A DNA stretch of 64,000 nt, taken from NCBI GenBank assembly GCA_963790205.1, contig CAWBNQ010000008.1, forward strand, positions 96,001-160,000, in the 5' to 3' direction. Numbering within the stretch: position 1 is the stretch's first letter; each line of letters opens with the position of its first letter. Source of the DNA: Nitrospirota bacterium. Its GTDB lineage: Bacteria > Nitrospirota > UBA9217. The position numbers and the translations under genes are program-made. Under the pieces are notes generated by a model. That model made no database searches. It worked only from the letters and a program-made list of their open reading frames with translations, and was not told the origin of the DNA. This document shows, in pieces, positions 1 through 64,000 of the stretch.

Positions 1-1
1 T

Positions 2-397
2 CCTCGGCAACGCTGTTTTTCCCGTTTCCTTGCCCTGCTCCGCTCCCTCCGGAACGCCGGCCCGCGGCAGCGTCTTGGGCAGCTTTACCTCATCGCTTGT
101 GCCGAACTTCTTCGGCAGGGGCACGGCGCCCGGAGGGAGGGGTTTTTCCGGGACGACGTGTTGGGGAACGGGAGGCGCGGGAGGAACGGGCCGCGGGGGA
201 GGAACGGGCCGCTGCAACGGCGGCAGATTCCTGACCTCCTTCTGCGGCAGGTTCACGATGTTCACCGGTATGGGCAACGACAGCGGCGTCCGGTTGGCCT
301 GAACAAGAAAAATAGCCGCAGCAATCATCACATGGAGAACGACCGAGATGACGAAGGAGACGGCTACGAACTTAATGGAGTATTGGCGAGGGAGCAT
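2..397 (-). CDS. TonB/TolA-like energy transducer, N-terminal part (runs off window start)
   Basis: Hand translation from ATG at 397: MLPRQYSIKFVAVSFVISVVLHVMIAAAIFLV (TM anchor with SxxLH motif) followed by a Pro-rich linker (RPVPPPRPVPPAPPVP). Not in the ORF track because it is truncated. Confidence 0.7.
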   Translation of the reverse strand, partial: MLPRQYSIKFVAVSFVISVVLHVMIAAAIFLVQANRTPLSLPIPVNIVNLPQKEVRNLPPLQRPVPPPRPVPPAPPVPQHVVPEKPLPPGAVPLPKKFGTSDEVKLPKTLPRAGVPEGAEQGKETGKTALPR

Positions 398-538
398 GAT
401 TTGTTAAAAAAATTGGACACGGGTTTTCGCGGAAAAGGCGGATCAAGCTTTACGTCTTCAAGTTTAATCCGTTTTTTCAGACTGTATCCGTGTCCAAAAG
501 GATTTGTTCTCTATCCTGGTCTTTCTGTGTACATCCCG

Positions 539-1582
539 TTATACGTTCTTCTGCATCCTGTCCGACACCTGCCGCAAGAGCTTCAGGATCGCCTCTGCCT
601 TGTCCGGCGTAAGGCTGCCCAGGCCGCAGGAGGGAGTGATCAGGCACTGGCGCAGGAGGTCCCGGCGGGCGATGCCCTGTTTTTCGAGCCGCTTCATGCC
701 CTCGTCCAGCTTGGCGACGAGCTGTTCCGCTGTCTCGGCCCCGGTGAAGGCGCCGGCCGGCACAACGCCCCAGGCAAGCGCGCCGCCGCGGGCCAGGAAG
801 GTTTGGATGTCCGCGGGGTAAAGCTGTACCTTATCCATGTACCCGAAGGCGTCGAAGTTCACGATGTCCACATCGGTCCGAAAGAGCATGGGCCAGTCCG
901 CGTTACCGCAGCAGTGGATCCCCGCAATGCCGCCCTGCTCGTGAATGACGGCGATGATCTCGTTCAGTTTTTCCGCGACCACTTCCGACGATACGGCGGA
1001 GAAACCCGAGCCCAGGGACTCCATGGCGGGCTCGTCGATGAAGATGATGACCGGTTTGTTGAACTGCTTAAGCTCCCGGATCTGCCAGGCGGCTTTCATG
1101 GCGAGCCCCTTGACCACGGCGTCGAAGAGCACATCATTATGGATGATGTCCTTTCCGGTCTCGTCCTTGAATGCCGTCCCGGCCGTGAGCGGGCCGGTGA
1201 TGTGCCCCTTGATGAACCGGGCCCCTTTCGGCAGCCCTTTTTTCAAAGCGCGCAGCAGGGCGTAGAACCCGGCCGCGTACTCTTCGGTCATCTTGAAAAA
1301 ACCATAGTCCTTTTCGATATATCGTCCGAAGAATTTTTCGAGTTCCGGCGTGAGGTCCTTTGCCGCGTCGAAAAAGAAGCGCTGCTTTGCCGCGTCGAGC
1401 CGGAGACCGGGCAGGGACTCGCTGTACTGGCCGTCCATGCGCTCGCGAAAATCCTTCTGCGGCAGCTGGGGCCAGATAGGCGCTTCCGGCAGATACCGGA
1501 GCGACAGCGCCGCAGCCTTGTCGGGGTCCGTGACGGGCAGGCTGCCGATGCCGGTGGCAATGCAGTTGAAATTGTGCGTCAT
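539..1582 (-). CDS. Cobalamin-independent methionine synthase-like protein (single catalytic barrel)
   Basis: TGIGSLP start, KGHITGPLT, IFIDEP, GIHCCGN and C-terminal ITPSCGLG zinc-ligand motifs. Confidence 0.8.
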   Translation of the reverse strand: MTHNFNCIATGIGSLPVTDPDKAAALSLRYLPEAPIWPQLPQKDFRERMDGQYSESLPGLRLDAAKQRFFFDAAKDLTPELEKFFGRYIEKDYGFFKMTEEYAAGFYALLRALKKGLPKGARFIKGHITGPLTAGTAFKDETGKDIIHNDVLFDAVVKGLAMKAAWQIRELKQFNKPVIIFIDEPAMESLGSGFSAVSSEVVAEKLNEIIAVIHEQGGIAGIHCCGNADWPMLFRTDVDIVNFDAFGYMDKVQLYPADIQTFLARGGALAWGVVPAGAFTGAETAEQLVAKLDEGMKRLEKQGIARRDLLRQCLITPSCGLGSLTPDKAEAILKLLRQVSDRMQKNV

Positions 1583-1775
1583 GATGCTCCCTTGTCCTCA
1601 ATGATTGATGATGTCGTAAAGGTTATTATATATTCAGCAACCGGAAAAAACAACTTAAATTGAGCGGACAGGGAGGGCCGGTCAGGTCGAGAACGCTTTC
1701 GGAACTTTCCGATCAATCCATAACCGCCTCTCCGGTTCAACTTTCACCTTTACAGGATAATGCAAAATCTGTAAT

Positions 1776-2144
1776 ATGAAGCTCATGAAATACGGTGCGA
1801 AGGCGATCAAACAGGCGAAGCTCGAATTGTGGCCCAACCCCAACCCGGACCGGGATTACGTGATCGACATATCCTATCCTGAATTCACCTGCCTCTGTCC
1901 GCGGTCGGGCTACCCGGATTTCGCCACGATCAGGGTGACGTATACGCCCGATAAAAAAGTTGTCGAGCTTAAGAGCTTAAAACTCTATTTGAACGGTTTC
2001 CGGGACACGGGCGTGTCCCACGAGGCCGTGACAAACCTTATCTTTGATACCCTGGTCAAAAACCTGAAGCCGCGCACGCTCGAGGTTGTCGGTGATTTCA
2101 ATGCACGGGGAAATGTAAAGACGGTGATCCGCGTCTCCCTGTAG
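1776..2144 (+). CDS. queF: NADPH-dependent 7-cyano-7-deazaguanine reductase (type I)
   Basis: [26 protein letters not shown] and SHE motifs. Confidence 0.95.
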
Positions 2145-2264
2145 CCGGAACGGCATGCCGCGGGGAGAGCCGTCCGCGGTTGTCTTTCAAATCATCTTTC
2201 CCGCCCCAGGTCATTCCGGTACGGCAGCTTATCCCGTGATACATCTTGACTATTTCATGGCGGC

Positions 2265-3380
2265 GTGCTATCTATAGATACATTGTCATTGAACATCGTA
2301 CCGGAGGTTCCGTTGAGAATTACGATCAAGACCGCGCCTCTTGCCGTTCTTTTATTGTTCTTCGTTTTTGTTCCCGCTGGTTCAAAGGCCGCTTCCGCTC
2401 CCGAGTCCTTCGCTCCCCTCGTCAAAAAAGAAATGCCCGCCGTGGTGAACATATCGACCAGGCAGGTGGTAAAGGTTCAGCAGCCGTCTCCCTTCGGCGA
2501 CCCGCAGATGGATGAGTTCTTCTACCGTTTTTTCGGGGGCAGGCCGCAGCGCGAACAGGTGAGGCAGAGCCTCGGCTCCGGGTTCGTCATCAGCCCCGAC
2601 GGCTATATCCTGACGAACAACCATGTCGTGGACATGGCGCGGGACATCAAAGTGGCGCTTTCCGACGGCCGGGTGATGGATGCCAGGCTCGTCGGCAAAT
2701 CCAGGGAGATCGACATCGCCCTCATCAAGGTTGAGGCGAAAGACCTTCCCTCCGTCACCCTGGGGGATTCCGACGCTCTTGAGGTGGGGGACTGGGTCCT
2801 GGCCATCGGGAACCCTTTCGGACTGTCTCATACGGTGACGGCGGGTATTGTGTCCGCCAAAGGCCGCGTCATCGGTGTTGGTCCTTATGATGACCTTATC
2901 CAGACCGATGCTGCCATCAATCCCGGCAACAGCGGCGGGCCGCTTTTCAACACCAATGGCGAGGTGGTCGGGATCAACACGGTGATCATCGCGCAGGGCC
3001 AGAATCTCGGTTTTGCGATCCCTGTCAGCATGGTGAAGGACGTGTTGCCTTCAATCAAAGAGAAAGGCAGGCCCGACATGGGCTGGCTCGGCGTCTCCGC
3101 GCAGGCGGTCACGCCCAACCTTGCCGCGGCCCTGGGCCTGCCCGAACCCATCGGCGCACTGGTCAACGGCGTCAGCAAGGGAGGACCGGCCGAGAAAGCC
3201 GGTCTGCAGCGAGGCGACGTGATCGTCGAGCTGGACGGTAAAAAGATCCTTGATCCGTCGGAACTGCCGAGAATGGTCGCCTTCGGCCACATCGGCAAGA
3301 CCGTGACCATGAAAATAATGCGCCAGGGCAAGCCGATGGAAGTCAAAACCCTGATCGAGTTGAAGCCGGAACAGAAGTGA
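2265..3380 (+). CDS. HtrA/DegP-family serine protease with one PDZ domain (start uncertain)
   Basis: GSGFVIS, LTNNHVV, IQTDAAINPGNSGGPL and a C-terminal PDZ domain. Confidence 0.93.
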   Translation: MLSIDTLSLNIVPEVPLRITIKTAPLAVLLLFFVFVPAGSKAASAPESFAPLVKKEMPAVVNISTRQVVKVQQPSPFGDPQMDEFFYRFFGGRPQREQVRQSLGSGFVISPDGYILTNNHVVDMARDIKVALSDGRVMDARLVGKSREIDIALIKVEAKDLPSVTLGDSDALEVGDWVLAIGNPFGLSHTVTAGIVSAKGRVIGVGPYDDLIQTDAAINPGNSGGPLFNTNGEVVGINTVIIAQGQNLGFAIPVSMVKDVLPSIKEKGRPDMGWLGVSAQAVTPNLAAALGLPEPIGALVNGVSKGGPAEKAGLQRGDVIVELDGKKILDPSELPRMVAFGHIGKTVTMKIMRQGKPMEVKTLIELKPEQK

Positions 3381-3386
3381 TTCCGC

Positions 3387-3414
3387 AAGGAGTAAGGAGT
3401 AAGGAGTAAGGAGT
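3387..3414. repeat. Heptamer tandem repeat (AAGGAGT)x4
   Basis: Read directly from sequence. Confidence 0.9.
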
Positions 3415-3476
3415 AAAGATCGACCCCTCGCCTCACGGGTTCATTCCACACATCGCATCGGCAATAAGGAGAACCT

Positions 3477-3816
3477 ATGTTCGGTCTCGGAATACCTGAA
3501 CTAATCGTTATATTCGTCATTGCCCTGGTTGTTTTCGGCCCCAAGAAAGCTGCCCGACCTGGGAAAGTCCATCGGCCGCGCCATGGCGGAGTTCAAAAAG
3601 GCGTCGGAAGAGTTCCAGGAATCCGTGCGGTCCGAGATGAGAGAGGTTGAGAAGAGCGCGGACCTGGAGGAGGTCAAGAAGCTCGGGAGGCTCGACAACC
3701 TGTCAGCGGACAAAGAGACTGATGCGGGAAAACCCGCGGCCGGGCAGACGCCTGAGCAGAAGACCGAACAGGAACCGGAAAAGAAAAAGGGCGAGGAGGC
3801 CAAAGGGAATGGCTGA
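3477..3816 (+). CDS. tatA: Twin-arginine translocase TatA/TatB subunit (apparent frameshift near 3546)
   Basis: MFGLGIPELIVIFVIALVVFGPK from ATG 3477 continues as KLPDLGKSIGRAMAEFKKA in another frame; one extra A in aagaaag. Confidence 0.85.
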
Positions 3817-4610
3817 GGAAGAGTTGCGGATGTCGTTCTGGAGCCATCTGACGGAGCTCCGGAAAAGGATCGTCTATACCGCTATCGCCATCGGCGTCGG
3901 TTTCCTTGTCTGCTTCAACTATTCAGAGCAGATCCTCGGGCTCCTGTTGCTGCCGATGAACTCAACGATGACGTTTCAGGCGAGCGCTCCCTTCCTGCAT
4001 TTCGAACCCAACAAAACCACGCAGGAGCTCTATTTTACCACGCTCATCGAGCCCATCATGTCGCACTTGAAGATCGGGTTCATCGCCGGCATCATGCTGA
4101 CGGTTCCCGTTATCCTCTACCAGATATGGAAATTCATCTCGCCCGGTCTTTTGCCGCGGGAACGGAAGTACGCCGGACAATTCGTCTTCTTTGCGACTTT
4201 TTTTTTCTTTATCGGCGTCCTGTTCTGTTTCTTCCTGCTTCTGCCGTTCGCCGTACCTTTTCTGATCACCTATAAGACCGAGCACCTGAAGCCGATCATC
4301 AAGCTTGCGGACTATATCGATTTCACCCTCAAGTTCATGCTTGCCTCGGGAGCCGTGTTCGAGCTGCCCCTGGTCATGATCATTCTCGGCCGCATGGGGA
4401 TCATCAATCCGGATGTACTCAGCAGGTTCCGGAAGTACGCGTTCCTGATCTCCTTCATTATCGGAGGCTATTGTCACGCCCACGCCGGATGTGTTCAATA
4501 TGACGCTCATGTCCCTGCCCATTTATTGCCTCTATGAGATCGGCATCCTCGGCGTGCGTTTCTTCGGCAGGCGGAGGAAGCCGGAATCCAAGGATTTGAC
4601 GGAGACATAA
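3809..4610 (+). CDS. tatC: Twin-arginine translocase TatC (apparent frameshift near 4467)
   Basis: MSFWSHLTELRKR, YQIWKFISPGL and FELP motifs; the C-terminal IVTPTPDVFNM...LYEIGI is in a shifted frame ending at TAA 4608-4610. Confidence 0.9.
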
Positions 4611-5107
4611 TGGCTTCAACCGTCTCGTTCGTCTCTGCCGCTTCAAACAGCGGCAAGACCACGCTCATCGAAAAAGTCGTGAAGCTGCTGAAGGCCCGCG
4701 GGCTTCGCGTGGCGGTGGTCAAGCATGCCTCCGCCGGGTTCGAGCTCGATAGGCCGGGGAAGGATTCATGGCGCTTCCAGGAGGCGGGCGCCGATTCCGT
4801 GGTCCTCGTGGGCCCCGGGAAAATGGCGGTGATCAGGAACATCGATGAGGCACCGTCGCCCAAAGAGATTGAAAGGGCCGCCGGCGACACTGACCTCGTG
4901 ATCCATGAGGGGTCCAAGAAGAGCGCGAAGAACAAGATCGAGGTTTTTCGATCCGCCGCCTCAGGAGACCGTCCGCTCTGCCTCGAAGATCGTTCCTATC
5001 TCGCGCTGGTGAGCGATAGACCTTTTCCTGTTTCCATTCCCTGCTTCGATCTGAATGACGCCGAGGGAGTCGCAAATTATCTTGTAAAAAATTTCATTGC
5101 CGAATAG
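4610..5107 (+). CDS. mobB: Molybdopterin-guanine dinucleotide biosynthesis protein B
   Basis: [11 protein letters not shown]alker A, VAVVKH and [10 protein letters not shown]. Confidence 0.92.
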
Positions 5108-5259
5108 CGTTGCAATACGCTGATGATAATTCTAATTGTAATATTATATTTACTTTTAGTTATCCCGTAATAACAACGTTTTTCGTTGACTTTCGCACCG
5201 GTTTTCCCTTATTTTATGCTGAACAACTTTGGATGCGCGCATTGAGGAAAGGAGCATGC

Positions 5260-6544
5260 ATGGCAGGACCGAGATCGAGGAAGCTGTTTGAGGAAGCGAA
5301 GAAGCATATTCCCGGCGGGGTGAACAGCCCGGTGCGTGCCTTCCGTTCCGTGGGTGGAGAGCCGCTCTTCATCAAGAAAGCGAAGGGTTCGAAGATCGTC
5401 GATGCTGACGGCAAGACGTATATCGATTATGTGCTCTCCTGGGGCCCCATGATCCTCGGCCATGCTCACCCGCGTGTTACCGCGGCGCTGAAAAAGGCCA
5501 TCTCCAACGGAACGAGCTTCGGGGCGCCGACGGAACTGGAGATCACGCTCGCCAAAATGGTCAAGAAGGCCTTTCCCTCGATCGAGATGGTCCGCATGGT
5601 AAGTTCAGGAACGGAAGCGACGATGAGCGCCATCCGCGCTGCCCGGGGGTTCACCGGGAGGGACAAGATCCTGAAATTCGAGGGCGGCTACCACGGCCAT
5701 GGCGAACAGCCTGCTCGTGAAGGCCGGGAGCGGCGTGGCCACCTTCGGCCTGCCCGACAGTCCCGGCGTGCCTGCTGACCTGGCCAAGCTCACGCTGACG
5801 GTCGCTTATAACGACCTCGCGGCGGTGAAGGAGATCATCTCCCGCGAAGGCGAGCAGATCGCCTGCATCATCGTGGAGCCCGTGGCCGGGAACATGGGGT
5901 GCGTGCCGCCGGAACCTGGATTTCTCGAAGGCCTGCGGCAGGTCTGCGATCAATACGGTATTGTTCTGATCCTGGATGAAGTCATGACCGGGTTCCGCGT
6001 GGCCTATGGCGGGGCGCAGCAGCTCTATAAGATCAAGCCCGATCTGACCTGCCTCGGCAAGGTGATCGGCGGCGGGCTCCCGGTAGGCGCTTTCGGCGGC
6101 AAGCTTGAGATCATGCAAAAGATCGCGCCCCTCGGCCCCATCTATCAGGCGGGAACGCTCTCGGGAAACCCCCTGGCCATGACCGCCGGCATTGAGACGC
6201 TTAAGCAGCTGGCGAAGCCGGGGGTCTACAAAACGCTCGAGAAACTCTCGGCTGAGCTCGAACAGGGGCTTCGCGCAGCGGCCTCGGAGGCGGGTGTCCC
6301 GGTCACGCTCAACCGCGTGGGTTCCATGTTCACCGGTTTTTTCACGGACCAAAGGGTCAAGGACTTTGCGAGCGCCAAAACATCGGACACCGGCCGCTTC
6401 GGCAGGTACTTCCTGTCCATGCTTAGGAACGGGGTGAACCTCGCGCCGTCACAATTCGAGGCGGCGTTCCTGTCCCTCGCGCATACGAAGGCGGACATCG
6501 ACAGGACGGTCGAGGCTGCGAGAAAAAGCCTGAAAGGATTGTAA
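5260..6544 (+). CDS. hemL: Glutamate-1-semialdehyde 2,1-aminomutase (apparent frameshift near 5701)
   Basis: [20 protein letters not shown] and GGYHGH, then [18 protein letters not shown] and GTLSGNP in the next frame. Confidence 0.93.
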
Positions 6545-6676
6545 TCGCAGAAGGTGTGAGGGTGCGAAGTTGGGAAGTTGGGAATAAAGAATTCAAGAAC
6601 CTCCTCTCTTCCTTACTTCACTTAACTTAATTTAATTTAACTTCCCTTTCTCTCTTCTCAAACTTCTGGTTTTTCT

Positions 6677-6922
6677 ATGGAAGAAAAAGACAGCAGGTTT
6701 CTCCGCAGGCTCGGCTTGCTGAGTACCATGGCGCTCACGCCGGTTTTCGCCATGATCATAGGCTTCTTCATCGGCCTCAAGCTTGACCAATGGCTCGGCA
6801 CCTCTCCGTGGCTGACCGGTTTCTTTGTCATACTCGGAATCGTTGCGGGCTTTCGGGAATTTTTTCGGTTTGTCAGGCGCAGTCAGGAGAACCTGGAGGA
6901 CGAAGGCAAAAAAGATGACTGA
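6677..6922 (+). CDS. AtpZ/AtpI-family (ATP synthase gene 1) protein
   Basis: IGFFIGLKLDQWLGTSPW motif and two TM helices. Confidence 0.85.
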   Translation: MEEKDSRFLRRLGLLSTMALTPVFAMIIGFFIGLKLDQWLGTSPWLTGFFVILGIVAGFREFFRFVRRSQENLEDEGKKDD

Positions 6923-7367
6923 CGAAGCCCGGACAGGAAACCAGGCCGTAACGGCAATTATCAAAGGAGTGGCAACGAAGACCGCTTTGCTTGTCGCAGT
7001 CGGCACCGCTGTCTTTCTCGGCTACGTGCTTCTTCGCGGTGTTGACCAGCGCTGGTGGTTCCTTCCTCTCAGTGTTCTTTTCGGCGGCGTACTCGGCCTG
7101 CTGAATTTCCGGTGGCTTGCGATTGCCGTGGAGCGGGTTTACCTCAAACAGGGCGCCACGCCCGTCGCTTCGAACTTTGCCGCGGTCATCATCAGCGTCC
7201 TCAAACTCTCGCTGATATTCATCGTGCTCTTCATTGTCATTAAATTTCAGATAGTTCATGTCGTTGGCCTGGTGGCCGGACTTTCGTTCTGTTTCCTTGC
7301 AATCCTTTGGGAGGGAGCAACGGCGATGAAACAGGCCTTAAGGGATAATGAAAATGAAAAGGAGTAG
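6915..7367 (+). CDS. ATP synthase subunit I-like membrane protein
   Basis: Four TM segments, LLNFRWL motif, VGLVAGLS; overlaps the atpZ-like gene. Confidence 0.7.
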   Translation: MTDEARTGNQAVTAIIKGVATKTALLVAVGTAVFLGYVLLRGVDQRWWFLPLSVLFGGVLGLLNFRWLAIAVERVYLKQGATPVASNFAAVIISVLKLSLIFIVLFIVIKFQIVHVVGLVAGLSFCFLAILWEGATAMKQALRDNENEKE

Positions 7368-7429
7368 AGGATGATAAAACGAAGCGACGGCTCAGCATCG
7401 AGCCTGTATTCGAAAGGAGGAATGTGCGT

Positions 7430-7921
7430 ATGAGGAATCATGTCTTGAGGCCGCTCTACGTTGTTCTGGGTATGGTGGCGCTCATCCTGATTGCCCGGGT
7501 CTTTTACGTCCCCAAGGATTTCGGCGTGCATGAACGCGGGTACATGTATGGCTGGCACCGGCTGGGCAATGAGCAAGACTGGAAGAATTTTAAGGTCAAG
7601 TACATGGGCAAGGAGTACTGCAAGGACTGCCACAGCGACAAGTACGACAGCATCAACAAAACGCCGCACAAGATCATCCAGTGCGAAAACTGCCACGGTC
7701 CCGCCGGGACCCCGGAGGGCATCGTCCACTACGACGCCGACAAGAGGCCTAAGCTCCCGATCGACAAAAGCAGGGCGCTGTGCCTGAGATGTCACTATCC
7801 TTTGCCCTATCCCACGAGCGGACGTTCGAAGATCAGGAGCATCGATCCGGACAAACATAATCCGGACATCGAGTGTTCCACCTGTCACAACCCGCACAAT
7901 CCGATGGAGGGCCTGAGATGA
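7430..7921 (+). CDS. Membrane-anchored tetraheme cytochrome c
   Basis: CKDCH, CENCH, CLRCH and CSTCH; N-terminal TM helix. Confidence 0.9.
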   Translation: MRNHVLRPLYVVLGMVALILIARVFYVPKDFGVHERGYMYGWHRLGNEQDWKNFKVKYMGKEYCKDCHSDKYDSINKTPHKIIQCENCHGPAGTPEGIVHYDADKRPKLPIDKSRALCLRCHYPLPYPTSGRSKIRSIDPDKHNPDIECSTCHNPHNPMEGLR

Positions 7922-8705
7922 TTACGCGAAGGGATTTTCTGAAAAATTCCGTTATGACGATAGCCGGCGTGGCGCTCCCGCTTGCCGCATTCGAGATCAT
8001 AGACCCGAAAAAACTGATTGCCCAGGAAGCGGCGGACAGTACAAAAGTCCGCTGGGTGTTTCTGGTCGATACGTATAAATGCGTAGGCTGCGGACTCTGC
8101 GTAAAGGCCTGCAAGCTGGAGAACGAGATTCCCTACGACGCCAATGTGACCAGGACCTGGGTCGAGCGCTACGTGCTGACCAAGGACGGCAAGGTCTGGG
8201 CGGACAGCCCGAAGGGCGCCCGCGACGGTTTCACGACTACGAAGATCGATCTCGCCTCAGACGGCTTCAAGGACATCAAAAATGAGGACATCGACAAGGC
8301 GTTCTTCGTTCCCAAGCTCTGCAACCAGTGCGAAAATCCGCCCTGCGTGCAGGTTTGCCCCGTGGGGCGACCTACCAGACGCCCGACGGCGTCGTGCTGG
8401 TGGACCGGACCTGGTGCATCGGCTGCGGCTACTGCATCATGGGCTGCCCCTACGGCGTGCGCTTCTTCCATCCCGTCTATCATACCGCGGAGAAGTGCAA
8501 TTTCTGCTATCACCGGATTACGAAGGGCCTGAAGACCGCATGTGTCCAGGCGTGTCCCTTCGGCGCCCGGCAGATCGGCAATATCAAGGACCCCAATGAC
8601 CCGGTCACGAAGATCATCATGACCGAGCGGGTCGGGGTGCTCAAGGAAGAGTACGGAACGAAACCGCAGGTCTTCTACATCGGCCTCAGCAGGGAGGTGA
8701 AGTAA
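7918..8705 (+). CDS. Tat-exported 4Fe-4S protein, NrfC/DsrO family (apparent frameshift near 8365)
   Basis: TRRDFLK Tat motif, CVGCGLCVKAC and CNQCENPPCVQVCP, then CIGCGYCIMGCP and CNFCYHR...ACVQACP in a shifted frame. Confidence 0.88.
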
Positions 8706-9964
8706 TGTTAGTCCACGGAGAATTATGGACGGTTAAAGAGCTTTTTGTGTATCCGAACGAATATATTTACTGGAGCATTCAGATCGTGATGTACCCCTTC
8801 ATGACGGGCCTGGTGGCGGGCGCCTTCGTGCTGTCGTCGCTCTATCACGTTTTCGGCATCAAGCAGCTCAAGGACATGGCGCGTTTCGCCCTGGTGTTCT
8901 CGTTCGCGCTGCTGTTCGTCGCTCCGTTGCCTATCGTGCTTCATTTGCAGTTCCCGTTCCGGGGCATTAACGTATTCATGACGCCCCACTTCACCTCGGC
9001 CATCGCAGCCTTCGGCGTCGTGTTCTTCTCCTACGGCGCCATCGTGGCGTCCGAGCTCTGGTTTCTCTACCGGAAGCACTTTGTCGAGGTCTCCCTGTCG
9101 CTCAGGGAAAAGCAGGACAAGAGCATCGGGGATTGGTTCAGGTACCTCATTTTTTGTTCGCTCACGCTGGGTGTTTATGACGTCAGCGAGGAGGCGCTGC
9201 ACCGGGATGAAAAGGCCATCAAGGTCCTTGCGGGCATCGGCATCCCCGTGGCCTGTTTCCTCCACGGCTACGCCGGTTTCATCTTCGGCTCCGTCAAGGC
9301 GAACGCGCTCTGGATGACGCCGCTCATGCCGGTCATCTTCATCATGTCCGCCATCGTGTCGGGTATCGCGCTCTGCATGCTCACCTACATCATCGTCATG
9401 GAGATCAAAAAGTTCCTGGCATCGCGCAAGAGGACGATGTCCCGCGGCACGTTCTCCTCGAAAGAGGAGATCAAGGGCGTCGAGATCCACGTGATCCAGA
9501 TGACTGCCAAGTATCTGCTCTTCTTCATGGTTGCCGCGATCAGCCTCGAGCTCCTTGACCTGATCTTCCGCGGCTACACAGCGGTCAAGTCCTGGGACGT
9601 GATCCGGAGCGTCATCTACGGCAAGGATTTTACTGATATCTTCATCATGCAGTACGGCATCGGGAACCTCATACCGCTCATTCTGTTTCTGTTTCCGGGA
9701 CTCACCATCCGGCGGGCGGTGCTGGGTGTTGTGCTCGTGCTCTTCGGCGTGTTCATGATGCGGTGGAACGTGGTGATCGGAGGCCAGGCTTTCTCGCTCT
9801 CCTTTGCCGGATACATGCACTACCACATGCCGATCATTCCACACAACTGGGAAACATTCAAGGAAGGGCTTTTCGGGGCCGTGAGCATCTTTGTCATGCC
9901 CTTTGTCCTGTTCTGGGTCATTGCCAAGATATTCCCGGTGTTTGCCGAGGCCGGGCAGGAGTAA
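8705..9964 (+). CDS. NrfD/PsrC-family integral membrane quinone-interacting subunit
   Basis: YPFMTGLVAGAF, LHGYAGFIFG and MRWNVVIGGQ; many TM helices; coupled to the NrfC-like gene. Confidence 0.9.
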   Translation: MLVHGELWTVKELFVYPNEYIYWSIQIVMYPFMTGLVAGAFVLSSLYHVFGIKQLKDMARFALVFSFALLFVAPLPIVLHLQFPFRGINVFMTPHFTSAIAAFGVVFFSYGAIVASELWFLYRKHFVEVSLSLREKQDKSIGDWFRYLIFCSLTLGVYDVSEEALHRDEKAIKVLAGIGIPVACFLHGYAGFIFGSVKANALWMTPLMPVIFIMSAIVSGIALCMLTYIIVMEIKKFLASRKRTMSRGTFSSKEEIKGVEIHVIQMTAKYLLFFMVAAISLELLDLIFRGYTAVKSWDVIRSVIYGKDFTDIFIMQYGIGNLIPLILFLFPGLTIRRAVLGVVLVLFGVFMMRWNVVIGGQAFSLSFAGYMHYHMPIIPHNWETFKEGLFGAVSIFVMPFVLFWVIAKIFPVFAEAGQE

Positions 9965-10004
9965 CAGCCGGAACAGAAATCGGCTTCAAGATTTTTACCT
10001 TACA

Positions 10005-10034
10005 GCGGCGGGAGTTTTTCCCGCCGTTTTTTTT
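10005..10034 (+). terminator. Rho-independent terminator
   Basis: GCGGCGGGA/TCCCGCCGT stem followed by a T run. Confidence 0.8.
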
Positions 10035-10222
10035 ATGAGCAAGGAAGCGAGGAGGTGAAAGGATTTTTCTGAAATTTCCACAAAATTGCGCGGCAAAGAA
10101 GAGAACGGTTTTTTATAAAATTATAACTGTAATAAACCTATTGACATGTTTCGTTCCCTATGATATATACTTAGGGCTTATTGAAATGTAACTTTTTGTA
10201 AGTCTTTTTAAAGGGGGCGGAA

Positions 10223-11239
10223 ATGAAGTTAATGAGTTGGATGAAGGATAGGTACGGCAGGCTGAGGAATAGACTGAAGGAGCCTATTTCCCTGAAAGCA
10301 AAGCTCGTTATTATTGCGCTCATCATGGTAATAGTTTTCGGCGGAGGTTTTGTTGCCTACAAATTCTACGATTTCACCCAGAACAATCCCAAATTCTGCG
10401 TCGGCTGTCATCTGATGCAGCCCGCTTACGACGCCTGGGCAAAAAGCGAGCACAAGGCCCTGAGTTGCCATCAGTGCCATCATCTGACGATCCCCGAGCA
10501 AAACCAGCTTTTAATCAGCTTTGTGCTGCATCGGCCGACCAGGGTGCCTGATCGGCACAAAGGCCAGGTGATCGTGGGTCAGCATGTCTGCAATCAGTGC
10601 CATACGGAAGGCCCCGGAGAGCGTATCAATAAATCATTGTTCCACGCTAAGCATGTCTACATGGAGCAGATCGAATGCACCGAATGCCACGGCGAGGTGA
10701 AGCCCGACAAGTCGGGTCTCCACAGTTTCCTGCCCACGGAAAAGTTCTGTGTCAAGTGTCATAAGGACAAGCAGGTGCACGGTGTTGGCATGGGCGAACT
10801 TGCGTGCATCAATTGCCACACCGACCGAACCAAGGACCTCAAACCGGGACGGAAAAAGTGCCTCTACTGTCACAGCAGCAGTGATACCATCCGGAAGGAG
10901 CTGATTGCCGACGGCACCATGGATGTGCGGTTCTTCCCGCCGAACTCCGCAGTTATCAAGAAGGCGATCAAGATCCAGTTCAACAACGACTCGCCCATGC
11001 AATTCTACTGCTATGAATGTCATAAACCGCATACGCCGGGCAAGGTAAAGCCGAAGAATGAGGATTGCCTGAAGTGTCATGCGAATGTGCCGAAGATAGG
11101 CAAACACAAGCTCCATCTCAATATGGACATGCAGTGCAAAGATTGCCATAAGCCGCATCTCTGGAAAGTGACCGAGGCGTCAGCCAAGAAAGACTGCATT
11201 ACCTGTCATGAGTACAGGAGCCCGAAAGCGTTCCTGTAA
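10223..11239 (+). CDS. NapC/NirT-like membrane-anchored multiheme cytochrome c (11 CxxCH)
   Basis: N-terminal TM helix, FCVGCH; 11 CxxCH motifs counted. Confidence 0.88.
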   Translation: MKLMSWMKDRYGRLRNRLKEPISLKAKLVIIALIMVIVFGGGFVAYKFYDFTQNNPKFCVGCHLMQPAYDAWAKSEHKALSCHQCHHLTIPEQNQLLISFVLHRPTRVPDRHKGQVIVGQHVCNQCHTEGPGERINKSLFHAKHVYMEQIECTECHGEVKPDKSGLHSFLPTEKFCVKCHKDKQVHGVGMGELACINCHTDRTKDLKPGRKKCLYCHSSSDTIRKELIADGTMDVRFFPPNSAVIKKAIKIQFNNDSPMQFYCYECHKPHTPGKVKPKNEDCLKCHANVPKIGKHKLHLNMDMQCKDCHKPHLWKVTEASAKKDCITCHEYRSPKAFL

Positions 11240-11337
11240 CATTCTATCTCCAGGATAAAAAGGCTTCAACCTTTTGGGGATACCGGTGTCACTATAAGCA
11301 GTATACATCTTATCGATGGAAGGAGGTGAAACCTATT

Positions 11338-11661
11338 ATGAAAAAGCTTTTCGTCACAGCGATCGTAGTCGTAGCAACCTTCGTTCTCTCCGTCTCCGCC
11401 TTTGCAGTGCCGGCGGGTAAGACCGTTGAGTTCGATGCAAAGGGCGCCGGCAAGGTGATCTTCGACGGCGGAGTCCATGCCGCCAAAGGCCTCAAGTGCG
11501 CAGATTGCCATGGGGCGGGCATCTTCAAGATGAAGAAGGGTGCAGACGCCATCACCATGAAGGACATCAATGAGGGCAAGTTCTGCGGCGCCTGCCACAA
11601 CGGCACCAAGGCCTTCAGCGCGAAGGACGCAGCCAACTGCGGCAAGTGCCACCAAAAGTAA
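11338..11661 (+). CDS. c7-type triheme periplasmic cytochrome c
   Basis: Signal peptide; CADCH, CGACH and CGKCH; ITMKDINEGKFCGACH. Confidence 0.9.
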   Translation: MKKLFVTAIVVVATFVLSVSAFAVPAGKTVEFDAKGAGKVIFDGGVHAAKGLKCADCHGAGIFKMKKGADAITMKDINEGKFCGACHNGTKAFSAKDAANCGKCHQK

Positions 11662-11690
11662 GATGTCATTATCCAGAAGCATCCGGCAAC

Positions 11691-11723
11691 AAAACCTCAC
11701 GGGTAACCGTGAGGTTTTTTTTT
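11691..11723 (+). terminator. Rho-independent terminator
   Basis: AAAACCTCACGG/CCGTGAGGTTTT hairpin with T tail. Confidence 0.85.
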
Positions 11724-11874
11724 GCGATTACGTCAACAAGGCCATCCGGAAAGCTGAAGTCTGCCTGCAAAATTAAAGAGGACCTCAGAAACCATACGAT
11801 AACCATAATTTTGATGAGACGATGGCGAGACAGAATATTGCAATATTCGAACAGCGTAAATTACTATATGGTTC

Positions 11875-11903
11875 TTGACATAAATAGATTTGTAGATTAA
11901 AAT
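11875..11903 (+). promoter_or_regulatory. Sigma70-like promoter for the second c7 cytochrome
   Basis: TTGACA-N17-TAAAAT. Confidence 0.6.
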
Positions 11904-12025
11904 TCGAACGTTACATTCTCTCTAATTGTAAATATCATGTGTCTGCGGCCGAGGAAAGTTTTATCTCCATAAGAGTTTTTGATGTTGCTCTTTGCACTAT
12001 CTTCTCGATGAAAGGAGGTGAAACT

Positions 12026-12337
12026 ATGAAGAAGCTTCTCGTAATCGCACTCGTAGCGGTTGTATCCTTTGTTCTGGCTGCCTCAGCGTTTGCCGTCGGC
12101 CCGGGCAAGACGGTGGAGTTTGAGAAAGGCGGTAAAGTGGTATTCAGCGGGGACGTGCATGCCAAGGCAGGTCTTAAGTGCAATGATTGCCACCCGGCCA
12201 TTTTCAAGATGAAAAAGGGAGCCGACACCATCACCATGGCAGAGATCAACGCCGGCAAGTTCTGCGGTACCTGCCACAAAGAGGGCGGCAAGGCATTCGC
12301 GACAAAGGACTGCGCCAAGTGCCACCAGAAGAAGTAG
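12026..12337 (+). CDS. c7-type triheme cytochrome c (paralog)
   Basis: Signal peptide; CNDCH, CGTCH and CAKCH; highly similar to 11338-11661. Confidence 0.9.
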   Translation: MKKLLVIALVAVVSFVLAASAFAVGPGKTVEFEKGGKVVFSGDVHAKAGLKCNDCHPAIFKMKKGADTITMAEINAGKFCGTCHKEGGKAFATKDCAKCHQKK

Positions 12338-12357
12338 AAGGTCATTAATGCGGCGAC

Positions 12358-12393
12358 AAAAAACCCTCACGGCAAAACCGTGAGGGTTTTTTT
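12358..12393. terminator. Bidirectional terminator (between c7 gene and original selC 3' end)
   Basis: AAAAAACCCTCACGG-loop-CCGTGAGGGTTTTTTT. Confidence 0.85.
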
Positions 12394-12398
12394 ATTTG

Positions 12399-12422
12399 TG
12401 GCGGGAGAGCATGAGAATCGAA
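12399..12422. repeat. att core (displaced copy of tRNA-Sec 3' end)
   Basis: Identical to 25701-25724. Confidence 0.95.
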
Positions 12423-12443
12423 ATAATCTCAGCCTATGATTTA

Positions 12444-13616
12444 TCACGTCTTTTTTGCCGTTACGGGGAGAACGCGGGGAGAGGTTCTTCGAGCCAGTAC
12501 GTCCCGCAGATATTCCGTTCGGCTGTGCGTGTAGCGTGCCGTAGAACGCGCATCAGCGTGCCTCATGAGCGCTTGGGCTGCCACACCTTCCGCGACCTCT
12601 GAAATCTGCGTACAGAAAGAATGGCGACCGCCCTCGTAATGGGTACAGGGCAACTTCGTATATTTTTTCCAGTAATGGCCGAGCCGTTGAACTGTGTAAT
12701 GACTCTTGCTTGTCGGATTGATGAAAACCCAATCCTCGGGAAACCGGCCAGCTGACCTCGATCGTGCAATTTCCAGGGCCACGTCAGACAAAGGGACCGT
12801 CTTTTTGTGAGCTTCCTTGTCAGCTTCCCTGAGCCTCCGCATGGTGAACGTCCGCTGCACTCTCATGGTCCGACTCTGGAAGTCTATATCTTTAATCTTG
12901 AGTGCGCACGTTTCCCCTGGTCGGATGCCTGTCTCGAATTCAAACTTATAAACGTCTCGGTGGATCTCCGGTATTTTTTTAAGGGCTGCCGCCTGATCTT
13001 CGAGTGTGAGCGCTATACGCGGCTCCGAATCGTTGCCATTGATGGTAGGGAAGGGGGGCACTTCTGATATAAGGCCCTTCTTCCACATCCATTTCATAGC
13101 GGCGTGCAGAGTGTTTAAGATTTCCCGTTTCGTTTTGAGCTTGATCGTGTTTGGCAACTCATCTTTGAAATTCTCAATATCCGAGAACCTGATTTCCTTA
13201 ACGTCCAGGTGCCCGAGAATAGGGGATAGGTGAGTTTTGGTTCTTGATTGATAAGCGTGGAGGGTACCGTAGGAGAGTTCGCCGCTTTTTACTTCTTCTT
13301 TTTTCTGATCTAGCCAGCGTTCTAGCACAGCGGATAGCTGCCGAGCCTTAATGCTCTCAGGCTGCCAGCTGGCAGGGTCAAAACGCTTCTTCTCTTTGGT
13401 GATGGATTCGTTTATTTCTTTTAGAAGGGAAAATGCTTGGAGGAAACCGAGCTTTGCATCTGGGTTCTTGCTGTCGCGGTAATACTTGAACTTCCGTCTA
13501 TTGTGATACAGCTCAACATAGCACCATGCTTGGTCGCACTTCGGACAGGTCCCGGTGATGTCGGACATGGCAGTACCACACCGCCTGCACCTTATCGCGC
13601 CCTTGAAGTTCTTCAT
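12444..13616 (-). CDS. Tyrosine integrase with N-terminal zinc ribbon
   Basis: GIRPGE, GGRHSF, MRHAD and TARY catalytic motifs; N-terminal CRRC...CPKC; ATG 13616 has a purine-rich RBS (ORF track extends to 13721). Confidence 0.9.
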   Translation of the reverse strand: MKNFKGAIRCRRCGTAMSDITGTCPKCDQAWCYVELYHNRRKFKYYRDSKNPDAKLGFLQAFSLLKEINESITKEKKRFDPASWQPESIKARQLSAVLERWLDQKKEEVKSGELSYGTLHAYQSRTKTHLSPILGHLDVKEIRFSDIENFKDELPNTIKLKTKREILNTLHAAMKWMWKKGLISEVPPFPTINGNDSEPRIALTLEDQAAALKKIPEIHRDVYKFEFETGIRPGETCALKIKDIDFQSRTMRVQRTFTMRRLREADKEAHKKTVPLSDVALEIARSRSAGRFPEDWVFINPTSKSHYTVQRLGHYWKKYTKLPCTHYEGGRHSFCTQISEVAEGVAAQALMRHADARSTARYTHSRTEYLRDVLARRTSPRVLPVTAKKT

Positions 13617-13812
13617 CGCCACCCCCAAGATCGTAGAGGGTGCGATTTTATTCTGATTCACCGCCAAAGTCAAGCTGCCGTCCTCGACGGTAGACACTAC
13701 CAAATTATTACCCAAAGGCAAAAATCAGATGCGGCAGATCACGGACTTACCGGGGCCTGACCCCAGGGCTGAATGGGTAATAAAAAATCATTTCTCAATA
13801 ACGGAAAGGAGA

Positions 13813-14163
13813 ATGAAGATGGAAAAGGCGATTTACGAAGTTGTCTGTCTGAACAGTGAAAGAGAGCGGTATTCGATATTCCCGGTTATAGTAGAGCATC
13901 CGAGGGCAGAGGATGTCATAGCGGAGGCCAACAGAACATTGGGAGCCAGGCTGTTTGCAAAAGTTGACATACAGAATAAGATCAAGGAGTCTCTCCGACG
14001 GCTTGCCGGCACTGTCAAGAGCATCTCGTGCTGCCTCCTGAAGCGAATCAATAGTAATGAGCAGGCCCATAACATCTGTATCTGCCGAGAAGTGGCCGCC
14101 TTCATGAAGAGCATTCACGCTTATGATGGTATCGCCTTCTTTGTACTGGCCCGATTCTGCTGA
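13813..14163 (+). CDS. Hypothetical protein
   Basis: ORF with AAGGAG RBS; no recognised motif. Confidence 0.5.
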   Translation: MKMEKAIYEVVCLNSERERYSIFPVIVEHPRAEDVIAEANRTLGARLFAKVDIQNKIKESLRRLAGTVKSISCCLLKRINSNEQAHNICICREVAAFMKSIHAYDGIAFFVLARFC

Positions 14164-14260
14164 TCGTGGAGAGCAACCGCATCGTATGGCCGCCTGTGTA
14201 GAATTGAAATCAACAATGTATTCAAAGGGAAAGCGCTCTTCTCGCATCTCTTTTTTTTTC
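14148..14260 (-). pseudogene. Degenerate terminase small subunit N-terminal fragment
   Basis: ERFPFEYIVDFNSTQAAIRCGCSPRSAE resembles the TerS consensus RFxxEYLxDLNATQAAIRAGYSxxTA. Confidence 0.6.
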
Positions 14261-14467
14261 GTCCTGGCCTTATCCCCCCCCGCCTTCCCCATGGATATAT
14301 GCCCTTCTTACGCGCCAGTGCCGGGAACCGCATCACCCGACTTGGTGGAACCTGGGATTCGGTGCGATTCAGAGTATAGGGCCTGTGTGAAATGAAGTAG
14401 CGGCCAGGGTAGTCAGATCCCCAGAAAAAGGCCGGGATGAAAATTCAATAAAGCCGACTTTTTTCTC

Positions 14468-14496
14468 TTGACACAAAGATTTCATTGTGATAAATT
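14468..14496 (+). promoter_or_regulatory. Sigma70-like promoter of the replication/packaging operon
   Basis: TTGACA-N17-TAAATT. Confidence 0.6.
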
Positions 14497-14575
14497 TTAT
14501 TCAATGACCATTGAGCGGTTTTTTCGCTCGCGCATGAAAAACTAAATACTCACCAGCGGCACTCTGAACAAACAG

Positions 14576-14618
14576 ACCCGCTCTTTATCGCAATTACTGC
14601 GATGGGAGCGGGTTTTTT
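14576..14618 (+). terminator. Leader terminator/attenuator
   Basis: ACCCGCTC...GAGCGGGT stem with inner ATCGCA/TGCGAT stem and a T run. Confidence 0.75.
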
Positions 14619-15019
14619 ATTGGTCTTTTGCAGTTCGACTTACTGAGCCCTCGAACGCGAGTTCATGGCAATGATCGGATCGCGCGGTCCGGCGTTGACG
14701 ATGAACACCAAGTTCCGAGAGCTTGGCAGTCGAGGCAGCACTTCAGGCTTCTTCGTTTCAGTGAATACTCCGCGAATCGGGAAATTCGCGGAATCACTGG
14801 ACGGCAGGTTGTTCACCATCGACCCCGGCCCGCGGGATACTCGGCTGATGAACGACATGCGGCGGATGAATCCGCGAGAAGACATGCGTTGGAAACCCGT
14901 GAAGTTTGCGGCACCGATAGGGTTTTGCGGCCGTTAAAACGTGGCCCGTGAGCCGCGGACGGCCGAAGTTGCACCGCATTATTGAAAAAAAAAGAAATTA
15001 CGAAAAAAAAGGAGATTCC

Positions 15020-15382
15020 ATGAAAAAGCTTCCCGAAGTCAAAAATATCTTTTCCGATCCTAAGCCGGAAATTCTGGAAATCAGCCACATCGCGTCTTTA
15101 CCCGCATCCGTTTCAACCATTCCGATCGACAATCTCGAAATGTCCGCATACTTGTGTGCGACCACCCCCTTTGATCCCACGCTTGAAATGGCAGGCAGCC
15201 GCGTCGCGTTCCACTTTCCGAATTGCCCCGAAGTTCAAACTGCCATAATGCTATTTTTGGGCAATGCTGCATGCCCAATTCAGGGCTACTTGAACCATTT
15301 CAAGTTCCTGAGGCGGCGTCTTTTTGAGGCCAAGGGCGGCGGACTGTCAACGCCTTCAAGATCAGCAGCGCCCAGGGGTTAA
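15020..15382 (+). CDS. Small phage/satellite protein (DUF5659-like)
   Basis: DNLEMSAYL...RVAFHFP...FKFLRRRL pattern recalled from the family; AGGAG RBS; precedes the primase. Confidence 0.5.
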   Translation: MKKLPEVKNIFSDPKPEILEISHIASLPASVSTIPIDNLEMSAYLCATTPFDPTLEMAGSRVAFHFPNCPEVQTAIMLFLGNAACPIQGYLNHFKFLRRRLFEAKGGGLSTPSRSAAPRG

Positions 15383-15394
15383 GGGGGGGCCGCC

Positions 15395-15901
15395 ATGACG
15401 ACTATCCTCGACAAGCCGGACATTCTCCCGGTCATCGAACAATACACGTCTCTCCGAAAAGTCGGGAAGAATTACTCGGGCCTTTGCCCTTTTCACGACG
15501 AGAGAACTCCGAGCTTTATCGTGGACACGAACCGGCAGCGTTTTAAGTGCTTCGGTTGCGGTGAGTCCGGGGATGTTCTCGACTTTGTGCAAAAGATTCA
15601 TGGTGCAGACTTCAAGGGATCTCTTTCGATTCTCGGCATTGCAAGTGGCCGGAAAAATCGTCCGGACCCAGTGCAAGTCCGCAAACGTGATCTTGAACGG
15701 GCTTTCAGGCTTTGGGAGCGCGAATACTTCGCCAAGGTTTCTGCAGAATACCGACTACTGAACAAGGCGCTTGATGCGTTGAACCCCGAGAGCGCGGACG
15801 AGCTCTTGAAGCGCCGAACTATCCTTGAATACCACCTGGATATTCTCTCAGGGTGTGACGAGGACAAAGTTGAGTTATACCGGGCGGTGCGCCATGGATA
15901 A
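15395..15901 (+). CDS. CHC2 zinc-finger (DnaG N-terminal-like) primase protein
   Basis: GLCPFHDERTPSF...FKCFGCGESGDVLDFV. Confidence 0.9.
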   Translation: MTTILDKPDILPVIEQYTSLRKVGKNYSGLCPFHDERTPSFIVDTNRQRFKCFGCGESGDVLDFVQKIHGADFKGSLSILGIASGRKNRPDPVQVRKRDLERAFRLWEREYFAKVSAEYRLLNKALDALNPESADELLKRRTILEYHLDILSGCDEDKVELYRAVRHG

Positions 15902-17627
15902 AAAATATGACGTGGGCACGGCATTACTTGAGATAGAAAAACCAGAGAATCTCGAAACGATAACATCGGATGTCCGCGGCCAAATTCTTACTGTCTTGAC
16001 GAACGCTAACATTAAGGGCTCTGCCAGAAGCCGGAAAGTGGCAGAGATTGCGCTATCGGCCCTGTTGAAAGTCGGGCGCCTGTATTATCATGCCGAACTA
16101 CGGGACTTTCACTCGGCCATGCTCTTCGACCTGCACGCGAAACGCCTCTTACGAATACGCTCTGATGCTTTCGGTTCCTGGCTCTCTGAGTGGCTTGGCA
16201 TCAATCGCGCCGACACATTATATAAATTTGTATTCGCAGAGATCGAAACCGCTGCACTTTCAGACAACCACTCCACGCCGATCCTTCCAGAAGCCTATTG
16301 GGCGAGCCGTCCTGATGCAGTTTATCTTTCCAATGGTGATGGACATGCCATCAAAATCACGGCCGATGGCGTTCAACTCGTGGACAACGGCACAGACGGC
16401 GTTTTGTTTCCTGCAGGACATACACTTGCTCCGTGGAAACTTACTGAACCCCGCGATGCTTTTGAAGTCTGCCGCCTTTTTCGAGAAGCCCATTGCAGTG
16501 ATACGCACGGTATGGATTTATTACGGCTCTGGCTTTACAGCCTGCCAAGTAATCCGCGAAGTAAGCCTCCGCTATGTCTACCTGGAAACGTCGGATCTGG
16601 TAAAACGCGGACCGCGAAAGGCTTCGCTGAATTATTCGGAATTCCTTTTGTCGCACACAAGGTTGAGGAATATAAGGAGGACGACTTCTGGCCGGCTTGC
16701 AACGTGGGCGGACTGCTCGTGCTCGACAATGCAGACACCCGGTGTCGATGGCTAGCGGACGCACTCGCAAACGCAGCAACGGACGGATGCTCTCAGCAGC
16801 GCAAAAAATACACCAATTCTGAAATTGTAACTCTCCGCCCCCGCGCATGGTTGGCAGTTACCACAGCGAACCCAACTTTCGCGGCTGACTCCGGCCTCGC
16901 TGATCGCTTAATCGTTGCTCGCATGGAGCGCCGGGATGGCGAAGACACCGGCGATGCGGAACTCGGAGCGGAAATATCAGCAGCCCGAGACGCAGGGCTT
17001 TCTCATATAGCGCAGACTTTAAGCACTGCACTTGCCGATAAGGCACCCGTGCCTGGGGGTTTGAATCGACGACATCCTGATTTCGCCGAGTTTGCTGTGC
17101 GGATTGGGCGCGCGCTGGGCCGCGAGCGCGAAACCATAGCCGCCCTCAAAAATGCCGAGCAGGACAAGTCGGCATTCTGCCTGGAGAATGATTCCATTGC
17201 AACGGCGCTCATGGCATACCTTGAGCAAGTCGAGATGTTTACAGGGATGGCCTCTGAGCTTTGCTCTAGGCTCATTGAAACCGACGCGGAACTTTCTGGG
17301 CATCTAAGCCCAAAGCGGCTCTCGAAACGGCTTTCTGCCCTTTGGCCGCACCTACAGGCTATCCTAAAAACTGCCAAGCGTGAGCAGGATCGCAAGCGTT
17401 TCGTAATATTCACACTCGAAAAGAGGGATTCTGCCGAGTTTGCCGATATTGAAAGGCCAATTCCTATAAAGTCCCTATATGATTCTCCCGCGAGAGTTTT
17501 AGAGAAACAGCCTTTCAATATCGGCAAACTCGGCAAGTCTGAAAAATGTTCCACCTGTGGGCGGGTTTCGGCCTGCATGATGGTGGACGGGATGCGGGAT
17601 CTTTGCGGCGGACCTTTTCCCGAATAG
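15894..17627 (+). CDS. P-loop NTPase, putative replicative helicase
   Basis: GNVGSGKT Walker A, LLVLDN Walker B, RKKYTN and LADR; overlaps the primase gene. Confidence 0.8.
   Translation: MDKKYDVGTALLEIEKPENLETITSDVRGQILTVLTNANIKGSARSRKVAEIALSALLKVGRLYYHAELRDFHSAMLFDLHAKRLLRIRSDAFGSWLSEWLGINRADTLYKFVFAEIETAALSDNHSTPILPEAYWASRPDAVYLSNGDGHAIKITADGVQLVDNGTDGVLFPAGHTLAPWKLTEPRDAFEVCRLFREAHCSDTHGMDLLRLWLYSLPSNPRSKPPLCLPGNVGSGKTRTAKGFAELFGIPFVAHKVEEYKEDDFWPACNVGGLLVLDNADTRCRWLADALANAATDGCSQQRKKYTNSEIVTLRPRAWLAVTTANPTFAADSGLADRLIVARMERRDGEDTGDAELGAEISAARDAGLSHIAQTLSTALADKAPVPGGLNRRHPDFAEFAVRIGRALGRERETIAALKNAEQDKSAFCLENDSIATALMAYLEQVEMFTGMASELCSRLIETDAELSGHLSPKRLSKRLSALWPHLQAILKTAKREQDRKRFVIFTLEKRDSAEFADIERPIPIKSLYDSPARVLEKQPFNIGKLGKSEKCSTCGRVSACMMVDGMRDLCGGPFPE
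17432..17535. repeat. Perfect 26 bp inverted repeat, candidate replication origin
   Basis: TGCCGAGTTTGCCGATATTGAAAGGC (17432-17457) and its exact reverse complement (17510-17535), 52 bp spacer. Confidence 0.85.
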
Positions 17628-17685
17628 GCGGGGATGATCTGAGATGAGGCAGTACCAAAATACGGAACACGGAAAGGAGAAAATC

Positions 17686-17937
17686 ATGGGAACACGATCG
17701 GCTTTACCAGCAGAGGATGTAGCAACGCTCAGGGCACGGCGGGACGAGAACACCCGGAAGATTACGGACCTTCGGGCTTCCCTGGGCACCGCGCAGACTA
17801 AGTTTTTGCGGATCGACCAAGAACTTAAAGATCACTCGGCGGCATTCAAGGTCGAAAAGGCAAGGCTCATGGATGAGATCGCAGATTTGAAATCCCAGGT
17901 CGTGGCGCTCGGGCAGCAGTTGGGACAGGATTTTTAG
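17686..17937 (+). CDS. Coiled-coil hypothetical protein
   Basis: AAGGAG RBS; heptad-like helical composition. Confidence 0.6.
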   Translation: MGTRSALPAEDVATLRARRDENTRKITDLRASLGTAQTKFLRIDQELKDHSAAFKVEKARLMDEIADLKSQVVALGQQLGQDF

Positions 17938-17963
17938 GAAACAAGGCAGGTAGAGAGGGCGAC

Positions 17964-18236
17964 ATGGATAAGAACAAACGCAAGAGATCAACCAAGCTTT
18001 CCGAAAGGGAGAGGCGGTTCGTTCAACTGGTCGCCGAAGGCCGCCATTGCCTCTCCCGCTGCTTACTGATGTCCGGATATTCCCGAACCACGGCCATAAG
18101 CCAGGCCGCCCGCATCAGACGGAGGCCCCGAGTGCAAAAGGCAATCATTGAGGAGCGGATCAAGCGCGGTTTATTCTGCTCCAATGAAGAGCTTGCGCTC
18201 GTCGGGAAAAGTAGTGATGGTCGCGGTAGCAATTGA
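17964..18236 (+). CDS. Terminase small subunit-like HTH protein
   Basis: LSERERRFV...SGYSRTTAISQAARIRRRPRVQKAI matches the TerS N-terminal pattern. Confidence 0.65.
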   Translation: MDKNKRKRSTKLSERERRFVQLVAEGRHCLSRCLLMSGYSRTTAISQAARIRRRPRVQKAIIEERIKRGLFCSNEELALVGKSSDGRGSN

Positions 18237-18447
18237 GATCGGGTGGGTCGGGATTGACAAGGAGAAAACCGGTATAAAATTCCCCATACATAAATTTCGA
18301 CGTGAGAGGGAAAACATTGAAAGCACAGATACATTCAACGTTTTTCATGAAATTATGTGGAATAGGTGTCCGGTCGAATCCGAACTGAGAAAAGTCATGA
18401 AACTTTTGTCGAAAAAGTCGAGAATTTTTCGGCTGAAAATTTGTTGA
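18217..18447 (+). CDS. Hypothetical protein
   Basis: Short ORF overlapping the terS-like gene. Confidence 0.3.
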   Translation: MVAVAIEIGWVGIDKEKTGIKFPIHKFRRERENIESTDTFNVFHEIMWNRCPVESELRKVMKLLSKKSRIFRLKIC

Positions 18448-18486
18448 CCTCTTCCTAGGGAAACCTAGGGTTTGGAAACATCCTGA

Positions 18487-18582
18487 CCGGACACACCGGA
18501 CCTCCGGAACCGGCAGGGCAAGCAGTACACCGGACACCCGTTTAACGGCCCGGTGGGCGGATACTCGCTGTTAGCGACCCGC
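18487..18582 (+). promoter_or_regulatory. Three tandem CGG-AYAC-hairpin-CCG structured motifs in the 5' leader of the scaffold-like gene
   Basis: Copies at 18487-18513, 18531-18552 and 18558-18581; inner stems differ in sequence but all pair. Confidence 0.6.
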
Positions 18583-18598
18583 AAAAAAGGAGAGAGTC

Positions 18599-19591
18599 AT
18601 GACTACAGTAATGTCTCACGAAGTGACCACGCCGACAAGTGTGAAGGCGAGTGCTGATCAGGCACGGGCAATGATGGCCGAGATGGTGAAGGCCGACCTT
18701 GATGCTGGGTCGGTCATGGTCGTTCAGCATGAGGGTGCCCCAACGATACTGGCACCGGCAGCACCACAACCCACGATGACCCCGCCGTCGGCACCGGCTG
18801 GTCCTGATGGCGGTGCAGCAAGGATCGCTCAGCTCGAAGCGGCACTCGGCCAGTTGCAAGGCATTCTAAGTGACGAGAGCCGTGACACGTGGCGCCAGAA
18901 GTATCGCACTATTGACGGCATCCTGAAAAAGCGAAAAACAGAGGATCTCGCTAAAATCGCCGAGTTGGAGGTTGAGGTCAGAACTCTCCAGGGTGAGCTT
19001 GCACGGCATGAGCGCGGCGGCAGCGTCGAACTCGATGAACCTGTAGATTTGGATGCCGAGGATCAGCGGCTTGTTGACCGGCTCGGAGTCGCCCCGGAAG
19101 ACTACGCCTTAATGAAGCGAAAAATGACTGGTCAACCCTCCCGCGCCGACAAAGCGCAGGATGTTGCCAAGCAGAGCTATCTTTCAACCTTGAACGTTCT
19201 GGCTCCCGGCTGGCAGGATACGAAGGATGATCCGATGTTCAGCGACTACCTGAACGGGTTTCAAGATAACGCAAGCGGCCGAACGCTCCTGGAGGTCTTG
19301 CGCCAGGCCGACGCCGACGCCGATTCCGTGATGGTCGCAAAGGTTTACAATGAATTTTTTTCCCTGAGCAAAACCTCCCGTGGGAAGCTGGCCCGCACTC
19401 TTGAACCCAACAGCGGCTCTCGCGGCGGCAGACAGATCAGAGACAATACCAAGCCACTCCTTTCCCAGGCTGATTACCTCGCCTTTAGCCACAGTATCAC
19501 GCAGGGCACCTTCAAGGGTACTCCCGCGGAGGCTGAGAACATGCGGAAAATGTATACGGAGGCCATCGCAGAGGGTCGCCTGGTTAATTAG
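18599..19591 (+). CDS. Putative capsid scaffolding protein (podovirus-like)
   Basis: Disordered Pro/Ala N-terminus, coiled coil (WRQKYRTIDG), PGWQDTKDDPMFSDYLN, C-terminal AIAEGRLV. Confidence 0.6.
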   Translation: MTTVMSHEVTTPTSVKASADQARAMMAEMVKADLDAGSVMVVQHEGAPTILAPAAPQPTMTPPSAPAGPDGGAARIAQLEAALGQLQGILSDESRDTWRQKYRTIDGILKKRKTEDLAKIAELEVEVRTLQGELARHERGGSVELDEPVDLDAEDQRLVDRLGVAPEDYALMKRKMTGQPSRADKAQDVAKQSYLSTLNVLAPGWQDTKDDPMFSDYLNGFQDNASGRTLLEVLRQADADADSVMVAKVYNEFFSLSKTSRGKLARTLEPNSGSRGGRQIRDNTKPLLSQADYLAFSHSITQGTFKGTPAEAENMRKMYTEAIAEGRLVN

Positions 19592-19609
19592 CCCCATTCA
19601 ACAAATTAT

Positions 19610-19636
19610 CCCGAGGCTCACAGCCTCGGGCTTTTT
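19610..19636 (+). terminator. Rho-independent terminator after the scaffold-like gene
   Basis: CCCGAGGCT/AGCCTCGGG stem followed by CTTTTT. Confidence 0.75.
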
Positions 19637-19647
19637 CGAGGTGACGC

Positions 19648-20019
19648 ATGGGAAAGCGCATGCAGAAGGATGTCCAGAGCATTGTATTTGGAGTAGCTGA
19701 TACGCTCAAGTCCAGCCAGGGGTTCAACGAAAACGGATTCATTGAGCTCATAGTGCTCAAGGTGCCGAGTTTCACGAATGGCGTCACCGTCACCAAGCTG
19801 GAAATCCTTGACGACGACGGCGACGTAATCTGGACCCTCAGTACCGGCTGGGCTCAGAACGCGACGTTCCAGATCACCTCGGTAGACACGCTGGGCGTCC
19901 CGGTGAATACTCCGCGGAGCAACAATTATTACCAGGTGCGCGTCACGCTTTCCGGAGCACCCGGCGGGACCGGAGGGACAGTGACCGTCAAGAGCTATAT
20001 CAAGGCCAACAGCGTTTAA
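19648..20019 (+). CDS. Beta-rich hypothetical protein, possible capsid decoration protein
   Basis: Alternating Thr/Val/Gly beta-strand pattern; GAGGTG RBS; position in the head module. Confidence 0.45.
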   Translation: MGKRMQKDVQSIVFGVADTLKSSQGFNENGFIELIVLKVPSFTNGVTVTKLEILDDDGDVIWTLSTGWAQNATFQITSVDTLGVPVNTPRSNNYYQVRVTLSGAPGGTGGTVTVKSYIKANSV

Positions 20020-20045
20020 CAGCCGCACAGCGGCGGAAAGGATGC

Positions 20046-20276
20046 ATGGACATGGCACAGCAAAGACTTTTGTTACAGCGCAGCACGGGCAGGATCTACG
20101 TTTGGAACGAGCCGTTTTCCAAACAGGAAGACATGATGGAGTATAACGGTCCGGTCCCTGAAGGTGGCCGTATCTCGCCAGATGAACTGAAAAAGATCAT
20201 CGCTGAGTCAAAAAGTGATTTTAGAGCCATTTCCACCGATGGCCAGGAAAAATATTTCGGGCGCATGGTCTGTTAA
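20046..20276 (+). CDS. Small phage-like hypothetical protein
   Basis: ORF in the operon; STGRIYVW...DMMEY motif. Confidence 0.5.
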   Translation: MDMAQQRLLLQRSTGRIYVWNEPFSKQEDMMEYNGPVPEGGRISPDELKKIIAESKSDFRAISTDGQEKYFGRMVC

Positions 20277-20307
20277 TTTTGATATTTCATCTCTATGGGG
20301 TGATGCA

Positions 20308-20820
20308 ATGAAGACCTTCGGATTAGCGGTCAGGGAGTATCAGATAGGGGTCTTGCGCCGGGCACAAGATGACCTTGCAAAACCAAAGGCTAGCGGGTTC
20401 AACCTACCGGCGGATGTAGCCATTGAACTGGATGAGATCGTTGGCAGGATTTCTATGATCATCAAACGCATGGAGGACCAGCCGGAGCTTGAGGGCACAG
20501 CTCCAGGCTACCCGACTTCAATCCAGGGCGTTCTCGACGATGCACGAGCAAAACTTATGCGAGCAGTAACGGAGCATAACTTTAATATCGCCAAGGACTA
20601 CGCGCTGTGCATCGAGAGCGCCATGCAGAGTGTTTCTATGGCCGCAACAACTTGCGGGTGCCCTACTGATTGTTTTGACGACGCAGCAGCATTTGCGCAC
20701 CGTGCGCACGGCGTCAGCACTCAACCAGAGTTTGGAGATTTAATGCTCAGTGCAGTTGACTCGTTTAATTCAGGCTTAAAAGCCTTGGATGCTTGTTCCC
20801 ATAGAGCCGAAGAGTCCTAA
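20308..20820 (+). CDS. Hypothetical protein
   Basis: ORF with GGGGTG RBS; helical; no recognised family. Confidence 0.5.
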   Translation: MKTFGLAVREYQIGVLRRAQDDLAKPKASGFNLPADVAIELDEIVGRISMIIKRMEDQPELEGTAPGYPTSIQGVLDDARAKLMRAVTEHNFNIAKDYALCIESAMQSVSMAATTCGCPTDCFDDAAAFAHRAHGVSTQPEFGDLMLSAVDSFNSGLKALDACSHRAEES

Positions 20821-20886
20821 GCCTTCGGTGCGACGTTAACTTGACAGAGTAAGGGCGATGATCATGCCCGAAAAGGAGGGAGAAAA

Positions 20887-22242
20887 ATGGCAGAACCGAT
20901 GGAAGATCTCGACAAGGTGAAATACCCCGCAGGGATTAAAAACACCAACTTAGCGAAGGGTATGGTGGATCTCGGCGATACGCTGGGTCATACCGCACGG
21001 GCCGGCCTGCGGGCGCTCCCCGATGTCGGCGGCATGGCACTCAATACAGCGGCTGCCGTTGGTGCCGGTGCGGCCAACATGGGAAACGAAGCCCTCGGGA
21101 AGGCCACGGGGTATAAATTCAAACCGCTTGAGTATCAGCCGTATAAAACTGATTACACGGCGCCGGCCTTGGCTGATGCCAAACGCTCGGGCTTGCGTTT
21201 GATGCGACGCATGGGCATGACGCCCGTGCCGGCTGAGAGTGCGGTGCCGTATTCTCAGCCCGGCCACCCGGCGGCACTGCCGTTGCCAAAAACTACTGCA
21301 GTGCCACCGCAGAAGCCTGTCGCACGAGACAGACAGGGCGGGACATTCACCTATAACGGCAAGACCACCGCTGTCCCCAAGTCCACCATGACCGCCGAAG
21401 ATGCCAGTGCTCAGTATGCAAAGAACACAGCCATGCCCGAAGGCTGGGTGTGGGACCCCAAAAGCTATACGGCCATCAACTCCAAGACCGGCGCAACCTT
21501 TGACCCTCGGGGCGGCAAAACCACGCTGCCGAAAAACAGATGGTTTGGCCCCGACGGCAAGCCGATCATGTCGGACATCACCGATGACCAGGGCAATGTC
21601 GTGGGCAGGCGGCCCATGGTGCAGGAAGGGACCGCGGACGAACTCGACGCCCAGGCGCGGCGGGGCGGCAGTGCAATGCCGAGCCTTGATTACAGCAGCC
21701 CCGCAAATCTTTTATCCTCCGCCATGCCTATGGCCATGAATGTCGGACGGGCGAGACAGGAGGCCATTCAGCGACACCTGAATAACGAGGAGCTTCAGAG
21801 AAAGTGGGGCGTCAATTTCGATCTCATAAAAGCCGGCATGGCGCAACAGCTACAGCCTTACCAGGTTGCAAAGATGAAGGCCGAGACCGATAAGGACAAG
21901 GCACTGGCAGAGGCTGTTGGTGCTAAAGGCCAAAAACTTGATACCGAACAGCGCAAGTTTTTGATTGACCAACTTGAATTACACCCCACGCATTTCGGAC
22001 TCCCAAAGCCTAAAGATGCAGATGAGGCCACAAAAGCGGCATATAATAAACAGGTCACTGATTTATACTGGAAGATCATAAATGGCGAGTGGAGCGGCCC
22101 TGGCGGTGGCGGGCGTGCTGAGGTCGAAGCCGCAACGCCTGCAACTCCCTCTGGGCAGATGCCGAAAAAGGGAGAGACTAAAACTCTGAGCGATGGTCAG
22201 ACAAAGATAATCTTTAAGGACGGGAAGTGGCAGAGGGCATAA
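20887..22242 (+). CDS. Putative internal virion / DNA ejection (pilot) protein
   Basis: Ala/Gly/Pro/Met-rich low-complexity 451 aa protein; Gly-rich N-terminal helices; C-terminal GETKTLSDGQTKIIFKDGKW; AGGAGG RBS. Confidence 0.45.
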   Translation: MAEPMEDLDKVKYPAGIKNTNLAKGMVDLGDTLGHTARAGLRALPDVGGMALNTAAAVGAGAANMGNEALGKATGYKFKPLEYQPYKTDYTAPALADAKRSGLRLMRRMGMTPVPAESAVPYSQPGHPAALPLPKTTAVPPQKPVARDRQGGTFTYNGKTTAVPKSTMTAEDASAQYAKNTAMPEGWVWDPKSYTAINSKTGATFDPRGGKTTLPKNRWFGPDGKPIMSDITDDQGNVVGRRPMVQEGTADELDAQARRGGSAMPSLDYSSPANLLSSAMPMAMNVGRARQEAIQRHLNNEELQRKWGVNFDLIKAGMAQQLQPYQVAKMKAETDKDKALAEAVGAKGQKLDTEQRKFLIDQLELHPTHFGLPKPKDADEATKAAYNKQVTDLYWKIINGEWSGPGGGGRAEVEAATPATPSGQMPKKGETKTLSDGQTKIIFKDGKWQRA

Positions 22243-22431
22243 ACCTCCGTCACCTCAGTAGGACCGTAATCGTTTCGGTCATACGTGCGGACAGAAAGGC
22301 TGTAAGTATTTGAATTTCAAAAGGCGGATATCCCCCACTGGATTCCAAATCCAACGGGGTCGAGGAGGTAGTGTCTCAGTTTGAATTATTTCACCGTTGA
22401 ACCTGGGGCCGGACTATGCTATTATCTGGTC

Positions 22432-23244
22432 ATGCCAAAAGGACCGCAAGGACAGAAGAGGCCCGCTGATGTTATCGGGGCCGCAATAAAGATCGCTCGG
22501 ATCGCGGACGTTTCGATCAACACGGTGACGAAGCTGCTTGTAGACGCCGGGGAAGCGTCTGCGGCCTATCATAACGAGCATGTGAAGGGGCTACAGGTCA
22601 AGCGCGTCCAGGCCGATGAGATATGGAGTTTCGTTTATTCCAAGGACAAGAACGTACCGAAAGACAAAGAGGGCGAGTTCGGCTATGGCGACGTATGGAC
22701 CTTTACAGCGATTGATGCTGATTCAAAATTAATAATATCCTGGCATGTCGGCAGTAGGGACTTGGAAAACGCCACGATGTTTATGCATGACGTAGCATCA
22801 AGGCTTGCTAACCGCGTCCAGCTTACCACAGACGGGCATAAGATGTACTTGGACGCTGTTGAGAGTGCTTTCGGTTCTGAGGTTGATTTTGCACAGCTTG
22901 TGAAGATATACAGGAGTGTGTCGAGTAAAGAAACGCGGTATAGTCCGGCTAAATACGTTGGCGCAGAGAAAACCAAGATCACCGGGAACCCCGATAAGAG
23001 GGACGTATCTACATCACACGTTGAACGGCAGAACCTTAACATGCGCATGGGTATGCGCCGATTTACCCGGCTGACGAACGCTTTCTCAAAGAAACTGGAA
23101 AACCACTACCATGCGCTTTCGCTCTATTTCATGTTTTATAACTTTGTCAGGATTCACAAAACGCTTAGTGTAACTCCGGCTATGTCAGCGGGGTTAACCG
23201 ATCATCTTTGGACCATGGAGGATATTGTTGATTTAATCCGATAA
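22432..23244 (+). CDS. IS1-family DDE transposase with chimeric N-terminus
   Basis: [22 protein letters not shown] and [25 protein letters not shown]. Confidence 0.85.
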
Positions 23245-23432
23245 AAAATCAAATCACATTTGACTGTTTTTTATAATTAGTTGAAATTGCTTATTATTTG
23301 GAAGGTGTGCCAGCACTTTTTTTCTTGCAAAACGTACTTTCTACCTGTTATACTGCGTTCACTCACCTGAGCCCGTTCGTCTCGTCTATCCCGTTTAACG
23401 CTATTTATGCTATTATAGAAGAAAGAGAAGAG

Positions 23433-23792
23433 ATGTTACAACAACATACTTTTGCCGAGAAAAATATGATTTGCACAATGGGTTCAGAAGTAATGGGAGT
23501 GCAAAACAGAATATTACATATTGATATTCCGCTATATGTTCATGCATTGCTCAAGTATTTACAAAGTGCCAAGCAGATTGTCGGCATATCGAGAGTTGCC
23601 TATCTTGTAAGTGGGAATACAATATTTATTCGCACATACTTCAACGGTCCAAATAGAGAAATTTCAGATAAGATTTATGAACTAGAAATGGAACTAATGG
23701 ATCATTTCAGAGATACTTTGAGATTTGATTTCGTCCTTGTCTTCGACCCAGAAGAAACAAATCCCTCCGGATTTAGCGCTGAATATTTTTAA
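23433..23792 (+). CDS. Hypothetical protein, possible degenerate MNT-like partner of the HEPN protein
   Basis: AT-rich IS passenger directly upstream of the HEPN-like gene; KIYELEMEL...FDF. Confidence 0.5.
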   Translation: MLQQHTFAEKNMICTMGSEVMGVQNRILHIDIPLYVHALLKYLQSAKQIVGISRVAYLVSGNTIFIRTYFNGPNREISDKIYELEMELMDHFRDTLRFDFVLVFDPEETNPSGFSAEYF

Positions 23793-23798
23793 CAAATA

Positions 23799-24158
23799 AT
23801 GTCAAATGAGAAAGCACATCTCGCCAAAGCTGTAAGGAACGAGGAGTTCTATGAGAACGTGCTTGAACTTAACAGTGATTGGGCAGTAGTGGGCTTATTT
23901 TATTCAGCCGTCCACTATATAGAGGCTTACTTGGCAAAACGTCTGTCTATACATAGCGATAACCATGAAGACAGAAAAAACTATGTAAACCAATTTTCAA
24001 ATTTGAAACCTATCTATAAAGAGTACAGCGAGTTACAGAATCTTAGTTGGGGTATACGATATAGCAGTTTAAATCCAACTAGAGATAAGGCATTAGAGAT
24101 TAAACGTGATGTTTACGACCCCATAAAAACCCACATGGAAAAACTCTTAAAACAGTAG
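23799..24158 (+). CDS. HEPN-domain-like protein
   Basis: HLAKAVRN, WAVVGLFYSAVHYIEAYL, H..R and IRY helical-bundle motifs. Confidence 0.7.
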   Translation: MSNEKAHLAKAVRNEEFYENVLELNSDWAVVGLFYSAVHYIEAYLAKRLSIHSDNHEDRKNYVNQFSNLKPIYKEYSELQNLSWGIRYSSLNPTRDKALEIKRDVYDPIKTHMEKLLKQ

Positions 24159-24306
24159 TGCCTTTGCCTTGGTTTTCTCCCTTCCTCGGATATAACTCAA
24201 CCAATTCCACTTTATTGGTTAATTATTATCCAATATCTTACTTTATTTCAAACTGAGACACTACCAATAATTTGTATGGTTCTATTACCCATTGCCAGAA
24301 CTCCCC

Positions 24307-24939
24307 CTATAGGCCGAACTGCAACCGAGCCACAGCGTCGATCTTCTTTTCGTCAGATGTATGACAGTAAACCTCCGTAGTACGTATGTGCGCGTGGCCC
24401 AGGAGCTCCTGCACGGTCCTGAGATCCACGCCCTTGTCCAGGAGAGACGTTGCAAAGGTGTGGCGCGTCGTGTGCGGTGTGATCCGCTTCGTGAGCAGCG
24501 CGCCCTTCTTCACCCGCCTCATAAGGCAATCAACGGCCTTGGGCGTGAGCGGCGCCGGCTGGGTGTTCCCGCGCTCACCCAGGGTGAAGAAGAGTGGCCG
24601 GGCCGCGGGCTCGGTTGACTTTGGCGGGCGATGACGGAAATCGGCGTTCTTCAGCGACTTCTGGTAATCAAGGACCGCCTCCATGACCTTACCCGTGAGG
24701 GCAACGCGGCGCTGCTTCTGTCCCTTGCCGATCACGTCGACAACGGTCTGATTCCGATACGTGGTCAGGTTCTCGATGCAGAGGCTGCACACCTCGGCCT
24801 TTCTGAGGCCCGAGGAGAGCATAAGGAGTAAGAGGGCATAGTCACGTCTGCCTTTGAGGGTCCGCCGATCCGGGACCCGGAGGAGAGCTTTTACTTCATC
24901 CGCGGCCAAAAACTCTGAGGGTCTTTTTATCGTACCCAT
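24307..24939 (-). CDS. XerC-like tyrosine recombinase (catalytic domain only)
   Basis: SGLRKAEV, GKGQKQR, HTTRHTFAT and LLGHAHIRTTEVY: complete R-K-H-R-H-Y set. Confidence 0.92.
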   Translation of the reverse strand: MGTIKRPSEFLAADEVKALLRVPDRRTLKGRRDYALLLLMLSSGLRKAEVCSLCIENLTTYRNQTVVDVIGKGQKQRRVALTGKVMEAVLDYQKSLKNADFRHRPPKSTEPAARPLFFTLGERGNTQPAPLTPKAVDCLMRRVKKGALLTKRITPHTTRHTFATSLLDKGVDLRTVQELLGHAHIRTTEVYCHTSDEKKIDAVARLQFGL

Positions 24940-25004
24940 TGTTCTACCTCGTTTTCTTTTTCATTGTTATGGCTATAACTCACAACTAGTGCTCAGCCCC
25001 AATC

Positions 25005-25328
25005 TTATGCGGCTTTAACTTTTTGCTTTTTTCTGCATTGGCATTTCGACATCCTTAAAGCGTATAAACCTTCAAAGGCGAGGCCTTCTCCCATATCAAT
25101 ACCGGCCGCATAGGCTTCCAGAGCAGAGAGTGTGCCGATACGACGTGCAAAGTCTTCCTGCATGGGAAGTGTAGTATTAGAAATTTTCCTGAGGCGAACT
25201 TGTGCGCATTTCCTTGGATTATTCAACCCCCATTCCTCGTTATAGCGATTGAAACGGGCGCGGATTAGCTTGTGAATCCGGGCAGCAAATAGAAGGTCAT
25301 TCTTTGTAATTTCCTTTTTCGTTTTCAT
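25005..25328 (-). CDS. Hypothetical protein
   Basis: AAGGAGG RBS; between the Phd-like gene and the recombinase. Confidence 0.6.
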   Translation of the reverse strand: MKTKKEITKNDLLFAARIHKLIRARFNRYNEEWGLNNPRKCAQVRLRKISNTTLPMQEDFARRIGTLSALEAYAAGIDMGEGLAFEGLYALRMSKCQCRKKQKVKAA

Positions 25329-25341
25329 CGGTAATCCTCCT

Positions 25342-25518
25342 TTATTTTTTTTTTGGCTTCACGATCTCAAATTCTTCTTCATTCACCGGACTGATGACTA
25401 CTGCAGGTTGACCGTTCACAGTAACCACGACCTGCCGCCCGGTTCGCTTCACCTCGGCCACAATCGCCGTTGCCTTGGCCTTAAATTCCGTTATGGTCAC
25501 AAACTTGATGGGGCTCAT
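25342..25518 (-). CDS. Phd/YefM-family antitoxin / DNA-binding protein
   Basis: VTITEFKAKATAIV...VVVTVNGQPAVVI; AGGAGG RBS. Confidence 0.85.
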   Translation of the reverse strand: MSPIKFVTITEFKAKATAIVAEVKRTGRQVVVTVNGQPAVVISPVNEEEFEIVKPKKK

Positions 25519-25557
25519 TCGCTCACCTCCTTTTATAAGGACTTCTTTTTCATGCTG

Positions 25558-25595
25558 ATAGTCTGTATTATAGTCTTTAAACAGACTATTGTCAA
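25558..25595 (-). promoter_or_regulatory. Consensus sigma70 promoter with overlapping palindromic operator
   Basis: TTGACA (25595-25590), 17 bp spacer, TATAAT (25572-25567); ATAGTCTGT/ACAGACTAT inverted repeat. Confidence 0.85.
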
Positions 25596-25700
25596 GTAAA
25601 GAAAAAGCCCGGCTGTATGACCGGGCTTGCGCTGCGGGGAGACTGCGGGGAGAATCAGAAGTCATTCCCCGATGTAACTCATTGAAATTCTAAAAAAGAA

Positions 25701-25799
25701 TGGCGGGAGAGCATGAGAATCGAACTCACCTCACCGTGCTCACGCACGGCGACAGCGGCTTTGAAGGCCGGGACGGGCACCAGCTCCGTAACCTCTCCC
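25701..25799 (-). tRNA. selC: tRNA-Sec (anticodon UCA)
   Basis: Reverse complement reads GGGAGAG...CTTCAAA...long variable arm...TTCGATT...CTCTCCCGCCA; selA and selB are nearby. Confidence 0.93.
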
Positions 25800-25956
25800 T
25801 CATGTATGGCTCACCTGGAACTTGAAGATTGGAAACTGGAAAATGAGCACCGGATGTCCGGTGTTGATTTCAGGCGGTATTGGTGTTGATTATACTCAAG
25901 ACTCAACTGATTGGCAACAGTAAATTATTTTTTTGCGGCAAATGAGCTTCCTCGAA

Positions 25957-27972
25957 TCATCCCTTCTCCGCGTCCTGCTTCTTCTCGTGCTCGTGTGTTG
26001 TTTTCGTCAACAGGTTCACCGCCCCGTCGAGGTCCCGATGGGCGCCTATCAGCACGACGATGTCGTCGGGCTCGAGCCTGAAGTCCGGGCCGGGATTGGT
26101 ATTCGCCTCGCCGTTTCTCGCAATTGCGATGACCGTGGCTCCCGTGTTCTTTCGGATGTCGAGTTCCCGCAGGGTTCTGCCTGCAGCCGGGGAATCTGCC
26201 TGGAGTTGAATGTTGTCCACCGTTGCGCCTGCAAAAAGCGCTGCAACACGTCCGACGTTCTCCTGGTCCAGGGACAGTCCCCGAAGCATTTTATAGCCTT
26301 CGAAGCGGACGAGCTGAACCTGATTGGCGATAATGTTGCTCGGGATGTGATACTCGTGGAGCACGCGCGAGAATATTTCGACGGAGGTCTCGAACTCTTC
26401 GGGGATCACCTGGTCAGCTCCGAGCCGGTAAAGCTCATCCACTTCTGCGGCGTACCGGGTGCGGACGAGTATAAAGATGGCGCTGTTAAGCTGTCTCGAC
26501 TGGCGTACGGCCATCCGGGTCGCGTTGTAATCCGATATGGCGAAGACGATGGCCTTTGCGCATTCAACACCGGCGCGCTGGAGCACGTCCATTCGCGTGA
26601 TGTCTCCGTAGATAAGAGGTTCTCCCTCTTCCCGCGCCTTGCGGATGGTATCGGCGTTCACCTCGAGCACCACGTAGGGAATATGCGTGGCCTTGAGCGT
26701 TTTTGCCAGGTTCCTGCCGTTTAAACCGTAGCCTGCGATGATCGTATGTCCCGTGAGCGAGCAGGCGTCTTCCTTTTCCTTGGGCCGGCCCGAGATTGCC
26801 GGAAGTTTGGCGGTGAGCCACGGCCCGGCCTGGATGATGAAGGGAGTGGCGAGCATGCTCAGGATGGAAGCGTTGATGAAGGTCTGAAAAACGTCGTTGC
26901 TCATCAGCTTGTGATCAAGTCCCTGCTGTGCAAGAAGGAAGGAGAATTCGCCGACCTGCGCCAGGCCGAGGCCCGCGAGCAGGGCGCTCCGGATGGGATA
27001 GCGGAGCGTTTTCGCGGTGATGACCACCAGCCCGGTTTTTATGAGTGCCAGCATCACGGTAAGAAAAAGAAGCAGGGGCCAATGCATCCTGAAATAATCG
27101 GTATGGAGCAGCATACCGATGGAGATAAAGAAGATGCTCGCAAAGTAATCCCGAAAAGGCATGATCTCGGCCACGATGTGGTGGCTGTATTCCGATTCGG
27201 AGATGATCAGCCCGGCAAGAAAAGCGCCGAGCGCGAGCGACAAACCGAGGCTGAAGGTGACCCACGCCGCGCCGAGACAGAGGAGTACGACGAGGAGGAA
27301 GAACATCTCCCGGTTCTTGAGTCGGATGACCTGATGGAGCAGGAAGGGCACGACCCGACGGGCGGAGAAATAGACCGCAATAAGACCCAGCACGGCCTTG
27401 CTCAGGGAAATGAGCACCGAGAGCGGGGTGACTTCCCCGGCCGCGCTCGCTTCTCCGAGCACCGGCAGGAGGAGCATCATAGGAACGACGGCGATGTCCT
27501 GGAACAGGAGGATGCCGGTCGAAAGCTTCCCGTGGGCCGTGTCGAGCTCGGCGCGGTCCGAGTACATCTTGAGGACAATGGCCGTGCTGCTCAAGGACGC
27601 AAGAAATCCGAAAAATACCGCCTGGGGCAGGGGGAAGCGGAAGAGGAGGGAAAGTCCTGTCACTGCCGCTAGGGTCAGAAGGACCTGAATCCCTCCACCG
27701 ATCAGAAACTGACGGCCTGATTTCAGGATATCTTCAATGGAGAATTCGAGCCCTACGGTGAACAAGAGAAGGACCACGCCCATGTCCGCGAGCCGCTCGA
27801 CCACCCGGGTCTCGGTAATAATGGCCGCGCCATGGGGCCCGATGAGAACCCCGGTGATCAGGAACCCGACGAGCGCAGGCACCTTTACCCGATGAAAGAT
27901 ATAGGTGATCGGGAGCGATACGGCAAGCAGGATAATGAGCTCCCGCAGTATGGTGGCTTCCTGTTGCTGCAT
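25957..27972 (-). CDS. CPA2/Kef-type cation:proton antiporter with TrkA-N and TrkA-C domains
   Basis: GVVLLLFTVGLEFS, LSSTAIV, LLFQD, LAQVGEFSF and GYGLNG. Confidence 0.92.
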   Translation of the reverse strand: MQQQEATILRELIILLAVSLPITYIFHRVKVPALVGFLITGVLIGPHGAAIITETRVVERLADMGVVLLLFTVGLEFSIEDILKSGRQFLIGGGIQVLLTLAAVTGLSLLFRFPLPQAVFFGFLASLSSTAIVLKMYSDRAELDTAHGKLSTGILLFQDIAVVPMMLLLPVLGEASAAGEVTPLSVLISLSKAVLGLIAVYFSARRVVPFLLHQVIRLKNREMFFLLVVLLCLGAAWVTFSLGLSLALGAFLAGLIISESEYSHHIVAEIMPFRDYFASIFFISIGMLLHTDYFRMHWPLLLFLTVMLALIKTGLVVITAKTLRYPIRSALLAGLGLAQVGEFSFLLAQQGLDHKLMSNDVFQTFINASILSMLATPFIIQAGPWLTAKLPAISGRPKEKEDACSLTGHTIIAGYGLNGRNLAKTLKATHIPYVVLEVNADTIRKAREEGEPLIYGDITRMDVLQRAGVECAKAIVFAISDYNATRMAVRQSRQLNSAIFILVRTRYAAEVDELYRLGADQVIPEEFETSVEIFSRVLHEYHIPSNIIANQVQLVRFEGYKMLRGLSLDQENVGRVAALFAGATVDNIQLQADSPAAGRTLRELDIRKNTGATVIAIARNGEANTNPGPDFRLEPDDIVVLIGAHRDLDGAVNLLTKTTHEHEKKQDAEKG

Positions 27973-28062
27973 GGTTGCTATGATAGCATATTCCGCCTCT
28001 TTATGGGAGGAGAGGCCTGATGCCGAGGCGGCGTTGACAGTTCTTTTTACTCAGTGATATCT

Positions 28063-29298
28063 TTACTCCGACTGCCATGCGCCGATCTTCCGTCGTTTCA
28101 AAATTACGACGAGAAAGACGACCCCGCTGATCAACCCGCCCAAGGCAAAAGTGAGAGGGGCCTTGAGCACATGGGCGACCGAGCCGGCGAACAGGCTGCC
28201 AATGGGCGTGAGGCCGCCGAAGGTGAAGGTGTAAACGCTCATGACCCTGCCGCGCAGCCGGTCTTCGGTGTTGAGCTGGACCGTCGTGTTCGCCATGCCG
28301 AAGAAGGTGACCATGCACCAGCCCGACAAGGCGAGCAGGAGCGCGGTAATTCCGTAGGTCTTCTGGAGGCCGATCAATATCAACACGAGCGACAGCCCCA
28401 GGCCTCCGCCCAGGAGGACGCCCGGTTTCGGACCGTAGCGGCTCAGGTATGCCAGCGAGACAGCGCCGATCAATGCGCCGACGCCGAAGGAAGACAAGAG
28501 AAAGCCGAAGGCCGCGGCGTCCCGATGGAGTTCCTGACGGGAGAAGACCGGGACCAGCACCGTGAAGTTCGTCGCGAAGATACTGACTACTGCCACCAGA
28601 AGGATCGTGATCATGAGCACCGGTGTCGCTTTTATGTAGCGCATTGCCTCGGTAATATCATTCACGACATTATAGACCCTAGGTTTTCCCGCGGGAATCC
28701 TCTCGAACTTCATAAGCAGCAGTCCCCACAACACGGCGAGGAAGCTCAGGCCATTCACAAAAAAGCAGAGGGTCGTGCCAGCGGCGCCGATAAGCAGTCC
28801 TGCGATCGCGGGGCCCACCGCCCGGGCGGCATTAAAGATGGACGAGTTCATGGCTATCGCATTCATGAGGTCTTCTTTGCCGACCATCTCGATGATGAAT
28901 GCCTGGCGTGCCGGCATGTCGATGGTGTTTACGACGCCCAAAAGCGTTGCGAGGACCAGGACGTGCCAGTATTTGACAACACCCGTGAAGTCGAGAAGGG
29001 CCAGCGTAAAGGCGAGGAGCATCAAGGCGGTCTGGGTAAAAATGATTATTTTCCGCTTGGAGAAATAATCGATGAAAGGACCTGTGAAGAAAGAGAAAAA
29101 CAGCATGGGAAGGAACTGAAGGGCGGAGACGACGCCAAGCTTAAAGGCAGAATGGGTCAGTTCCAGCACGAGCCACGCCTGTCCCACGTTCTGCATCCAG
29201 GTGCCGATGAGGGACACGAGTTGCCCGGAAAAGAAAAGTCGAAAATTCCGGTGCCTCAAAGATCGGAAAAGGGTTTTTATCATTGATGGTTCATGCAT
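28063..29298 (-). CDS. MFS transporter (DHA3/MFS_3-like)
   Basis: LRHRNFRLFFSGQLVSLIGTWMQ, DMPARQAF and RGRVMS. Confidence 0.92.
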   Translation of the reverse strand: MHEPSMIKTLFRSLRHRNFRLFFSGQLVSLIGTWMQNVGQAWLVLELTHSAFKLGVVSALQFLPMLFFSFFTGPFIDYFSKRKIIIFTQTALMLLAFTLALLDFTGVVKYWHVLVLATLLGVVNTIDMPARQAFIIEMVGKEDLMNAIAMNSSIFNAARAVGPAIAGLLIGAAGTTLCFFVNGLSFLAVLWGLLLMKFERIPAGKPRVYNVVNDITEAMRYIKATPVLMITILLVAVVSIFATNFTVLVPVFSRQELHRDAAAFGFLLSSFGVGALIGAVSLAYLSRYGPKPGVLLGGGLGLSLVLILIGLQKTYGITALLLALSGWCMVTFFGMANTTVQLNTEDRLRGRVMSVYTFTFGGLTPIGSLFAGSVAHVLKAPLTFALGGLISGVVFLVVILKRRKIGAWQSE

Positions 29299-29632
29299 AG
29301 GGGCGGACCGTCTTTCTTTCTACAGTATAACACGTGACGGGCTGGAAGCGAAATAGAGAAACAATGAAAGAGCGAGTCTGGTTGCGCCGGAGGAGCGCAA
29401 GGAAGATATGATAATTATAAATTTAACTATAAAAAACAGTCTTGACAAATTAAAATGGCTATAATAATATTAAGTCGTTCAGTCGCCTTCATTTTGGTGA
29501 GGTTTGGAAAAGGGCGAAAACTGCGCGTGGCAGCGGGCAGCGTAGCGAATTACAGCGGAATTTTTACCTGTTCATCTCTGATAATCATGAACAAATCATG
29601 ACTGCCGGCAATTAAAGAATAGCTGGATTCAA

Positions 29633-31396
29633 ATGTATAATGAAAGCGTTACCAATACAAAGGACCTGAAGAAGCGGCTCACCTGGCTCGTGAACCTCAG
29701 ATGGGGCGGCATCCTCGGGGTCCTGATCGCCACGTCTGTTGCGCGGGAGACATCCTTTCTGTCCATCTCCTTCATCCCGGTGGGCCTCATCCTCGGCGTC
29801 GCTGCCTTTGGTAACCTGTTCTACCAGTGGAGGCTGAAACACTCCCGGGAAAATCTAGAGCGTCTGGCGCGCGTTCAGATCCTCGGCGACCAGTTCATCC
29901 TGGTCTCTTCGGTCTATTTCTCAGGCGGGTGTGACAGCCCCTTCATTTACTTTTTTATTTTTCATGTAGTCATCAGCGGAATCATCCTCCCGCGGCGACA
30001 GGCGTACGGCATCGCCGGTATGGCCGTGCTCCTCCCCGCACTCGTCATCGAGCTCAAGCACGCTGGAATACTCCCTCATTACGGGATCTTCAGGCAGGAG
30101 CCCGTGTTTACCGGCACGGCGATGATCGTCTCCTATGGGCTCGCCTTTATCGCCACCATTTTTCTGACCGCCTACTTCGTGACGCACCTGAGCCGGCAGC
30201 TCTATAAAAAGAACGAGGAAGTAACGCAGCTCTACAGCCTGTCGGAGCGGGTCCGGTCGTCTATCCGCTTCAAGGACGTTATCGGGGTCATTGAGCGGGA
30301 ACTGCGGGAGTTTACGGGCGCACGGTCGAGCGTCTACATACCGCTCGACAAGGAGAGAAGGACCCTGTCAATGAAGATCGGGGACAGGGAACTGCACATC
30401 CCGCTTATCGACAAAAACAGTTTTACCGACGCAGTGCTCCGCGGTGCAGCGCTCATCCTGGACCGTCGCTCTGTCACGTCGGAGTACGACGTCAAGGCTC
30501 TTGAGCTTATGGGCGCAGAACGGTGCCTGGTGCTGCCGCTGACATCGGCAACGCATCAACCGTGTCATGGGTACTTTCACTGCAAGGACAGCCAATGCGC
30601 GGCCTATGAAAATAAGGAGGGGAAATGCTGGCAGTTCTCGGGAACGCACTGCAAGGGGGCGATCTACGGGATCAACGCGGACAAAATCGCCGCCTGCCTC
30701 GCCTGCGAACTTTTTACACCCGTGGGGGCCTTCCTCCTGGACATCTCAAAGGAGAGCGTGCCGCTCCCGGACCTGGATACGGAAGCGGCCATGAGGCTTC
30801 TCGATGCGGCGAGCCTCGCTGTATCGAATGCCCTCCTGCACGAAAAGACCGTGCAGCTTTCGAAGACGGACGGCCTCACCGGCCTTAAAAACTACCGTGA
30901 GTTCAAGGAAGCTATTCAGGCCGAACTATTGCGCTCGAAACGTTACCAGAGGGCTTCCAGCCTCTTGATGATCGATGTCGACCATTTCAAGCGCTATAAT
31001 GACGCGTACGGACATCCCCGGGGAGACGTGCTTCTTAAGAATATGGCCGAGCTTATTCAAAACAATTTTAAAGATACGGACATTGTTGCGAGGTACGGGG
31101 GAGAGGAATTCGCGGTCCTCCTCGTAGAGACAGGGGCCAAGGACCAGGCTGTTGCCGTGGCGGAGCGGCTCAGGGCCATGGTGGAAGGGCATAAATTTTC
31201 GTACGAAGAAACGCAGCCGGGAGGCAGCTTCACGATCAGCATCGGGGTCAGCTGCTATCCCGAGGACGGACTGGCAGCGGATGAGCTCATTCAGGCGGCT
31301 GATGAAGCCTTGTACCGGGCCAAGAATGAAGGCAGGAACAGGGTAGTTGCTGCGGGTCGTTCTTCGGGGCAGAAGGTATCCACACCGCGGATATAA
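29633..31396 (+). CDS. Membrane diguanylate cyclase with GAF-like and Cys-rich insert
   Basis: N-terminal TM helices; DGLTGLKN, DVDHFK and RYGGEEF. Confidence 0.92.
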   Translation: MYNESVTNTKDLKKRLTWLVNLRWGGILGVLIATSVARETSFLSISFIPVGLILGVAAFGNLFYQWRLKHSRENLERLARVQILGDQFILVSSVYFSGGCDSPFIYFFIFHVVISGIILPRRQAYGIAGMAVLLPALVIELKHAGILPHYGIFRQEPVFTGTAMIVSYGLAFIATIFLTAYFVTHLSRQLYKKNEEVTQLYSLSERVRSSIRFKDVIGVIERELREFTGARSSVYIPLDKERRTLSMKIGDRELHIPLIDKNSFTDAVLRGAALILDRRSVTSEYDVKALELMGAERCLVLPLTSATHQPCHGYFHCKDSQCAAYENKEGKCWQFSGTHCKGAIYGINADKIAACLACELFTPVGAFLLDISKESVPLPDLDTEAAMRLLDAASLAVSNALLHEKTVQLSKTDGLTGLKNYREFKEAIQAELLRSKRYQRASSLLMIDVDHFKRYNDAYGHPRGDVLLKNMAELIQNNFKDTDIVARYGGEEFAVLLVETGAKDQAVAVAERLRAMVEGHKFSYEETQPGGSFTISIGVSCYPEDGLAADELIQAADEALYRAKNEGRNRVVAAGRSSGQKVSTPRI

Positions 31397-31702
31397 GAAA
31401 AAGTAGAAGTAAGAAGTAAGAAATTAGGAAATAGGAAATCGGTTTTCGCCTTGACCCCGCGCCGATGTTCAAGATACTTGTCTTTTTCTGCACCGCCGAC
31501 TCACAGCTCCGCGCAGACATGCCAGATTACCTTTTACTTTTCTTGTTGATACAGCAGTCCATGAGCGCTTACGCTAACGCACGCGCATGCATGATTTGTG
31601 GTTTACTGGGCTCTCTACCGGGCATGTAAAGCGCGTCCCTGTTCGCGGGATGCAGGGGCCTCTGGAAAGGCAAAAATCCAACGCCAAAGCCAAACTCATT
31701 TT

Positions 31703-31744
31703 TTACTTCTTACTTCTTACTTCTTACTTCTTACTTCTTACTTC
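31703..31744. repeat. Heptamer tandem repeat (TTACTTC)x6
   Basis: Read directly; degenerate inverse AAGTAAG units near 31400-31420. Confidence 0.9.
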
Positions 31745-31758
31745 AAATTTCTCTTTAC

Positions 31759-33660
31759 CTACCCCCGCAACACCCGCTTGTCCCCGACCCGCTGCGTGAG
31801 CTTCTGCGAGTCGAAGTATTCCATGAGCGGCACGGCGAACTTGCGCGAGGTCCCGGCCAGGTCGCGGAACTCCGCCATGGTGATCTCTTTCTTTTCCTCA
31901 AGGTGTCTTTTCAGGTCGGCCCTGATCTTCTCGACAATGTCCTTATCGAGATGGAGCGAGTCGTTGATCCTGATCGTCCGGCCTTCATCGGCAAGGAGCT
32001 TCAAGAGGTCCCTGGCGTCCTTGTCCGTGATGCCGAAGAGAGCGGGCAGCTCTTCCCTGACCGGCGGCTGCGTCCCGCCTTTCCTGATGGCCCCGACGAT
32101 CTTGTCTTTGACAGCGTCCTGGTCCTTGCCGACTGCCGCCTTGAAGCCCGGCAATCTCAGCTTCGAACCCTCCGCCTCGATCTGTTTCTTTTTTAAAAGC
32201 CCTTCGACGGCCATATTCAGGACCTTGGCCGACAGCCGCATCCTGAGCATGCCTTTGAGTTCTTCCTTGTCCAGTCCGGGCTTGAGCGGGTTGTCCTTGT
32301 GGTACTGCCTGATGAGGTCGAGCGCTTTTTTCTCAAGCGTGCCGAGATGTGCCGCATGCACGTAGAGATTGTCAACGCGAAGAACGGACCTCTTCTGCGC
32401 AAGGGATGCCAGCGCCGCCGTGATTTCCTGTTTGTCCGCGGCAATGGCGCCGATGGCATCGGTCTCTTCCATTCCCGCGAGGCCTTGTCCTGATATGAAG
32501 AGGGCGAGTTTCTCTTCGAGAGCGCCTTTTTCGAGGACGCCGAGGTTCTTGAGCGACTCCTGCATGGCCGCCTGTTTGTGCCTCCGGGGGTGGGGGTCCA
32601 GGACCATGCCGCCTCCCAATGTTTCCATGGGCGAATAGAACCGCAGAATATACCGGTCGCCGTGCTGCACGATCACCGGCTGTTCGAAGCGAAGCTGGAC
32701 AAAGGCGTCCTCGCCCGGTGCGAGCACGTTCGTTCCGAGGAGCGTGATCCTGCCGATGGCTTCCTGCGTCGTGTTGTAGAAGCGGATGCGCGAGCCGGTC
32801 CTGAGGCCCCGGGGCGCCTGTTTGAGCAGGCCAAGCTTTGCATCGATCGTTTTCGTCGGCGCGAAAAAGCCGGCGCTCACGATGATGTCCCCGCGCGAGA
32901 GCTGGTCCTTTTCGACACCCTGGAGGTTCACTGCCGTGCGCTGGCCCGCGACCACGCGCTGGACCGCCTGGTTGTGGGATTGCAGCCCTCTCACTTTTGT
33001 TTTGATCCCTTTGGGCAGGACCTCTACTTCCTGGTCCGTGCTGATCGTGCCGGAAAGCAGGGTGCCGGTGATGACCGTGCCGAAGCCTTTCATCGTAAAG
33101 ACGCGGTCGATCGGGAGCCGCAGAATCCCGTTCGATGATTTGGGTGAGACCTCGGCAGCAAGCTTCGACAACTCATGTACAAGAATAGGCAGGTTCTCGC
33201 CGGTCGTTGACGAGATTGGTACGATAGGGGACTTTTCGAGGAAGGTGCCCTTGACGAACTCGCGGACCTCGTCCTGCACCAGGGCGAGCCAGTCTTTCTC
33301 TGCAACGTCCATCTTCGTGAGCGCGATCAGACCTTGTTTCACATGCAGGAGGTCGCAGATGGCAAGGTGCTCGCGGGTCTGGGGCATGATGCCCTCGTCT
33401 GCGGCGATCACCAGCATCACGATGTCGATGCCGCCCACGCCGGCCAGCATGTTCTTGATGAGCCCTTCATGACCGGGAACGTCCACGATGCCGAGGCGGT
33501 TGCCGTTGGGAAGGTCGAGGGAAGCAAAACCGAGGTCGAGGGTGATGCCGCGCTCTTTTTCTTCCTTAAGGCGGTCCGGGTCAGTGCCGGTAAGGGCCTT
33601 GACGAGGGTCGATTTACCGTGGTCGATATGTCCGGCAGTGCCGAGGATGATGTATTTCAT
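31759..33660 (-). CDS. selB: Selenocysteine-specific elongation factor
   Basis: GTAGHIDHGKS, RGITLDLGF and DVPGHE; C-terminal winged helix SRKFAVPLMEYFD. Confidence 0.97.
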   Translation of the reverse strand: MKYIILGTAGHIDHGKSTLVKALTGTDPDRLKEEKERGITLDLGFASLDLPNGNRLGIVDVPGHEGLIKNMLAGVGGIDIVMLVIAADEGIMPQTREHLAICDLLHVKQGLIALTKMDVAEKDWLALVQDEVREFVKGTFLEKSPIVPISSTTGENLPILVHELSKLAAEVSPKSSNGILRLPIDRVFTMKGFGTVITGTLLSGTISTDQEVEVLPKGIKTKVRGLQSHNQAVQRVVAGQRTAVNLQGVEKDQLSRGDIIVSAGFFAPTKTIDAKLGLLKQAPRGLRTGSRIRFYNTTQEAIGRITLLGTNVLAPGEDAFVQLRFEQPVIVQHGDRYILRFYSPMETLGGGMVLDPHPRRHKQAAMQESLKNLGVLEKGALEEKLALFISGQGLAGMEETDAIGAIAADKQEITAALASLAQKRSVLRVDNLYVHAAHLGTLEKKALDLIRQYHKDNPLKPGLDKEELKGMLRMRLSAKVLNMAVEGLLKKKQIEAEGSKLRLPGFKAAVGKDQDAVKDKIVGAIRKGGTQPPVREELPALFGITDKDARDLLKLLADEGRTIRINDSLHLDKDIVEKIRADLKRHLEEKKEITMAEFRDLAGTSRKFAVPLMEYFDSQKLTQRVGDKRVLRG

Positions 33661-33707
33661 GGGATTAACAACTCAGGGACCAAATTCATCAAAACGGGAA
33701 GAAATTT

Positions 33708-33824
33708 TCTCGCAAAGCACGCAAAGGTCGCAAAGGGAATCTAGATCAAAATCTTTTTTGGGTTTAAAACCAAAACAAAGCTTGGTTTAATATTTTCTTG
33801 GCGTCCTTTGCGGGCTTTGCGAGA
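33708..33824. repeat. Palindromic intergenic element with 9-bp CGCAAAG units
   Basis: TCTCGCAAAGC...GCTTTGCGAGA with three units per arm. Confidence 0.75.
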
Positions 33825-33846
33825 GACACCTTTTGTTCCGGCTTGG

Positions 33847-35262
33847 TTATGAAGTGATTATTTTTCTTACTGCTTCGACAATCTGACCGATCTCCCCGTC
33901 GTTCAGCGTCCGAGGGTCGAAGACGACCATGCCTTCCTTGATGCGCGCGATGATGTGCGGCGTGCCGAGGCGGAGATGCGACTCGATCCGGTTCGCGCTT
34001 AGGCGCTCGTGGCGGACGCAGACGGTCCTCGTCGGAAAGTTCCCCATAGGCAGCGCGCCGCCGCCGCTTTGCGAGGTATCGTCCTGGATGGTTACCGACA
34101 GTTCGTTCCCGCCGATGCTTTCGAGGCCGTCAGCCATGAGCCGGGCCTTTCGCTCGATCTCGGAAAGCGGCTGTGTCAGCATCCAGAGCGTGGGAATCTC
34201 CTTTACGGCCTTTTCCCGGTCCAGATACTGGCTGAGCGTGGCGTCGAGCGCGGCAAGGGTGAGCTTGTCGATGCGGAGCGCGCGGGCAAGGGGATTGGAC
34301 CTGATAGGATCGAGCCACGTCTTTTTGCCGAGGATCATGCCTGCCTGCGGCCCGCCCAAAAGTTTGTCCCCGCTGAAGGTGAGCAGGTCCACGCCTGAAT
34401 CAACGGCCTGCTGCACGGTCGGTTCGCTGCCGGCGCCGTAGGCCGCGAGATCGATGAAGCTTCCGCTGCCAAGGTCCCACATGACCGGAATATTATATTT
34501 TTTCCCGAGCGCTGAAAGCTCCCCGGGCGGGACTTCCTTGGTGAAACCCACGATCTTGTAATTGCTCGTATGGACCTTCAGGATAAGGCCGGTGTTCTCG
34601 TTGATGGCTTTTTCGTAATCCTTGAGATGGGTCTTGTTCGTGGTGCCTATTTCGCGGAGGATGGCGCCGCTCCGCTCCATCACGTCGGGCACGCGGAAGG
34701 AGCCGCCTATCTCGACGAGTTCGCCGCGCGATACGATCACCTCTTTGCCGCGGGCGATGGTGTTCAGGCAAAGAAGGACCGCGGCCGCATTGTTGTTCAC
34801 GGCCGTGGCGGCCTCGCAGCCGGTGAGCCGCCGGAGGATGCCTTCCACATGCACGTAGCGCTTGCCGCGTTCGCCGGCGGGAATATCGTACTCAAGGTTC
34901 GAGTAGCTGCGGCCCACGTCGATGATGCGCTGGAGCGCTTTTTCCGACAGGATGGAGCGGCCGAGGTTCGTATGCACGACCACCCCGGTGGCGTTGATGA
35001 CCGGCTGAAGGCTCGGCTCGGACAGTTCTTTCAGAACGGCCTCGGCTTCGTCGAGGATCCCGCTCATGCTGATGGACTGTTCGCCCATGGTTTTCGCGGA
35101 AGACCGTTCATTGGCTTCGAGGATGGCCTTGCGCCTGCGGTCGAGGGCGGTCCTGACAGCGTCCAGCACCAGGACCCGGGGATAGGTCTCAAGCCACTGC
35201 TTTGTTCTGCTCTCCTTCAGGATCTCGTCAACGGCGGGAAGTTTTCGGAGCAGTTCCTTCAT
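33847..35262 (-). CDS. selA: L-seryl-tRNA(Sec) selenium transferase
   Basis: VINATGVVVHTNLGRS, VNNNAAAV, SRGELVEIGGSFR and FSGDKLLGGPQAG. Confidence 0.97.
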   Translation of the reverse strand: MKELLRKLPAVDEILKESRTKQWLETYPRVLVLDAVRTALDRRRKAILEANERSSAKTMGEQSISMSGILDEAEAVLKELSEPSLQPVINATGVVVHTNLGRSILSEKALQRIIDVGRSYSNLEYDIPAGERGKRYVHVEGILRRLTGCEAATAVNNNAAAVLLCLNTIARGKEVIVSRGELVEIGGSFRVPDVMERSGAILREIGTTNKTHLKDYEKAINENTGLILKVHTSNYKIVGFTKEVPPGELSALGKKYNIPVMWDLGSGSFIDLAAYGAGSEPTVQQAVDSGVDLLTFSGDKLLGGPQAGMILGKKTWLDPIRSNPLARALRIDKLTLAALDATLSQYLDREKAVKEIPTLWMLTQPLSEIERKARLMADGLESIGGNELSVTIQDDTSQSGGGALPMGNFPTRTVCVRHERLSANRIESHLRLGTPHIIARIKEGMVVFDPRTLNDGEIGQIVEAVRKIITS

Positions 35263-35406
35263 AAGCAGTAAGATAGCATAGCCGTACTTGAATTTCAACA
35301 GGCGTTTCATCAGTCCTGTTGTGTCTTTTTGCCCTTGACATCCGGCGGGGAATATGTCAATTTTACCGGCAGTACATTGCATGTTATTGGACCACGGAGA
35401 CAGACC

Positions 35407-35643
35407 ATGAAATGCTATGAATGCGCCAAAATGGGCAAGGAAGAAGATGCCGTGGCGATATGCGTGATCTGCGGCATGGGGCTCTGCATGGCGCACGCGC
35501 TCAGGGAAAACCTGCCCGTCGTGGACATCATTGACTGGGGTTTCGGCAAGGAGGAACATCGTTACCCGGTGGACATCCCGCGGTTTCTCTGTTCGGAGTG
35601 CAAGACAGCTGTTGATATCAGAAAAAAAGAACGATCAGCATAG
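35407..35643 (+). CDS. DUF2180-like zinc-binding protein
   Basis: MKCYEC...AVAICVICGMGLCMAH...LCSEC. Confidence 0.75.
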   Translation: MKCYECAKMGKEEDAVAICVICGMGLCMAHALRENLPVVDIIDWGFGKEEHRYPVDIPRFLCSECKTAVDIRKKERSA

Positions 35644-35658
35644 AGGGGACGGATTGAA

Positions 35659-36682
35659 ATGGTGATGAACAGGCGCAGGTTCCTCAAGAACGTCGCAGCG
35701 GGCGCCGCGATGGCCGGCATGGGCGGTCTGGGGGAGTTTTTCATTCCCTTTGCCGAGGCCGTGGAAGTGCCGAAATTCAACTTTGCCCATATAACGGACC
35801 TCCACCTCGATGTCAAGGGCGAGAGTTCCTGGCAGTACCGGGAAAAGAGCGTTCCGCTCTTCTACGGCGCACTCCGTCAGTTGGGACGGCTGCCGAAAAT
35901 GAAATTCGTGGTCTTCGGCGGCGACCAGATCCATTACGGTCCGCGCGACAAGGAGTCGCTCGACGTATTCCAGAAGTGGACGGCGCAGCTGAACATGCCT
36001 TTCTACATCCTGCTCGGCAATACGGAGGTGTCGCCTGTCACCGGCGCCTCCAAGCTGGACCGGGACGATTATCTAAAGGCATGGGCAGGCAGGGGCCTGC
36101 GGCCCGGGCATTCGTCGTGGGCCTTCGATCCGGTAAAGAACGTGCGGGTCATCGGCTTCGATGTCACGGTAGACGGCAAACCGTATGGTGAAGCGAGCGT
36201 TCCGGAGCTGAAATGGCTCGAAAACGAGCTCAAGACGAACAAATCGAAGAAGCTTATCATCATTTTCACCCACCAGCTGCTTATGCCCACCACACCCAGG
36301 GACAATAGCCATGAATGGTCGTTCTGGATGGTGAAGAACCACGCCCGGGTCAGGGAAGTTCTTGAAGCGCACCCGAACGTCCGTCTCGTCGTTTCCGGCC
36401 ATCACCATGTGTCCAAAGTGGAGACCGTGGGAAAAATCACCTATGTGTCCGATCCCGCCGTCGTCACGTATCCCTGCGCGTTCAGGGCGTACTCCGTGGC
36501 CCCCGACGGCATCCACCTGCGAAATGTCGGCTTGGACGACAAGGCGACCGTAAACCGCGCCAGGGAGCTCCTCGAATCAGACCCGTATGCCAAAATGTAC
36601 GACCCCGATGCGCCGCAGAAGGTCACTGCTTACAGCATGGGGCTCACCGAGCAAGGACCGCGAGACCACGATAAAATTGTAA
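35659..36682 (+). CDS. Tat-exported metallophosphoesterase (probable frameshift near 36653; ORF track runs to 36777)
   Basis: NRRRFLK Tat motif; HITDLH, GGD, LGNTE, FTH and SGHHH. Confidence 0.85.
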
Positions 36683-36954
36683 GGTGCGAAGCATACAGGG
36701 CGGCGGTGCTGGATCCGTATCTCAAGCATCGGGGCGCAAACGAGAAGCCGGTTGGAAGTGAAGGAATTCATTTTTGACCGGCTTTTTCATTTTCAGAGTA
36801 TTGATGTGGCGGGCATGTCATACCCCGATCCGGGTATTTTCAGGGTATTTACTTGGGCCGGTCCCCATGGTAACCTCTGCATGCCGGACTTAAGCTGCCA
36901 GGGTGATATTTATAAATGCACGAACCTTCGAAAACCAAGGAATAGAAATCAGAA

Positions 36955-37000
36955 AGTTTATGATGCCATAAACTCTTAAAAGTTTATGCTACCATAAACC
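36955..37000. promoter_or_regulatory. Two tandem palindromic operators AGTTTATG-N4-CATAAAC(T/C)
   Basis: Copies at 36955-36974 and 36981-37000, upstream of the ASCH gene. Confidence 0.7.
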
Positions 37001-37046
37001 TGGTCCTTATAGTCAATAACATGTTGACCTCAGAGGAAAAGAAGCC

Positions 37047-37379
37047 ATGCCAATAACTCGTGCACTCAGCATTCAGCAGCCTTTTGCTGAGCTGATTATC
37101 ATCGGTAAAAAAGAGTTCGAGTACCGCAGCATTCCAACCAACATCCGTGAGCGAATTTACATTTACGCTTCCAAAAAATCAGGCCCCGACAAACGATGGA
37201 AAGAAAGCGGTTATGAGCCTGGCAGCCTGCCAACAGGCGTACTGATCGGAAGCGTCGAAATTATTAGCTGCGATGGAAACTCGGGTGATTATGCATGGAA
37301 GTTAGCTCGTCCAAAGCGGGCCAAACGCATGCTCAAACCAAAGAACAAACCTCAACCCGTATGGTTCCGTCCATTCTAA
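37047..37379 (+). CDS. ASCH domain protein
   Basis: ALSIQQPFAELIIIGKKEFEYRS...IYIYAS...GVLIGSVEI. Confidence 0.9.
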   Translation: MPITRALSIQQPFAELIIIGKKEFEYRSIPTNIRERIYIYASKKSGPDKRWKESGYEPGSLPTGVLIGSVEIISCDGNSGDYAWKLARPKRAKRMLKPKNKPQPVWFRPF

Positions 37380-37401
37380 ATATGTCAAGGAGCAAAATTG
37401 T

Positions 37402-38190
37402 ATGAGAATTTGGCGCATGTCATTCCGAGTTGGTGAGGGCGGATACGAAATGTGGCCACACTGCTTGGAACATGGCGTAGCAGCGATTACTTATCGCAAT
37501 ATGGCGAAGATCGATCTCTCCAAATATCCGCGAGACGAGCCGCGTGATCTATGGGCACAACTGGCTCCGGCTCGGAAATACAGCCTGCGAAAAGTAGCAT
37601 ACGAAATGAAAAAGGGTGACATTATATTTGTTAAAAATGGCCCAAACATAATCGCTAGAGGCATTGTAAAAGGTTCATACCGGTTTGATAGCAAGTTTCG
37701 GATCGTAGATCCTAATGGTGTTCCGTGGGCGCATCAAGTTCCAGTTGAGTGGTCTCTAAATTTCTCTCCGATTCGCATGTCGCTCGGTAATCAGCAAAGA
37801 TATACAGTGCGTGAACTTTCTTCATCCGATGTGAAGCAAATCGATTCCAAACTCGCAACAACGCGAGAGGATGCCGCGCTTGAAGGGCAGGTGTATACGC
37901 GTGAAAGCGTTTTTCGTCGTAGAAATGCAGCACTGATCCAAGCGAAGAAAGTGAACTCTGATTATAAGTGCGAGGTGTGTGGTTTTAACTTTGAAGAGAC
38001 TTATGGAAGTATCGGGCATGAATACATCATCGCACATCATAACGAGCCAGTGTCCACGCGTAAACGACCTTCGATGACATCCATAAAAGAAATTACTTTA
38101 CTTTGTGCAAATTGTCATGCGATGGTCCATGCAGCCAATCCGCCACTACTACCACATAAATTGAGGACCAAATTAAAAATCGACCGATAG
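37402..38190 (+). CDS. HNH endonuclease with N-terminal EVE/PUA-like domain
   Basis: MKKGDIIFV...IARGIV N-terminal domain; RRNAAL, CEVCGFNF, AHH and LCANCHAMVH. Confidence 0.85.
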   Translation: MRIWRMSFRVGEGGYEMWPHCLEHGVAAITYRNMAKIDLSKYPRDEPRDLWAQLAPARKYSLRKVAYEMKKGDIIFVKNGPNIIARGIVKGSYRFDSKFRIVDPNGVPWAHQVPVEWSLNFSPIRMSLGNQQRYTVRELSSSDVKQIDSKLATTREDAALEGQVYTRESVFRRRNAALIQAKKVNSDYKCEVCGFNFEETYGSIGHEYIIAHHNEPVSTRKRPSMTSIKEITLLCANCHAMVHAANPPLLPHKLRTKLKIDR

Positions 38191-38194
38191 CGGA

Positions 38195-38254
38195 TTACAA
38201 CCTGGCGCTCGACGGCGACGCGCCAAAGGCGGCGCGTCAGCGCCGCGATTGATT
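38195..38254 (+). repeat. Degenerate attC-like site
   Basis: CAAC just after the HNH stop; GGCGCT/AGCGCC and GACGCGCC/GGCGCGTC stems; GTT degenerated to ATT. Confidence 0.55.
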
Positions 38255-38267
38255 TGGATTATAAGCT

Positions 38268-39455
38268 ATGGCTATGCAAAAACTCCCGCTTACTGAAAGA
38301 AAACTCCGCGCCTTCATACAGAAGGCGCGGCACTACAACATATTTCCTATCGATCTGCCTCGATACCTTCATGATAAGCATCCCATAACAGATGATTTAA
38401 AGGATCTTGTCGATGAGGCTCACCAGTTCTTGAAAATATGTACTGAAAGTGATATCCGCGAGTTGTTTGACCACCTCTCGCCCGCATATCGGATGTTTTT
38501 AGAGGGTGAAATTAAAACGGAGGAAGAGCGCCAACGCTTCGCAGTTTATTACCTATCTTCCGAGATTCAGCGTAGTTACTTTTCGCTCACGGATTCTTTC
38601 GACCAGAATCTTGAAACGAGTGAGGTTTTGAAGATATACCCCGAACTGTTTGAACGGATTGACAAGAATGGCCTGTTGCATATCGGGATCGATATGGTTC
38701 TTCATGATGGTGGAATCGAGTACAAGGATCACTTCTTGCACTACCATCAGTTACTACGAAGAAATTATACTGCTAATCCGAATTTTGACTTTTTAGGTCG
38801 CTTCATGCAGCACTACTACCGCACAAATAAATATAATACATTTAGAATTGCCATAGACCACCGAAGAATTATGCCTAAAGAATTTTATCAACAACTATTT
38901 GAATGCGATACTTGGTACGGTCCACCATTTGCGGTCAATAAACTCGATGAGCCAACACCCAACTCTCTAATAGTCCTAACGAGAAATAAAAAATCATTAT
39001 TCGAGCGGACATATAGCCTAGATCGTACTGAATTTTATTGGAGTTACAACCATCCTATTAAAACGCTTGAAATAGAGGAAGTAGTCGGGGATAGTAATAA
39101 CTTTGGTCAATATTATTTCAATCGCTATATACACAGTGAACGAAACACTTCGACTCATGCATTCCGCCATTTGGATGGAGCCGTAAAAATTTATTTGCAT
39201 GACAGTTTCTCCAAACGTAAAGATACTTTCATGCCTGAAGAGTATAAATGCTACAAAAAGGAGAAGCTTTGGCGAATTGATGGCAAAATTGAGCTGAATG
39301 ATTGGGTCGATCTGATATCATTTTTCTTTAAAAGTAATGAGATGATCATAGAATATTTTAACCCCGAGCAATTTATTGAAATGTTTGAACTACGTATACG
39401 CGATTTTGAGGCATGGAAATGTAAACAGGACGATAAAGGCGTTAGTGGGCCGTAA
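38268..39455 (+). CDS. Hypothetical protein (395 aa, AT-rich)
   Basis: Long ORF; RYIHSE and RHLDGA His-containing motifs. Confidence 0.8.
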   Translation: MAMQKLPLTERKLRAFIQKARHYNIFPIDLPRYLHDKHPITDDLKDLVDEAHQFLKICTESDIRELFDHLSPAYRMFLEGEIKTEEERQRFAVYYLSSEIQRSYFSLTDSFDQNLETSEVLKIYPELFERIDKNGLLHIGIDMVLHDGGIEYKDHFLHYHQLLRRNYTANPNFDFLGRFMQHYYRTNKYNTFRIAIDHRRIMPKEFYQQLFECDTWYGPPFAVNKLDEPTPNSLIVLTRNKKSLFERTYSLDRTEFYWSYNHPIKTLEIEEVVGDSNNFGQYYFNRYIHSERNTSTHAFRHLDGAVKIYLHDSFSKRKDTFMPEEYKCYKKEKLWRIDGKIELNDWVDLISFFFKSNEMIIEYFNPEQFIEMFELRIRDFEAWKCKQDDKGVSGP

Positions 39456-39469
39456 TTCCACACCTTGTG

Positions 39470-39527
39470 AATCAACCAGCGCGTCGAGTGAGTCGCGAAG
39501 ACCTCGCTCCTCACTCGCGCGTTGGCT
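39470..39527 (+). repeat. attC site (58 bp)
   Basis: R'' AATCAAC, L'' GTCGAG with extrahelical C, L' CTCAC, R' GTTGGCT; imperfect palindrome. Confidence 0.7.
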
Positions 39528-39601
39528 CCTGCAAACTACCGCTCTACGCCAACCAGCAGTCCAAGCGGACAAGAGCCGCTTAACTTTTTAAGGAGGACTC
39601 C

Positions 39602-40084
39602 TTGCTTACACTTTTACGAGTATGCATGTTTGTCTTGGTGTTTGGTGTATCGGTGTCTGATGCAATGTCTTTGAGTCAATTACTGAAAGATAACGGCAAA
39701 TATCGCTCCTCCTTAGTCATGGTGGAAGGTGTATCAATAGCAAGCCCACGTCTTGTTGCAAAAACTTTTTACCAAATTACCATCTCTGACGGGCGACGTT
39801 CCTGCGTCGTTGCATGCCCGTATGATATGGGTCCTGTAATCGAAACGATTTTCCCGGACTTGAAAGGAAAAACCAAACGAATATTTAACCTTCAATTAAT
39901 GTGGCTAGAGCCGGACTCCCGCCTCCCCGAGTTGCGAAACGGAATTTTCCAGATTGTGCATCTCCATGTGCCGGTTGAAAATGGCATGTGGTTTGTGTGG
40001 CCCGGTGGAGATGATGGGAATTATCTCACCAAGCAAGAATATAAGCGTCAAATGGAACTTTATCGTATGATGGGCGGGAAGTAA
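39602..40084 (+). CDS. Secreted hypothetical protein (cassette-like)
   Basis: AAGGAGG RBS, TTG start, signal peptide. Confidence 0.65.
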   Translation: MLTLLRVCMFVLVFGVSVSDAMSLSQLLKDNGKYRSSLVMVEGVSIASPRLVAKTFYQITISDGRRSCVVACPYDMGPVIETIFPDLKGKTKRIFNLQLMWLEPDSRLPELRNGIFQIVHLHVPVENGMWFVWPGGDDGNYLTKQEYKRQMELYRMMGGK

Positions 40085-40169
40085 TTACAGTCAGAAGCAG
40101 GCGCGTGCTTCTGGATCGGGTAAGAAAGATAAACGCAAAGCGGACAAACCTTTCTATAAGGAGATCACA

Positions 40170-40859
40170 ATGGTTAAATTCAAATTGATTTTCATAATTT
40201 TGGTCGCAATGGTTATGCTTGGCGGGCAGATGTTTATTGCGAATAAGATTTGCGCTGAAGACGCATCTATACTTCGCTATTTCCCCCTCAAGGTAGGAAA
40301 TGTTTGGAAATACGAAGTTGGTGGTGGCAGTATGGGTGGCACTATTAGACGGGATGAAGTTCTTGAGTATTTAGATAAATATAATGCATATGTAATAAAT
40401 CATGTTTCAAGGGTAGATATGTCTGTCGGTTCATATCCGCCCATTGAATTTGATTCAGTTGTTGAAATACGAGGTGGAACACACATTCTTGAGATCGCTT
40501 CGCGTGCCGCAGGAAAAACAGCGCTTACAATGCGAGCACAACCGGAAATAATTTTACAAGGTCCTCTCGGTATTGGACAAACTTGGAAATATACGGAGAG
40601 AGATGCGGGCGATTCTGTAAAAAATGAATATAAAGTTCTATCATTAGTAGATTACCAAGTGAAAGCAGGAAGTTTTAAGAATGTTTGCAAGATCGAGAAA
40701 AAACAAGCGATAAAACTTGATGGCAAGTTGTTTTCTTGGAGTATATCAAATCTCTATTATGCCCCTAATATTGGATTAATAGCTGAAGTGGTACTTAAAA
40801 ACAATAAAAGCAATAAGCCGCAAACCATATTAGAGCTTATAGAATACAAAATTCGTTAA
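40170..40859 (+). CDS. Secreted beta-rich hypothetical protein
   Basis: Signal peptide; YFPLKVGNVWKY, VKAGSFKNV and YYAPNIGLI. Confidence 0.75.
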   Translation: MVKFKLIFIILVAMVMLGGQMFIANKICAEDASILRYFPLKVGNVWKYEVGGGSMGGTIRRDEVLEYLDKYNAYVINHVSRVDMSVGSYPPIEFDSVVEIRGGTHILEIASRAAGKTALTMRAQPEIILQGPLGIGQTWKYTERDAGDSVKNEYKVLSLVDYQVKAGSFKNVCKIEKKQAIKLDGKLFSWSISNLYYAPNIGLIAEVVLKNNKSNKPQTILELIEYKIR

Positions 40860-41153
40860 AATAATTCATAAATACTATGAAAAACGAGCCATGGTTTGTT
40901 ACTGGTTATGGACAACATGGGTGACGTTGATACCTGACGTGCATTTATCGGAACGATGATTTTAACCAGCGCGTTGTTAGGGTCCGCTACGCGCCCCATG
41001 CGTGCGTGAATGGTGCTATGGAAGATAAACGTTACATAACCGCTAACGGGCGTGATTAAGGATTGACTGCCCTGATTCTGCGTCCGCCTGTAAAAACAAC
41101 TAGACCTCTCTGGCATAAAAATGATAAAATATTCAGCAGTGGAGGATATAACT

Positions 41154-41357
41154 ATGGGCAACAAAGTTAAAACATTGGAGAAAGAGGTTCGGGAACTGTC
41201 GCGCGATGAACTTTCGATTTTTCGTGATTGGTTCGTCAAGTTCGATGCAGATGGATGGGATCGTCAGATAGAATCCGACATTGAGGCCGGCAAGCTTGAC
41301 AAATTGGCGGCAAAGGCGCTGTCCCAACACAAACGAGGGGAGAGCCGCGACCTTTGA
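41154..41357 (+). CDS. Putative antitoxin
   Basis: WDRQIESDIEAGKLDKLA; overlaps the toxin gene. Confidence 0.75.
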   Translation: MGNKVKTLEKEVRELSRDELSIFRDWFVKFDADGWDRQIESDIEAGKLDKLAAKALSQHKRGESRDL

Positions 41358-41608
41358 AGCACTTTGCGTCTCTGGATTTTTGGACATGTTTCAAAAATCT
41401 CCCCGACGCTGTACAGGAGTTGGCTCGTAGAGACTATGAGCTTCTGAAAGAAAATCCTTATCATCCTTCCCTCCATTTCAAAAAAATTAAAACGTATAGC
41501 TCAGTTCGTATTGGCCTCCATTACCGCGCACTGGGGATCGAAGTCCCAGATGGCATCCTCTGGTTTTGGATCGGCAAGCACTCGGATTATGATAAACTTC
41601 TGAGTTAA
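41354..41608 (+). CDS. RelE/ParE-superfamily toxin
   Basis: FW...LP...LLKENPYHPSLHFKK...SVRIGLHYRALG...WFWIGKHSDYDKL. Confidence 0.85.
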   Translation: MKHFASLDFWTCFKNLPDAVQELARRDYELLKENPYHPSLHFKKIKTYSSVRIGLHYRALGIEVPDGILWFWIGKHSDYDKLLS

Positions 41609-41661
41609 CTTGTCAATCGAGAACGACGCGAAAAGCCACGCATCTCACTTCCGCGTTCCCA
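41603..41661 (+). repeat. attC-like site (59 bp) overlapping the toxin stop codon
   Basis: AGTTAAC, ATCGAG...CTCAC, terminal GTT. Confidence 0.6.
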
Positions 41662-41676
41662 TCGCTTTAAATGTGT

Positions 41677-43824
41677 CTAATCCTTCGCCAGCGAAAAATC
41701 GATCCGCTTCCTGCACCGTATCGACGCGGTCCACGCGCACCCGTATGGCATCGCCGATGCGGTATACGCATTTGCGGCGCTCCCCGCGGAGGCAGTGCAG
41801 TTTCTCGACATAATGGTAGTAATCATCGGTGAGCGTGGAGACGTGCACCAGCCCCTCGACGAAGAGCTCGCGGAGCTGCACGAACAACCCGAACTGCGTT
41901 ACGCCGGTGACGATGCCGTCGTAGACCTCGCCGAGCTTGTCCTTCATATACTCGAGCTTGAGCATGGTGATCACGTCCCGTTCCGCTTCCATGGCGGTCC
42001 GTTCGCGGACCGAGCAGTGCGCGGCCGCCTCCGGCAGGGTCTCGGCCAGGTGCGTTGTGTAGGCCGCGTCCTTGAGCTTTCCCTGCAGGTCCGCTTTCAG
42101 GATCCGGTGCACGATGAGGTCCGGGTAGCGGCGGATGGGCGAGGTGAAGTGCGTGTAGGTGTCGGCCGCGAGGCCGAAGTGGCCGACGTTCTCGGCCGAG
42201 TACCGGGCCTGTTTCATGGTGCGGAGCAGGACCGTGTTGATCAGGGTCTCCTCCGGCGTGCCCTTGGCCTTGGCCAGGGCCTTCTGCAAATGCAGCGGCT
42301 TGAGCTTTTTCACCGCCGGCAGGCGTGATGCCGAGGGTGGCCAGGAACTCGATGAGGTCCGCCAGCTTTTCCTCGGCCGGCTCTTCATGGATACGGTAAA
42401 TGAAGGGCGCTTCCTTCTTCTCGATGTGTCCGGCCACGGTCTCGTTCGCCGCGAGCATGAATTCTTCGACGATCTGGTGCGCCATGTTCCGTTCGGCCCT
42501 GATGATCTCGGTCATGCGGCCCTGGAGGTCGAGCACGATCTGCGGCTCGGGCAGGTCGAAGTCGATGCTTCCCCGCTTGGACCTCTTGGAACGCAGGACC
42601 TCCATGAGCTCCGCCATGAGCTCGAATTCCGGGAGGAGCGCGGCGTAGCGCTTCCGCTGCAGGGGGTCCTTGTCCGCGAGGATCTCGCGCACGGCCGTAT
42701 AGGTCATGCGCTCGTTGCTGTTGATGACACTTTCGTAGATATCGTACTTCAGGATATCGCCCGCGGGCGAGATGTCCATCTCGCAGGTGAGCGTGAGCCG
42801 GTCTACGTTCGGGTTCAAACTGCAGATGCCGTTCGAGAGCGCGGGGGGCAGCATGGGGATGGCCCGGTCCGGGAGGTATACGCTCGTGCCGCGCTGGTAG
42901 GCCTCTTCGTTGAGATACGAGCCCTCTTTCACGTAGTGGGCCACATCGGCGATATGCACCCAGAGCCGGAATCCCGCCCTGGTCTTTTCGATGGAGATGG
43001 CGTCGTCGAAGTCACGCGCTGTCTCGCCGTCGATCGTGACCGTGGGCTGCTCCCTGAGGTCGTGCCGACCCTTGTGCATCGTTGTCGTGACCTGTTGCGG
43101 GATCTCGCCGGCCTCGCGGAGCGTGGCAAGGGAGAACTGCGACCGGGAGCTCATACTGTTCGATAATGAGCTCGGAATCGATGCCCGGCTGGCCGGGCCG
43201 TCCGATGACCCTGATGATCCTGCCTTCCGGCGGCCTGCCCCGCAGGGGGTAGGCGATGATCTCGGCGGAGACGATGTCGCCCGGCTTCGCGTTGTTGACG
43301 TTCTCCCTGCTGATGAGAACGTCCTGCGTGATCCGCGGGTTCGACGACGTTACGAACCCGATGGAAGTTGTTTGTGCATCCGGAAGCTCATAGGTCCCGA
43401 CAACCCTTGTGTGCGCCCGTTCGAGGATGCGGATGATCACGCCCTCGCGTTTGCCCTCGGTCTTTTTCCGGCCCACGGGCGGCGATACGCGGGCCACGAC
43501 CTTGTCGCCGTCCATGGCATCGAGCCTGCCCCGCGCCGGGATGTAGACGTCCGGCGTCCCTTTTTTCTCCGGGAGCACGAACCCGAAGCCCGACGGATGG
43601 GCCTGGAAGATGCCGGTCTCAAGGTCCATCTTTTCGGGCAGCCCGTAGCGGTTGCCCCGCGTTTTGATGATGTCGCCGCTCTGGACCAGCTCGTTCAACG
43701 CGTGCTTGAGGTCGTGACGGTCATCGGTCTTGAGCCTGAGCAGGCGCATGAGCTCGCGCACGAGCATGGGCTTGCCGGTCCTGGTCCTGATAATTTCAAG
43801 GAGTTGTTTGTGGGTGTAGTTCAT
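41677..43824 (-). CDS. rnr: Ribonuclease R (three apparent frameshifts near 43140, 42322 and 41714)
   Basis: HPSGFGF, TIDGETARDFDDA, HFTSPIRRYPDL and an S1 domain across three ORFs; corrected C-terminus RKRIDFSLAKD*. Confidence 0.92.
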
Positions 43825-43917
43825 AACAATTCAGTAGACAGTAAACAGGATGCGGTAAGCAGGGGAGGCCCTTTCTCCTGCCTGCTCCCTGTTTTTCGCA
43901 GTCGACTGTTTGCTGAT

Positions 43918-44313
43918 TCAGATTCTCAGCAGTTTTCCTTTCGCTTCGGCGATTATAACCAGTCCTTTTTCAATGACAGCCTCTGCTTCTATCAACCTGT
44001 GCGTTTCGCGCTTAAGCCTGCCGGAGATGCTGAGCTCCTCGCCGGGAGCGGCAGGGTACCTGAATTTTACCGTCATCTCGGCGGTGACGGCGGGTATGCC
44101 GAGGCTATAGGCCAGCTTGGCCATGGCCTCGTCGAGCAGGGCGGAGAGGATGCCGCCGTGGACGATCCCTTCGTAGCCCTGGTGCGAAGGCAGCGGAGTG
44201 AACCGGGCGCGTATGGAGCGCGCGTCCCTGTTTACCTCGAAAGCAACGCCGAGGCCGACCGGGTTCTCTTTGCCGCATACGTAACAACGCTGGTTGTCGC
44301 GGAGTTCTTTCAT
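43918..44313 (-). CDS. PaaI-family thioesterase
   Basis: CYVCGKENPVGL and HQGYEGIVHGGILSALLDE. Confidence 0.9.
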   Translation of the reverse strand: MKELRDNQRCYVCGKENPVGLGVAFEVNRDARSIRARFTPLPSHQGYEGIVHGGILSALLDEAMAKLAYSLGIPAVTAEMTVKFRYPAAPGEELSISGRLKRETHRLIEAEAVIEKGLVIIAEAKGKLLRI

Positions 44314-44552
44314 ACATACGGGTCGGAACATAAGACGGCCGCGAAGTCGCCAAGGCACGAAGATATCTGCAAATGCTTATTGGTGAAAAGGTTGCCTTGT
44401 TTTGTTCATGATGACAAAGTTCAGGCTCAACGTTTTCCTTCGTGCCTTTGCCTGCGCCCAGCGTTTACGAGTGGAACCGCGAGTGCAAGGTGCGTCTTCG
44501 TGGCAAGAATGCGTGCTTGTACATCCCAATACTTGCCAGTATAATATAAAAA

Positions 44553-47500
44553 ATGTCATTTGACAATTATATAACGCTCACCCCGGAACAATTGCAGCAT
44601 CTCGGGGTTGAGGACCACGCGCAGGCGGAAAAAAACCTGGAGCTTCTGCGGAGCGCGCTGGGAGCGGATGGTTTCACGGAGCTTTTACCGGGCCTGCTTG
44701 CCGCTTGTTCTGGCGCCGCGGACCCCGACATGGCACTAACCAATTGCGAGCGTTTTGTGAGCGCGCTGGGCGATGTCCCTTCATTCCTCTCGCTTTCCAG
44801 GACGAAACCTGACATTCTCCTTTCCCTTATTACGGTCTTCGGCGCAAGCCGGTTCCTTTCTGCCTTCCTTGTTATCATCTGCCGATGAAAGCTTGTCGCT
44901 GCTGACCGACCCCGAGTTCCTCGCTTACCGGAACGGCAAAGAGCCCCTCCTGGAAAGGTTCTCCGCTCTGATGGGGAGCAAAAGCGATGATAAGAGCTTT
45001 TTCGGCATCCTGAGACTCTTCCGCAAGCAGGAGATGCTTCGGATCGGGCTGCGGGATCTGCTCGGCAAGGCAGACCTCCGGGAAACGGTGTCGGACCTGT
45101 CGGACCTTGCCGAGGTTTGTCTGCAAAAAGCCTATGAATGGGCGGAGGCCGGGCTCCGGTCGCGGTACGGACAGCCGCTGATCGAGAGGCCTGACGGCAC
45201 GCAGATCCCCGCCGGGTTCGCGGTCATTGCCATGGGCAAACTGGGCGGGCGGGAGCTGAACTTCAGTTCCGACGTGGACCTCATGTACGCCTACACCGCG
45301 GACGGCGAGACCGAGGGAGTGCCATCCGCAGACGGGATTGTGACGAACAGGATCACGAACCACCAGTATTTCATCAAACTTTCAGAGAAGTTGAGCGCGG
45401 CCATCGGCGAGAAGACCGAAGACGGTTTCGTGTTCCGTGTGGACCTCCGCTTGAGGCCCGAGGGACAGCAGGGCCCGCTCGCACAGAGCCTTGGCGGCTA
45501 CGAGCTCTATTACGAATCCTGGGGCCAGACGTGGGAGCGGTCGGCCCTTATCAAGGCCCGGCCCGTGGCGGGCGACGGGGCCGTGGGCAGGGAGTTCATG
45601 GAACGGATCGCCCCCTTCGTATACCGGAAGTATCTTGACTACGGCGCTATTGCCGAGATCGGCGATATGAAACAGAAGATCAACAAGGACGTGGAGCAAA
45701 GAGGGAAAACGCACCGCGACGTGAAGCTCGGCTACGGCGGCATCCGCGAGATCGAGTTCGTTATCCAGGCGCTCCAGCTCATCTACGCGGGACGGGACCG
45801 GTCCCTGCGCGAAAAAAACGCGCTCAGAGCGCTGCATATTCTTTCCCAAAAAGGATTGATCACGTACCAGGAGCACGCCGAGCTTTCGAAGGCCTACATC
45901 TTTCTCAGGACCGTCGAGCACCGCATTCAGATCCTGGACGACCTCCAAACCCAGATAATTCCGTCGGACGAGCGGGAGCAGCGTACGCTTGCCCGGCGCA
46001 CGGGATACCTGGAACGCGGGAAGGAAGCGGAAGCGCTGCTGCGCGATTATGCCGGGCACACCCGGAAGGTAAGAAGCATCTATGACGAGTTGTTCGCATT
46101 CTCGGGAGAAGAGAGGGTATCGGAAAAGGTTGACGATGGCTACGGTCTGCTGCTCGATCCAGAAACTTCTGAACAGGACGCGGTCGTCTCGCTCAAGAGC
46201 TTTGGGTTCCGCGATCCGGAAAAGGCATACCGCAACCTGCTCCTGCTTCGGGAAGGAGCGGCCTTTGTTCACCAGACACCGAGGAGCCGAAAGCTGTTCA
46301 ATGAGATTTTTCCATCGCTCTTCCGCGAGCTCGTCGTTTCACCCGATCCGGACATGGCGCTCAATCATCTTGAATCTTTCCTTGCGGCCCAGGGCTCCTG
46401 GGAGACCTTTCAAGCGTTGCTGAAGCTCGACACCTCGGCCGGCAAGGTACTGGTTGCTGTTTTCGCCAACAGTGAGTATCTTTCGCGCATGCTCGTGGGA
46501 AGGCCCGCGCTTCTCCAAAACCTGCTCGAATCGAGGAAGGCCTACGGCGTTGGAACATACGCCTTGTTTACAAAAGAGCTGGCCGAGGCGCTTGACCGGG
46601 CATCGGGCATATCGGAAAAACTGGACGCCCTCCGCCGGTTTAAACACCAGGAAGAGGTCCGGATCGGCATGGCGGACTTGTTGTCCAACCTGAAGCTGAC
46701 AGCGGTGTCCCGGGACCTGTCAAAGCTTGCGGAGGTCTGCCTTGAGGCAGCGCTGAGGCTTGCCAATTCCGAGACCGGGAGACGGTACGGCATACATGGT
46801 CCTCTCTCCGGCCTTGCGGTCATAGGAGCGGGCAAACTCGGCGGCAGGGAACTTTCCTACGGATCGGACCTCGATATTCTCTTTGTCTTCAAGGAAGACC
46901 TCGCCCCGCCGCCCCCGCCGGGACTGACCGTGTTCGAGTACTTCAGCAAGATAGCCGAGAAGACCATTTCATACCTTTCCGCGCTCACCCGTGAAGGTTT
47001 CGCCTTTCGGATGGACACGAGACTCAGGCCCACCGGATCGAAGGGGCCGCTTGTGCAGAGCATCAATGCGTTCAAAGGTTACTATTTCACTCAGGCGGAG
47101 ACGTGGGAGCGCCAGGCTTTGCTCAGGGCGCGGCCTGTGGCCGGAGACCCCGCCGTGGGAGCGGATTTTTGCAGCGCGATCCAGGACCTTATCTATCGGG
47201 ACGCGGACAAGGAGTCCCTGGCCGACGATATCCGCGCCATGCGCAGAAGGATGGAGGAAGAGGTTGGAAAAGAGAGCGGGAAAAATTACAACATCAAGCA
47301 AGGCGTGGGCGGGCTTGTGGACATCGAGTTTCTTGTCCAGTATCTGCAGCTGCTTCACGGAAAGAAACACCGCTGGATACGGGTGCCGGGAACGTATAAT
47401 GCGCTGAGAGCACTCGGCAGGGAGCGCCTGCTGAGCAAGGAAGGCTGCCGCGTCCTTATGGACTCCTACCTGTTCCTGCGTCAACTGGAGAGCAGGATGA

Positions 47501-47679
47501 GAATTGTCTCCAACCAGGCCACGAGCGAACTAAACAGGGATCCCGCGAAGCTGTGGTCTCTCGCCCGACGAATGGGATATTCCGATACCGACCTCCCGGC
47601 AGGGCAAAAGCTCCTTCACGATTATGAAGGCTTGAGCAGGCGCGTCAGGGAAATGTTTGAACGGGTCCTTGGATGCTAG
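44553..47679 (+). CDS. glnE: Glutamine synthetase adenylyltransferase (apparent frameshift near 44872)
   Basis: Two nucleotidyltransferase domains: MGKLGGRELNFSSDVD and GKLGGRELSYGSDLD; RVDLRLRPEG. Confidence 0.95.
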
Positions 47680-48037
47680 CAGGTTGCCGAAAAAGTATTT
47701 TAGCTGTCTTTACGAGCGGTCCCTCACCATCATCGCGAGCGTAGCGAAACAATCTCTCTTTTGCAGTTCGGGATAAACTCCGCAATCTCGGTTTTAAAGA
47801 AATCGATAACTTCGGGCTTGCCGCGTCGCGAATATCGCTCTTCGCAATGATATTTCGAGAGTTTCTCGGCATCCTGCCAGGGAACTCAAATATTTTCCTT
47901 GACAACATCTCGGTCATTATAATAATATTACAACTGTACAGAATTGAAACGTCATATTTGCATTATGCAATAGTAAGTTATGAATTGCGCCGCTTTGGTG
48001 GATTTCTCAATTTGATTAAGGGAGGAAGGGTAATAAG

Positions 48038-49063
48038 ATGGTACACCGTTATTCGAGTGTAATTCTGCTGTTGTTTCTTGCGATGGCGCTTCTCGCGGGT
48101 AATGCGGCGTATGCGTCGCCTGATGCGCACGAGGCGGCCCTGGCAATCGCGGAGCCGGCAACTGAACAGGGCGATACGCATGCGTCTGTCGCGGCCTCCG
48201 CAGCACCGGCGTCGACTGCGCCTTGGTGGATTTGGCCGCTGTCCCTGCTGATCGTCACGTTCATCCTCGGCATTCTCGCGGTGCTGGGCGGCGTGGGCGG
48301 GGGTGTGTTGTTCGTGCCGATCGTGGGCGGATTTTTCCCGTTCCATCTCGATTTTGTGAGGGGCGCGGGACTGCTCGTGGCTCTGTCGGGCGCCCTGGCC
48401 GCGGGCCCCGGCCTCCTCAAGCGGAACCTGGCAAGCTTGCGGCTTTCGCTGCCCGTGGCTCTTATCGCGTCGGCGGCGGCCATCGGAGGGGCCATAATCG
48501 GCCTGGCGCTTCCGACGAACGTCATCCAGACGCTTCTCGGCGCGACGATCCTGTTCATTGTGCTCATCATGGCCATAGCGAAGAAGTCCGATTTTCCCGT
48601 GGTGCCGAAGCCGGACAGCCTGTCCCAGAGCCTGGGCATCATGGGCATCTACCGGGAAGAGTCGCTCGGCAAGGACGTTGAGTGGAACGTTCACAAGACG
48701 CCGTTGGGCTTGGCGCTTTTCATCGTGATCGGCATCATGGCCGGTATGTTCGGCTTGGGCGCGGGCTGGGCGAACGTGCCCGTGCTGAACCTCATGATGG
48801 GCGCCCCGCTCAAAGTATCGGTGGCCACGAGCAAGTTCCTGCTTTCCATCACCGACACATCGGCGGCGTGGGTGTACCTGAACCAAGGCGCGGTGCTCCC
48901 CATGATCGTGGTCCCTTCGATCGTCGGTATCATGATGGGTTCCATCGTGGGCGTCAAGATACTCGCCAAGGCGAAACCAAAGGCCATCAAGTGGATGGTT
49001 ATCGGCCTGCTGCTGTTTGCGGGCCTTCGGGCCTTGCTCAAGGGGCTCGGAATCTGGCCATAG
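48038..49063 (+). CDS. Sulfite exporter TauE/SafE family protein
   Basis: LGGVGGGVLFVP and GMFGLGAGWANVP repeats. Confidence 0.9.
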   Translation: MVHRYSSVILLLFLAMALLAGNAAYASPDAHEAALAIAEPATEQGDTHASVAASAAPASTAPWWIWPLSLLIVTFILGILAVLGGVGGGVLFVPIVGGFFPFHLDFVRGAGLLVALSGALAAGPGLLKRNLASLRLSLPVALIASAAAIGGAIIGLALPTNVIQTLLGATILFIVLIMAIAKKSDFPVVPKPDSLSQSLGIMGIYREESLGKDVEWNVHKTPLGLALFIVIGIMAGMFGLGAGWANVPVLNLMMGAPLKVSVATSKFLLSITDTSAAWVYLNQGAVLPMIVVPSIVGIMMGSIVGVKILAKAKPKAIKWMVIGLLLFAGLRALLKGLGIWP

Positions 49064-49072
49064 GAGGGGAAC

Positions 49073-49555
49073 ATGTCAATCGATAGAGTCAAAGCAGTCG
49101 CTCTTAAGGCGGGTCTGGAAATGGAGGGGAAAACGATGGCGGTCGAACGGACCAAGGCATCGGAAGAACAATTCGCCTATGCGGGCGTGCTCAATATCGG
49201 AATGTGGCTGGGGCTTGCCATCCTCGTGGTCACGTTCTTTGTCTATATATCAGGAGCGCTCTCCTGCCACGTTCCCATAGACGATCTGCCCCAATACTGG
49301 AGCAAATCGTCGAAGGAATTCATTCATTCCTGTAATGCGCCGACAGGGTGGGGGTGGACCATGCTGGTGGGGAAGGGCGATTATCTCAATTTTATCGGCG
49401 TTGCGATCCTGGCGGGGCTCACCATTCTTTGTTACCTCGTGATACTGCCGATCCTGATCCGGAAAAAGGACACGCCGTATGTCGTCATCGCCATTCTCGA
49501 GATCGCCGTGCTGGCGCTCGCGGCGAGCGGCATCATGAAAGTCGGCGGACATTAA
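49073..49555 (+). CDS. DUF1634-like membrane protein (TauE partner)
   Basis: Three TM helices; PTGWGW...GDYLNF; follows tauE. Confidence 0.7.
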   Translation: MSIDRVKAVALKAGLEMEGKTMAVERTKASEEQFAYAGVLNIGMWLGLAILVVTFFVYISGALSCHVPIDDLPQYWSKSSKEFIHSCNAPTGWGWTMLVGKGDYLNFIGVAILAGLTILCYLVILPILIRKKDTPYVVIAILEIAVLALAASGIMKVGGH

Positions 49556-49591
49556 TCACATTCGGAACAGCCTCTGATAAAATACTATCGC

Positions 49592-49617
49592 AGGGCGGTT
49601 GAAAAGCCGCCCTTTTT
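49592..49617 (+). terminator. Rho-independent terminator
   Basis: AGGGCGG/CCGCCCT stem with T run. Confidence 0.75.
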
Positions 49618-49688
49618 GTTTGACATCCTTTCCGACCACTGTTACCATGACGGTCATATTGTTGTTCCTGTCTTAACACGGTTCGATC

Positions 49689-50837
49689 ATGAAAGAGCGT
49701 TTCAACCTGCTTCGCGAATTTTCCGTCCCGCTTCTGCTCGGGGTCGTCACCGCGCTTGCCTGGGTGAACCGAGCACCGGACAGCTACCGCCATTTTCTGC
49801 ACGATCATTTCCTCGGCCCTGCCAGTCTTCACTTTCTGACAAACGATATCTTCATGGTCTTCTTCTTCGGGATCGCCACGGTCGAGATAACGCAGAGCCT
49901 TCTGCCCGGAGGGGATCTTCATCCTGTCAAAAAGTCGGTGAACCCACTCCTTGCCACCCTCGGGGGGGTGGTCGGCCCTGCAGTCGTCTATCTCGCGTTC
50001 AATCATTTCATCGGTGCCGCCGAACTACGCAGGGGATGGGGGATCCCGACGGCCACGGACATTGCCTTCGCATGGCTTATTGCCCGAATGGTATTCGGGA
50101 GCAATCATCCGGCCGTTTCATTCCTGGTACTGCTCGCAGTGGCCGATGACGGGATCGGACTCGCCATCATCGCCATATTCTATCCGGACCCGCTCCTGCC
50201 GGTAAAGCCGCTCTGGCTGCTTTTGATCCTTGCGGGAATGGCAGCGGCATTTCTTGCACGCAGGAATCACGTGAAATCATACTGGCCTTATGTTCTCGCC
50301 GGCGGCGGCCTTTCCTGGGCCGGGCTCTCTAACGCACACCTGCACCCCGCGCTTGCTCTTGCCTTCATTGTGCCGTTCATGCCTCACCGCTCATTCGAGG
50401 AAAAACACATGTTCGAGGAGGACATCTCCGACCGTTCAACCATCGCGCAGTTCGAGCACGAGTGGAAGATCATCGTGGATTTCGGCTTGTTCATGTTCGG
50501 ACTGGCGAACGCGGGGGTTGAATTCTCCAGCGTGGGAACGGCGACGTGGCTGGTCCTGGCTGCTCTCTTGATGGGAAAAACCGCCGGCATATTCTCTCTC
50601 GGCTATCTTGCAAATCGACTGGGGTTCCCTCTGCCTCACGGGATGCGGAAGAAGGAACTGCTGGTTGTCGGCATCATCGCGGGCTTCGGCTTTACCGTCG
50701 CGCTCTTCGTCGCCGGAGAAGCGTTCATCGACCCGGCGGACCAGGGCGCGGCGAAGATGGGCGCCATGCTGAGCTGCGGTTCGGCCGTGATCGCCGTGAT
50801 CGCGGCCAGACTCCTTAAGATCAGGAGAGTTGCCTGA
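49689..50837 (+). CDS. nhaA: Na+/H+ antiporter NhaA
   Basis: NDIFMVFFF, GWGIPTATDIAF, LAVADD and GFGFTVALF. Confidence 0.93.
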   Translation: MKERFNLLREFSVPLLLGVVTALAWVNRAPDSYRHFLHDHFLGPASLHFLTNDIFMVFFFGIATVEITQSLLPGGDLHPVKKSVNPLLATLGGVVGPAVVYLAFNHFIGAAELRRGWGIPTATDIAFAWLIARMVFGSNHPAVSFLVLLAVADDGIGLAIIAIFYPDPLLPVKPLWLLLILAGMAAAFLARRNHVKSYWPYVLAGGGLSWAGLSNAHLHPALALAFIVPFMPHRSFEEKHMFEEDISDRSTIAQFEHEWKIIVDFGLFMFGLANAGVEFSSVGTATWLVLAALLMGKTAGIFSLGYLANRLGFPLPHGMRKKELLVVGIIAGFGFTVALFVAGEAFIDPADQGAAKMGAMLSCGSAVIAVIAARLLKIRRVA

Positions 50838-50942
50838 TACCGATGTCCGTCAGTTTCGATGCTTCGGAAGGCGAGGTTCCGTTTCTTCCGATGTATTTCT
50901 GCCGCATATTTCGGTGGTTGAACGGTTCTGGGGGGACAAATC

Positions 50943-51743
50943 ATGCCCACGATCATAATCTTCACCGACCTCGACGGGACCCTGCTCCATCCGAGGACAT
51001 ATTCCTTCGATGAGGCGCGTTCTGCGCTTGAATTGATACGTCGTCGGGACATTCCTCTCGTCCTTTGTTCCAGCAAGACCAGGGCTGAGGTTGAAGTCTA
51101 CCGTCGCAGGCTTGCGAACGATCATCCCTTTATTTCCGAGAACGGAGGCGGCGTATTCATTCCTGAAGGGTATTTTCCCTCTGCCGTCGACGGCAAAATA
51201 CAGGCCGGCTACCGGCTTATCTGTTTCGGGAGTCCGTACCAGGAGCTTCGGAACACGCTGACGGACCTGCGGGAACGGCTGTCGATCAAGGTCAGGGGAT
51301 TCGGCGACATGTCTGCACAGGAGATCGCATTCATTTCGGGCCTGAGCGAATCGGAAGCCGCTCTCGCAAAGATGCGCGACTTCGACGAACCGTTCATTTT
51401 TGAAGGAAGCGGCGCACAGGCGGATGTTTTTTTGCAGGCAATCGAAGCCCGGGGATACCGCTGGACCAGGGGGGCATTTTATCACATCACCGGCGAGAAC
51501 GACAAAGGCAGGGCGGCGACATTCCTGAACGATCTATACGAAAAAAAGTACGGCCCGATACTGACCATCGGGATCGGCGACAGCCTGAATGATCTTCCGC
51601 TCCTGCGAGCGGTTGATCTTCCGGTCCTGGTTCAGAAGGAGAACGGGACGTACGAGGAGGGGATCACCCTGCCCAATCTTAAACGGGCGGACGGCATCGG
51701 TCCCGGGGGGTGGAACCGCATGATCATGAGTCTTCTGTCATGA
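50943..51743 (+). CDS. mpgP: Mannosyl/glucosyl-3-phosphoglycerate phosphatase (HAD IIB)
   Basis: TDLDGTLL, CSSKTRAE, FISENGG, GDSLND and GPGGW. Confidence 0.88.
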   Translation: MPTIIIFTDLDGTLLHPRTYSFDEARSALELIRRRDIPLVLCSSKTRAEVEVYRRRLANDHPFISENGGGVFIPEGYFPSAVDGKIQAGYRLICFGSPYQELRNTLTDLRERLSIKVRGFGDMSAQEIAFISGLSESEAALAKMRDFDEPFIFEGSGAQADVFLQAIEARGYRWTRGAFYHITGENDKGRAATFLNDLYEKKYGPILTIGIGDSLNDLPLLRAVDLPVLVQKENGTYEEGITLPNLKRADGIGPGGWNRMIMSLLS

Positions 51744-53086
51744 AAAGAGCGGAACTTATCGATATCTATCAGTCGGCTCTCAAGGCGGCCGATCCCTATC
51801 GTGCCGTGATGGACCACCTGCTCCTGACCGGCGACATGCTTTCCGCCGCCGGTGTCGAATATGACCTGAAAGGCTTCAGCAAGATCGTCGTCATCGGCGC
51901 GGGAAAAGGGACAGCGCCCATGGCCCGGGCAGTGGAGGACATTCTCGGCGACCGGATCAAAGAGGGGATCATTGTGGTCAAGTACGGCCATACAGGGCCT
52001 TTACGCAAAATCGTTCAGAGAGAAGCGGCGCACCCCTTGCCTGATGAAGCGGGACTGCATGCGACAGCGGAGATCAGGGAACTGCTCAAAAAAGCGGGAG
52101 AAGAGACCCTCGTTATCTGCCTTCTTTCCGGCGGAGCTTCTTCACTCCTCGTTGCGCCCGCGGACGGCGTTACTCTGAACGATAAACGGGCGATAACGGA
52201 CCTGCTTCTTTCCGCAGGCGCGGATATCCAGGAGCTGAACACGGTGAGAAAACATATTTCTGCTGTAAAAGGCGGAAGGCTTGCGGAAACCGCATATCCT
52301 GCTACAATTATTACCATGGTCCTTTCCGATGTGATTGGCGACAGGCTTGATGTCATTGCCTCCGGCCCTACCGTCCCCGACAGCACGGGCTTCAGGGACG
52401 CGCTGAGTGTGGTCCATAAGTATACCCTCGAAGAAAAAATTCCGTACAGCGTATTCAGCCTGCTGCACGCGGGTGCGGCAGGCGTGATCCCGGACACGCC
52501 GAAAAGCGGGGCCGTTTTTTTTAAAAAAACGCGGAACATCATCGTCGGGAGCATACGTCAGTCCCTTGATGCGGCTCGAGAGAAGGCGGCGGAACTGGGG
52601 TTCAAGCCCCAGCTCCTGACGTCCGAACTGCAAGGAGAGGCGCGCGAAGCTGCCCGCTTTCTGGCGCAGACCGCCCTCTTGGCACGGGACAGGATGAAGG
52701 CCGAAGAGCGGCGATGCCTGCTTTCGGGCGGAGAGACCACGGTCACGGTCCGGGGAACGGGGAAGGGCGGCAGAAACCAGGAAGTGGCCCTCGCCTTTGC
52801 CTTGGAGACCGAAGGAAGAGGCGGGATTTCGCTGCTTTCAGCGGGTACGGACGGAACGGACGGCCCGACGGACGCGGCCGGCGCACTCGTCGACGGGTCA
52901 ACGGCGCGCAAAGCCCGGGAACTCGGCGTCCACCCGGAAACTTATTTGTCGAACAACGATTCTTATACGTTTTTCAGCAGGCTCGACGAACTTTCGGGAG
53001 AACGATATCATCTCAAGACCGGCCCAACGGGAACGAACGTGATGGACATGCAGATTCTCATGATTGAGAGCACGGAAACGGTTTAA
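51740..53086 (+). CDS. Glycerate kinase type 2 (MOFRL family)
   Basis: GAGK, HPLPD, LSGGASSL, GGETTV, GGRNQE and TGTNVMD. Confidence 0.92.
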   Translation: MKRAELIDIYQSALKAADPYRAVMDHLLLTGDMLSAAGVEYDLKGFSKIVVIGAGKGTAPMARAVEDILGDRIKEGIIVVKYGHTGPLRKIVQREAAHPLPDEAGLHATAEIRELLKKAGEETLVICLLSGGASSLLVAPADGVTLNDKRAITDLLLSAGADIQELNTVRKHISAVKGGRLAETAYPATIITMVLSDVIGDRLDVIASGPTVPDSTGFRDALSVVHKYTLEEKIPYSVFSLLHAGAAGVIPDTPKSGAVFFKKTRNIIVGSIRQSLDAAREKAAELGFKPQLLTSELQGEAREAARFLAQTALLARDRMKAEERRCLLSGGETTVTVRGTGKGGRNQEVALAFALETEGRGGISLLSAGTDGTDGPTDAAGALVDGSTARKARELGVHPETYLSNNDSYTFFSRLDELSGERYHLKTGPTGTNVMDMQILMIESTETV

Positions 53087-53091
53087 GCCTG

Positions 53092-54351
53092 ATGCCTACC
53101 ATTCTTGAAAGAAAAGAAGTGCTTGAGCAGATCGGGAAGATCAAGACCGCCGACATCGTGGTGGGTATCCCGAGTTTCAACAATGCGGGAACGATCGGCC
53201 ACGTCGTCCGCGCGGTCCAGGCAGGACTTGCGAAATATTTTCCCGGCAAAAAGAGCGTATTGGTAAACTCCGACGGAGGTTCCAAGGACGACACGCTCGC
53301 GGTGGTGCGGAACACGTCCATCGAAGATTACGCCTCTATCCTTCTGCACCACCGCGTGGAGCCTGTGTTCAAGATTGCAACCTCGTATTCAGGGATCCCG
53401 GGCAAGGGGAGCGCCTTTCGCACCATCTTTGAGATCGCCGAGGCATTGGATGCGAAAGCATGCGTTGTCGTCGACTCGGACCTCAGGAGCATCACGCCAG
53501 AATGGATCGAACTCCTCGTGAAACCCGTGCTGGAGGACGGGTTCGATTATGTCGCTCCCCTGTATCACCGGCATAAATATGACGGCACTATCACGAACAG
53601 CATCGTTTACCCGCTCACCAGGGCGCTCTACGGCAAACGTGTGCGCCAGCCCATTGGCGGCGACTTCGGCTTCTCGGGCAGGCTCTCCAAATTTTATCTC
53701 ACCAAGGATGTCTGGCAAACCGACGTCGCCCGGTTCGGCATCGACATCTGGATGACGACGACGGCCCTCGCGAACCGGTTCAAGGTCACCCAGTCCTTTC
53801 TCGGAGCCAAGATCCACGATATCAAGGACCCCGGCTCCGACCTGAGCGCCATGCTCTACCAGGTGGTCGGCGCAACGTTCGAACTTATGGAGACCTATCA
53901 TGATGTCTGGAAACCGGTCCGCGGGTCCGAGCCGGTGTCCGCCTTCGGATTTGAATACACGGTCGGCCTCGAACAGGTCAAGGTGAATACGGGCCGGATG
54001 CTGAACGTATTCCGGGAAGGCCTCAACAACCTCCGCGAGCTGTGGATCGATGTTCTCGGGGCCGGCGACTTCAGGGAGCTGGAAAGGACCGGAACGCTGG
54101 CGGACAAGGAGTTCAGATTCCCTCCCGCGCTCTGGACGCGGGTCATCTATGATTACGCCATAGCCTATCATAAGAAGAAACTGCCGGCCGAGCATCTGAT
54201 AAAGTCCCTGACGCCGCTCTACCTCGGAAAGACCGCGTCGTTCATCATCGAGGCTGAGCAGATGGGCCAGCGGGACGCGGAGGCCGAGATCGAAAAACTC
54301 TGCATGGAGTTTGAGAACAGCAAGGACTATCTTGTCAACAACTGGAAATAA
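53092..54351 (+). CDS. GT2 glycosyltransferase, glucosylglycerate/mannosylglycerate synthase-like
   Basis: GIPSFNNA, DGGSKD, GKGSA, VDSD, RQPIGGDF and FGIDIWMT. Confidence 0.8.
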   Translation: MPTILERKEVLEQIGKIKTADIVVGIPSFNNAGTIGHVVRAVQAGLAKYFPGKKSVLVNSDGGSKDDTLAVVRNTSIEDYASILLHHRVEPVFKIATSYSGIPGKGSAFRTIFEIAEALDAKACVVVDSDLRSITPEWIELLVKPVLEDGFDYVAPLYHRHKYDGTITNSIVYPLTRALYGKRVRQPIGGDFGFSGRLSKFYLTKDVWQTDVARFGIDIWMTTTALANRFKVTQSFLGAKIHDIKDPGSDLSAMLYQVVGATFELMETYHDVWKPVRGSEPVSAFGFEYTVGLEQVKVNTGRMLNVFREGLNNLRELWIDVLGAGDFRELERTGTLADKEFRFPPALWTRVIYDYAIAYHKKKLPAEHLIKSLTPLYLGKTASFIIEAEQMGQRDAEAEIEKLCMEFENSKDYLVNNWK

Positions 54352-54368
54352 TCCCCGGGAGGTGCGCC

Positions 54369-55073
54369 ATGATGGATTTTCTGAACCTGATACTCGAACC
54401 ATTGCAGGACGTGTTTCTCAAGATCAAGCAGTTCCTGCCGAACCTGCTGGCCATGCTGGTCATTCTTATCATCGGGATCCTCGTTGCCCGCCTGCTGCGG
54501 GCGGTCCTCGTGAGATTTCTGACGGCGATCAAGTTTGACAGCTGGTCCGACCGGACGGGTGTGACGACGCTCATGCGCAAGGGTGATCTGTGGGCCAAAC
54601 CCTCTCTCGCGCTCGGCTCGATCCTGTTCTGGATCCTGGTCATCGTTGCGCTGATGATGGGTATGAGCGCGCTCAAGATCCACGCCGTCGACCAGCTGGT
54701 AATGCAGTTTTTTATGTATCTGCCCCGCGCCTTTTCCGCGATCCTGATCCTGATCATCGGCTATGTGCTCGCCGGGTTCGTCGGCCGGGCGGTGCTGATC
54801 GCCGCGGTGAACAGCGGGTACCACTATGCCAAGCTCCTCGCCGAAGCGATACGGCTCCTGCTGACGGTCCTGATCATGGCCATGGTGCTGGAGCAGCTCC
54901 AGGTCGCGCCGGGGATCGTGCTCGCCGCCTTCTCGATCATCTTCGGCGGGATCGTGGCGGCCCTGGCCATATCGTTCGGCGTGGGGGGCATTGATGCGGC
55001 GAAACGGATGATCGAGCGGGAGACCGTGGAAAAACGCGCGACCGGTGCGAAGGAAGATATCGAGCATATATAA
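54369..55073 (+). CDS. Mechanosensitive-channel-related TM-helix protein (CmpX-like)
   Basis: Repeated FLPNL/YLPRA TM units and ALAISFGVGG. Confidence 0.75.
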   Translation: MMDFLNLILEPLQDVFLKIKQFLPNLLAMLVILIIGILVARLLRAVLVRFLTAIKFDSWSDRTGVTTLMRKGDLWAKPSLALGSILFWILVIVALMMGMSALKIHAVDQLVMQFFMYLPRAFSAILILIIGYVLAGFVGRAVLIAAVNSGYHYAKLLAEAIRLLLTVLIMAMVLEQLQVAPGIVLAAFSIIFGGIVAALAISFGVGGIDAAKRMIERETVEKRATGAKEDIEHI

Positions 55074-55237
55074 TATAAGGCAAGCACCCGGCGCGAGGCA
55101 AATCCCAAATGACAAGCAACAAAATTCAAACAAGCTCCAAGTACCAAGCGGCAAATTCTAAATGTTTTGAAAATTGATCATTGGAATTTATTTTGGATTT
55201 GGAACTTGAGATTTGGAATTCCCACGAGGGGGTTTTC

Positions 55238-56446
55238 ATGGCTGACTTCTACCAGACCGGAATCATCACCACGCTTCACCGGCTCGGCAAACCGTCGCTT
55301 GAACGGATCGAAGGGGAACTGATGCAATTCTCGCGGACCCGTCCCGTCGCGCTGGTCCTTCCCGCCCTCTATTCTGAGTTCGAGGGGCCGGCCATGCCGA
55401 AGATCGTTGAGGAACTGGCAAAGGTGAAGTATCTTTGCGAGCTCGTGCTCGTGCTGGACAAGGCATCGGACAACGAGTTCCAGCGTGTCAGGGAACTTAT
55501 GGCCCCCATCCCGGGCAGCGTCAGGATCATCCACAATGACGGCAAACGGGTCATGGAGATCTACGATACGTTCAAGCGGAACGGACTGGAGGTCGGCGAG
55601 CGCGGAAAGGGGCGGTCCGCCTGGCTGGCCTACGGGTACGTGATTGCGAACGGCAAGTGCGACGTGATCGCGCTCCATGATTGCGACATCGTGGGCTATA
55701 GCAGGGAACTCCTCGCGCGGCTGTGTTATCCCGTGGCTAATCCGGGCCTGGACTATGTTTTTTGCAAAGGATACTACAGCAGGGTGACGAACAAGATGCA
55801 CGGCCGCGTCACCCGTCTCTTGGTGACGCCGCTCGTTCGCTCGCTCCAGAACCTGGGAGGGGAACACCTGTTCCTCAAGTTCATTGACAGCTTCCGCTAC
55901 CCTCTTGCCGGCGAGTTCGCAATGAGCACAGATATGGCGAGGGTCAACCGGATTCCCTGGGACTGGGGGCTCGAGGTAGGCTCCCTCGCAGAGGTGTACC
56001 GCAACTACTCGCCGCGGCGTGTGTGCCAGGTGGACATAGCAGAAACCTACGAGCACAAACACCAGGCCCTCTCGTCCGAAGACCCTCAGAAGGGCTTGAT
56101 GAAGATGGCCGTGGACATCTGCAAGTCCATCTTCCGGACGCTCGCTTCGGAAGGCGTCGTCTTCTCCGACGGTTTTTTCAAGTCCCTGTCCGTGGCTTAT
56201 CTGCGCCTGGCCGAAGACACGATCATGAAGTACGAGGCCGACGCGGCCATCAACGGCCTCGAGTTCGACCGGCACGAGGAAGCAAAGGCCGTGGAGGCGT
56301 TCACGCGTGCGATCTCCCTGGCAGCCCAGAACTTCATGGAGAATCCGATGGGTTCTCCGCTCATCCCGAACTGGAACCGGGTGACCTCTGCCATTCCGGG
56401 CATCCTGGATATGCTCAAGAAAGCGGTGGACGAGGACAATCGATGA
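55238..56446 (+). CDS. Glucosyl-3-phosphoglycerate synthase-like glycosyltransferase
   Basis: DFYQTGIITTLH, GKGR, LHDCDI, FCKGYY, GRVTRL, YPLAGEF and YEHKHQ. Confidence 0.85.
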   Translation: MADFYQTGIITTLHRLGKPSLERIEGELMQFSRTRPVALVLPALYSEFEGPAMPKIVEELAKVKYLCELVLVLDKASDNEFQRVRELMAPIPGSVRIIHNDGKRVMEIYDTFKRNGLEVGERGKGRSAWLAYGYVIANGKCDVIALHDCDIVGYSRELLARLCYPVANPGLDYVFCKGYYSRVTNKMHGRVTRLLVTPLVRSLQNLGGEHLFLKFIDSFRYPLAGEFAMSTDMARVNRIPWDWGLEVGSLAEVYRNYSPRRVCQVDIAETYEHKHQALSSEDPQKGLMKMAVDICKSIFRTLASEGVVFSDGFFKSLSVAYLRLAEDTIMKYEADAAINGLEFDRHEEAKAVEAFTRAISLAAQNFMENPMGSPLIPNWNRVTSAIPGILDMLKKAVDEDNR

Positions 56447-56647
56447 AACCTCGCGCCAGCTTGGCGGGAATCTGATTTTTGGTTGCGAAAAAATTAAGGC
56501 ATTGTTCCCCCTCCCTGACGGGTCTGTTTGTAGGCATACAATACCCCTCAGCGGGAAGGAAATTGCGTCGGTGAGGTCTTTGTCATCGCCGCTTTTGGAA
56601 AGGGGCCGCCGTGTTCGGCGACCCCTGGAAACTATCCCTGTCCTTAC

Positions 56648-57163
56648 CTAATCCTCGTCGTGTCTGCCCCTGCCGTGACCTCTTCCTCGGCCCGGGCCGC
56701 CGCGCTCGCCTCTTTCGCCCCTGCGATTGTCCCAGTGGCGTTCCCGCTCCCAGCCCCGCCAGTTTTTCTGGACCATGCCGTACGGCATACGTTCATGTCC
56801 GGGTGGCATGCGGCGGAACGCGGGCGGCACCTTAAAGAGGGCGCGAGGCACGAACCTGGGGCCGACGGTGCGCCACGGTCCATTATAGCCGTTGGCGATA
56901 TACCACCCTCCCCGGTACGGGCGATACCAATACCCGTGGTAAAAGAAAATGTCCACGTCGACATCGGGTGGATAATACACATACGTACCGGGGATCACGA
57001 TCAGGGGGGGCGGCGCCGGTATGACCAGCCCGGGCAGGGGGATGTTAATATTGACGCTCACCTCCGCATTGCCCGTTGCCGGAGACAAGAGGCCGAATAC
57101 CAGAAACATGGTACAAACAGCGAACGCGCTCATTAATAATCTTCTTGCCAAACTCTTCATCAT
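56648..57163 (-). CDS. Secreted Pro/Gly/Arg-rich hypothetical protein
   Basis: Signal peptide; VIPGTYVYY, YHGYWYR and GPW; low-complexity tail. Confidence 0.75.
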   Translation of the reverse strand: MMKSLARRLLMSAFAVCTMFLVFGLLSPATGNAEVSVNINIPLPGLVIPAPPPLIVIPGTYVYYPPDVDVDIFFYHGYWYRPYRGGWYIANGYNGPWRTVGPRFVPRALFKVPPAFRRMPPGHERMPYGMVQKNWRGWERERHWDNRRGERGERGGPGRGRGHGRGRHDED

Positions 57164-57665
57164 GCAATCTCCTTTCGCGCTTCATTTTCTTTTGACACCG
57201 GAAAAGAATATTAGTTTACAATATAAACATAAACGACGTGGATATATAGAGAATATCTTCTTTTTTTATTATTACATATATAGGCATTTTTTGCAAGATA
57301 GTGTCAATATGAGTGTGTTGCAATTTTCACTATAAAATTTTTTTCAACCTACCTGTGACAAAAGAAGTTTTTTTCAGTTTTGATCGTGCATCTAAGGGCG
57401 CACAAAAAATTTATCACAATCTTTCATAAGAACTCTCAGGCAGGCAACGCATTTTATTCCCTGGGTATACTCTGCAGCCATGACTTCCTGTCCAGAGCTG
57501 TCATTAATGTAGGATATCCTTCAGTCCATTGAGGCATAGGCTCCATCAGTTACAATGCGCTCTGGGAACTATGTGATTTAGCAGAGGAAAAATCGGCACG
57601 TGAAATGCATCCGTTTGTAGAGGTAAATGAATTTTTTAGCAATTAAACTGAGGGGGATTGGAATC

Positions 57666-58064
57666 ATGAAAAAGAGCTTTTTGATGGTATTGGTTGTTGC
57701 AATGGCGTTGCCGCTGATCACAGGCTGTTCAAAAGGGTATGTGTCGCAAAAAACGGAGGACAGCATGAGCATCACGCTCAAGGCAGACCGGTATCCGCTG
57801 GTCAAGGGAGACAATAATTTGTCCGTGAGCATTGCCGATGCGAGCGGGAAAACCGTGACCGATGCCGCAGTACAGGTGCGTTACTATATGCCGCCTATGC
57901 CTGGTATGGCACCTATGGAATTCAACGCTGCAACCCAGGCGAAAGGCGGCGGATATGCATGCACCGCCAACATCCCGATGGAGGGAGGTTGGAAGATCGA
58001 TGCAACAGTGACGCAGCCGGGGAAACCGGCGGTTACCGCAACATTTAATGTTGATGCGCGGTAG
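57666..58064 (+). CDS. FixH/YtkA-like lipoprotein
   Basis: LITGC lipobox; YYMPPMPGMAPM and MEGGW. Confidence 0.8.
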   Translation: MKKSFLMVLVVAMALPLITGCSKGYVSQKTEDSMSITLKADRYPLVKGDNNLSVSIADASGKTVTDAAVQVRYYMPPMPGMAPMEFNAATQAKGGGYACTANIPMEGGWKIDATVTQPGKPAVTATFNVDAR

Positions 58065-58100
58065 GATTTGGATCTCTGAGGGCATCAAGGGAGGTTCATC

Positions 58101-58343
58101 ATGATGAATTGGGGAAACTGGGGTGGTTACGGATGGGGCATGGGGTTCGGCTGGGTATTCATGGTCCTCTTCTGGGCACTGGTTATTCTCGGGATCGTGT
58201 ATATCGTCCAGACAATATCGCGGAGGGCCGGCCAGTCACGGCCGGAAGAGGCGCCCCTCGATATTCTGAAGAAGAGATACGCGAAAGGAGAAATCACCAA
58301 AGAGGAATTCGAGCGAATGAAGGACGACCTCATGAAAAAATGA
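58101..58343 (+). CDS. SHOCT domain membrane protein
   Basis: GWGMG..WVFM TM segment; LDILKKRYAKGEITKEEF. Confidence 0.9.
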   Translation: MMNWGNWGGYGWGMGFGWVFMVLFWALVILGIVYIVQTISRRAGQSRPEEAPLDILKKRYAKGEITKEEFERMKDDLMKK

Positions 58344-58385
58344 AGGGGTAAAGAGATGCACCGGGATCCTGCTCCATCTGCGGCA

Positions 58386-58515
58386 TGGAGCTTTGGCTGC
58401 GGGAGTGTGCTCTACCCGTTCCTCGGTATTCTCTTAAGCCCGATCTTCGCCGCGACGGCAATGAGCTTCAGCTCCGTGTCGGTCATCGGGAACGCTTCTG
58501 CGGCTCCGAAGGACG
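58386..58515 (+). pseudogene. C-terminal remnant of a copper P1B-type ATPase
   Basis: LAAG / LYPFLGILLSPIFAATAMSFSSVSVIGNA / LRLRR in shifted frames; rest of the gene absent. Confidence 0.75.
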
Positions 58516-58806
58516 AAGATATGAAAGACAGCACTAACCCACATTCCGTTTCCCCGAAGAGGAGGGCCAGGGATCTTGGGAAAAGGGGGGATCTGCCTGT
58601 TCATGGTGATCGCTTCACTGAGGGCCATTTTAGCACCCGTATTCGTATGGGGAGAGGGGAAAAAACAGACATTAAAGAATGAATACCGATGATAATGGGC
58701 CATAATCGATGTCTTGTATCAAATATCTTTATTATAAAAAGGAGGGATGACCTGATATGGCAAAAAAGCGTGTAAGGACATGTCTGCCGCATACGTGATA
58801 CTGTAT

Positions 58807-59271
58807 TCAGTCCACCTCGCCGAACACCGACGGCTCTTTCTTCACCAGAAAGATGGAGCACGGCATTCTCCGCACGATTTCTTCATTACTACGTCCGAAC
58901 AGAAAGTGCTCCATCCGGCCTTCCTCGTGCGCGAGCATGATGAGGAGGTCGATATCCTCCTCCTTGACGACTTCCAGGACAACGGCCGTGGGCTCTCCCT
59001 CCCTGATTATTTCTTCTATGGCCATCCCTTTGTCCCGCTCTGCGTTGATCGCGGCGTCGATAGCCTCCTTGCTTTTTTGGAGAAGTATCCCAAAGTCCCG
59101 TTCAAAGGGCGGCAGGTTCCATCCCTCAAGCCCGAAGGGATTATGCACGACATGCATCACGTAGAGCGCAGCGCCGTATCGTTTCGCAATTGAGATGCCG
59201 TAATGCACCGCCTTCCGGCAGTGCGCGGTCAACCTGCTCACGACGAGAATCCGTTTGATGTCGTCCATCAT
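58807..59271 (-). CDS. Universal stress protein
   Basis: IKRILV...EGEP...DLLIM...FGRSNEEIVRRMPCSIFLV. Confidence 0.9.
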   Translation of the reverse strand: MMDDIKRILVVSRLTAHCRKAVHYGISIAKRYGAALYVMHVVHNPFGLEGWNLPPFERDFGILLQKSKEAIDAAINAERDKGMAIEEIIREGEPTAVVLEVVKEEDIDLLIMLAHEEGRMEHFLFGRSNEEIVRRMPCSIFLVKKEPSVFGEVD

Positions 59272-59325
59272 ATCCTCCTTAATAGGGAATTCGCATGAAA
59301 GATCTCCTGGGCGGGTGAATAGACG

Positions 59326-59784
59326 TCAGGCCGGACCCTGCTCCGCCTTCACCAGGAGCACGGAACAGGGCATTGTTCTGATGAGCTCATCAGTGCAATG
59401 TCCGAACAGCACGTGTTCAAGGCGGCCCTCCTCATGAGCAGCCATGATGATGAGATCGATATGCTCATCTTTGACGACCTCCGATATCACCTCGACGGGG
59501 TCTTCCTCCTTGATCAATTCCGTTATTTTCAGGCCCTTCTCCTTTTCCACGTTGATGACCGTATCGATATCTTCCTTGTTCTTCACGAGCAGTTTTTTAT
59601 AATCTTCCGCAATGACCCACACCGGAATCGACGGCGGCAGCTCAAATGCGAACGGGTCGTGCGTGCAGTGGATAAAATAAAGCTCCGCGCCGTATTTTTT
59701 CGCGAGCGAGATGCCGTAATGCACGGCCTTTTTGCAGAAAGAGGTCATTCTGCTCACGACAAGGATGCGTTTGACATCGTCCAT
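59326..59784 (-). CDS. Universal stress protein (paralog)
   Basis: VKRILV...DLIIM...MPCSVLLV. Confidence 0.9.
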   Translation of the reverse strand: MDDVKRILVVSRMTSFCKKAVHYGISLAKKYGAELYFIHCTHDPFAFELPPSIPVWVIAEDYKKLLVKNKEDIDTVINVEKEKGLKITELIKEEDPVEVISEVVKDEHIDLIIMAAHEEGRLEHVLFGHCTDELIRTMPCSVLLVKAEQGPA

Positions 59785-59842
59785 GGTTTTCTCCTCCGGC
59801 GCTGCCCTGACGGAAAGCGTTTATTCCCTGTCAATACTATAA

Positions 59843-61730
<1,888 letters not shown>

Positions 61731-61734
<4 letters not shown>

Positions 61735-62021
61735 AGCCCGAAAGCGACAACAGACGATTCCCCCGGGAAGTCGATAAATCCGCCCGGGAACTGATCAAGG
61801 CCCGCCGGGAGAAAAGGACGTTCTGGCGCTACGTCTATCTCCTGGGGGCCGGGGGCTGGCTGTTCGTCATCCCCGTGGTTGGCGGCGCGTATCTCGGGAA
61901 GTACCTCGACGGGAAATTCGGAGGCAAGGGGATTTCCTGGACGCTTACGTTCCTCGTTCTCGGAATTGTCCTCGGCGTCTATAATGTCTGGCGTTTCTTT
62001 ACCAGGGAGTTTCGGCCATGA
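61731..62021 (+). CDS. N-ATPase AtpQ (AtpZ family)
   Basis: GWLFVIP...LGKYLD...WTLT...G..NVW. Confidence 0.8.
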
Positions 62022-62686
62022 ATCGCCTCGCGGTCTTTCCGGAAACCGTTTTTTCCGTCGGTCCGGTGCAGGTCACCGACACGGTCATCTTCACCTGGGT
62101 CGTCATGACCGTCATTGTCCTCACGTCCTGGCTGCTGACCAGGCGGCTTTCCGCCGACCGACCGACGCTCATACAGGAGATGCTCGAGGCCGGGTTCGAG
62201 GCCGTTGAAAAGACCGTACAGGAGGTCGTGCCGTTCGACCCCTGGCTCGTCGTGCCCCTGCTCGGCACGCTCTGGATCCTCATCGGCTTCTCGAACCTCG
62301 TGGGGCTTGTGCCCGGAATAAAGACGCCGACTGCGGACATCAACACGACCTTCGCCTTTGCCGTCCTTTCCTATGCGGCGGCCCACGCCGTGGGAATTGC
62401 GAACCAGGGGTTCCGGAAATACCTGGCGCATTACGGGAGACCCACGTGGATCGTGCTGCCGTTCCACCTCGTCGCGGAGGTCACGAGGACCGTCGCGCTT
62501 GCCGTGCGGCTCTTCGGGAACATGCTGAGCGGCGACATGGTGGCCGTCATCATTCTCGGGATCGCCGGGCTGCTTGCGCCGGTGCCCTTTGCGCTGCTCC
62601 ATATCGTCATCGGCCTCATCCAGGCTTATATCTTCGGCGTGCTGACCCTCGTGTTCATCGCGGGCGGGTTCGGTGAGGAAGAGTAG
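62018..62686 (+). CDS. atpB: N-ATPase subunit a
   Basis: PTADINT, LAVRLFGNM and IQAYIF. Confidence 0.93.
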   Translation: MNRLAVFPETVFSVGPVQVTDTVIFTWVVMTVIVLTSWLLTRRLSADRPTLIQEMLEAGFEAVEKTVQEVVPFDPWLVVPLLGTLWILIGFSNLVGLVPGIKTPTADINTTFAFAVLSYAAAHAVGIANQGFRKYLAHYGRPTWIVLPFHLVAEVTRTVALAVRLFGNMLSGDMVAVIILGIAGLLAPVPFALLHIVIGLIQAYIFGVLTLVFIAGGFGEEE

Positions 62687-62868
62687 ACCCGGAAAGAACT
62701 GTTTAGCCACAAAAGGCACATAAATAAACCAAAGAACCAAGTGTCTCTATGTAATAAGCACATCACAATGAAGATGATTCTTGTTTCTGTGTTGTGAAGT
62801 TGTTTTTCTTTTGTGAATTTTGTGCCCTCTGTGGCCAATTGCTGCTTTAAGCATGAAAGGAGCACCAG

Positions 62869-63135
62869 ATGGACAATATGACGATCATCATCACCGCCTC
62901 GATCATCACCGCCGGCCTGACCATGGCCGCGGGCGGCTTCGGCCCGGCCCGGTCCCTGGGCGAGGCCCTTACCAAGGCCCTCGATTCCATCGCCCGTCAA
63001 CCCGAGGCGTCGGCCCAGATCATGCGCACGCTCATCGTCGGCATGGCGCTCATCGAGTCGATCGCGATCTACGCCTTCGTGATCGCCCTGATCATCCTGT
63101 TCGCGAACCCGCTCCTGGGGTATATGGTAAAATGA
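62869..63135 (+). CDS. atpE: N-ATPase subunit c
   Basis: ARQPE loop and ESIAIY. Confidence 0.93.
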   Translation: MDNMTIIITASIITAGLTMAAGGFGPARSLGEALTKALDSIARQPEASAQIMRTLIVGMALIESIAIYAFVIALIILFANPLLGYMVK

Positions 63136-63872
63136 AATTCAACGTCTGGACCCTGATCTTTCAAATAATCAATTTCGTCGTCCTGCTCGTTATTCTCAGG
63201 CGGGTCCTCTATAAGCCCGTGCGCGAGATCATGGAGAAGCGGCGGGGGCTTGTCGAGCAGAAAATGCGTGAAGCCGGACAGGCGCGGAGCGAGGCGCAGG
63301 CCTTGAAGGACAGATACGAGGCCGAGATGACCGGCATGAAGGAGCGGAAGTCCCGGATGGTCGAAGAACTTCAGACGGAAGTAGATGAAGAACGAAAGAG
63401 ATTGATCAACAAGGCGCGGGAAGACGCGGACCGAATCGCCATGCGGGAGAAAGCACAATTGAGCGTGGAACAACGGACGATCGAGGCGGAGATCAAGGAA
63501 AAAGTACTCGACTCGGTCTCGGTTTTTTCATCGAACCTCTTGAGGGACGTTGCCGATGAAACGCTCCATAAGGCCGTATTCCGAACGTTTCTTGACGGGC
63601 TGGAGGGATTCGCCCGGGAGCTTGGAGAACTGAAAGAACAGCAGGCCCCTTTGATTGTCGAGATCGCCTCGGCCTATCCGCTGACCACCGGGGAGATCGA
63701 GAAGGTCAGGGAAGCTATCCAGGCGCATACCGTGCGAACGGTTACGGTCAATGCAGCGGTCGAGCCGTTGCTTATCGCGGGGGTGCGGATGAAAGCCGAA
63801 GACTGGGTGTTCGATGCCTCGCTGGCGGGACAGGTCAGTGCCTTGAAAGAGAAGCTCAAAGAGACCTCGTAA
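63132..63872 (+). CDS. atpF: N-ATPase subunit b fused to a delta-like domain
   Basis: WTLIFQIINF...LYKPV; C-terminal LIAGV...DASL. Confidence 0.9.
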   Translation: MKFNVWTLIFQIINFVVLLVILRRVLYKPVREIMEKRRGLVEQKMREAGQARSEAQALKDRYEAEMTGMKERKSRMVEELQTEVDEERKRLINKAREDADRIAMREKAQLSVEQRTIEAEIKEKVLDSVSVFSSNLLRDVADETLHKAVFRTFLDGLEGFARELGELKEQQAPLIVEIASAYPLTTGEIEKVREAIQAHTVRTVTVNAAVEPLLIAGVRMKAEDWVFDASLAGQVSALKEKLKETS

Positions 63873-63873
63873 A

Positions 63874-64000
63874 ATGGAAAAAGAACTGACCCTTGTTTTG
63901 GAAAATATCCGACGGACCGTGGAGCAAACGGGTTTCTCGCCCGTGAGCTCGGAAGAGGGGACGGTCCTGTCCGCGGGGGACGGTATCGTCCACGCGGCCG
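63874..64000 (+). CDS. atpA: N-ATPase alpha subunit, N-terminal part (runs off window end)
   Basis: EEGTVLSAGDGIV; follows atpF. Confidence 0.85.
   Translation, partial: MEKELTLVLENIRRTVEQTGFSPVSSEEGTVLSAGDGIVHAA

Follow-up and report, generated by a model that had tools for sequence, protein, structure and literature searches.

A selC-integrated, satellite-like island carrying a predicted complete phage head scaffold without a capsid gene

Organization of the element

Within the window (the whole stretch of 64,000 nt that was analyzed), a 13.3-kb element is located between two 24-bp att copies at the gene for tRNA-Sec (selC) (Table 1). The att copies form an exact direct repeat, with 91% identity across 33 nt, and comparison with the relative G012 reveals the empty integration site, which bears out the att duplication of the original prediction. 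As had also been claimed, the reading frames are open, and RBS-like motifs (judged by eye) precede most of them.

Table 1. Features of the selC element (positions refer to the window)
Feature	Position	Strand	Remarks
Distal att copy	12399..12422	.	24 bp, exact repeat of tRNA-Sec 3′ end
Tyrosine integrase	12444..13721	-	Longest ORF 425 aa; phrog_1, E 3e-43
Sigma70-like site upstream of integrase	13645..13673	-	Consensus match only; spared by inversion
Left inversion breakpoint	13681..13709	.	13-bp IS-end footprint between inverted 8-bp target copies
144-aa ORF	13729..14163	+	No family; 5′ DNA common to G005 element
TerS-like helix-turn-helix fragment	14121..14292	-	~30 codons, in ORF 13795-14292; PF03592, E 1e-5
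Small backbone gene (alignment A7)	15020..15382	+	DUF5659 only at E 0.08; island-family marker
CHC2 zinc-finger protein, primase N-terminal type, 168 aa	15395..15901	+	PF01807, E 2e-29
577-aa P-loop protein	15894..17627	+	P-loop motif; relative in G171
Coiled-coil ORF, 97 aa	17644..17937	+	Better RBS at ATG 17686
TerS-like helix-turn-helix protein, 90 aa	17964..18236	+	phrog_51, E 2e-7
Predicted head scaffolding protein, full-length, 330 aa	18599..19591	+	C-terminal helix-turn-helix, EGR motif
Terminator-like hairpin after scaffold gene	19610..19637	+
123-aa ORF, predicted β-strand	19648..20019	+	Occupies usual capsid-gene position
76-aa small gene	20046..20276	+	Homolog of gene after capsid gene in donor phage group
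170-aa protein	20308..20820	+	N-terminal 65 aa common to short backbone genes of G005, G249, and G032 elements
451-aa orphan	20887..22242	+	Ala/Gly/Pro/Lys-rich
IS1-family element	22367..24265	+	22-bp terminal inverted repeats
IS transposase	22381-23244		Inside IS1-family element
IS passenger ORFs (two)	23298-23792, 23799-24158
Second recombinase, Xer-like tyrosine type, 210 aa	24307..24939	-
107-aa ORF	25005..25328	-	No family (Pfam, PHROG, NCBIfam)
Phd/YefM-family protein	25342..25665	-	No toxin match adjacent
tRNA-Sec (selC)	25701..25799	-	3′ 24 bp (25701-25724) = other att copy

The integrase, correctly predicted, shares 77% identity with its selC counterpart in the sister element G016 and probably starts at the ATG at 13616. 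Three other assignments held in part. The proposed CHC2 primase has a clear zinc finger, but this is the sole match in an ORF of 168 aa. The proposed helicase possesses a P-loop motif but no match in Pfam, PHROG, NCBIfam, or the PDB and no relative in viral contigs; we presume that it acts as the replicative helicase. The TerS-like protein, which shares 42% identity with a G005-element gene, resembles phrog_51, but the similarity is weak, and its score against Pfam PF03592 (15 bits) falls below the cut-off of 26.

The original prediction did not include several features: an insertion element of the IS1 family, accompanied by an inversion of 8.7 kb; a second recombinase; a gene of the Phd family; and a minus-strand TerS-like fragment, which is probably a remnant. 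The second recombinase is 83–85% identical to those of the G005 and G249 elements. Both recombinases are of the tyrosine type, and no serine recombinase was found in the element. The Phd/YefM-family protein is likely a regulator.

The 8.7-kb segment was inverted via the IS1-family insertion without loss of DNA. At the left breakpoint, the inverted 8-bp target copies (13681-13688 and 13702-13709) stem from two different targets, and the alignment to relatives spans both inversion junctions. Because both target duplications of the IS survive and the junctions match relatives, DNA loss next to the IS is excluded, as is an IS-driven loss of structural genes. Before the IS insertion, the element had a length of 11.37 kb; sister selC elements measure 11.3, 12.1, and 9.6 kb. 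The 451-aa ORF was positioned directly upstream of the integrase before the inversion.

As predicted, genes for capsid, portal, or TerL were not found in the element; its source genome (G000) yielded none either. A six-frame reading of the element through stops gave no trace of capsid, portal, TerL, adaptor, or phrog_10969, and no tail, lysis, connector, holin, or head genes or remnants of a prophage were matched, apart from one TerS fragment and the scaffold cassette. An AlpA/MerR/Stl-type regulator was not matched either (22 ORFs against Pfam and PHROG, 19 ORFs against NCBIfam; ORFs of at least 50 aa), nor were the P4-like genes psu-delta-sid, alpA, epsilon, and alpha among the ORFs of the element (Pfam, PHROG, NCBIfam). 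Sequencing run X1 contains short stretches identical to the element and to the host flank; its contigs include no excision or circle junction, which a depth of 2–4 would be too low to reveal. In viral contigs, profile A9 gave no match and profile A10 a single distant recombinase, so these searches provide no virome evidence of packaging.

The scaffold gene and its neighbors

Judged from its sequence, the 330-aa ORF encodes a complete phage-type head scaffold, in agreement with the original prediction. In 69 of 73 phage loci (counting loci with room upstream, some of which represent the same phage), a member of its family immediately precedes the capsid gene, whereas no capsid gene follows directly in the element. 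A profile built from 55 capsid-adjacent ORFs alone matches residues 9–328 of the protein (E 1e-22), and its C-terminal motif is present in 35 of these ORFs. The protein is only 25–34% identical to its nearest relatives, with full length and C-terminal motif kept, and all full-length relatives with a readable context sit in phage head modules. The AlphaFold2 model (pLDDT 81.6) is all-helical, with a C-terminal helix-turn-helix at ∼97, and its BFVD matches are phage proteins of similar length; no fold match was found in the PDB, where sequence matches are generic coiled coils. Close homologs were not found: the protein retrieves only itself (90% clusters), the single sequence has no match in viral contigs or INPHARED, and a search of metagenomes with alignment A3 gave none.

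In the presumptive donor phages, homologs of the scaffold and of the 76-aa gene bracket the capsid gene. This group is marked by a phrog_267 capsid, a phrog_332/1216 portal, and an Hc3 head closure, and by these markers appears podovirus-like. Of the original interpretation, the scaffold and the missing capsid, portal, and TerL are borne out, but the decoration and ejection proteins are not supported. The 123-aa ORF, which had been proposed as the decoration protein, finds no support in sequence or fold: its single-sequence model has a pLDDT of 47 and no BFVD match at E ≤ 0.001, it does not match a two-sequence decoration profile, the protein search returns only itself and no phage protein, and three weak matches in 400 other genomes are none of them phage genes. 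Nor is there sequence or fold support for the 451-aa ORF as the DNA-ejection protein, for which the argument is positional. This protein also retrieves only itself, has no match among 15,832 ORFs of the loci compared, and has a best Atlas match of 0.81, at most a lead. The hairpin behind the scaffold gene was considered as a leftover capsid-gene terminator and rejected, as a hairpin-plus-T is found behind the capsid gene at 14 of 79 loci and in front of it at 15 of 80.

Related islands

Of 401 genomes of the phylum, which is probably Nitrospirota, 22 carry the backbone gene, and sequence comparison indicates a backbone common to tRNA-integrated, PICI-like islands in these genomes. At 14 of 20 tested tRNA-adjacent loci, an att duplication lies 5.6–20 kb away. 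Other virion genes occur in 5 of 26 related loci. The sister elements G016 and G240 carry tape measure genes, G005 and G249 carry phrog_10969, a putative ejection protein, and the sister selC element G168 features a protease-capsid fusion. In G249, the integrase and phrog_10969 frames are split, which could reflect decay or sequencing error. A metagenome relative, L204, combines TerS with TerL; in the best viral relatives of this TerL, the head module is a different one and has no match to the scaffold family.

For the scaffold itself, neither the 26 related loci nor a set of 18 reached through the second recombinase gave a match. A second orphan-scaffold element was not found, and the element therefore represents one variant in a wider island family. 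This family is apparently undescribed, and we found no literature report of a phage satellite in Nitrospirota.

Comparison with known satellites

Satellites are so far known to remodel heads with short mimics, external cages, or capsid homologs; TcaP, for example, is an external scaffold. The original prediction held that the element matches no known pattern and may form an undescribed class. This was overstated, since the published outline of PICIs, which combines integrase, replication, TerS, and a capsid-morphogenesis gene (PMC10085698), and the mimicry of an internal scaffold described for SaPI CpmB (PMC5644958) both fit. Like PICIs and SaPIs, the element is an att-bounded island of ∼10–13 kb with a tyrosine integrase, replication-type genes, and a TerS-like gene, and lacks portal, TerL, and tail genes (PMC10085698). 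In contrast to them, it has no AlpA/MerR/Stl match, a podovirus-like donor, and a second recombinase and Phd gene beside the tRNA. Its candidate for the capsid-morphogenesis gene is a scaffold, which is not capsid-like as in the published profiles (PMC10085698). SaPI1 CpmB is likewise of scaffold type and has a C terminus that is helper-like and binds capsid protein; however, it comprises 72 aa and needs CpmA, whereas the element would provide a complete 330-aa scaffold and a second head-operon gene (PMC5644958).

Other satellites share single traits. PLEs also place structural proteins of their own in helper particles, as described for TcaP (PMC10945586) and for the chimeric tails of PLE11 (PMC12987554), to which the tape measure genes of G016 and G240 add a further likeness. 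However, PLEs use a serine recombinase (PMC9618062), and the parts borrowed by the element are head-operon genes. The 11-kb EPIPs of Mycolicibacterium possess TerS, a tape measure protein, and, in some groups, a scaffolding protein, but differ in a serine integrase, a head-tail adaptor and stopper, an annotated major capsid protein, and a long-tailed helper (PMC12822802). The cf-PICIs are small islands with head genes as well, but encode capsid, portal, TerL, and connectors (PMC10085698), none of which the element has. VEIMEs carry integrase, primase/helicase, and sometimes TerS without a major capsid gene, whereas the main text describing them does not mention a scaffold and capsid remodeling is thought to be absent (PMC9618062). 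A satellite with an orphan full-length scaffold was not found in the literature, although supplements (notably those of PMC10085698 and PMC9618062) may list such genes.

Interpretation

A scaffold gene is present and a capsid gene is absent, so the element probably steers the capsid assembly of another virus toward its own DNA. We consider it moderately probable that the element is a PICI-like satellite at selC that has acquired part of a podovirus-like head operon and employs the captured scaffold to redirect head assembly of a podovirus-like helper. The element would excise and replicate upon infection or induction by a helper with a phrog_267-group capsid, and its TerS would recruit the helper TerL onto element DNA. 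By analogy with SaPI CpmB, the conserved helix-turn-helix at the C terminus of the scaffold would bind the helper capsid protein in competition with the helper scaffold, which would bias procapsids toward smaller or satellite-loaded heads. As the weakest step, the 451-aa protein may be packed into such heads as a pilot or ejection protein. A later IS1-family insertion would have inverted the 8.7 kb, with nothing removed.

The full-length scaffold match, the lack of head-gene remnants, the pre-IS length close to that of the sister selC elements, the shared backbone gene, the frequent att duplications, the inversion junctions that match relatives, and the virion genes of the sisters count in favor of a satellite. 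Against it count the single instance of an orphan scaffold, the phage head modules in which its full-length relatives sit, the want of close homologs, the unsupported decoration and ejection assignments, signs of wear (IS, inversion, and TerS fragment, with the split frames of G249), the missing regulator match, and the fact that no helper of the phrog_267 capsid group was found in G000.

A bolder proposal, which we regard as possible but doubtful, is that these islands belong to a satellite family not yet described. Each member would carry virion parts matched to its helper, but no capsid gene, and build chimeric particles; the parts would be the scaffold in this element, the putative ejection protein in G005 and G249, and the tape measure protein in G016 and G240. 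Here, a complete scaffold and an own ejection protein would make this the first podovirus head rebuilt from inside by a satellite, and such a satellite could enter cells that exclude the helper. 

The head-remodeling tools of satellites have been proposed to arise when capsid and scaffold genes are gained horizontally (PMC6893505). A complete scaffold of the helper type in a satellite would resemble the step at which such tools are first acquired. Satellite tape measure proteins, so far described for PLEs (PMC12987554) and EPIPs (PMC12822802), would extend to another phylum with G016 and G240, and sister elements add candidate satellite-encoded ejection proteins. The interaction of scaffold and capsid protein is accessible in vitro without host culture.

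Alternatively, the island may be a genuine PICI-like element in which the scaffold cassette is a relic without current role, left by a capsid-forming ancestor or by prophage recombination, with later loss of the capsid gene. In phages, the capsid gene sits between scaffold and small gene, so that one deletion or replacement would explain this layout; the capsid fusion of G168 and the TerS and TerL of L204 indicate that the family gains and loses head genes, and the orphan scaffold was seen once. We nevertheless consider a relic rather unlikely, given that remnants of capsid, portal, and TerL were not found, that the scaffold retains its length and C-terminal motif despite its divergence, and that the best viral matches to the L204 TerL come with another head module.

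Quite improbable, in our view, is an anti-phage decoy that binds the capsid protein of an infecting podovirus and spoils its heads, while the island rides in normal helper heads via TerS. Interference with helper assembly is described as a general satellite trait (PMC6092414), the capsid-binding end of the scaffold appears intact in sequence and model, and most sister islands seemingly lack a recognized virion gene (hand-picked scans). However, to judge from the 72 aa of CpmB, complete N-terminal and coiled-coil regions would be superfluous for a decoy, and the element has also kept the post-capsid small gene. The decay of a full prophage is the least probable reading and largely refuted. The order TerS-scaffold-small gene is that of a phage head operon, and an IS and a TerS fragment are present; however, tail, lysis, and head genes or their remnants were not matched, the intact IS target duplications and junctions leave no deletion scar, and backbone, size, and site fit small att-bounded islands.

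Integration site and gene content

The element at selC is a site-specific island that has the size and plan of a PICI and carries an intact helper-type scaffold. The 24-bp att duplication of the original prediction was recovered as an exact repeat; its right copy coincides with the tRNA-Sec 3′ end. Genome G012 shows the empty integration site: the cytochrome gene, tRNA-Sec, and Kef-type transporter gene of the flanks form an unbroken stretch there. In G016, a different 11.3-kb element with a 77% identical integrase occupies the same tRNA-Sec site. The source genome also possesses a second tRNA-Sec gene.

Family profile matches firmly identify the proposed integrase and CHC2 finger. The putative helicase (577 aa) contains a P-loop but has no family match; a relative occurs in 1 of 63 genomes of the host's family and weak relatives in two Brevundimonas phages. 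An inverted repeat at the 3′ end of its gene is a candidate replication origin. The TerS-like gene matches phrog_51 (E 2e-7), whereas its Pfam score falls under the cut-off. A short TerS-like fragment elsewhere in the element could, speculatively, be a pseudogene or a retained packaging signal. At its right end, the element carries a Phd-family gene and a second tyrosine recombinase. The host probably belongs to Nitrospirota, the name borne by two genome loci with 83–85% identical copies of this recombinase.

Coordinates of features in the element, the source genome, and related islands
Feature	Location	Position	Remarks
att duplication	window	12399 and 25701	24 bp
First IS target	window	24266(+) and 13702(-)	8 bp
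Second IS target	window	22359(+) and 13681(-)	8 bp
IS1-family element	window	22367-24265	passenger genes
Inversion traces	window	13681-13709 and 22359-24273	footprint; IS with targets
TerS-like fragment	window	14121-14292(-)	short HTH
Inverted repeat	window	17432-17535	perfect, 26 bp, arms 52 nt apart
7-bp tandem repeats	window, outside element	31395-31755	inverted arms 295 nt apart
Second tRNA-Sec	G000 (source genome)	C1:656899-656993
Tape measure	G016	L009:4371-6584	gene of 516-527 aa in both genomes, with small neighbors; 11-14 kb islands
Tape measure	G240	L200:5606-7998
phrog_10969	G005
phrog_10969	G249		split into two frames
Protease-capsid fusion	G168	L196:8312-17880	fusion of 767 aa, with TerS; position is that of the 9.6-kb selC island
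TerS, then 347-aa orphan	G032	L180:8042-9838	orphan Ala/Thr/Ser/Gln-rich; 15.8-kb tRNA-Gly island
1410-aa cargo ORF	G005	L011:15582-19814	tRNA-Glu island
Metagenome relative	L204	1802-12653	extends past region read

The scaffold and the head cassette

The 330-aa protein, predicted to be scaffold-like, is a genuine scaffold whose family adjoins the capsid gene in phage loci. It has 193 relatives (E ≤ 0.001) among 1.84 billion representatives searched, mostly of 270–370 aa and 23–38% identity among the 150 matches listed, and 74 of 87 aligned family members match phrog_13678. In the Atlas, it lies near viral clusters at 0.96–0.97; of the clusters with a name, the closest is a scaffold family, a label borne by 13% of its members. 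Using a capsid alignment built from prophages of this phylum, we retrieved 80 viral loci, to which 12 earlier loci were added. Of the 73 loci with at least 1.2 kb upstream, some being repeats of one phage, 69 have a member of the scaffold family immediately before the capsid gene. A profile from 55 capsid-adjacent ORFs alone matches residues 9–328 of the element scaffold (E 1e-22). The predicted model consists entirely of helices and shows coiled coils, a flexible linker, and, at the C terminus, a helix-turn-helix; it fits the way in which PMC6893505 describes scaffolds in general. The donor phages, whose head modules hold this family, combine a phrog_267 capsid, a phrog_332/1216 portal, Hc3 head closure, and very large late proteins, and are probably podovirus-like. 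Prophages of family f18 (L038, L039, L041, and L042) possess shortened scaffolds (200–235 aa) matching at the C terminus only.

Iteration from the 76-aa ORF gathered a small-gene family of 47 ORFs, and a profile built without the query matches this ORF at E 8e-10. Of 66 loci, 25 have the small gene ≤200 nt 3′ of the capsid gene, another 9 have it at ≤900 nt, and 2 have it farther away; in 30 it was not found. Because this family follows the capsid gene in phages, the order in the element reads scaffold, hairpin, unassigned 123-aa gene, and post-capsid gene. As originally claimed, capsid, portal, and TerL are absent: profiles (49 sequences for portal, 20 for TerL) matched nothing in the element, read in all six frames, or in the source genome, nor did adaptor, decoration, and phrog_10969 profiles match there. 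Family searches concur on the absent head genes, and positive controls worked in G297 and G254. Searches with the 123-aa and 451-aa proteins yielded no convincing relatives; both are orphans, and the decoration label of the 123-aa protein is unsupported.

An IS-mediated inversion

The IS1-family element lacks an ordinary target duplication, and a 13-bp IS-end footprint lies between the left target pair. It inverted 8.7 kb rather than deleting DNA. No second copy of its transposase was found in the source genome. The modelled earlier junction on the integrase side aligns across the break to G005 (score 107 versus a shuffled maximum of 39), and that on the other side aligns to G249 and G005 (scores 144 and 122, without a shuffle run); G016 and G168 alignments over the modelled junctions were no better than shuffles. 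Before the IS, the modelled element spans 11.37 kb, with every gene oriented from tRNA to integrase and the 451-aa gene just before the integrase. In G005, this slot is filled by a phrog_10969 gene, a family found near giant late proteins in two phage loci. The shared slot is the sole support for the claimed ejection role of the 451-aa protein.

Proposed function and classification

We favor, with moderate confidence, a satellite that redirects a helper's head assembly through excision, TerS packaging, and competition for helper capsid protein. A helper would trigger excision and replication, TerS would direct packaging of element DNA, and the element scaffold would compete for capsid protein of the helper. 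The analogy is to CpmB, whose C terminus attaches at the site used by the helper scaffold (PMC5644958). No helper phage of the donor group was found in the source genome. That the scaffold gene belongs to a relic cassette appears rather unlikely, and its use as a decoy is more doubtful still. Least probable is a decayed prophage, since the IS event was an inversion without deletion.

The element works like a PICI but has no match to a regulator of AlpA, MerR, or Stl type, and three other core features (primase-replicase module, small terminase, and capsid-morphogenesis gene) are ambiguous; we therefore do not file it as one. Satellites with their own structural genes have been published, namely PLE11 (PMC12987554) and EPIPs (PMC12822802). 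Among the search listings and main texts covered, none described a satellite with a full-length scaffold but no capsid gene, or satellites in this phylum.

Related islands

In the phylum, 22 of 401 genomes carry the small backbone gene, at 27 places, and all 26 non-self places were read. An att duplication lies 5.6–20 kb away in 14 of the 20 places with a nearby tRNA. Among hand-picked rather than all ORFs, 8 loci showed a TerS match and 5 showed virion genes. Of the 63 genomes of the host's family, 2 gave a phrog_10969 match, both times inside these islands. No scaffold match was found in the 26 loci or in 18 loci picked from 122 found via the second recombinase. The metagenome relative encodes Phd, the second recombinase (82%), a primase-helicase, TerS, and TerL.

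The tape-measure islands resemble PLE11 and EPIPs, and the small neighbors of their tape measure genes may be tail assembly chaperones. The G168 island showed no portal or TerL match among the ORFs scanned. The G032 orphan follows the same pattern as the 451-aa ORF of the element, and the cargo ORF of the G005 island looks like a defence gene.
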